A stretch of 59,314 nt of DNA, counting the filler, from Sluysia triapertura (Eukaryota): NCBI GenBank assembly GCA_046118255.1. It is 5 parts of 5 records of this genome, joined end to end, with 100 filler letters (N's around TTAATTAATTAA, not from the genome) between each part and the next. Parts side by side here need not be neighbours in the genome. Positions count along the whole stretch, not along the records: positions 34,383 to 47,298 come from JBJNIA010072943.1; 4 more parts are not named here. The stretch is one strand, 5' to 3'. Positions 1 through 59,314 of this stretch are shown here, piece after piece. Within the stretch, counting starts at the first letter, position 1; the number at the start of each line of letters is the position of its first letter. The notes beneath the pieces were generated by a model, which made no database searches, had not been told where the DNA came from, and saw only the letters and a list, made by a program, of their open reading frames with translations. Both the position numbers and the translations under genes were made by a program.

Positions 1-1240
1 ATTCCAAAAACATTTAACAAATAGAACCAATGTAAAGAATAGATAAACCTAAAAGTATCATGTGAAAATTGTAAAACATTGATATACATCTTAATTATAT
101 TTCACAGGTGATGATGAGATGGCAACAAGCGTTACTTATAAAAAGATGTTAATAAAGGAGATTTTATTACGCGTTTATGACTTGCCGACGATAAAAGGTG
201 TTATAATGTAGATATTGTGGATGAGTTTTATTTTAATATGATTTTTGTGATGAGGTTTATGTGGTTGATGGTGGTAGTGAATGAGATGTATGTAATATAG
301 TGGGGCGTAACATCACACCATGGTCTCTTTAAATTTCCCAGTTTACTTGTACAACGACTTCCCGCGTGTATCAATATAAAGTTGGTCAATTGTACTAGTT
401 TCATGACCCGATGAACTTGCATTTGAATTGTATCACTACCTTTCCATATGGTAAATTTCTAGTAAATGAGTAGAGTTTCGCCGTCGGCTATCCTATAGTT
501 TGTACGAACTCCTTTAAGTCGATATCTTTCATTACATCGTTGACATTCTAAATTGATCATTCAATGGGTGTGAATTTTTCATTTGTATTATATCATAAAA
601 TGACGGCCTTTATTTGTTACGTCATAGCTATCCTGAACTTTTCACATTTAAATTACTTAGATTAGTTCTGATCAATAGTTTTGTTATAATTACATAAAAA
701 ATTAACCTAAAGTAATAAATTAACCCTTTAAAATTTAAAATATAAACTAATTTAACTTTTAGAACATTAAAAATAAACAAATTTAATCTTTTTTTATTAA
801 CTTTACATAACAATATAAAAATAAGGAACAATAGATTACTTTTATAAAACATAAAGATTACTGTCATTGTTCAGCGTTGCTTCTGAAGCCGCAAATGATT
901 TCAAGTATATCAAATTTTCCTTGCATCACTTTTTTTGACGAAAAATTCACGAAAATATAATAATACGTGGATAGAGTTTCTTATGCATTGTTTATTGATA
1001 AATAAACGTTGGATTGGTTCCATTTCCGTACGAACATCACCATGGTAAAAAGAAAATACCAAAAGATTATATACATTTAATAACTTTATACATTATTGAT
1101 TTTATTTTACAAAATTTTTAATTAATATATTTAAGTTTATTTAAGATTCTTAACTAACGTAATTAAAAATATTAGTTCCGTAAACGGCACGAAGACTTAA
1201 ATTAAATTTTTAATCTTTTCGCGATTAAGAAGAATTAATA

Positions 1241-1825
1241 GCTGAATTGATAAAGTGGTTTGGAAATAAATATTTGAAAATCAATGAAGATAAATCAGAA
1301 TTTATAACCTTCAGTAGCAAAAATAACCAAAAAAATGTAAGTAGTGAGATGCTGGAAGCTAATTAAAAGTAGATAATATGGGATTCAAAATTTATGTAGA
1401 AAAAAATATTAAATGTATTAAAAATATCAAATATTCGGAAATTTATTAATAAACCAATAATTTACTCGTTGATAACTAATAATATAGATTTTAATAATGA
1501 TGCATTATACTCATTTTCATAGAGAAAAGTTCGAAAATTGCAATTACTGTTGAATCAATCAGCAAGACTAATTGGCTACCAATAAAATAAAAATAGAACT
1601 CAAAATCAGGACAATAATTTATGGAAGACCTGAATATATTTTGTAAATAATAAAAATTTAGAAAGCATAATAAATATAACGATTTCAACAGAATCCGTAC
1701 TAATAATGAGATATGGAAATATTTAAGAAATAGGTATTTTAGAAAAATTTTAAGCGCTTCTGAGTACTTAATTTGTAATAGATATTAGCGCATTATAAAT
1801 TATTATATTACTATTATAATAGTTT
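1241..1825 (+). mobile_element. Decayed 3' part of an L2/CR1-group non-LTR retrotransposon
   Basis: Translates to KWFGNKYLKINEDKSEFITF (RT C-terminal WxxxNxLKLNxxKTE motif) and LNQSARL..WLPIK. Ends in AAGCGCTTCTGAG...AGCGCATTATAAAT plus a (TAT)n tail, the same 3' end seen at ~34478 and ~42370. Confidence 0.7.
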
Positions 1826-4800
1826 ATTATTATTATTTTCTTTGTCGTTCTGGATTCATTAGGCTTAAAATTCAACACGCACACCATCTTGAAGTATGAT
1901 TCAATTTGAAAGCATCTTTTATCTTCCTGAGAAAACTTGGTTTGATTTTCTGCGGCATTTTTTAAGAGTTATCTTGCTAATGATACAACCCATCCTGCTA
2001 TGAAAAGCTTTTTTGTTATTAAGATTTCTACGTTTTCTATCAACAACGATGTCGAGATATTCAATATTGCTGTTCAGGAAAGAGATTAAATATGTGATAA
2101 TTAATTTCCAAGTTTATATTTTCGGCTTTTAGAGATTTACTTTTATGTAATTAAACTAAGTAGGCTAAATCTTGAATTAATAAGTTTGTTACACATACAT
2201 GTATAATTATTATCAAGCTCTATCGAGTTGAACAAATCAGATTTTATTTTCTTTTAAATTCTACTGAATGTATGATGAAAGCAACATTTGATAAAGTACA
2301 TAGTATTGTCAAATTTATTTTTATATTGTAATTTTTCTATCATTGAAAATATTCTTAAAAATAATGTAATTAAAACAATCATTAAATTTCAACAATTATT
2401 ATTATATTTGATTTGTATTACTGAATTAGATGACAATTATTAGGTGGTAACCAAATTATTAGACTAATCATACTATGAAACTGTTTAATTTAATAATTTA
2501 CTGCTAAATAACTGTTTTTTGCAAACTTAACTTAATTCTGAATGCTTTCTTGCACGAATGAATTTAAATATACTAAAGTATTTTATCTATACGATTACAG
2601 CAAAAAAATTAATCTTTCAAGCACAAACTTAAAAGGTTTTAATATTTTCTCAACTTTATCAATATACAAATTCTCATCCCTTTGACAATAACTTAAACTT
2701 ATTTATGTCAAGGTATTACTTCTTAGCAATGGTTTAAACTTCTTCAATCATATATATCCAGAATAGTTCAGTCTCTTAATGATTATCTTATCTTAATAAC
2801 TCTTTATATCCTTGCTTTATATATCATCTTTATGTTTTATTTTATGTGAGAACGTGAGTTCGCATATTCGTTCGATGACAAGTTTTTAATTAATGAAAGT
2901 AAAAAAATACTCAAATTCAAGTAAATATTACGTCAACTATGATGTGATCTTTAGCTTCAACCTAAATTCTATTTTATTAAAGTAAGCGTTATTTTTTAAT
3001 TATAATTTCTTCGGGACTCTGCACCAAATCGATATTAATTCAATAAAAAAATAATTATGTATGAAAATAATTAACAGTAATTCCAGATTAGGTTAATCAA
3101 ATTTATATTAGGATAAATAAATTTTATTTTACAAAAATATAAATTTACAATTTTTATTCAAACTTTAGCAATATTTAACTTTAACAATATTCGAAAATGT
3201 TCGTTTTCTAATAACAGTTATGTTCGATTTGTATTGGTAAGTCTTCTCGTTCTAGCTTGTGATATCGTTGTTGACACGAAATAATTCTATTATTTATTCA
3301 TAGTTTCGGTTGTTATTGTTCTTCTGGAATTCTTCTCTGTTTAAATTGTAGTTTTATTTTTTCATAATCTTTTAACTTCCTCGCAAAGTTACAAATATCT
3401 ATGAAGTCATATGTTAATGCAAATTCGGCTTTAATTGCAGTTCCATAAAATATTGGAGCCGATTGCGCCATATTTATGTTTACCATGTTATTGTGCTTTG
3501 AGTTACAATTAAAGATACATTATCTATTTTACAGCAACTTTACAAATTTTATGCTAGCTTTAGGTGTATAGTACTCATGACTGTTTACTTCTAGTTCCAC
3601 TGGGTTAAATATTGTTGAAGTTCTTTCTAGAAAGTTGAAGATAATTAAGATCCAATGATTGTGGACATGTTATCTCGATTTTTTCATACATTTCGGAGGT
3701 GATATTTTCAGCTATTATCTTAGAGTGAATTGGGGATAAAACTAATTTTATTGCTTATACTTTTCCTGATAAGAATTTCTACAATGGATTTCTCCATTAC
3801 TTTGGAAATGAAATTTTGCACTAGTTTCATGATTCTATTAGGTTAACAATTTTCCTTCCCAGGCTTATTCCTGTATTAATATATTTTAATTGAAGTATAG
3901 TTTCAAAAGATATAAGATTGTAATATATTTACTTAAAAATTCTTTATGAAAATCAACTTCATCATTAGTGCAATCATAATAAATTAAAATAAAACACAAA
4001 CTATTATATTTTCTTTACTAAACATTGACATGGGGAATTTTGAAAGAGAAAAATCATTAAGGATCAAAAGAGATAGAGAATTAACAAGACTTAATTTTAC
4101 ATTAAGTGTTTTCTCTTTCAGGAACTCTGCTTGTTCGTTGTCTCCTGAGGTTATATACATTTATACCATACATTTATATACCATATAGGATTAGGAACAT
4201 CTAATGTCGACCAATGCTTGTAACTAATGAAATCATCAGATGTAAACCATTGCCTTGTATAATATTGTGGGAACTACTAATTTTTGTAGTTTTATATATG
4301 ATAATATCGTAACTTTTTACGTTGCGGTGAGTTATTGTAAGTTTTAAAATTTAGTGAATAATTTTAATAATAAATAATGATGATGATTTTATATTTATGT
4401 CAAGCTTCCCTTTCGTATTTATTTTCACTCACGATTCCTCGATTATATTCAATCTTACATTCAGGTTTGGTTCCGTGTTTATGTTTACATCAGATTTTAG
4501 CTTTACTTTTAGTTTGTACTTTTAATTTCAATATCAATTTGGATTTCAATTTTACACTTAGCTTTGACTTCATATCTGCATTTGTTAAGCTTAAGTCTAA
4601 TTTTAACCTGGTTTTTATTATCTTTAGCTTAAGCATTAATTTTGATTATAATCTTATCGTTATTATCTTTAACTTTCGCATTCACAAACAAAAGAAAATA
4701 ATATCATATCATTCATACTTATAACACAATGATAAAAGATAAAATATAAAGTAAGAACAACTAATCACACCAATAAAAAGTGTTATCTCAATCCGTACGA

Positions 4801-5814
4801 CAGGTTCCGAGTTACACGCGCGGCCCATTTCAGCTTTCCTGTAACACACGGAATTCTAGTGCTACTGTTTTGAACGATAATAAAATGCTTAATATAGCAA
4901 TAATTATAATATATTATAATTATATAATATAATTATAATTAAAAAAATTATGCGTTTAAAAGTCTGAAAGTGTATTATGCAATTTCGTCAACTTAAAAAT
5001 AAAGTTTCAAAAATTATATTAAAATGATGTAATTAGCTGCATTCCAAAATCATTCATACACCTCTGTTTCAGTTTTATCTATGGAATTTAGCAGTCCTCA
5101 TCGCCTTTGAGAGATTTTAATTTCTGCAACGCTATCCCTTTGTCTATATTGATGTGTAATTTTTGTATAAGGATTTCTGGTTTTGTTTTAAGACAAAGGT
5201 TTAAATTAAAATTTGTTTAAATAAAACTTATTTAATATTGTCGAATTTGATTGCAAGAATGACGAAATGGCATGAAAAATAATGAACTTTTATTTAGCGA
5301 TTTGGTACAGTTAAGTAATAAGTTTTTGTAAAATATCCTTAAATAAATTTTATTTCAGTTAATATCATTATATTTTATTGCATTGTCGTAAATAAATTTT
5401 AATTAAGTAGAACTTTGATTTTTATTTTTCGAGACTAAAGAGGTAATTTAAATCCAAAAACTTTTATTTCTTTTGGTTGTTTCGATCGTTTACTATTTAA
5501 ATAAAATTTTAATTTAAGTTATTCGACATAAAAGATTCAATTAGTAAAATAAATTGAATAAAATATTCAAATTTTACTTTATAACTATCTTTTAAAATGT
5601 TAAATCTAACTTTATTAAATAAGAAATATATATAAAAATATGGAGTAAACTGATTTAATTATTTCAACATTTTTTTACACAAATTGTTAAATTCACACTA
5701 AATTTGTATTTTTTCTAGTTATGTGTCGAGGCAACTAAGGTCCAAATTCTAAAAAAAATACACAAATTGATTTATATCATAATTGATTAAATTAATATGA
5801 AACATTACTTTCAA

Positions 5815-5990
5815 GTTTTTCTGGATGGTCGGATTAACTGATTGGATTTCCCAACTTGACAATATAGAATAGATTCTTTCACTGTGATTGATCAAGTTAG
5901 ACGGGTAACCAACAATATCTCTGATTTTATAAGTTTGGTGACAAAATTTACAATTACCACGATGCCCAGAGCATTCGCCGTATAATTAAT
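5815..5990 (-). pseudogene. Degenerate BED zinc-finger fragment, probably from a hAT transposase N-terminus
   Basis: Minus strand reads GNCKFCHQTYKIRDIVGYPSNLINHSERIY: C-x2-C...SNLxxH-x4-(H>Y, one base change CAT>TAT). Flanks contain stops. Confidence 0.45.
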
Positions 5991-7879
5991 AAATAAACTG
6001 ATATTAGAGAGTCCGTATTCATGTAGCAATTGTTAAACAACCTCGATTTTATCTGACGAATAATTTTGTCTAACGAATTTGAATAATACTTAAGATTTAA
6101 GTAAACAGTTTCTAATGTTTGTAACACAATTCGTTCTTGTTACAGAACCATCATGAATTTATTGTTTTACTGTATAATATGTCAAGTACATTTTCCTTCT
6201 AAATATTATATTATAACTTACACTAGAGCTAAATGGTTTTTACATTTCTGTAGTAATATGATAGAATTCATATATTTGGTTTTCATTTTTGTTTAGTGTT
6301 TCTATAGCAACTTAATAAAGTAACACTTTTATTTAGTCTCTGTATTTCCATTTATCATTAATTTGTATCTATTTTCTTTGATGTGTATTTTCTTTATTTT
6401 TATTGGCTAAGGATTTGTTATTAGAAAATGAATTTTAACTTTATTGTATTCATTAACTTGGTAATGTATTTTTAAATTTATTTTTATAATGTTACTGAAT
6501 TAATACAAATAATAGTTTTATTCTTTGTGAAATTTTGTATTTTTGAAGTATTTTTATTATTTTACTGTTGATTGGTTCTTCGGGCCATTGCAAACACAAA
6601 GAATTGAATCACGAGCAACTAGAGAAAAATAGAATATATTATATAAATACAACTTATAAAATAAATATACTGAAATAAATAAATAAAATAAATATACTTA
6701 TTTAAATATTCCAAATGATACATTCTGAAATTTAAAATTTTATTTAATTTATAATAATATAATAAGTGTCGAAATTTTGATCACATTATGAAAAAAATAA
6801 CAAAGCAACCGAAGAAATGTGCCATTACAAATGTGAAATTTGTAATACTTAAAAAGTATGTATTATCAAAATAGATATAAAAAGTTTAATAGTGAAGATT
6901 GTGAGATAACTTTTATTTTTTTTATAAATATTTCTATACTTTGTGAGTCGCCTATGATGTTGGGCCAACTCGTAGGTGTCAGCGAAAGAATAAGGATGCG
7001 AACTTTGTTGGAGGTCAAAAAGAAAATAAAATGTTCTATGATTGAAATTCCGCTAGTAATGCGAGATTAATATTGATAATTTATATTATATCTAAATTGA
7101 TCTGGATATTAATTGTTAATTTTTATAAATTATTATTATAATCTCTATTTTAGATAATATTATGACTATTTAAATTTAATATTTACGTAAAGTCAAATCA
7201 AAAAACTAAAATTCCGAGAGAAAAATTTATTATTCAAGTAACTTAACAATAGCATTAAAGAACAAATGTAATATACATGATACACCTTATAAAAGCTTTT
7301 AAATCGAATTATTGAAATGACCACTCTTTAAAATATTCACAATAAAAATTTTAATTAAAATCTTATGTTAATATAATTTTGTCAAAAAATTATCAAATTT
7401 TCTCAAAGGATAATTATGCTTTGATTTAATTTTATTAATTAAAAATTTTGATTGTATATCTATTATATAAATACAAAAATTTTACAGATTTTACGTAAAT
7501 TTTAAAATTTATTTTTAAAAATTAGTATTACAATAATATAAACTAATGATGCATTTTCCTTTGTAATCCTTTTTCAAGCAATTTTGTAAAACCTTTCTTT
7601 TATTTGAAATTAGTTTACACTTATAAAAAATTGTTCACCAAATATTATTGGTTACTAATTTCAATTCATAAATACTGCTTTGATCTGCACGCATGTATGA
7701 TATAGTTCAATTAATAGTAATAATAATAATTCTAAAATAATAATATTAAAAATTTATTAAATAAAAATATTGTTAATAAATAATGATTAAAAATATAACT
7801 ATTTAAAACTATTTAATATTTATATATTTAATATCTTTAGTTAATATTTTCATTTAACACAAAAATTTTTCATTAACAA

Positions 7880-8325
7880 GATAAAGCTAAGTCTGGAAGA
7901 CCTAGGTCATTTGATTATGGACTCGATTATTGTCTCATAGAAATAACATATCTTCAATTCTAAAAAATCGTATGAATGATAAAGGGGATTTTTCAATCGA
8001 GTTGTTAATGTGACGAAATATGGATTTACTATAAAAATTCTGTCAAATATCATGTTTGATAATATAAAAATGATAATTCGATCAGTATATATTATGAGTA
8101 CATTCCTATTAGCCGAAACATAACAGTCATGATCTCGTGTCATCAAATTATCATTTATTCAGATCGATAGAACATTTTCTTTGTGGTCGAAAGTTCACGG
8201 AAAACTTTTTATTGTTCCAAAAACAAGGATGGATTCGAAAAAGGAATTTTATATTTAGCTTTTACATTTTTAAATATGATAAAGATGTAATGAATATAGG
8301 TGGCCAAATTATTAGACTAAATTAA
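7880..8325 (+). mobile_element. mariner transposase remnant with large internal deletions
   Basis: Colinear motif relics KSGRPRSFD, (FFNRVV)-CDEIWIYYKN (cf. IVTGDEKWIYYDN) and SHDLVSSNYHLFRSIEHFLCGRKF (cf. YSPDLAPSDYHLFRSL), compressed into ~450 nt. Confidence 0.75.
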
Positions 8326-8384
8326 TTATTAAACTATTAATTTATTAAGCTATTAATAAGGTGTATAAATATATCCATTTATCT

Positions 8385-8595
8385 AGAGTTCTCACGGAAA
8401 ATGTAAAATGTTGCAAAATAACTATTTTCTCCAAAAAAATTTCTGGTGAAACTAAAATAATAGATAAAAATACTTAGATCCAAAACATACAGACATTTTA
8501 TTCATGTAGAATGTGATAACACAATTTACTACAAATCAAATATGTACAAACTGTTGTATCAGTACTTTCTTTGCCCTCCTTTGTTATCTAATAAT
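8385..8595 (-). mobile_element. Tc1-like element 3' terminal segment, copy A (near-identical to 10776-10990)
   Basis: AGAGTTCTCACGGAAAATGTAAAATGTTGCAAAATAAC...CAGTACTTTCTTTGCC occurs at both loci in the same orientation. Copy B continues into transposase C-terminal coding sequence. Confidence 0.7.
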
Positions 8596-8599
8596 ATCT

Positions 8600-9396
8600 G
8601 TGTTGTGATAACAGGGTTCTTTTGAACTCCTGATACCATTTTTGTTGTTTAATATAATTATTTAAACAATTTTAAATAGAATTCATTCTTTGTTGTATTG
8701 TGAATTTTGAAATAAAAAACAATTTATAAATGAACTACAACCACATAAAATTTTATTAAGATCACATTGAACGTTTATTATTTTAATTCTGGATGATGTG
8801 CCAACTCTTGATCCAACTATTTCATCATCTAAATAAAAATCACAAAAATTAATATCATTTCAAAAAGAATAATAAATAATTACATTGAGTTCATGGATAC
8901 ACAAATTGTTATTTATCGTGTTTTGATTTGAAACTTTGAGGCTACTTAAGAGAATGATAGTTGTAGCTTGAATCGCTTTCCTTGGTTGACCTCAATTCGC
9001 AGACTGTGTGAGCGTACAGCAATTACTTAATTTGTACATCAACATAAATAGGATTATTATGTAATAACCTTTTTAATTGTCGGAATTCATCCATCACCTT
9101 TAGAACATCTTGAAGTGTATAATTAGAACTTTGAATCAGAAATCCATATTGGAGTTGATATAATTTTTAATAAATTATTGCCAATTTCTTTTTCAACGGC
9201 ATACTTTAATTAAGACTATCAAAACTATTACCAATCGATAATTTGTAATGCCAAAGCGACATCCGCAATTTAATAAACTGAATTTAATAAATGTCTCTCC
9301 AGGTAATAAGTGTATTAATACTGAATCGGTACATTGTAATTGATTATGCGATATCTAACTATCCATTATAAATGTAAAACTTGAAGGATCATCCAT
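8600..9396 (-). pseudogene. Myotubularin-related (MTMR3/4-like) pseudogene, N-terminal PH-GRAM region
   Basis: From the ATG at 9396: MDDPSSFTFIMDS*ISHNQLQCTDSVLIHLLPGETFIKFSLLNCGCRFGITNYRL, matching myotubularin LLPGE...ITNYRL. Stops and frameshifts present. A GT-AG intron relic lies at 8829-8883. Confidence 0.5.
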
Positions 9397-9824
9397 TTAC
9401 ATAAAAGGAATGAATAAACATGGTTTTCTTAATAATAGTAATTTCTATTTTTTAGTACGTTTCTCTTTTTTAGCCGACAAATTCCAGGTAATTAATATTG
9501 TATAATAATTTTTTGTTGTACTGCACAATATAATTTTCACTGGTAAAAAATTAATTATTGATTGGTTAATTTAATGATAAAAGCAGTGATACTTGTTCTG
9601 GTTGGATGGTCAACATAAACACACAGATTATGAATTACAAATTAAATGATTGATGCACAAGTAAACTAGACAAACCATCATCAACAGTAACGGTAAACCG
9701 CAGATGCAAATTAAAACGTCGCTGCTGATGATGGCAGCTACTAAATTAAACAAATTAATTTTAAAGTACAAATGATAATACTAATAATAAAGATGGTAAT
9801 AATAATAATGAGTAATGTAAATTT

Positions 9825-10090
9825 TTAATAATAGGTTGGCCACCACATTCTGATCCTTAAAGGCATGCAATGTATGAGTTTGGAGTACAATTCTTTGATC
9901 TCGTCATTGTGATGCCATATTTTTATCAGGGTTTCTATAAGTTCCGTCCTGGTGGTTGGTTTATAAATAGAAACTCTTCTTTTGACAATCTCCCACACAT
10001 TTTCTATGGTATTCATATCTGGAGAGTTCCATGCCAGGGTAGCAGCTTAACCATGATCATCGAGAAACATTTGCCTGTTTTAGTCTAATA
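9825..10090 (-). mobile_element. Tc1-family transposase C-terminal fragment
   Basis: LLPW-(frameshift)-NSPDMNTIENVWEIVKRRV...ELIETLIKIWH...LIHCMPLRI, the canonical WPxxSPDLNPIENxW region. Confidence 0.85.
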
Positions 10091-10305
10091 ATTTAGCCAC
10101 ATTCAATTTATTTGTCTTAAAGTAACGAATAAACTAACGCTCATTTAAAAACGAGATTACCCTACTTTACCCTTAGGAAGCACATGAATTCAATGACTTT
10201 TGAAACTTAAAAATGTCTTTTTATTGTTGGAAAATTCGCGACTAATTTAAATAAGTTAATTTACCAGACCTAAAAGGGTTTGTAACATACTTTGTACAAT
10301 TTCAG

Positions 10306-10551
10306 GTTCACACTATTCCAGCAGAAACATTTCGCAACGTACTGAACTATGTCTACGGTCATTGCAAACTCGGTCTAACAGCTACATTGGTTCGGGAAGA
10401 TAATAAAATTGATGATCTGAATTTCATAGTCGGTCCAAAACTGTATGAAGCTGATTGGATGGAATTGCAGGATCTTGGTTTTATTGCTAGAGTTCAATGT
10501 ATGGAAGTTAGATGCCCTATGACTGCAGAATTTTTTATTGAGTATCTTAAA
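10306..10551 (+). CDS. ERCC3: Single internal exon of TFIIH helicase XPB (helicase motif II end / motif III region)
   Basis: ttcag|GTT CAC...CTT AAA|gtaaga. 82 stop-free codons: [82 protein letters not shown], matching XPB (DE)[45 protein letters not shown]. Confidence 0.92.
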
Positions 10552-10775
10552 GTAAGAATTATAATATTAATTTGCAAACACAGTGTTTTCGTATGTAATA
10601 TCTGAGACTACAGAAATCCTTCACGAAAACGATGTTATTCTAGTGGAACTAGACATTTTTTTAAAAAAACAATTATAATTAGAGGTTTTATCGTGCTAAA
10701 GAAATTGACAAAATAAATAATCGAATGAAAAGAAGTCATTTTTGTGATAAAATTCAACATTTTTCATTGATACGG

Positions 10776-11075
10776 AGAGTTCTCACGGAAAATGTAAAAT
10801 GTTGCAAAATAACTACTTTCTCCAAAAAATTCCGGTGAAAGTAAAATAATAGATAAAAATACTGAGATCCAAAACATACAGAAATTGTATTTATGTAGAA
10901 TGTGATAACACAATTTACTATAAATCAAATATGTACAAAATGTTTTATCAGTACTTTCTTTGCCATCCCTTTTTTTGTTATCCAATAATTTCATGATCTT
11001 TAAAAAGGCATGTTACGTATGGGATTTGGCTCAAGTCTTTGATCTCGTCATCGTGATCCCATACTTTTATCAGTT
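10776..11075 (-). mobile_element. Tc1-like element 3' end with transposase C-terminus, copy B
   Basis: Minus strand LIKVWDHDDEIKDL..., paralogous to LIKIWHHNDEIKEL of 9825-10090, followed by the ~210-nt segment duplicated at 8385-8595. Confidence 0.75.
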
Positions 11076-11631
11076 CTGTGGTTTTTATGTTGAAAAGACC
11101 TAAGGAGCAAAATAAATAAGAACTGGATATGACTTCGGCTAATTAGATACGTTTTATATCGAAATGAAGACAGTCTGATTAGGATTTCTTAATAGCTGTC
11201 AGAAATGATGGTGTTAAGATAATTGTTTTATATTCACTTTACGAAATTTGAAAATTAAGACAGCTTTTTACGGTCTGATCAATGATTATGTAATTTTAAT
11301 TAATAAAATCTTAGCGGAATGAAATTATATTAATCACCAAAAAAAGTAAGGATAAATCTTACAGATAACAAAAAACGCAAATTATATAATAACAAAATAC
11401 AATTTACAACCTTAAGCTTAAGGCTTAGGCGATTTAAAAATTGAAATTTAAAATTACAAATTTACCTAGCCTTAGTCTAGGAAATAAAATAATACAATAG
11501 GTAGGATTTTAAATAGCCCTATCATGTTATAATTAGGACTTTAATAAACTTGTATAATAAAAAATTAATTATGCATGGATTGTGTTTAAAGAAATTTCTA
11601 GATGGAACGATATCGAATCTTCAAATCCGGA

Positions 11632-11731
11632 NNNNNNNNNNNNNNNNNNNNNNNNNNNNNNNNNNNNNNNNNNNNTTAATTAATTAANNNNNNNNNNNNN
11701 NNNNNNNNNNNNNNNNNNNNNNNNNNNNNNN
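11632..11731. other. Artificial contig-joining spacer (N44-TTAATTAATTAA-N44)
   Basis: Identical 100-nt linker with stops in all six frames; occurs four times in the window. Confidence 0.98.
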
Positions 11732-13077
11732 TTAAAGCGATTCTGCATATATTAGAATATTTTAGATTAAGTTTATTACCGCAATTATTAAATCATACAA
11801 TTTGTTTTATTACTGACGTTGAACGTCAACTCTCTTTTTAAAAACATATTTATAATTATTAAATCACCTGCTTAATAATGAATGTGCATTATGATTGAAA
11901 CGTTAAGCATGATTTAATATCGAAAGAACTCGTGTTATGCTGATTAGTTACCAGCTAATGTTAATTCTTTAACATAATAGCAATAACCATAATAATATTA
12001 TAGTAATAATTGATAATTATATAATATAACCAATAATAATATAATATGCTAATAAATAATTATAGTAATATTATGAATAACAAAATATTTGTTATTTAAA
12101 TTATTAATTATTATTTTAATTAAGATGTAAGCTTAGGCAATTAAACTTGTAAAAGTGGCGTGATACATTGCTACACACATGATAACTCAAAAAATGTATA
12201 TATAGTTGTTTTAGTCAGCTTCAAAGAACGATAATTTTTAATTTTGAATTAAAGTAGTAAATTTGTAAAGTGTCGATCGACAATATTTTCTCGAATTTTA
12301 CTTTATTACACCCAGCTCTATAAAGATTTTTGCAACTAGGAAAAGATATTGTTATAGCAATATTAAGGAGAATGCTCAGCCAAAAAAGTGAATCAACAAG
12401 GACAATTTAATGTAGCAACATTTTTGGGATTCATTTTAGTTAGATTATTCGTGTCAAAGAGACTTACTTAAAGTAAATATAGTAATTTTTTTTCGTTAAT
12501 TTAATTTATTACTGCTAAAATCAATAATCTAAACCTATCAGATCATATTAATAGGTCTTAATAATCAACCTTGTTGGAATTATTGTCTTAATGTTGTTAT
12601 TTTGTAATATGTATCATTGAGTAATTGTTATTTTGGTAGAATACAATTTAAAGGTCTTCCTTATTGCTTTAATAAATCAACAATTACCGAATAAACATTA
12701 ATTGAAGTTAATAAAATTAACTTATAAACACTTTCACATTTACCTAACCCAGTGATGTCATCGCAATCATTATTGATCTTAATTAAAATAGCGAACCAGT
12801 CACGTTTTCGTCAAGAATCTATTCAAACTTTTGTTAACAAACTTATAAGGTCATAAGTTAATTAAAATAGGCGAACCTAGTCTTTTCTATTTCGCTCAAG
12901 TTAACAAAAAGCACAATACAAAGAAGCAAGCTAAGATGAAACAAAAAGAAAATCTTGTATATACAACCTTTTTTGATATTCTCAGTGATTCAATCAAGAA
13001 ACTCATCTTATGAAACAAATAGATGGTAATTGCTTTCATGAACTAAAGTTACGTAAATGTTTAATTATAACATCGTT

Positions 13078-13079
<2 letters not shown>

Positions 13080-13137
<58 letters not shown>
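13080..13137. repeat. (AAT)n microsatellite
   Basis: Uninterrupted trinucleotide run. Confidence 0.95.
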
Positions 13138-13841
13138 TTAAATTATAATTAAATATGAGATAAAATGAATGAAGAATTGAATGAATGAATGAATGAAAAT
13201 GACGAATACCGGAAGATTAGAAAAATTATTATTATTATTATTAATATTTCAAAATAAATATGAGTATTTGAAAACGAAAGTTAGATACTTTAAAGTAATG
13301 AATGTTGGATTAAAAAATGTTTCAATGTTTCAAAACGAATATCTGAATAGATTTAAATTAATAAATGAAATATCTGAATGTTTAAATTATGATGAATGTT
13401 TATGAATGATATAAGAGATTTGATATTCTATGAATAAATTAATTAACAAATTAATAAATATAACTAAAATTAATATTAACGAAACTATAAATGTTAACAT
13501 GAAACGGTGATCCACACTTAATTATTGAATAATTTTTGTGTTGTATGCTGAAAAGTATAATAAAATAAATATTATAATAATAGGGAATATTAATGAAACT
13601 AAAAATGAAATGGTGAACCATACATAATTATTCGATGTTGTTATACGTACAATGAAATAAATAGTTGATGAAAATAATAGTAGGTGAAATGTTTGACGAA
13701 ATGTGAATATTGATTACGTTGAATGGTGAGCCATGTTAATGCTGAAGAGTAGTTAAAATAGGCATATTGATTATAATACATTAAATTGAATTTAGTCTAA
13801 CATGTCATGAATATAAAGTAATATAAAATACTTACATAGTA

Positions 13842-14029
13842 CACCTATCGCTCGATTTACACAGTAGATAGGTTCCTGAGAAAAACGTGTAAATCGAAAT
13901 TGCAAATTATTAAATGTAAAAACGTTAAAAATCGTTCCTTTTACTTTCAATATTTAATTTTAAATTTTTTTGAACTGTGTAAAAGCGCAAATGTGTAAAA
14001 AATGTACAAGTTAAAGCGTGAGATAAGTG
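13842..14029. mobile_element. pogo/Tigger-type MITE, ~188 nt
   Basis: TA|CACCTATCGCTCGATTTAC ... GTTAAAGCGTGAGATAAGTG|TA: imperfect TIRs with TA flanks. Internal inverted pair TCGATTTACAC/GTGTAAATCGA. Confidence 0.6.
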
Positions 14030-14311
14030 TAGTGCTAGAAATTACCAATTTATAGACTAAATTATAGACAAATTATAACAAATTATGGACTAAATATTTA
14101 TTTGTTATTAGTTAATAATTTAATTGTGCATTTGTATGTTATAAAAATTTTACTGGAAACTGATTATGTTTTTATGCATTTATAAATAAAAACTTTTAAA
14201 CGAATATAAAAGGCTGCCTTCAAGAAATAAAAGACAATGTTGGGGTAAAAGGCCTAAATAAAAACGTGCCAAGTAGTATATTGAATATATTGAAAATGAA
14301 ATTGTTAGACG

Positions 14312-14384
14312 GGGCTGATAGCTCAGTGGTAGAGCAGTCGGACTGCGCAGATGATGGTCCCGGGTTCGATCCCCGGTCAGTCCA
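14312..14384 (+). pseudogene. tRNA-Cys-derived pseudo-tRNA / SINE head
   Basis: Acceptor GGGCTGA/TCAGTCC, D arm GCTC-AGTGGTA-GAGC (A box) and T arm CCGGG-TTCGATC-CCCGG (B box) are intact and followed by TTTT. The anticodon arm GACTGCGCAGAT resembles tRNA-Cys GACTGCAGAT with a 2-nt insertion and pairs poorly. Degenerate copies at 38337 and 46768. Confidence 0.75.
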
Positions 14385-14610
14385 TTTTACGAAGTCTAAC
14401 ACAAGTGATGATCAACTCGTGTAGGTATTTGCCGACTTTGTTCTTGTGGTACTGGCTAATCATGATTGGATTGTCGCAAAATATGTCCAACTTCAGTGAT
14501 AATTGGACATTGAAGTTATCAGAGCAGATGAATTAAGCAGTGATCCGGTACTTTCGTTCCAAGATATTGATAGAAGTTCGGATTTATATGAATATAAAAA
14601 ATATTTATTA

Positions 14611-14935
14611 TATTTAAAAATTTAAGCGAATTTATAAAGAATTCATAGAAGTTAGATAAGTCTATTTATAAGTCTATTTAGTCACTTTTTATGTAGCCTA
14701 ACATAAGGTTTTTATAAAAATTTGTTTATATAATTTTTAAATAATCCATGAGTAAAAAATAATGTTAACAATTATAATCACTTATATTATTAATATATAT
14801 TTTCTATTTAAAAATTTAAGCAAATTTATAAAGAATTCGTAAAAGTTAAGATAAGTCTATCTATGAGTAATTTAGTCACTTTTTTTTTATATAGCCTTAA
14901 TATATATGTTTTTATAAAAATTTGTTTAAATAATA
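14611..14935 (+). repeat. Imperfect ~125-nt direct repeat, two copies (14611-14735, 14805-14935)
   Basis: TATTTAAAAATTTAAG(C)..AATTTATAAAGAATTC...TTTAGTCACTTTTT...TTTTTATAAAAATTTGTTTA occurs twice, ~194 nt apart, just upstream of ORF 15002. Confidence 0.8.
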
Positions 14936-15001
14936 TTACTATTTATAAGTTTTTAAAATAGTTTTAAACTTTATATATAATGGTTAGATTTATATAGTTA
15001 T

Positions 15002-15565
15002 ATGCATTCTATGCAAAGTAAATTTGAGAATTCTCTGATAGACATCATCGGGTGTCAGAAAACAGTCTCTTGCTTAGAAACTTGCGGATTTAAGAGAGTC
15101 GAAGATTTTTTTGATTTTAGTGAGGAATCCATTAAAAATGTAGAGTTGACTGTCCGAAAATTTTGCAAAGAAATACCTAGAAATCAACGAGAAATATACC
15201 TAGATGCAGAATATATAGATAATCCGGAGTTTTTCTTTATGAAGCCTATGATTAAAGAAAGATTGTTGACTATACCAAATCATATTGCTATGTTAACAAG
15301 TGTCTATCAACATTCACCAGATAATTTTAACACTAGTACCTACACTATGGCTGATAACTCTGAATCTACAAGCCACGCAAAAAATGAAAGTTCATCCCCG
15401 TCAAAGCTAAACGTGCCAGATTTAGACATTCTGGCTCCTAAATGTCGAAAGCGGAAACATCGTAATCCTAATGATAGAAAAAAGGTTCTAAAGCCACAAA
15501 AAGAAGGTTTGTTTAATTTGTATAATAAATTTTTCCGCGATTCAGAAATATGTAAATTAAAGTGA
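15002..15565 (+). CDS. Uncharacterised 187-aa ORF with a helical N-terminus and basic NLS-like stretch; possibly a DNA-transposon-associated protein or a truncated gene
   Basis: Long ORF for such AT-rich DNA, protein-like composition, KCRKRKHR..RKK cluster. No family recognised with certainty. Confidence 0.5.
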   Translation: MHSMQSKFENSLIDIIGCQKTVSCLETCGFKRVEDFFDFSEESIKNVELTVRKFCKEIPRNQREIYLDAEYIDNPEFFFMKPMIKERLLTIPNHIAMLTSVYQHSPDNFNTSTYTMADNSESTSHAKNESSSPSKLNVPDLDILAPKCRKRKHRNPNDRKKVLKPQKEGLFNLYNKFFRDSEICKLK

Positions 15566-17525
15566 TTTATATAAATAAATTCACAAGGCATTATTAAAGT
15601 TTAATACGAAAAGGTATTTAATTATCTGGATTTTATTTTTAAAAATAAAATGAATCAGTGTCTTTAGAATAGCGAGTCTGGATAGTTGATTAATAAAAAA
15701 TTTTGATTTATTTTTTGCATCTTAAATCTATAATAGCATGTAACTTATTTCTAATTTAGTAATTTCCAAAATGTAAAATATTAATAATTGGTTAAATATC
15801 CAATATTATCTAATCTCTAATAATTATTTTCACGACTAATCAGCAAATCAAAAAGCAATGATATAAAATATGAATTTACAAAACTATTTTTCATATGGTT
15901 TATTAAAACGTTTTGAATATATGGAAATTGAATTTCAAAAAAATATATATTTCAAAATATTAAAAATGCGAAATCTTTGTGCTTCTATAAGCTGAAAATA
16001 TTTCCTTAAGACTATGTTCAGGGTTTGGAGACCCATGTTTGAAAGTATTAAATCTGCAAGCTTTTCTATAGGAAGTTACTTTTGCAAATAATATTAAGGG
16101 TCTGTCTGCAGTTTAGGATTTACACTATTGTTTAGTGACGTATCTGCAGATATATGCATATATGCAATTTTCTTCAATAACTTTTATCAACTTTTAGCTC
16201 TTTCTTATGTTAATGCTAATGTATGCCTTAATTTCTTTCTTTTATCTTTTCTTATTCTCAACACTAATATTGAAATTCTAAATTATACCTTTTCTGAGGA
16301 TATTTTTATTCTTTAAATCCTTAATACATTGATCGCGTATCGAAAAACAATAAGTGCTCGAATACATGTATTCGAAAGTTTTCACTACAAGTTTAATAAC
16401 AAAAATTACAACAATAACAATTTGTACAAGTTATAATGATAGTAATAATAATAATGAATTTGTCTTAATAGGATTTTTGCCTATAATTATATTTTAGAGT
16501 ATTTTATGATTATCCTAAGCTGACCTAGATGATTATGAGTTTGAGTAAAATATTGTTACTCCGTAAAGGAACGAACTTATAATAAATAACTTACAAAATC
16601 AATATGTGATAAGACATGATCAATGTGAATTTGTCGAATACTTTCTATTTGAGAATTTGATTACGTTAATATGAACTTGGATTTGAATTGGTAAAACTAA
16701 TATAATTGCCATATCACAAAAAGCATTTGAGTGTGAATATTTACGAACTATTGTTGAAAGATTAAATTAATATTACGAATCCTTACATTTTATAGTAATC
16801 TTAAATTAAGCTGTTACAGGTTTAATTTAGCTTGACTAAAATTTTTTTAATATTAATCAAAATATTAAATTTTATATACAGCTGTTACAGCTTTTGTTTT
16901 CTAATTTATATTTTTTGCTAAAAATAATTTATTATTTAGTTTTAAGAAATGTTTTATAATTTATAATTGTTAAAACAATTTTTTAATTTATAATTTAACT
17001 TTTAATAATTATTAAAGCAATTTATTTTTTATACATGATTTTTTAAAATTATAAATATAAACAGCAAGGAGTGTTGCTTTTTGTTTTTGCATAATCCAAG
17101 AAAAATATTTTTTTAAAGCATATTTTTAAATACTCAAGATAAAATTTGGAAAGTGTTAAGACAATTCTATGTTAGATATGTTTTGCTTCTCTGAATTATC
17201 GGATTTTCTAGAATCCTACATATAAGATTTGAAACTAGTTGAACTTGTATCTGTTGCATTAGCTATAAAGTACTATGGCTCTTATTAATTTTTTGCAGGT
17301 TTCGGTTACAGTATACGACTTACGACGTACCTGTGCTAAAAATGTCGAAATTTAACGCATAATTTAACATTTAATCCTTTATCCTTCAATTTACCTTATG
17401 TACTTTAACTTATTTATTTATTTTAAAATGTGTATTTTTTGACAAAATGCGAATTCGAATTGCTATCTTATGTTAATAATGTTATAATTTACAATTAGCC
17501 AATTTAACAATAAACAATATTATTA

Positions 17526-18689
17526 TTAACTTTTATTAAAAAACGAAAGTGATACACCAACTATAGATTTTATGTTATTGTTATGATTATTAGATGCGAA
17601 ACGTTGCTTTAAATTTCGAAACAATTTTAAAAGATAATAAAATTTATTAAAATTTTTATTATAACCATTATGATAATTGGTTTTAAGAAAAATTACGTGC
17701 TTAAGGCACTTATATTTACTGAATTTACTAAAATTAATAAAACAAAAATAACATGGACATGTTATATTAAAATGTAGGCAAAAGATAATATTACTCATTC
17801 CTGGAAGTCTTAAACATGAACTAATTTTAAAATCAAACTCTTTTTGTGCTAGTCTATCTTGAGCAGAGGGATTCGTCAGACCTCCGTAACGTTTCCAGTA
17901 ATTCCAGCATATTTAACATCGTTGTTAGAGCCATCAATATGTTGTTACACATTTGATAAAATAGCTTGCTATATCTTGCCAATCCTTCCTCAAATAATTT
18001 TGCCTCTTTGACTGACCAATCTCTCACTTCATCGCGAATTGAAGCTGGAAAACCGTTAAGAGTTAGATGATTGATAGCTTCTATAGTATTATAATCTACT
18101 TTGTATAAAATATCATGCGCATAAATCATACGTCTATCTCTAAATGCTGCTAAAACTGAAGAAACTAAATTAGACTGCCTCACTACACAAGCGGCATCAG
18201 AAGCTCTTGCACATGTTACTAATGACCGACACAGAGTAATATAATTATTAATTTCGGTCTCAGTTAAATTATTTTCTTGACTACATTTCAATACTTCTCG
18301 ATTAGGCTTTATACCACTATGAAGACCTTTTTGCGGATCATGAACATATAAGCCTTCTTTGTCGTTTAAGTGAGTAACGTTAGCTTTAACTCGAATATGT
18401 GTGCCAGTACAGTTTCCAATTGTCGAGTGATAAACAATTCCCGGTGTTTCAGCATGTGTAGCTGTCGTTCATTAATACTATCTGCCAAGCCATAATCTTG
18501 TCCATTTATAGTAGATAATAAATCATGAACAGACTTATCCCGGCATCTATAAAAACAAATTGCCTTAACTTCTACTGCACCACTAGTAGTTTTATTTAAT
18601 TCTTCAATTTTACGAATTTGATAAGGAACATCAGCCGAAGATTCAAAGTAAGCGAAATCTCCAATTCGATACCTGTTGTTAGACGACAT
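17526..18689 (-). pseudogene. Intronless MTA-family (MTA1/2/3; BAH-ELM2-SANT) pseudogene
   Basis: YRIGDFAYFESSADVPYQIRKIEELNKT..HRELFITRQLE (BAH). A 1-nt frameshift near 18402 restores THIRVKANVTHLND..VHDPQK. Then NNLTETEINNY..RQSNL..RD (ELM2) and RDEVRDWSVKEAKLFEEGLARYSKLF (SANT), followed by further frameshifts and deletions. Confidence 0.85.
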
Positions 18690-20604
18690 TACCCAATAAC
18701 TATTTAATTCTTTCAGCTGTTTTCAAACTTCGTTTTTAAAAAATTTTAAATTTTCGCATATTTTTACCTTTATAAAAAAAGAGTACATTTCTGTTTTCTT
18801 TTTCTTTGTATTATTGATTTTTATAATTATGCTTCATGAATATCTGATATGAATCTGATATTGATCTTTTCAATAAAAATGCAATATGAGGTAAAGATAA
18901 GCCGTCCCACTGTTTCATGATCGCCATTATCAGTTATCATTGTTTTTTATTTTTTTTACTAATGTACCAATCTTCAAACATAACACCTTTAGGATAATTT
19001 CAAGTATTGAACAATCAGGACTCCAAATTCTACGTAATAAATGGATGTTTTCATCAATAATTGTTTTTGTTAAAAATTATCTTTTCATTAAAAAATTGTT
19101 TTTATAAAAATTAGGTTTTAATTAAAAATTATATATTAATTAAAAAATTATTAATATATTATTATATATTAATTAATAAATTATGCATTCTTTTTGTTTG
19201 AATGCATGATTACTTCCCTATTGCAATTATAATGTAGTACTATTTCTCATTATTTTTTTATATTCTTTTGTATATTATTCTTATTAAATTTAATCTCAAT
19301 TCTACAAAATTTTCAGTTTTCAAAAAATTATCGAATACAATTTTATATATTTTTGCTTTTTTTAAAAATGGCCAAACATGGAGAGTATTTCTTAGATGAG
19401 AGTATTTTTCACAATGAAAGCTAATGAGACGTTAATTTTAGTTTTCTTATGCAAGTTTAGAATAGATAATGACGTTGATAGAAATGAAACTTTTCTCAGA
19501 AATGACGTTGACATAGACGAACCATTTCTAAGAATGGAATCTGAAGGATTCTAGAGGAATTCAAAATATTATTAGAGTCATCAGTAATTTCGAAAATTGT
19601 TCTCAACCAGATAAAATGTTTTGCAAAACTGTTGTATGTTAAATAATCAAATTAAATTGCTTAATTTGCAAGGTAATTTAAAACATTATAATGAACGTTT
19701 TCAAAGTGTATTACTTACTGAATTTCCATGTTTCTTTTTTCAAAATTTTCAAGTAAAGAGTTATCGAGCAAAATGTGTAGAGTTCGTTGGACATTTGACA
19801 ACAATTGTGAAACGTGTAACCACATGTGCATCACTAAGAACATTGTGTAACGTTAAATTAATTAATCATAATAATACTCCTATGTCAATGGCAGTACTGC
19901 CTTTAAAAAATGAAACACCAAGATCAGTGAAAATTTTAAATTCGAATTTACGTGAATTAAAGACTAAAAGAGTATACTAAAATACTCTTGCAGGAAAAGA
20001 CAAGTATTTTAATGAAACAAGCTTTTGTACGGTTTATGGTGCCGGGTTATGTTTTATTTAGAGTCGTTTAAATTATTGAGCTTTAGTATAGATGCATTTG
20101 ATAGTATCGAAGAATTGGTAACTAGGTTATTCATGAGGCAAGAAAATCGCTCGGAAAATATATCAAAACCATATGTTGTGTTGTCGGAAACGTTACTGAT
20201 TGCCGATGGTTAATTTTCTATGTTGGACATTACTGTTTATTATTTTATCTATGATTCTAGTTTTATCACTATTATTTTGCCAATTCATGTAATAATATAT
20301 GTGTTGTTCTATTTATATGATTAAGGACCTTAAGTCCATTTTTAGAAAGATAATAGTTTATAAATTTAATAATGCTTATAATAAATGATTTATAATCAAA
20401 TTAATAAAGTACTAAGACACCTATTTTTCCTTTCTATAAAAACACAAATTATATTACAAATTAATTACACAAACATGAATAAATTACTATTTATAATTTC
20501 CATTGTTAGTGTATTTTTAACTACATTACATTTGACCAAATAAATTCCGTTTTAAAATTATAGGACACTTATTTAAGACACTATACAACGTATTGTACAA
20601 AATT

Positions 20605-21486
20605 AGTATTTTATTGATGTTCCTGAGTTTTCAATACTTCGACACATCTTTTGTCATCAAATTAATCAATGTATTTACACTTTATTTCAGTCTTTTCCCA
20701 GGCATCCAATACTGCGTTATTTTAACTCAGATATATTATAATGTTTTCATTGAGGTCGGGGAATCTTGCTGGTCACTATGACACTCTTATCCATCTTCAT
20801 TGAACTTATTAAGCTGAAAGATGACATTTATATTTTATAGAAGTTTGACATACGGAACTACTTTTATCTAATCATAGAACTTATCACCATTAAGAGTAAA
20901 GTTAGTTTTTCATAAATTATGGCAATCCATACCATAACTGATCACCCACCACAAATATTTCTTTTAAATCCTTTAGATGATGCCAATAATATTTATAACC
21001 ATCAGGATTATCGAAATTAAATTTCTTCTCATATGAGAATATTATCTTGGTTCAGTCTGTGTGGTTATAGTTATATCATTTCGGCAAAGTTAATTCTTGC
21101 TATTTTAATTCTTGCATCGGTTAGTGGAGGGTTAGTAAGTATTTTAATTAATTCGACCTCATCACTATTTTTTAATAATCTCAATACTAGTGTTTTACTG
21201 CATTTTATCTCTAAGTCTGATATGCGAGTTGTAGACAATGTTGTATTTTTCGCATATCTTACTTTATTAAACTCCTTTTCTACCGATCAGAAAGTTACTT
21301 AGGATGGCCCATTTGTTTCCATTGCTTTTTATAAATATCCAAAAAATTGGATATCGCATGTCTTGATCTGTTTAACTTGGCACCACTTTCCATTTTTTTG
21401 GAATATGCATCAATCTTTCCTTTTAAGCATTCACTAAGTTTAAATCCACGCGCTATTATACGGTAAATATTAATACATAAGTACAA
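20605..21486 (-). mobile_element. Decayed near-full-length Tc3-like transposase
   Basis: LNRSRHAISNFL (HTH); D*TKIIFSYEKKFNFDNPDGYKYYWHHLK (cf. WxxVIFSDEKKFNLDGPDG..YYWRDLR); SVMVW; PARFPDLN; AVLDAWEK. Many stops and frameshifts. Confidence 0.85.
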
Positions 21487-22968
21487 TGGAGGAAAGTCCT
21501 AATATAATATAATGATATAATTACAAAAAATGCCCTAAACTTTTGAAACGAAATTTAACTAAATGCAATATAGTATTTAAAAGTGTACTAAAATTGGAAA
21601 CTATAAATAAGTAATAGTTTATTCGTGTTTTATTTATTAAATTTTCTAATTTTAAGGGTTGTGATGACAAGTTAACTTTAATGTAAGTTTTTACAAATAT
21701 ATCGACTAAGCAGACATTTCATCAATGTTAATGTAATCATTACTGTACGATATCAAATATTAGAAGATAGTTTTTATACAGATTTGTAGTTTGAACAGGC
21801 GATTAAACTTTTTTAGTTCTATCGAATTAAATATTTCCAATAAAATCTAATGCATGATACTTTGGCGGATAGCATGTACATAGATAAGTTTAGTGAAATT
21901 TGTAAATTATCAGATAATTTAATCAAGATTATTACAATTTCCATTAATTGTGAATTGGAAAATATACAAATTCAAAAACAAGATGATTTTAACAATGAAA
22001 AAGTTATTTCTGCTAATAAGGAATGTGAAATACCAATTAAATAAATATCATAATTGATTGTTTAAAAGGTTGAAAGGAATGAAAATATCAAAATTTCAGA
22101 TTAAAAATCATATGAAAATAAAAAATAATGCCGCAAGCAATTTAATTAAAAAACAATTTTAATAATATCTCCTGACGATCAAACTAGAGAAAGTATTCTC
22201 AATTTTAAAGTTTTTTAAATAAATTAATAATTGTAAAACCAAATACGACAATTCATTAAATTATTTTGATTCTAATGATAATGATATTACAAATTCCATA
22301 TGAAATTGATATTGATACAATCACTTACATTAATAAAAATGCAGAAATTGATCGATTAATTAAAGTAGTGGAACTCAGACATTGTCTTTCTAAAAATGTT
22401 TATATTGCAACACAAATTAAAAATTATTGTGATGCTTTATGATTCATTAAATTATGATAGATTTCTTGCCGCAATGATCATAATTGCAGGTGAAATCAAA
22501 TGAAACAATCATAAAGAAAACTTGTCCCTATAAACAGTTACACAAGTGCATGGATTGTTTCAAAGTTCAAAATTATAACTTTAATTATACGTGAAAGTTT
22601 CAAAGTATATGGAAATTTTAAAAGAAAAAATATCTATGTTAATTTGGCATTTCATAAAAACAGCATTAATAATTTCTGTTTAACTCAAACTTGAATCAAG
22701 AATGTTAAAATACTTAATTCATTATTTTCTCTTCATAGGTGTTTAATTTAAGTAGATATTAAATTGCAAGAAATGGTTATTATAAAGAATAAAGAGAATA
22801 AAGCTTAAGAATACAAGTGAGTCCACCAACGTATTGGACTTACGAACTGAATGGCCAACCGTTGGATTTTCTAAGCGTAAGAAGTAAAATGGAGGTCACA
22901 AAACTTAATTAAATGGTCAAAACTAAGATTTAAAAAGGAATTAAATGTTATTCAAATGTCAATAATCA

Positions 22969-23068
22969 NNNNNNNNNNNNNNNNNNNNNNNNNNNNNNNN
23001 NNNNNNNNNNNNTTAATTAATTAANNNNNNNNNNNNNNNNNNNNNNNNNNNNNNNNNNNNNNNNNNNN
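22969..23068. other. Artificial contig-joining spacer
   Basis: N44-TTAATTAATTAA-N44. Confidence 0.98.
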
Positions 23069-24149
23069 TTATTATTATTAGGCATAATTAAAATTAATAT
23101 CAAATTTCACTTAAACAATGTTTAAACATTTAAATAAATAATTATTATTTCTATTTACATTACTAAAAATATGATTAGTAAAATTGTTGCAGGTTTGATT
23201 TAGAAAGTTAATAAATTAAATACAGAAATAGTAATTGTCAATTAAGTATAACAATTCTATAAATCTTAAATATAACAAGTGAAACAAACATATTTTAAAT
23301 TATTTATTGTAAATGATTTATTGTGTAATTATTTTATTGTCGTATTTAAAATATTTCTCATTTGTTAAAATATTTGTTACAGTTAACTTTTATTCATCGA
23401 TTCAGTAGTTTTAATAGTATATTAAATAAATAAATTAAATGAATTAGTTTTTAGATGAAAGTAGAAAATAAATTCTAAGTATATTTAAGTATTTCACATG
23501 TTCACGTGACTTCAATAAACTGATGATTCGAGTATATATTTAAGCTTGAATTGACCATGACGTAATACTTGTCATTTTCTATAGTAAGTTAGGTAAAACA
23601 AAAAAATAAACATTTTTATTCATTAATTAAAAGGTTTGTTTTATTAAGTATTGTCTTTGCTTCAATCCTTAAGTCATTACACAATGTTAGTTAATTAATT
23701 TTTTAATTTTTTAATTTTTTAAAATAAATAGTACCGATATCTTTTAGTAGTCATTCGTATCCAGGAGATTTAACAATGTGCCAATTGAATAAATTGTTAG
23801 AAAATTACTGAACACATTAAAAATATCATTAATAAAAGTAAAGCTAACAAATGTTTGAATAAAATTCTTCAAATGTATAATAAAATGTAGAAATTTATAC
23901 ATCATTGCTGAAATAATGCATTAAAATTAAACAATTTAAAAGTCGAAAAATGTAAAACCTACTACTATTTAATCATTTAATAACTAACATAATAATTGTT
24001 AGGAAAAAAATTATACTTCAAATAATTTAAAATAGTATAAAAAGATGATAAAGTAAAAAAGAAAAATTTCTTTAATTGAAATGAACTTTCTCAAAGGCTT
24101 TGATCAAAAATTTTTTCAAATGCGTTACAATTTTTAGTTGATATATCAA

Positions 24150-24640
24150 AAGAAGAAGAAAAAATGCTATTTTTTTAGTTCTTCCTCTGTTTTGCAATAA
24201 ATCTCTTCCGCAGCTTTTCCTTGTTGTGCAACTTATTCCCATTTCATCCAAAAAGATCAAATCGATTTCTTTTTTCAATACTAGCTTCTGATTTCAACCA
24301 AAGAAATACGTTTAAAACTATAATTAAAACTTTTTAAAAAGTTTTACTCGATTTAAAATATTTATTTTTGATGTCGTGAGTCTTATACTAGTTTCAATTG
24401 TTCGAGATGGAAATGCTTATCAGACAACATATCGTTTATTGCTTAAAAGATTTCACTTCGTATTCAATTATCTCCCTATTTGGTGAAGCTTTAGTTTCAG
24501 CACTGTATCTCGTTTCTCAAAAGGTTATCTTATTTCACAAAGACTATTTTATTTCTCAAGAAAATTTATCTTACAAAAGCTTCAGTTTATTTCACAACCA
24601 TGCTTTTATTTCGTGACAATTTTATTTTATGACTTTATTT
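24150..24640 (-). mobile_element. IS630/Tc1-superfamily transposase remnant
   Basis: DLIFLDEMGISCTTRKSCGR matches the first catalytic Asp motif (hhFhDEsGf...R..Gr). Upstream sequence is frameshifted. Confidence 0.55.
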
Positions 24641-24713
24641 TATAGCATTAGTTTCAATCTCTTCAATTTATAAGGCAGTAATTTGTGTAATAATTTGTGT
24701 TACAATTTGTTTA

Positions 24714-24860
24714 CACTCAAACCTGTTTTTATGCGGTCCCTTTTTATGCGATGTTTTATTTGTGCGTTTTTTTTGTGCGATCTCATAATTTAATTACAAT
24801 TATGAGATGGCACAAATAAAAAAAGTATAAAATAGGACCGCACAAAAACAGGTTTGAGGG
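24714..24860. mobile_element. 147-nt MITE with 26-nt TIRs and TA target-site duplication
   Basis: TA|CACTCAAACCTGTTTTTATGCGGTCC ... GGACCGCACAAAAACAGGTTTGAGGG|TA (2 mismatches). Second internal hairpin GTGCGATCTCATAATT...AATTATGAGATGGCAC. Confidence 0.88.
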
Positions 24861-26289
24861 TATTTAGATTTTACGTGAATCCCTTACGATATTAGGCTTA
24901 CTCACTTAAGGGCCAATACATAATTGGCTTATAAAATAGCTATTTGGAGGTTTATATAAAAGAATGTCATTAATCCAGCTTAAAGAGTTAATGCAATGAT
25001 GTCAGGTTTTATTTTTGTCCTTTTGCAGTGACAATTTATAATTAAATAATTTACATCAGATCTCCGAAGAGTAATCTGCAAATTTTTGATTTTATTATTA
25101 AAGTATTCTTAATTGTCGATGATTTTAGATATATTTTACGACTACGTAATTTTATATCTTACGTAAACTATGTGAATAATTTATACGAATTAACGAAATA
25201 TATTATAACAAAAAAATTTTAAGTACAGAATTAACGAATTTTAGATAGAGAACAAACGATATAATAAAAAATATACGATTTACAAAAATTATACTAATCG
25301 TAATAATTTTTTCTTAATTTATTTTAAAAAGTATTTTTCATCAACGCTTTAAACGGTTGAAATGAAAAAATATAATGGATATTTTAAGTTGAGTTTACAA
25401 CTAATAAAATTGACTAACGTGGATTTTATAAGGGAATTATAGAAATTTATCCAAGAGAATATCATTAGCGATAAATTTAAACGTATATATAAAAGTAATG
25501 TGAAAAGTATGAATGCTGCGCTCTTTTATGTTGTTTATGTTACAACATAAATTCATTAAAACAAAAGTTAATTTTAAAAGTTTTAAATATCTTTTTTAAT
25601 TTTAAAAGTGTTAGTCAATTTTATTTTCTAAGTAACATTTACAAAATAAAAATAAAATTACTTACATTAAATAGGTGATTTATAGAAACATAAACATTAT
25701 TGAAAATCCAAATTAGTGATTTAAAAATTCATTACATTAAAATCTGTGTTTTTAAAAATAGCATATAATTATAAGTCAAATGTAAATATGTGTAAAATTG
25801 ACGTATATTAACACAGACATAATAGCATTATGTGTGTATATTATTGACAAATTTAATTATGCACTAAGATTATTACACACTATTATAATCAATTACGATT
25901 AGATTAATTGACTTCGACGTAGAAATAATTTTTCATAATTAATAGAGATTTTAAATAGTAATATCAGTTAGCAAATTTGACCTTATCCTGAATCAATGGT
26001 TGCAATAGAATAATTCTTTGAATAATATCAATGTCAGGATTCAATATCGCGTTCAATTTGGTCATTTCTTTCACTTCGCTTCGCTAGTAATAATATATGT
26101 AATTGTGTAGATTTATATTATATTCCTATATCATATAAATTCAATATCACATACACATAATAATGTTCAGTTAATCGCAGTATTCATCAAAATTTAATCA
26201 TATTAAATTTACACATTAAAGTTTATCAAAACTAAATGTACACTGAAAACTACGTTTTTAAAATTTTTATCAATTTTGGTTTGCTTTAA

Positions 26290-26530
26290 ATATTAATGTT
26301 ATTAAATTTTGATTTTATATTTCTTTGTTTTTAATCATACTTTAAGATAATTTTGTTTTATTTACAGAATATTCTAAATCTTATTTTTAAAATGATTTTG
26401 ATTGAATATAATGTTCTTAAAATTTAATTTCATTTTATTTTCTATCTAATCTTAATTTAAAATGATTTTGTTTGTAAATTTTGATTTCATGTGATTTCTA
26501 TACAATTTCAATTTAAAATGGTTATTATTT
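26290..26530 (+). repeat. Degenerate ~70-nt-unit minisatellite, shared with 53120-53520
   Basis: Units like AATCTTATTTTAAAATGATTTTGATTGAATATAATGTTCTTAAAATTTAATTTCAT. Confidence 0.6.
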
Positions 26531-27406
26531 TATTAAACATATTATATTATGATCACTTTATTCTTGTATTATGAATTGTTATATTATGGATTATGTTATC
26601 GAATATTATGTTATATGTTACACATATTTATCTATGATATAAACACGAACATCCATATTTAGCGAATAAAACTTCGAAAAAGTCAATTTTCGAATAATCG
26701 GATTTAAAGGATTCCGTAGTTGGATAGTAATATGCAGATTCTCAAAGAAACAAGAAATAAAAAAAACTGCTGAAAAATCTATCTTCGAAATAATAATAGC
26801 AATCATATAGAGAAATAATTCATATTGTCGTTGAAATATTAAATAGCACTGAAATATTAAAAAAAGATAGACTTTTGTTTATTTGTTATCACCGTTGTCT
26901 TAAGTTCGAATTTCAGTTAAAATAATTTATGCAACCTAACATACGCAATTTAAAAATAAGATACATTTGTATAAATCAGAAAATATTTACTATTTTCTTA
27001 TTAATTATTCCAAATATAAGAATTGAACAAAATTGAATGTAATATACATTTACTTTGCCGAAATTCATTATCCTGCGATAATTTCTGGGTGATAATAAGT
27101 TGGAAATTCGACAAAAATTCAAAATTAAAAATGATTGACTTAAAACAGACTCAAGGAATAAGCATGCGTCGTCGATATGTAGATTAATTAAGTCCAATTT
27201 CCGATGTCTTGGCAATTATCTAAATACCACAAACAACCTTATTTTTGCTATAAAATCACGACCATTTTAAATCAAATAAAATGCTTTAAAATTATTTATA
27301 AATGTCAAAAAACATTTAAAAAGTTTATTTTACAAAAAAGAAAATATTTCAAAAAAAGAAAATTCGCTTCTAAAAATAGAAAAGAAGCTTGTAGAATGTT
27401 ATAGAA

Positions 27407-27430
27407 CAGTGGTGTCAAACATGCGGCCCG
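27407..27430 (+). mobile_element. Solo hAT (Charlie/SPIN-like) terminal sequence
   Basis: CAGTGGTGTCAAACATGCGGCCCG directly after TTATAGAA, a Charlie-type NTNTANAN target. No partner TIR found. Confidence 0.55.
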
Positions 27431-40061: not shown

Positions 40062-41939
40062 ACTCGAAGCTATAGTACATTCATTTGGTAAAAAACAAAT
40101 TGCAAATCGGTCATATAACTGGTAAAATTAAAATGTGAGCGTTATCTTTCTAGATGAGTTTTGTAACTATGTTTTATTCAAAATTTCTTATTTTTGTCTG
40201 TATTTTTAGTCTGTCTAAATTTTTTATACTAAATGACCGGTGATTGGTCATCCAACCAAAATTGTTTGTCTGAGAAATAATGAATTTTATTCTGATTGGA
40301 TGACCAGTAATATGTGAGCAAATTTAATGGATTAGGAATGGTAAGTAATTAGCTATCGTCTGTTAATAGTAATGAACCATGTCAACACTAGTGATGGTAG
40401 AAACAATTTTTGTTACGTTATAGTGAATTAATTAAATTTTATGTGCATAATAATAATAAATATAATGATGATTTGATAATAATAATAATAACAATAACAA
40501 TATTGTTATTATTATTACTATCAACACTAAAAGAAAAACTCATAAATCTCTTGTTTCTTAACAAACATTAACTTCTGTTTCTTTCTTTGATTCTTAACAT
40601 ATCTTAAATCTAGAAATAGTTAAATTGAATACTATAACAATGACGACAAAAGAAACAGTGTAAAAATTATTATGGTTATTAAATTACATAAATTGCAGAA
40701 TTCTTTAAAACTGTGCACGATCTTACTTTAAATCCTTTAGATTTCTACACATATTTCAATAAATATGAATATATTTAAAACTTAAATCTCTGAATAGAGA
40801 TTAGTTTAAATGAATTTATATGTGTGATTAACGTCTCACGGTATGTTAGTAGTTCTATGTCGTATAATGAAATGGAGAATGTTAGAATGGATTCTTAGAT
40901 GGTGATTTAAGTTTTTGATTGAAAGCGACATTTGAGTATTGGAAGATCGTGAATAAGAGACTTATTGAGAAGAGTGTGTTTTGATAAATGTGAAAAGGTA
41001 AATTAAAATGCAACTATTGGTATATTTGAAAGGTTAATGTGCAATGTTTTATGTGATTTGTTTATTTATTTTTAAGTGATATTGTATTTTGTGTGTTGGT
41101 AATCATGTTATGACAAATGCTGAATTTAAGGTGTTGTAATTGTTTCGAAGGTGTACAGTGGATAATTTCAAATGTGGTTATTATTTGATTGTTGTGAATG
41201 TCGAGTTACATGTTTTTGATGAATTTGTTGATATAAATTGGTAGTATTGGATGTAAAATTGTGTGAATAAGATGATGTGTGAATATTACAATGTTAAGGG
41301 TTACTTTTATAAAATTTTAATAATATTAAGGGTTGACCACCACACCAACAATATTAAAAATAATTTTTAGCTATTTTTGGGAATTCCTCTTTGTAGTAAA
41401 TTAAAATAAGCTTCGTTTATTGTCTTAGAAATCCCCATGTTATGTGCTTTTGCTTTTTAAAATCTAGATTGTATATTTGTGGGAATTCATTTTGAAGTGT
41501 GTTTTTCGTAAAATATAAGGATTAATATCGTTAACAAATAAATTATGTTGTAGAACTGAATATTTCGTTTTTGCAAAATCATTCATTTACAGCTGATGAT
41601 TTTTATTTTATTTTATTTTATTTCGTAGATAATGGAAATGTAGATTGTAAATAAAGAATATTTTATAGATTGTATTTCCTCTTGTTATTATTAAAATATA
41701 TTGAAGTTTTTGATTTTGTAATTCAGTTATTTTTAGTAATATAATGGATATTGTTCACTGAAATATTTGTAGGAATTTTAGTCTTATTGAAATAATAGTA
41801 GGATATTTCTTGATAATTGGTATTTATTTGACGAGATAAAGTAAATCAGTTATCGTTGAGATTCAAATTTAATTTGAATTTTAAAAGTTACACCTAACTT
41901 TAATAATACTTTTAGATTTTAACACTGGTTGTAGTCCTC

Positions 41940-42425
41940 AATTTCACGGAGAAAAATGAAAAAATTACATTTAATAATTAATCAAGCAGCAAGATTAATT
42001 TTCCAAGTGGGAAGAAGATCTCGTATAACACCTTATCTTAAGGAATTACATTGGTTGCCAATAAAAACAAAATTAGAATTCAAAATCATGACAATAATTT
42101 ACAAATGTTTACATTACGGAAGTACTGGATATCTTTAGAAATAATACGAAAATTGGAAACCAAGATGAAGATTTCATTGAAGCATGATAATCTATGCAGA
42201 ATCTACAGTGATAATAAGCTAGGTGATAGATTGTATACTATTATGTTTCAAAATTATACAACCACTAATACCAGAGAATGTCAGATTACTGAAAGATTAT
42301 GAAATATTTAAGAAAAAGGCAAAGTTCTTTCTGTTTCAGAAATATTATAGTGAATGATTTACCTTAAACCCTTTTGCGTACTTACACAGTGTATATGAGC
42401 GCAATATAAATTAATATATTATTAT
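41940..42425 (+). mobile_element. L2/CR1-group LINE 3' fragment
   Basis: KLHLIINQAARLIFQVGRRSRITPYLKELHWLPIKTKLEFKI..IYKCLH, the typical post-RT LHWLP motif, followed by a 3' stem and (TAT)n tail. Confidence 0.9.
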
Positions 42426-43402
42426 TGATTTTCCAATATTTTGCATAACTAAAACGCAATCCATGGTAATGAAAACAATATCTTGATCTAAATCTATAAA
42501 ATAACAAATCTACAAATAACAATAAATTAACAATAAAAATTGAAGGCCCAACTCATCACAATTAAATCAGTTAAAAATAAATGTCAGTCCGATTACCAAA
42601 TAAATATGAGATTTGATCAGAAAAGTAATTATTTCTGCGCATTGATAGCAAAATGTAGTTCTTTATATAGTGTTTAGATAATTTCTAAAAAGTCGAGAAT
42701 ACGACTTAATTAATGTGCGTGTTTCTTAGAGTCGATTTTAATTTCCGTCTTAATACTATTTTCCAAAAATATTGAGTTTTGTGACAAACAAATTCTTATC
42801 TTTTCAGGAAAACAAAATTTTAATTTAACATAATTGTTATAACAATACTTATTGACACAATAATACATCAACTTAAATTGAATATTAAATCTAATCAATA
42901 ATAACTTTTGATACAATACTCAATATGTCATTTTCATTTGCATAACATGAATTTGATATATACTTTTACTATGCATGCTCATTATAACACATAAAAATTT
43001 AACTTTATAATGAAAAAAATTAAATAAAACCGATTATTTTATGTTATCTATGTCGACCTGTTTCGCACTATATCTCCGTGCTCATAACACTGCTAAATTT
43101 CATCATTATATTTCATTACACATGCTGCTTTTTCATATGTAAAGTTATTGATTAAAAGTGATTTTCAAACAATTTAATTTAATTAATTAATTAATTAATG
43201 TACTTATAAAATTTTTGTAAAACTTTAGAAAATGTTGATCCCTTACACACGCCTTATTCTCTAACAACGGCAATACTTCCGATAACTAAAATTAAATTAT
43301 ATTCTTTTATATTATTTTTTATTGGAATTTTTATTACATATCTTACTATACTCGAGAAAGAAAATATTTTTTGATATACCAGTATTGGAACTCATCACAC
43401 AA

Positions 43403-43459
<57 letters not shown>
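43403..43459. repeat. (ATT)n microsatellite ~130 nt upstream of the repeat-protein start codon
   Basis: Uninterrupted trinucleotide run. Confidence 0.95.
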
Positions 43460-43461
<2 letters not shown>

Positions 43462-43587
43462 TTGTTTAAATTTTATCAATTATAATTGTTCGTAATTGAC
43501 CAAATGTTCAAAATATGCACTTTCAAAATTACTAACTATTTAAACAATGAATTGTATTTGCACCACAGTTAAAATTATTATTTTAAA

Positions 43588-45862
43588 ATGTATGGTTATT
43601 TAGTTTTACTATTAACCGTGTCATTAGTATACGGTACACCGTCATAGTAATTTTTAATTTTATTAATTTGCTAAAAATTATCTACTTACAATAATAATCA
43701 AATAATTTTGTTTTTATTATTCATCTTAGTCAATACAATTCATTTTTCAATGAAAACGATATCGATACTTATGGCTGGAAAGAAGATAGTGTTGAAGAAT
43801 TGAAAAAATTATACCGAATTTTAAAAAGTGCTTATTTAAAAGGTTCAGCTTATTTGAAGAAGGTACTCGAAGATCCTGATGTTAAAGGAATACTTGATCG
43901 TACATTAATTTTTTCTTATTTTAATTTATATTTAGATTTGGGTCCTTTAACTTCGAAAGTTGCAGCTAACATTATTTTCGCTTTTTGGGATGTTGGTTTT
44001 TTTTAATATTTTTTTCTACTTTTAAACATAAGTAGATTATCTTTATTATTTTTTTATTATAGTTGGCACTAAAAATAGATGCAGCTACTAAACTTGATGA
44101 TGCTGAAACATTTGGCATTAAAGAAGATGTAAAGGGACTTTTACACCGTTTAATTGAAAAATTGAAAGATGCGTACCGCAAAGGTTCTGCGAAATTGGAA
44201 CAAATTTTAAACGATGAAGATGTTAAAGCTATTTTAGAACGTATGTTTAAAATTTATTTTTATGTTAGTTAATTTTAGATATGGATAGTTTAACTCGAAG
44301 AATTGCTGATGAAATCATTGCTCTAATGAGAAAGGTTTTTGATTTATTGCTAACTTTTTATTCTATTGTAATATGTACCTCAATAGTAGCGCTCTGTGAT
44401 TGGTGAGACGATGAGACCAATGAAATTGTTTTTATTAAACAAATATTTTTTGCTTCTATTTTCTCAAATAGAAATATTAAGTTTTTCAGATATTAAGTTT
44501 TTAGTGCTTCTTGAAATAGAAATGTTTCTATAGTAATTTCTTTGTTGATTCTATTGGATCTATTCAATATAGCATTGCTTTCGATTAAAATCATATTTTT
44601 TATTTGCTGTTTTTTCAAATAATTATCTAATAATTAATTATTTTATTTTCTCTTGGCTAGTTTTTGATTGCCTAATTTTGTGTTCAGTTAGCAAAACAAA
44701 TCGATGAAAAATTAGGTAATAAACCAGAAGGAAGTGTAGAAGTATATGGATTTCGTGAAGATAAATGGTATCCAATCAAATGGTTGGTACAAAAATTAAA
44801 AGCTGCTTTTTTGAAAGGTTTAGATGAATTAGATCGAGTTTTAAGAGACCCAGATGTCGCAGAAATAATAAACCGTTAGCTTAAATTTTATTTTAAGATT
44901 AAATTATTAATTTAATTTTATTATTAAGACATGAATAGTCTTAATAGAAGAATCGCTGAAAACTTGATCGAAAAATTCAGAGAAGTAGGAATTTTAATTA
45001 TTTTTATTTGCAATTTTTAAATAAAATATAAGTAATTTTTATTTAATTTTTTTAAAAATTTTTAGCTAGCCAAAAAAATCGACGAAGCTGCTTCAGAAAA
45101 GAAAGAAGAAACATCAGTCAGTGTATACACCTGGGATGACTCACGAGCTGCTCTACAACATTTAATAAATATTTTAAAAAATGCATTTAATAAAGGTAAA
45201 GAATATTTCGACAAAGTACTTGAAGATCCAGATGTTAAAGCAATTTTAGAACGTTGGGAAATTTATTATTTATTATTATTATTATTATTTACACATTATA
45301 GATTTAGGCCCTCTTTCAAGAAGAATAGCAGATGCAACTATTCAGAAATTGAGAGAAGTAATTTTACAAATTTCAACCAATGTCTTTAATTATGAATTTA
45401 TTTATTTTATTATAATAGATAATTTTGATTGGTTTAAAAAAATATGTTTCTTTCAGTTATTGGAACAAATCGATGAAGCAACAAAATTATCCCAAGAACC
45501 TGAATTGTCTTCTTACAATATTGCTGAAACATCAAAACATTATCTGCGAAAATTAGTCGAAATTTTAAAAGATGCTTACGAAAAAGGTTCCGAATATTTA
45601 GAAAAAGTATTAAATGATCCTGATGTAAAAGTTATTTTGGAAAGTAAGTTTTCGAGTTCATGTTAGTATACCACGTATTTTTAATAGAAAATTATTAACA
45701 ATTTTAATTAAAATTTATTTTTACAGAAATGGATTCTCTTACACGAAGATTTGCTGAATATTTGATTGAAAGTTTTAAAAAAGTATTTTATTATTTATTA
45801 TTATTATCATTATTATTATTATTAAGCTTGCCCAGAAAATTGATGAAGCTACAAAACCATAA
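43588..45862 (+). CDS. Secreted, Cys-free, five-repeat amphipathic helical protein (427 aa); exons 43588-43646, 43730-43899, 43936-43991, 44063-44240, 44279-44334, 44688-44874, 44929-44984, 45066-45252, 45302-45357, 45457-45643, 45727-45782, 45827-45862
   Basis: All 11 introns are GT-AG and the exons sum to 1284 nt with no internal stop. Signal peptide MYGYLVLLLTVSLVYG. Repeat consensus L..L...LK.AY.KG...L..VL.DPDVK.ILEH(L/M)(G/D)(P/S)L.RRIA...I......LA..IDEA. AATAAA at 45889-45894. Confidence 0.9.
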
Positions 45863-46767
45863 ATAACATTTAATAACTTTACTAAATTAATAAAGTGATT
45901 GACGAATTTTATTTGTTTTGTTATAACCAATCAATTTTTGAGTTCGAAACATTAAAATAATTAGAATTTTAATTTAAAAAGCCAGAAAAATATTATTCCA
46001 AAAGCAAATACATTTAACTCGATATGAAATATTGAGTATTTTAAGTATTAGATCATAAATTATGACATACAAACCTTATTTGTTTCATATACATCAAATC
46101 ATTATTGATATGTTCGTCAGGAAAATCAGATAATCCAGTAAATAAAACAATAATCCAAATATAATAAGAATGTATGACATCATCTTCTTAATACAACATC
46201 AAATACGTAAAAATATGAATACATACTCGTTGATAACGAACACCTTGTTCTCAGTAATTAAGTCATTCAAAAAATCATTGCATTTTAAACCACAAAAATC
46301 AATAAATCCAATCAACGTCTTAGTTATTACTCATCATCAATTAGAAAATATCACAAATGTCATTAAAAATTAATAATTTACAAACTATGTAACTGACATT
46401 TAAATTAATTTATATGATAAATAAACATGAGTTATTTTTATATAATAAATGAGTTATTATATGATTTATATACAATAATTCCTAATATAGTAACAGGTGT
46501 TGCAATGCTACCATTTGTAACAAATTATGCTAATCTTGTACGTAGTATTTATCTATTTAATTGATATTCGTTAATAATCATTAAAATATATTTGCAAATG
46601 ACTTGGAGATTCGATGTCTCAATTACTATTTTTGATACAAACATTTTAGTGTTTGCTTTTTCATAGGAAGCTAATTGAATCTGATGTTTTATTAGCTAAA
46701 AGGGTTGAGGTGCCATAGAATAATGATAGTATAATTAACTATAATAAAACAAAATTATTTGGAGTGA

Positions 46768-46798
46768 GGGGTACCGAGTTCGATTCCAGATCAGTCCA
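46768..46798 (+). repeat. 3' half of a third tRNA-derived element
   Basis: GGTACCGAGTTCGATTCCAGATCAGTCCA resembles GGTCCCGGGTTCGATCCCCGGTCAGTCCA. Confidence 0.55.
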
Positions 46799-47298
46799 TA
46801 AAATCAAAATTTACATTCGCGATTTGATAAATCGTAAACAATATTTTAGTTCCAATTTGAAGAAAAGTCTTTCCATCATTTTATTCGTATCTAGATCAAA
46901 AGCAATTTCAATTAAATATGTATCTGTGACTATTGCTTGACAAGTACCATCATAGACCAAATTTTCTACGACATAAACTTCATTTATAATAATACCTAAT
47001 TTACATTTGAATTTGAAACGCATTATGACAATTTTAGTTGTAATTTCTTCTTCTACAGTCGAATATTTAATTATAGAAGTGTGACTGAAATGAAAATACC
47101 ACATTATTCACATTCAAATGCTTTAGTAAGAACAAATACTTTTTTATATATGTATTATGTTGCGTCTTTAAAATTATTTGTTATTACAACTCAATATTAT
47201 TATCTTGATCAGCTTAAACCATAATAATTTCAATAGTCAGTATATCAAGTATAATTTTGCCGTAATCTTCTTTTATAATATCAATAACTATTATACCA

Positions 47299-47398
47299 NN
47301 NNNNNNNNNNNNNNNNNNNNNNNNNNNNNNNNNNNNNNNNNNTTAATTAATTAANNNNNNNNNNNNNNNNNNNNNNNNNNNNNNNNNNNNNNNNNNNN
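47299..47398. other. Artificial contig-joining spacer
   Basis: N44-TTAATTAATTAA-N44. Confidence 0.98.
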
Positions 47399-47459
47399 AT
47401 AAATGTATAGATACATACAAGTTGTATCAATATTTTAATGTAATATATTCTATTCTATA

Positions 47460-48096
47460 ATGGATAAATTATATGACATACGTTGGAGTATTTTGAAAGA
47501 ATATTTTCAAATGCAATTATTTTATAAAGCTATTAAATCATTTCGTATAGTGTTTCTGTGGTCCATTATTTATTTTTATTTTGATATAATTTTATGCCCT
47601 ATTTATGGATATTTATTTACGGGTAGAGCTGCTTTATCATTCGGCATGTTTTGTACATATTTGGCCATAATTTTACTCATTTCACATTTTAAAAAGCATG
47701 CCCATATTATAAGTTGGTATTATTTTTGCATAATTTTAAATGTTATTTTTATTACTTTATCCGGTATTAATTATATGAATTTAACTATAAATGTTGATTT
47801 TATTGTTATTACAAATATTCCTTTTATTTATGTTATTCCAATTAAAATTATTATCAACCATAGTTATTGCATTCATTTTTATAATGTGTCATTTGTTTAT
47901 CATTTATTATCATATTGAAATTATAAACATGAACACCGATTTAAGTCAAATTTATTACTTGAATTTGACAAATTACATCATAGTAGTATTTTTCTCTATA
48001 TTATTACTTTTGACATTTTTTAATGAATTATATTTAAGATTTTTACAATTATTACATTATAAAGGTGTTTTTTATGCATTAATCCAAAATTCTTAA
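47460..48096 (+). pseudogene. Possible frameshifted multi-pass membrane protein
   Basis: Two overlapping hydrophobic ORFs. Hydrophobicity may simply reflect T-richness. Confidence 0.3.
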
Positions 48097-50399
48097 GCAA
48101 GAATAGAAATTAAAATAGCACAAGTTAAAATGTATTGGTTTAAAGCTATTATGCCCAAGTGTGTTTAAACATGTAAACAAATCAAACAATTTGAATGCTA
48201 TAACGTTGGTACAGTCATATAATAGTGTAAGTGTTTTTATGTGTCTTTTTGTTCTACTTTATCTAATTAAAGTTGCCTAGCGGCAACTGTCGTACGCCCT
48301 CAAAACAATATTATAAGCTAAAAACTCATATATAAATCATTATCTTATAATTCCCTAAATCTAGATATTTCATAATGTCCATTCACACTTACGTACAAAA
48401 GAAACACCGTTTAAAATATAATTGTGGACGTATAAAAAATACTATGTTCAGCACCTTTATGATTGAGGATTAAATTCTACATGATATAACGACTTATACT
48501 CCTACTGCATTCGTCATAATGTTCGAAGAATTTTCTCAGCCATAAACCTATAAATGATCACTGGGTCATCCTTTGGCAGTTCAGCCGATTACTACGTGCA
48601 CTTTACATAAATAACAACAATCAGATACACGAAAACATTTTAACAAATATACATAACAACATGTCTCACTTGCATCATCCTATAATCTTACAGTATTCAC
48701 TACACTTTTAACATTACATTTCAATTATAGCTACAAGATCATAAACTATTAACTTATAATAATCTTCAAGTTTTATAGTAAAGATACTCCCTACGGTCAT
48801 CCCATCATCATTATAGCACTACACCTTTCTCATATGTTGTATTTTAATATTTTAATATTTTATATCTTTATATTATTGTTTCAACTTATAAAAATTGGTC
48901 AAAACATTGACCTTATTACTAAAATTAGTTCTACACAAATTTTAAAAATGAACAATTGAGAATTTTTAAAATGAATGAATAAGAATTTTAAAAATTGAAA
49001 TATAAAAATATTGACGAATATGAATAAAATCTCAATGTTTGGACATTGAGGGTGGTGTGTTTGTTGCTGGTCGCCTTCTGGTTAAAATCCAGTTGCGATG
49101 ATGAACCTACAGTTCAAAGTCGAGATGGTATATTAACGTATTAGTTTTGCTCACGCATTGATGCACTATGAATCGGTCGAACCGATTTCAGATTTCAAAA
49201 TGCTGAGTTTCACATCATATCGGTTGACAGAGTGGCATTTCAAAATCAGAATAATACACCAATGTATCGGTTTGGATAAAACATACGATGTATATTTTAT
49301 GGAGATTACTAGTACAGATGTTAATAGTGCTATAAACTTATAATTTTTGTCTACGATTGTTTCAGACCCAGATACTGTGATGAGATAACTGTTTAAAATC
49401 GAGACTATTAGTTTAGATCATGTTGATTTTATAAATTTTATAATTGTTGTTGATATGAAAACACCTACTGATCCAGATATAGATGCGGTGATGAACCTAC
49501 TGTTTGAAATTGAAATTGTTATATAAATGTATTCGGAAATATTGTTGGATTATTTTTACTATGATGAATATTTTAAATATCGTCAAACTTGTTAAGAAAG
49601 ATTATTCTTTTATAATCACGTTCCTGTGTACGAGAGCGGACGAATCTTCACTTTTACACACCAAGATTTAAATTGTGAAAGACGGACCACACTGATGAAT
49701 AAATCGAGATATCATAATATTTATTATAATAATGGCATGCTCTACTATGTCAACCACAGTGATTATGTTACTTTGGTCCATTGTTCACACATATAGTCAT
49801 ATGCAGAACTTTTGCAACTTCACACGAAGTTTTAGTGCCTTTCATGACTTTAAATTTCGTTTCTTAATGATTAGTGAATTTTTAAATTATATAAACTCAT
49901 TGCTTTCTATGAAAGAATGAACTGTTTCCTCGTGATAGCGCGATTAGACCTGAGGTCGTCGATTTTAGAACTCCATTCAAAATTGGTATTATGGTTCTGG
50001 TGGTCACATATACATTATGTCCACCGTTCAAATCATGTATTATGTCGTTGGTTTGATGAGTTGATGTTTTAAGTTTAGAATTGTTAGAAAAGCAGTCAAG
50101 GCATCCAGAATGAGAAATACATACAATTGTAAAACATACAATCTTCGTGGTAAATGTTGACGTTAGTAGACATATCGTAATAACTGAAATTTTCATTTTG
50201 TTTTCTTCAAAAGTGGCATGTTAATTTACGCCTTCTTTTTATGTGTTTGAGATTAATAAAAAACCTTTTCATTATTTTTGTAATTATGATTTCAATACTG
50301 ATAATAATAATAATAATATTATTATTATTAATAAATATTCTATGTGCATTAAGCACTCAATTAATCCTTTTATAAACGTGGATGATAATCTGAGTTTTA

Positions 50400-51500
50400 A
50401 TACTGAATTTCATAAAATATAGAGAGTTAAAAATAAAATAACATCATCCACAATAGTTATTCATTTGCACGTCATAAGCATATATGATTCGATTACACTT
50501 GAAACATCAATGATCAAGTTTTGATCTCTGAGGAACTCCATGCTTTACATATACCTCATTTGACTTCACATTATTCAATAAAAGGTATTGTCTTTTTTCT
50601 TTTAAATATGATTCAAACCATTTTATTGCACTGAATGAGAGACACATTCTTTGGAGATCACAAAGTAATATTTCATTATCAACTGTATCAAAAGCAATAG
50701 TCATGCCTAATAAAACACATTTATTGTGATTAAACCAATTTAAAATATCATAATTTATTCTTAAAATATCCGTTTCTATTGAGTAATTGGTCCTGTAGGC
50801 CGTTTGGTACATTGTAAGAAGTTTATTTTCATCTAAAAACTTTGAAAATTGTTGTAAAACAGCTTTTCAATCAATTTTGATAAGAGTGTAATTATTTAAA
50901 AGCATTGGATCAACATGTTTCAGATGAGGTATTATAATGGATACCTTTTCACTTGAAGGGAATTTTAGACTAGATAATGAACTATTAATAATTTTCAATA
51001 AAATCGGAATAACTTTAGTCGAAATTGAATTATTTTTGATAAGTTTGGTTAGAACTTATTTTTGACATTTCCGAGATAATTTGCATTAAATCATTCTCTT
51101 TAATATTCATTAATTCAAATTCGTTTACATTCTTCATCTTTTGCATTTCTAATTTAATATTTGATCTTTTCATGCTATTTCGTATATTTTCTCATTTCGA
51201 TACGAAAAAATATTAAGTCGTTTGACGTAATTCAATTTTTTTTATGCCAAACACAATTTGTAAATAGATAATGATCAGATATATTTAATAGGCCATCCAC
51301 TCTTATATCAGTAACAATTTTACTATCAATATTGGTTATTAATAAATATGTTATATTTTCACATTCGTGAGTGTTAAATTTCACGCGGTTCGATAAATTG
51401 AATATTTTTAGTAATTTTTCATTCATTTTTATATTAAAATTTCCAAAATAATATCCAAATAATCACAGAATTCATTGATTGATTTTCAACTGGAACAATG
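50400..51500 (-). mobile_element. L2/CR1-group LINE ORF2 remnant (endonuclease end + RT) with internal deletions
   Basis: ISDHYL (APE SDH motif), then YQTAYRTNYSIETDILRI..D..AFDTVDNEILL...WFESYL.E.RQ...GVPQ.S.L. Confidence 0.88.
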
Positions 51501-52841
51501 TATCTAACTTGGCACCTATTCGATTATTTATTATAGTATTTTCTATAGTATATGTATTATTTTCAGAAAGTAACTTAATTATTAATTTTTTCAATTAAAA
51601 TTTCACTTGTAGTTTTTCTTAATTTTACTCCTTATTAATCTTTGGTTTATGATTTTTATATGGTAAATGCAATATCCTATTCTGTTAAAGGGTTATTACA
51701 GGTTATTAGTGATTTAATTTTTTAATTTAGATTAAATTAAATTAGTTTTCTTTCAATTATCAAAATTTAAATAACTATTATCCATGAATTTATCCTAGTT
51801 CTTTTAATTTTTTAATTATAAAAATCAAACTATTTGTTCTCTATGAGTTTCTGTTAGTTCTTTATACTTATCTTTATGTTCTTTCTTTTAATTACACTTT
51901 CAAATCTTTACTAAATTCAACAAATATTAAGGAGACTTGAGTCGAATATATATATTGTAACAATGACTAATTAAAATAACGGCACAATTTCTGAATTAGA
52001 AAAATGGTCTAAAATATATAATAAATATGTGTATAATTATTATTAGAAACGGACAATTTTTATTACTATTAATATGAATTTATCAAAGTTATCTCTAACA
52101 AAGTGAGAGATTGAATTTTAAATATTTTAAGTACTTAAATTATATCTTATACAAATCAACTTACAAAATATTTTCTTTTTAATCAAAAACTGAGTCAGTA
52201 TTACAAAAATTAAGTAGTTTGATATTGTCTACATTAATTGTGTTAACTATACACGCATTGAATCACCAATTGTATCAAAATTCAAATTACCAGTATGTTT
52301 CGAACAATGTACCAATATATCTCGAAACATGTGTTTTTGAACTAAATCGCGAATTTGCCAACAATGACTTAACCGCAACTACGTAAAAATAAAAGTCAAT
52401 TACAATATTGTGCGAGTGCTATATGTTTTTAACTATCTTTTTAAACCGACTCAATTTTTACAGGTAAATCTTTTTATTTATTTGTCAATTAAATTAATTT
52501 AGGTTATATTCTTTTATTTTCAGCTCGAAAAAATGCTCAGTAAGGTTATATAATGATTAAAATATTATTTTGTCAGGTTGAAACGAGAAATTGTAAGTGG
52601 TTTTTGTTTATTTAATATTTATTGGTTTTATTAATTTTTAGGTAACAGAAGGTTATTATTAATAAAATTTTAATTATTAATTATATCCTATTAGTATTAT
52701 TATTACTATTTTAAGAATATATGTTTTATTCTTACAATATTCTTACAAACCGCAATGAGATTTTAAAATATTGTTGTTATTTTTATATTTTGCAGCGGTC
52801 CATTTATACCTTTTTTTGACTTATAAAATTAAAGTATTATA

Positions 52842-53030
52842 ATTCAATAATTATAATCGTTTACATTAATAGTCTGTAATAGAAATTATATTATTCAATA
52901 ATATTAATCTTGTAATAAAATTAATACAAATTCTATTAAATTCAATAATAATAATCGTTTGTATTAATAGTCAGTAGTAAAAATTATAATATTATTCGTT
53001 CATATAATAATAATCGTTCATATAAAATTA
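52842..53030 (+). repeat. Imperfect ~98-nt tandem repeat
   Basis: ATTCAATAAT(T/A)ATAATCGTTT..ATTAATAGTC.GTA.TA.AAATTATA at 52842 and 52940. Confidence 0.6.
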
Positions 53031-53119
53031 ATCAAAGTAATAAAATGTAATAAGATATGAAAATTTTTTTGGCTTAAATTTTTGTAATTTCTTATTTTAT
53101 AGTGATTTTATTTTTATTA

Positions 53120-53520
53120 ATTACAATGATTTTAATTTTGTTCTATGTAAATATGACGTTTTCATTTTATTCACATAATCTAATTTTAAAATAATTTTGA
53201 TTGATTATAATGTTTTTAAATTTTAATTTCCAATTATTTTTGCCCAGTCTTAATTTAACATGATTTTGTATTTTTTAAGGAATATTTTAAAATGATTTTC
53301 ATCGAATATTATGTTCTTAAAATTTGATTTCATATTATTGTTATTAATTCTTATTTTAAAATGATTTTATTGATTGTGATAATAAGGTTTAATGTTGTAA
53401 ATTTTAATTTCATGTTGTCTTTATATAATCTCATTTTATAATGATTTCAATTTAAAAAGTGATTGTTATTTGTTACTAAATTTTGAATTTATATTATTTC
53501 TACGTAATCCCACTTTAAAA
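53120..53520 (+). repeat. Degenerate ~70-nt-unit minisatellite, shared with 26290-26530
   Basis: ATTTTAAAATGATTTTCATCGAATATTATGTTCTTAAAATTTGATTTCAT and related units. Confidence 0.6.
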
Positions 53521-54459
53521 TAATACTAATATTAATATTAAATAATATTAAATAATATTAAATGTTGGAAATCCATATTTTATAAAAATAAAATTTAAAA
53601 CCAATTAAAAGATTTTAAAAATATACATAATCAGTGTTCTCATTAATATAAAGCTTACCAAATTAAGAATATCCATTTATTCTTGAATTTAAGAAATACA
53701 AACCAAACATTTATGTAGTATTTGTATTTTATATTTCGAAGTATGATTGTGTGAAAGTTCTAACATATGCTTGCTTTATTATCAACATCATAATCATATG
53801 ACTAAAACTGAGAAAATATGACAGTTGCAATCAATATTTCATTTTACAATTTCCATTAAGTATAAATGAAAACACATACCTGTATACACCTAAATACCCT
53901 TTTAATAAGTAATGTTACTCAGTTATAATAAATGTACAGTTACCACAACGATATAAAAATCGAAGATATAAAAACTACTGAATATAAGGAAATTTCGAAT
54001 TCTCAAATCATCTTTACTACATTCAAAAGTATTGTAGTCACAGATAATACAGATTTTTCCTTTCCTTTCATAGTTACAATTATTTCCTTATCAAATAATT
54101 TTGTGTCCCGATTATTAACGACCTATTCTTTTTGCCAATTACGCTATTGCTAATTATTAGATTAAAATTTTGAAAATATTTTTGCATAAATATAATATTT
54201 TCATAAAGAATAAGCAAGCAAATAATGTAACTACAAATATCAAGCAATGATAGTTAGTTCAAGTTATTTGATAAGGAAATAATTGGAACAATCAATGAAC
54301 AAACGCAACGAATAAATTTTATATGAAACATATTATCTAGCGCTAAGGCACATTTCAAAACACGCGATATAATGTGATTAAAATATTGTTTAAAATATTT
54401 GTAAAATAATTTAAATTTTATTTTTTTGTTTAACAAATATTTAATAAATTGATAGAAAA

Positions 54460-55347
54460 ATGACAATAAGTAATAATATAATTACAACAATAAAATATAA
54501 AAATTACGAAATATTTTACAAAAAAAAACTTGGCAATGGCTCATATGGTCATATTGCGGAAGGTTATGATAACGTAAATAAAATGTATGTCGCAGTTAAG
54601 ATAGAACAAATTAAAGAATACAACACCATAGAAAGTGAATATGAAGTTTATGGAAAACTTGGAACTATTAATGGAAATGTATATGGATTTCCAACTATCT
54701 ATGAATTTGGTACTTATAAAAATTATAATTTATTGATTATGAGTAAAATGTATAAAAGCATATTTGATTATTTTTCGGAAACAGAAAGATTTACGTTAAA
54801 GACTGTTTGTATGATCGGAATACAGATGCTTGATCGTTTAGAATATTTACATGGTAAAGGTTTTGTACATTGTGATTTAAAACCTGATAATATGATGATT
54901 AAGTCTAATTCAGATACATGTATATATTTAATTGATTTTGGTTTAAGTATGCAATACTTAACATCATCAGGTGAACACAAAGAATATGGAATCGAAAACT
55001 CGTGGAATGGTACTCGAGCTTATATGAGTATACGTACTCAACAAGGTAAAAGAGTATCAAGAAGAGATGATATCGAATCTTTAGCTTACGTCTTGTTAGA
55101 TCTTGCTAGAGGATCGTTACCATGGGACAAATGTGAAGGCTCGTGGGCATACCTCGAAAATTTCAAATTAAATTCAACTACATATTTCGAAAAATTCAGC
55201 ACTCATTTTAAGACATTCTATAAATATGCTCGACTACTGAATTATACAGAACAACCGGATTACAGATATTTAAAGGACCTACTTCTTCACATTATTGAAG
55301 AAAATAATGAAAAATGCGATTGGAATTTTGATTGGAATAACAATTGA
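54460..55347 (+). CDS. Casein kinase 1 family Ser/Thr kinase, intronless and divergent, 295 aa
   Basis: KKLGNGSYG, VAVKIE, RFTLKTVCMIGIQMLDRLEYLH, HCDLKPDN, LIDFGL, GTRAYMS, SRRDDIESLAYVL, LPW, PDYRYL, DWNFDW. Confidence 0.95.
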   Translation: MTISNNIITTIKYKNYEIFYKKKLGNGSYGHIAEGYDNVNKMYVAVKIEQIKEYNTIESEYEVYGKLGTINGNVYGFPTIYEFGTYKNYNLLIMSKMYKSIFDYFSETERFTLKTVCMIGIQMLDRLEYLHGKGFVHCDLKPDNMMIKSNSDTCIYLIDFGLSMQYLTSSGEHKEYGIENSWNGTRAYMSIRTQQGKRVSRRDDIESLAYVLLDLARGSLPWDKCEGSWAYLENFKLNSTTYFEKFSTHFKTFYKYARLLNYTEQPDYRYLKDLLLHIIEENNEKCDWNFDWNNN

Positions 55348-58040
55348 TATTCATTATTTCGAATTATTATAAATTTCGAATTCTTCAAATTAAAAATAAA
55401 TGCAATTATTAATTTCAAATTCAAAATGAGATTTAAATATATTTTATATTTTGCGAGTTGTAGTTCTGTGATAATGGCCATTGTTTCGGCAATTTGTTAT
55501 AGAAAGTATAAAATTACATGTTATAAATTTTTTATTTTTGTTCTTAATAAGAGAATAAATTCCTCTTTAATTTGAAAGCTGTTATATTAATTAAGACATT
55601 GATAATATCTTCAACAATTGTAGGCTGGATTTTATTAAAAATTTTGATAAAAGTTTTATTAAAAACTTTCATTTTTTTTAAATTTCACAATTTTATAAAA
55701 TATAGATTTAAAAAATGCCATAATTTAAAATTTTAAGTAAAATATTTACATTCATTTTTAAGTATGTTTAAGAAATAATCAAAAACAATTTCATATTTAT
55801 CGTAATTTTTTATTGAGAAAACAAAATTGTTTTAAATGAATTTGTAAATCATCACTTTGATTATCGAAATTGTAATTTTATGTTTCATTGTTTATGATTT
55901 TATTTGATAAAATATTCGGAGTTTTACGAATTTAATAAAATGCAAAATGGATTTCTAAAAAGTTAAATCTATTAAAATTGCTCGATATTTGGTTTAAATA
56001 TATTTATTAATAAAGTATGGATGTCCAAAGTTTCGACTCTTTAATAGATAAATTGTTCATGTAGTGTATGAGCAAAGTGGACAAAAAGGCATGCCAATTT
56101 AATATCTTTTAAGATAAAATGTCAGAATTCAGATGATTGATGTCATATATCATGCACGATAATTACGCTGATTTTATGAAAATTATTTCTACGATGTGAC
56201 GTACTTGGAAGGCAACATATATACAAATTTGGCTTTTTATTAAACTTCTTAAGTACCAGATTATGACAGTATATTAATTTGAAGCGGTTATTTCTACGGA
56301 ATATAGATTAGGTCATATCTTGCAAGTATGACCCTAACTTTATAACAAATACCACTGAAGTTGTCTGTTTATAATATCAAATTGCAAAAATGAAATGGTC
56401 TAAATTCCAAAGACCAATTAAAATCGAAATATGATAATTCTATAATAAATTAAAAATATTAGTCGTATCTAATATGGTTTATTTAAAATTTTATAGTACT
56501 GAAAGTGCAATTGAATTTACGTAGGTATACACCTTGTATAAGCAAAGAAACAAAATAAATTGACAATGATCACAATATGAGTTAAATACATTTTCGTACT
56601 TTCGGATAATCATCCAAATAGAAAGTAGGAACAACGTTGTGGAGAATGTTCAAAAGAGCACTCCTTAACACAATCGTGTTGATAAAAATAAGATTATTTC
56701 TGATAAGTGTTGCAGTAGTAATTTTAAGTTATCACTGGTTATTTTTAGCCTACAAATGGGTTTTATTTGAATCTTCTGATTTTTATTTATTTTTAATTTT
56801 ATAGTTAAAAGATTAAAAGAATAACTTAATATATTTGATCAATTTACTCGTAATAAATAAAGAAAAAGCAAGCAAAACTTAAATGTTTTACAACATTCTG
56901 GAACAATAAGTCATAATTAATTAGCATTACTGTTACTAGACAAAAATTTGTTTCATATTTATCCGTTGTAATAAGTGATGTTGTTTTGTCCCCTGTTGCT
57001 CTTTTAATTGCATTTGGTTTAAATAATTATGACACATCACTTAACAAAACGGTAAACTTAGTATCTTTAATATAAAAAGTTACAAATAAATAAACTTCAA
57101 ACATAAATTGGTTTAATCACTCTCCTTCATTAATCATAGAAAAGCATCATTGTCATATTAAAGTTAATCATAATAACATTAATGAGTATACAAACTTTCG
57201 TTATTATCAGGTAATTTATGAATTACTTTCTTAGTGAAAACGTCACATTACACAAATCTGAATCTTTAGACTTTCAGTATAACTGTAAATAATCATCTAT
57301 TTTAGGTAGTTTTAATTCGAAAATAATTTCTACACCTACCTTTATTAAAGAAAGTAAGCTTGTGCAGTTTCAAATGATTATGTTTTAATTCACGAAAATA
57401 AAACTCGTTTTTAAGTCTTGTAAGACGAAATTACGAATGTACGCATTTTGTACGTAATATTCTAAATAATTAGAACTAGTTTTGAACATTGCTTTATAGT
57501 CTATTAGAAATTCATCGTTTGCATAACTAATATTTGTCGCTATTAAAATCTCCTGTGGTTAATTTAAGATGAGATTGAAAAACCATTTTACCACAAAGAT
57601 ATCATTGTGTTTTAGTTAATTGTATTATACTATACTCTGTTATAATCAGAGTAAGTTTTATGTAAATTACCTAAGCAATGAAAACAAAGTTGAAGTTTTT
57701 TTCATATTCCGATATGAAAACATAGGATGAATAGGAAGAATATTGAATAAATTACCAATAATGAAGTCAAATTATGAATATTGTAATATTTAATTTTCAT
57801 AATCATAGCAATAATTCTGAATTTCTTAACAATTATTATAATAATCACGATAATAATAACACACATATAAATTTATTAAATATAATACCCCAATTACTCG
57901 ATTAATTAATCATTTAAATCTTCAATGTTTTGATATTTCGGTTTTATATTAATTATAACACACGTAAATTGAAAACGAACTTTATTTCACTTAAAGCAAA
58001 TATCATTCCGTTGCTGACTTTTATTCAATATATTTACGAA

Positions 58041-58790
58041 AATGTTTTATTTAGTTATAATATATGTTTAGTTATCAAAACGATATAAAATCGAAGACAC
58101 AAAAATTGTTAAATACCGCGAATTTAAATTCAAATTAATTTATAAATTAGGAAATTTTAAACAATATTTCTAAAATATTAATTTAGTTAAATCATCTTTA
58201 CTATTTTCAAAAGTATCATAGTCATACATCATATTTAGCACATAAATTTTATTCGTCCCTTTCATTTTTACAATATTTCCTCATTAAATAACATTATTTA
58301 ACAAACTTTAATTTGTTGCAATTATTAACGATCTATGAGATTACTTTTTATTTGCTATATTGACGAAAATAATGAAAAATGCGATTGGAAATTCGACCAG
58401 AATAACAATTAATATTTATTTCTTGAATTATTATCAATTTCGAATTCTTCCAAAATAAATGCAGTTATAAATTTCAAATTCAAAATCAGATTAAAGTAAA
58501 ATATTGAAAATTTCATTTATATGATAAAAATTAGAAATAATATATAAAGTTTTCTTATTTTTCAATCATTAATTAGAGAAGAAGCAACTTTTTTAATTTG
58601 AAAGCGTTTATATTATTTGAAACATTGATTTATTAAAAATTAAAACTTTGTTAGAAGCTTCTCATTGGTTTTAAATTTCGTAATTTTAAAAAAAAAGATT
58701 TAAAAATAATCGCAATTTAAAACTTTAAATAAGATATTTTTATATTCATTTATTGAAAAATGTTTAGAAATTATCAATAACAATTTCTTT
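58041..58790 (+). pseudogene. Duplicate of the CK1 locus with the coding region deleted
   Basis: 58041-58336 matches the upstream region 53911-54126. 58358-58790 matches the last codons and 3' flank 55292-55790 (IDENNEKCDWKFDQNNN* vs IEENNEKCDWNFDWNNN*). Confidence 0.85.
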
Positions 58791-59314
58791 TTTTGGAAAT
58801 CTTAAAAAAGTTTTTAAATTGTTTTATTTGTAAAAACACAATGCTAAAATCTGCTTGATAATAGGCTATCATTCATACACAATTTGCTTGGGGTTAAATC
58901 ATCAATGCCATATTTATAAGGTATTATAAGTAATAGTTGTTTAAATTGTTATTTTTGACTGAAAATAGAAAAAATATTTTGTTACAATCTTTAGATTTTA
59001 TAAATAATTCTAATGACGGTATCGAAGATTTTGAAAATTTTGATGTTAATTCTGAGTATTAAATAATAATGATATTATAAATTGCTGTAATGTTTCACAG
59101 TTTAGCACAACATTTCCTAAAGGGCTTTTGTTTTTTTGTTTTGTGGCAAAACAATTTTCTTAAAAAGATTCGATTTACAAAACATACCAGGAACATGACA
59201 ACTTTCAATTTGCATTCATCAATTTCGGTTTTCAATTTATTAATTATTGGTGAAACTTTTTCCTATTAGTTTTTTAAATTTTTATTTATCTATAATAAAT
59301 TTTTAAATAATAAT

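What the first reader, a model, noticed from the sequence alone, without database searches (positions are those of the whole stretch)
43588..45862. Hidden 12-exon gene for a secreted polyprotein of five Cys-free amphipathic helical modules
Seen: hand splicing gives a clean 427-aa protein that the ORF track shows only in fragments. It has a signal peptide, a short acidic pro-region and five ~78-81-aa repeats (e.g. LHRLIEKLKDAYRKGSAKLEQILNDEDVKAILEHMDSLTRRIADEIIALMRKLAKQIDE) with a near-invariant KG..L..VL.DPDV core and no Cys. I recognise no named family. Inference: the architecture parallels nematode polyprotein allergens (ABA-1 type), insect Bla g 1 tandem lipid carriers, cestode antigen B/HLBPs and exchangeable apolipoproteins. 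It may therefore be an undescribed secreted lipid-binding or membrane-active polyprotein, possibly used at a host interface.
Basis: partly seen in the sequence, partly recalled or inferred. Interest (0 to 1): 0.85.

Follow-up and report, generated by a model that had tools for sequence, protein, structure and literature searches.

The report
Unannotated secreted five-repeat helical protein gene
The 12-exon gene is real and encodes a probably secreted, cysteine-free protein of five ~80-residue helical repeats from a family found in almost no public data, but its function (lipid carrier, surface coat or other) is untested and the "polyprotein" label is not supported for this copy.

Summary
Observation confirmed. 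It has a hydrophobic N-terminal leader, five repeats of 75-81 aa and an 11-aa start of a sixth repeat. There is no Cys and no N-glycosylation sequon. Each repeat is one 170-187-nt exon plus one 56-nt exon, with the same intron phases each time.

All ten repeat pairs give dN below dS. Codon position 2 is the most conserved. Introns do not align better than shuffled sequence. Exon GC is 31% and intron GC 17%.

No Pfam family, no solved structure and no annotated protein matches. Among 1.84 billion representative proteins plus a word search, the only relatives are three short ORF fragments from one ENA metagenome. Their similarity stops exactly at my predicted splice sites.

The family is therefore new and very narrowly distributed. 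The resemblances to ABA-1, Bla g 1, antigen B and apolipoproteins are architectural only. ABA-1's defining Cys pair and basic cleavage sites are absent. Only the metagenomic relative has a KR pair in every linker.

Function is inferred. Interest is moderate.

The parts
43537..43543 (+). TATA-like TATTTAA, 45-51 nt upstream of the ATG. Weak evidence, because the surrounding DNA is AT-rich.
43588..43640 (+). Exon 1: ATG plus a 17-18-residue hydrophobic leader, read as a putative signal peptide (h-region LVLLLTVSLV, then V-Y-G). The donor is GTCATA, the weakest splice site of the model.
   Evidence: An in-frame stop lies upstream. The only other GT in exon 1 that I tried as donor (43634) runs into a stop when read by hand.
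43730..43899 (+). Exon 2: large exon of repeat 1 (linker, helix A, KG turn, helix B, DPDV, start of helix C).
43936..43991 (+). Exon 3: 56-nt exon of repeat 1 (helix D). This is the most divergent copy.
44063..44240 (+). Exon 4: large exon of repeat 2.
44279..44334 (+). Exon 5: 56-nt exon of repeat 2.
44335..44687 (+). Intron 5, 353 nt, the only long intron. No repeat-like coding remnant was found in it.
44688..44874 (+). Exon 6: large exon of repeat 3.
44929..44984 (+). Exon 7: 56-nt exon of repeat 3.
45066..45252 (+). Exon 8: large exon of repeat 4.
45302..45357 (+). Exon 9: 56-nt exon of repeat 4.
45457..45643 (+). Exon 10: large exon of repeat 5. This is the copy folded with AlphaFold2. 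Helices are at residues 2-10, 18-43, 45-52 and 55-61, and the linker at residues 12-21 has low confidence.
45727..45782 (+). Exon 11: 56-nt exon of repeat 5.
45827..45862 (+). Exon 12: the first 11 residues of a truncated sixth repeat (L-A-Q-K-I-D-E-A-T-K-P), then TAA.
45889..45894 (+). AATAAA polyadenylation-type signal, 27 nt after the stop codon.

Best explanation
This is an intact protein-coding gene of an AT-rich eukaryote with mini-introns. It has no annotated counterpart in the protein collections searched here.

Origin: the gene arose by old tandem duplication of a two-exon unit (about 180 nt plus 56 nt).

Product: a precursor of about 49 kDa. A 16-17-residue signal peptide would send it into the secretory pathway.

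Architecture: the mature protein (about 47 kDa, pI about 5.7) has no Cys and no glycosylation sequon. It is a chain of five modules. Each module has:
- an aromatic cap, [YF]-x-[WFI]-x-E/D-D;
- helix A of about 20-26 residues, ending in A-[YF]-x-K-G;
- short helix B;
- a D-P-D-V cap that opens helix C;
- a turn;
- a long helix D, which runs into the L-A-x-x-I-D-E-A start of the next module;
- an 8-12-residue acidic or polar linker.

Processing: no basic cleavage site separates the modules, so this copy most likely works as one multi-module chain, not as a cleaved polyprotein.

Inferred mechanism (not shown): each module folds into a small amphipathic helical bundle. Its hydrophobic interior binds or shields lipids or other hydrophobic ligands outside the cell. 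The protein would then act as a multivalent carrier or lipid-associating coat.

My separate odds:
- the gene is real and coding: about 0.9;
- it is secreted: about 0.75;
- it is a single chain of helical modules: about 0.7;
- it is a hydrophobic-ligand or lipid carrier: about 0.3.
For: Gene reality:
- 12 exons and 22 canonical splice sites join into one open 425-codon frame.
- Exon sizes are the same in every repeat (56 nt five times; 187 nt three times, 178 nt and 170 nt). Intron phases are the same too: phase 1, then phase 0.
- All 10 repeat pairs have dN of 0.48-0.77 against dS of 0.83-1.54. Codon position 2 is the most conserved in all ten pairs, and position 3 the least in nine.
- Introns align no better than shuffled sequence (0.57 against 0.55). 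Exon GC is 31% and intron GC 17%.
- An in-frame stop lies upstream of the ATG, and an AATAAA lies downstream of the stop codon.

Independent comparative support:
- Three ORF fragments, P0001, P0002 and P0005, come from two contigs of one ENA metagenome. They match the large-exon profile at E = 1e-19 to 3e-21.
- P0001 and P0002 lie in tandem on the same strand, with ORF starts 332 nt apart.
- Their similarity ends exactly at my acceptor (..YFLQ | LVDKIDE) and my donor (..ILE | R..).

Helices:
- AlphaFold2 on the large exon gives helices at pLDDT 80-87 and a low-confidence linker.
- Amphipathicity is about 8 SD above shuffles.

No cleavage sites or glycosylation sequons.

New family.
Against: - No RNA evidence. 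The only public run holding the locus is genomic DNA. One of its contigs spans 45298-45780 with the introns retained.
- The signal peptide was judged by eye. Its n-region has no basic residue.
- The exon 1 donor, GTCATA, is atypical.
- No complete module could be folded. A full repeat has no contiguous reference, and the one read-through model was poor (pLDDT 61). Whether the helices form a closed bundle with a cavity is therefore unknown.
- The charge distribution on the helix faces is only weakly of the apolipoprotein 'class A' type. Mean angle from the hydrophobic centre is 108 degrees for K/R against 136 degrees for D/E on helix A, and 116 against 135 degrees on helix D.
- Nothing ties the protein to lipids experimentally.
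Confidence: 0.4

Rival explanations
1. The protein is an extracellular surface or matrix protein, structural or used for recognition, and not a carrier. The helical modules would form a coat on the body surface, egg or cuticle. This is the role described for the rotifer mate-recognition protein family: signal peptide, short spacer, head-to-tail helical repeats of 87-92 aa, and a truncated last repeat.
For: The overall layout matches. There is a signal peptide, a short N-terminal stretch, helical repeats of about 80 aa with no separate domain between them, and a final repeat cut off by the stop codon (PMC2746195, read). The protein is acidic, as MRP is.
Against: - MRP genes have no introns, and their repeats are nearly identical through concerted evolution (PMC2746195). 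Here every repeat is split by introns, and the repeats are old (dS of about 1 or more).
- The Edman N-terminal motif of MRP is absent from this protein.
- MMR-B has potential glycosylation asparagines in every repeat. This protein has no N-x-S/T sequon.
- I could not test homology, because no MRP sequence was available through the tools.
Confidence: 0.22
2. The protein is a precursor that is cut into about five helical units of roughly 9 kDa, or into amphipathic peptides. That would make it a true polyprotein, or a multi-copy precursor of membrane-active peptides.
For: All three linker regions of the metagenomic relative carry a K-R pair (KRDF, KRDF, KRNL) at the same aligned place. Four of the five repeats here keep an R-R pair at the start of helix D.
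Against: In this gene, [TVS]-[YF]-[GNT]-[IWF] stands where the relative has its K-R pair, so 0 of 5 linkers have a dibasic site. There is no R-x-K/R-R anywhere in the protein. The conserved R-R pair sits inside a predicted helix of the conserved core, not in a linker.
Confidence: 0.12
3. The protein is a hydrophilic stress-protective protein of the late-embryogenesis-abundant or apolipoprotein-like type. Its amphipathic helices would form only on membranes or on drying. On this reading it is not a folded modular protein.
For: The protein is Cys-free and rich in K, E, D, A and L. GRAVY is -0.4 to -0.5. The helices are strongly amphipathic.
Against: - Each module has conserved aromatic and aliphatic core positions and conserved turn motifs (KG, DPDV), which are typical of a folded domain.
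- No 11-mer periodicity was reported by the tandem-repeat or repeat searches.
- No Pfam LEA or apolipoprotein hit was found.
- AlphaFold2 gives confident helices without a membrane.
Confidence: 0.08
4. The locus is not expressed, or it is mis-modelled. It would then be a decaying relic whose frame happens to remain open, or some exon borders (exon 1 above all) are wrong.
For: No RNA data exist. No annotated protein matches anywhere. The exon 1 donor is weak.
Against: Twelve exons stay in frame in DNA where a stop is expected about every 11 codons. All ten repeat pairs have dN below dS. The exon borders are conserved in a relative only 40-50% identical.
Confidence: 0.07

Closest known systems
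Nematode polyprotein allergens/antigens (ABA-1 type; PMC3079579)
   Same: Both are secreted, tandemly repeated, all-helical and amphipathic, and in both a long helix links neighbouring helical sub-bundles. The metagenomic relative of this gene even has a dibasic site in every linker.
   Different: - NPA units are about 133 aa with seven helices. The units here are about 80 aa.
- NPA units carry two absolutely conserved Cys in a disulfide and a conserved Trp. This protein has no Cys.
- NPA units are separated by K/R-x-K/R-R cleavage sites. This gene has none.
- NPA repeat regions have few or no introns. Here two introns split every repeat.
- No sequence similarity was found.
Rotifer mate recognition protein family MMR-A/B (PMC2746195)
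   Same: Both have a signal peptide, a short spacer, head-to-tail alpha-helical repeats of similar size (87-92 aa there, 75-81 aa here) and a truncated last repeat. Both are acidic orphan families without Pfam matches.
   Different: MRP genes are intronless, and their repeats are nearly identical at synonymous sites. The repeats here are 36-54% identical with dS of about 1 or more. The published N-terminal motif is absent. Homology was not testable.
Insect major allergen repeat proteins (Bla g 1 type)
   Same: Both are tandem helical repeats in a secreted, Cys-poor protein, and Bla g 1 carries lipid cargo (the cargo is from my own knowledge).
   Different: The Bla g 1 repeat is about 100 aa and works as a duplex capsule of about 200 aa (own knowledge). 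No Pfam hit of any kind was found for the exons.
Exchangeable apolipoproteins and apolipophorin-III
   Same: Both have Cys-free amphipathic helices and are soluble extracellular proteins.
   Different: This protein has no Pfam or PDB profile match. It shows no 11/22-mer periodicity. Its class-A charge pattern is only weak. Its modules are separated by linkers and are not one continuous bundle.
Cestode antigen B / hydrophobic-ligand-binding proteins and mite group 5/21 allergens
   Same: These are small secreted helical proteins of 8-14 kDa that bind hydrophobic ligands, close in size to one module here (own knowledge).
   Different: They are encoded as single units in multigene families, not as internal repeats. 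No sequence or profile match was found.

Membership tests
Nematode polyprotein allergens (NPA/ABA-1) | Regularly spaced basic cleavage motif (K/R-x-K/R-R) between units (PMC3079579) | tested here: not met
   The protein has no R-x-[KR]-R. Its only R..R is RVLR, inside repeat 3. None of the five linkers has a dibasic pair.
Nematode polyprotein allergens (NPA/ABA-1) | Two absolutely conserved cysteines forming a disulfide in each unit (PMC3079579) | tested here: not met
   0 Cys in 425 residues.
Nematode polyprotein allergens (NPA/ABA-1) | Unit of about 133 aa built of seven helices in two bundles around a central helix | tested here: not met
   Units are 75-81 aa. About four helices are predicted per unit. 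No internal duplication was found within the unit (hhalign probability 1.8%).
Nematode polyprotein allergens (NPA/ABA-1) | Detectable sequence or profile similarity | tested here: not met
   Pfam hmmscan of all five large exons at E up to 10 gave only four chance-level rows, none related. The PDB profile search at E up to 10 found de novo designed helical proteins as its best matches and no NPA. These were exon-level queries, so sensitivity is somewhat reduced.
Insect allergen repeat (Bla g 1 type) | Match to the Pfam insect-allergen-repeat model; repeat of about 100 aa | tested here: not met
   No such hit. The repeat here is 75-81 aa.
Exchangeable apolipoproteins / apoLp-III | Match to the apolipoprotein Pfam models or to solved apolipoprotein chains | tested here: not met
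   none.
Exchangeable apolipoproteins / apoLp-III | Class A amphipathic helices, with K/R at the polar-nonpolar interface and D/E at the centre of the polar face | tested here: inconclusive
   On helix A the mean angle from the hydrophobic centre is 108 degrees for K/R and 136 degrees for D/E. On helix D it is 116 and 135 degrees. This is a weak tendency only.
Rotifer mate recognition protein (MMR-A/B) | Signal peptide, short spacer, head-to-tail helical repeats, last repeat truncated | tested here: met
   compared with PMC2746195.
Rotifer mate recognition protein (MMR-A/B) | Intronless gene with nearly identical repeats (concerted evolution) | tested here: not met
   The gene has 11 introns. 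Repeats are 36-54% identical and dS is 0.83-1.54.
Rotifer mate recognition protein (MMR-A/B) | Sequence homology, including the N-terminal motif D-L-I-Y/D-F/E/T-V/A-L-G/N-A-L | tested here: not met
   The motif is absent. A full-length comparison is not possible, because no MRP sequence is reachable with these tools.
Secreted protein (classical pathway) | Cleavable N-terminal signal peptide | tested here: inconclusive
   There is a hydrophobic core of about 10 residues, followed by V-Y-G, which fits the -3/-1 rule. No predictor was available. The n-region lacks a basic residue.

The most novel reading that the evidence does not exclude
This gene and its metagenomic relative found a new, phylogenetically narrow family of secreted, cysteine-free helical tandem-repeat proteins that carry lipids or other hydrophobic ligands outside the cell. 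The family would be a convergent counterpart of the nematode polyprotein allergens. It would exist in two processing states: cut at K-R sites into units of about 80 aa in the relative, and kept as a five-module chain in this genome.
Probability: 0.2. Interest if true: 0.6.

Novelty: new variant of a known kind. Interest (0 to 1): 0.4.

Why it matters
If expressed, this is a complete multi-exon gene that has no annotated counterpart in the protein collections searched. Its product has no detectable relative among about 15 billion predicted proteins, apart from three fragments in one metagenome. It would add one more independent invention of the 'secreted tandem helical module' design. In nematodes, insects and flatworms that design serves lipid transport and is often immunodominant. 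The contrast between K-R-bearing linkers in the relative and K-R-free linkers here would offer a natural test of how cleaved polyproteins and uncleaved multi-module proteins convert into one another. Without the organism's identity, expression data or a fold, this stays a well-founded gene discovery and not a functional one.

Tried and rejected
- **RNA evidence.** The look-up of sequencing runs gave one run only. Laying it showed genomic contigs with the introns retained, so the junctions could not be tested.
- **Pfam.** The five large exons gave nothing.
- **PDB sequence profile.** The best matches were de novo designed helical proteins; the weaker rows were unrelated natural proteins.
- **HMMER profile against 1.84e9 representatives.** Two true fragments were found. 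The other two hits (P0003, P0004) are low-complexity repeat proteins and I rejected them.
- **DNA of the relatives.** The DNA of the metagenomic contigs could not be fetched because the sample file is too large. Their clusters have a single member and no name.
- **JGI metagenomes.** The profile-derived peptide pattern gave 244 candidates, none confirmed. A degenerate DPDV-K/Q-x-I-L DNA pattern gave 120 loci, and local tblastn found only motif-seeded chance matches with E of 0.003 or worse.
- **Paralogues.** There is no second copy elsewhere in the 12.9-kb piece.
- **Folding a whole repeat.** The only contiguous stop-free route reads through the 36-nt intron 2 (43731-43991). It gave pLDDT 61 and is confident only over the large exon, so I did not use it for fold search.
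- **Foldseek.** The 62-aa exon model against the PDB gave no match better than E = 5.
- **MAFFT with the 18-aa exons added.** These were misaligned, and I discarded the alignment.
- **Internal duplication within a module.** Rejected.
- **Organism identification from neighbours.** The 502-aa ORF has no homologue and no Pfam domain. Other ORFs gave no Pfam hits. No tRNA or Rfam hits were found.
- **Rotifer MRP.** I considered it as an identity and rejected it as such.

Full report
**1. What is in the sequence**

The piece (34383-47298) is 26% GC and contains no N. From the raw sequence and three-frame translations I rebuilt the splice model and checked every border by script.

- Twelve exons on the + strand, from 43588 to 45862, join into a 1278-nt frame. 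That gives 425 codons plus TAA.
- All 11 introns are GT..AG. Their lengths are 89, 36, 71, 38, 353, 54, 81, 49, 99, 83 and 44 nt.
- Donor sites are loosely defined. Position +3 is T in four donors and C in one, so the weak exon 1 donor (GTCATA) is not out of character for this gene. It is still the least certain border.
- The other GT in exon 1 that I tried as donor (43634) runs into a stop, by my reading.
- An in-frame stop lies 8 codons upstream of the ATG.
- A TATTTAA lies about 50 nt upstream of the ATG. An AATAAA lies 27 nt after the stop codon.

**2. Repeat anatomy**

After a 17-residue hydrophobic leader come five units of 75, 78, 81, 81 and 81 aa, then the first 11 residues of a sixth unit.

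- Pairwise identity between units is 36-54%.
- Invariant columns are concentrated in L..L-K.A..K-G....L.D.D-V..I.
- Every unit is one large exon (170, 178, 187, 187 or 187 nt) plus one 56-nt exon. A phase-1 intron follows the large exon and a phase-0 intron follows the small one. The unit of duplication was therefore this two-exon block.
- Composition: 0 Cys, no N-x-S/T sequon, 69 K+R against 77 D+E in residues 18-425, pI about 5.7, about 47 kDa without the leader.

**3. More than chance, and coding**

- The stop-codon probability is 0.088 per codon, so one open stretch of 59-62 codons has P of about 0.003-0.004. Five occur in register.
- All ten unit pairs give dN of 0.48-0.77 against dS of 0.83-1.54.
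- Identity is highest at codon position 2 in all ten pairs and lowest at position 3 in nine of them.
- Introns at equivalent places align no better than shuffled sequence (0.57 against 0.55, and 0.55 against 0.53).
- Exon GC is 31% and intron GC 17%.
- The duplications are old. There is no sign of concerted evolution.

**4. Relatives**

- *Known families.* Pfam finds nothing. A profile of the five large exons against all PDB sequences gives de novo designed helical proteins as its best matches and nothing related.
- *Large protein collections.* HMMER with that profile read 1.84 billion representative proteins and found four hits. Two are low-complexity artefacts. Two are true: P0001 (65 aa) and P0002 (89 aa). 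A word-indexed profile search added P0005 (68 aa), with E-values of 1e-19 to 3e-21.
- *Where the fragments come from.* All three are unnamed, single-member ORF fragments from one ENA metagenome assembly. P0001 and P0002 lie on the same strand of one 1512-nt contig, with ORF starts 332 nt apart, which fits the repeat period here.
- *Exon borders.* The similarity begins right after ..Y-F-L-Q (a polypyrimidine tract plus CAG read as protein). It ends at I-L-E followed by R (C|GT read through). These are exactly my acceptor and donor. That is independent support for the exon borders in a relative only 40-50% identical.
- *Age of the repeats.* The relative's repeats differ from each other as much as they differ from mine.
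- *JGI metagenomes.* Two scans gave no relative.
- *This genome.* The piece holds no other paralogue. No full-length protein with several matching stretches exists in the library, so no annotated counterpart of the gene was found.

**5. Structure**

- Helical hydrophobic moment averages 0.38, against 0.227 +/- 0.018 for shuffles.
- AlphaFold2 on large exon 10, with the 7-row alignment, gives four elements. These are a helix at residues 2-10 (the tail of the previous unit's helix D), a low-confidence linker at 12-21, a helix at 18-43, a short helix at 45-52, and a helix starting at 55, right after D-P-D. The core has pLDDT 80-87.
- A complete unit has no contiguous reference. The only stop-free route reads through the 36-nt intron 2. 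That model was poor beyond the large exon (pLDDT 61).
- Foldseek with the exon model found nothing better than E = 5.
- I used it only in local scripts for composition, repeat alignment, dN/dS and moment calculations.

**6. Processing**

- No R-x-K/R-R occurs anywhere in the protein, and no dibasic pair occurs in any of the five linkers.
- At the aligned linker position the metagenomic relative has K-R in all three fragments (KRDF, KRDF, KRNL). This gene has [TVS]-[YF]-[GNT]-[IWF] there.
- The relative may therefore be a true cleaved polyprotein. This copy probably stays whole. This is inference.

**7. Function**

- *Shown:* an intact, selectively constrained gene for a Cys-free, acidic, modular helical protein with an N-terminal leader.
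- *Inferred:* secretion, and small amphipathic bundles that bind hydrophobic ligands. The class-A charge test was only weakly positive.
- *Rivals:* a surface or matrix role, as for the rotifer mate-recognition protein. That family shares the layout but is intronless with near-identical repeats and a different N-terminal motif (PMC2746195). The other rivals are a cleaved precursor, an LEA-like protectant, and a silent or mis-modelled locus.

**8. Comparison with known families**

ABA-1-type polyproteins are defined by units of about 133 aa with seven helices, a conserved disulfide, a conserved Trp and basic cleavage sites. They have few introns in the repeat region (PMC3079579). Each of these features that I could test is not met here. 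The Bla g 1, apolipoprotein, antigen B and mite group 5/21 families give no profile match. The finding is therefore a new family with a familiar design.

**9. Limits**

- The organism is unidentified. The neighbouring 502-aa ORF has no homologue, and no tRNA or Rfam hits were found.
- No RNA data exist.
- No eukaryotic genome collection was available for tBLASTn.
- No signal-peptide predictor was available.
- No full-module fold could be made.

**Verdict**

The 'polyprotein' label is not supported for this copy, the 'host interface' idea has no support, and lipid binding is untested. Interest is moderate.

Noticed in passing
window 35733-36195 (- strand), 41917-42385 (+ strand), 34383-34497 (+ strand, cut by the piece edge): Three copies, 83-95% alike, of an element of about 460 nt. 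Its translation ends in a reverse-transcriptase-tail-like motif (..L-I-I-N-Q-A-A-R-L-I..L-H-W-L-P-I-K..). I read it as the 3'-truncated tail of a non-LTR retrotransposon or a SINE. Two copies form an inverted pair around the 502-aa ORF region.
   Followed up: partly
window 36406-37914 (+): An uninterrupted 502-aa ORF, remarkable in 26% GC DNA. It has no Pfam domain and no homologue by the word-indexed search of 5.8 billion proteins. It lies downstream of a leucine-rich-repeat-like ORF at 35138-35395 (LRR_4, E = 0.013, below the cut-off). It may be another lineage-specific gene.
   Followed up: partly
window 43403-43459, 45263-45289, 45784-45824: (TAT/ATT)n microsatellites. There are 19 perfect units 129 nt upstream of the gene's ATG, and shorter runs inside introns 8 and 11. 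The reads tool skipped the two intronic runs as repeats.
   Followed up: no
window 40883-41882: A stretch with strong G-over-C skew (GC skew 0.33-0.60) and T-over-A skew on the + strand. It has no ORF of 50 aa or more. Unexplained.
   Followed up: no
window 43900-43935 and 45358-45456: Introns 2 (36 nt) and 9 (99 nt) are multiples of three and free of stops in frame. If retained, they would insert 12 or 33 residues without breaking the frame. This is also why ORF finders show exon pairs 2-3 and 9-10 as single ORFs.
   Followed up: partly
Donor sites of all 11 introns, window 43641-45788: The splice donors are unusually loose: position +3 is T in four and C in one (GTTGGT, GTTTTT, GTTAGC, GTTGGG, GTCATA). 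Together with the 36-99-nt introns this may help to place the organism.
   Followed up: no
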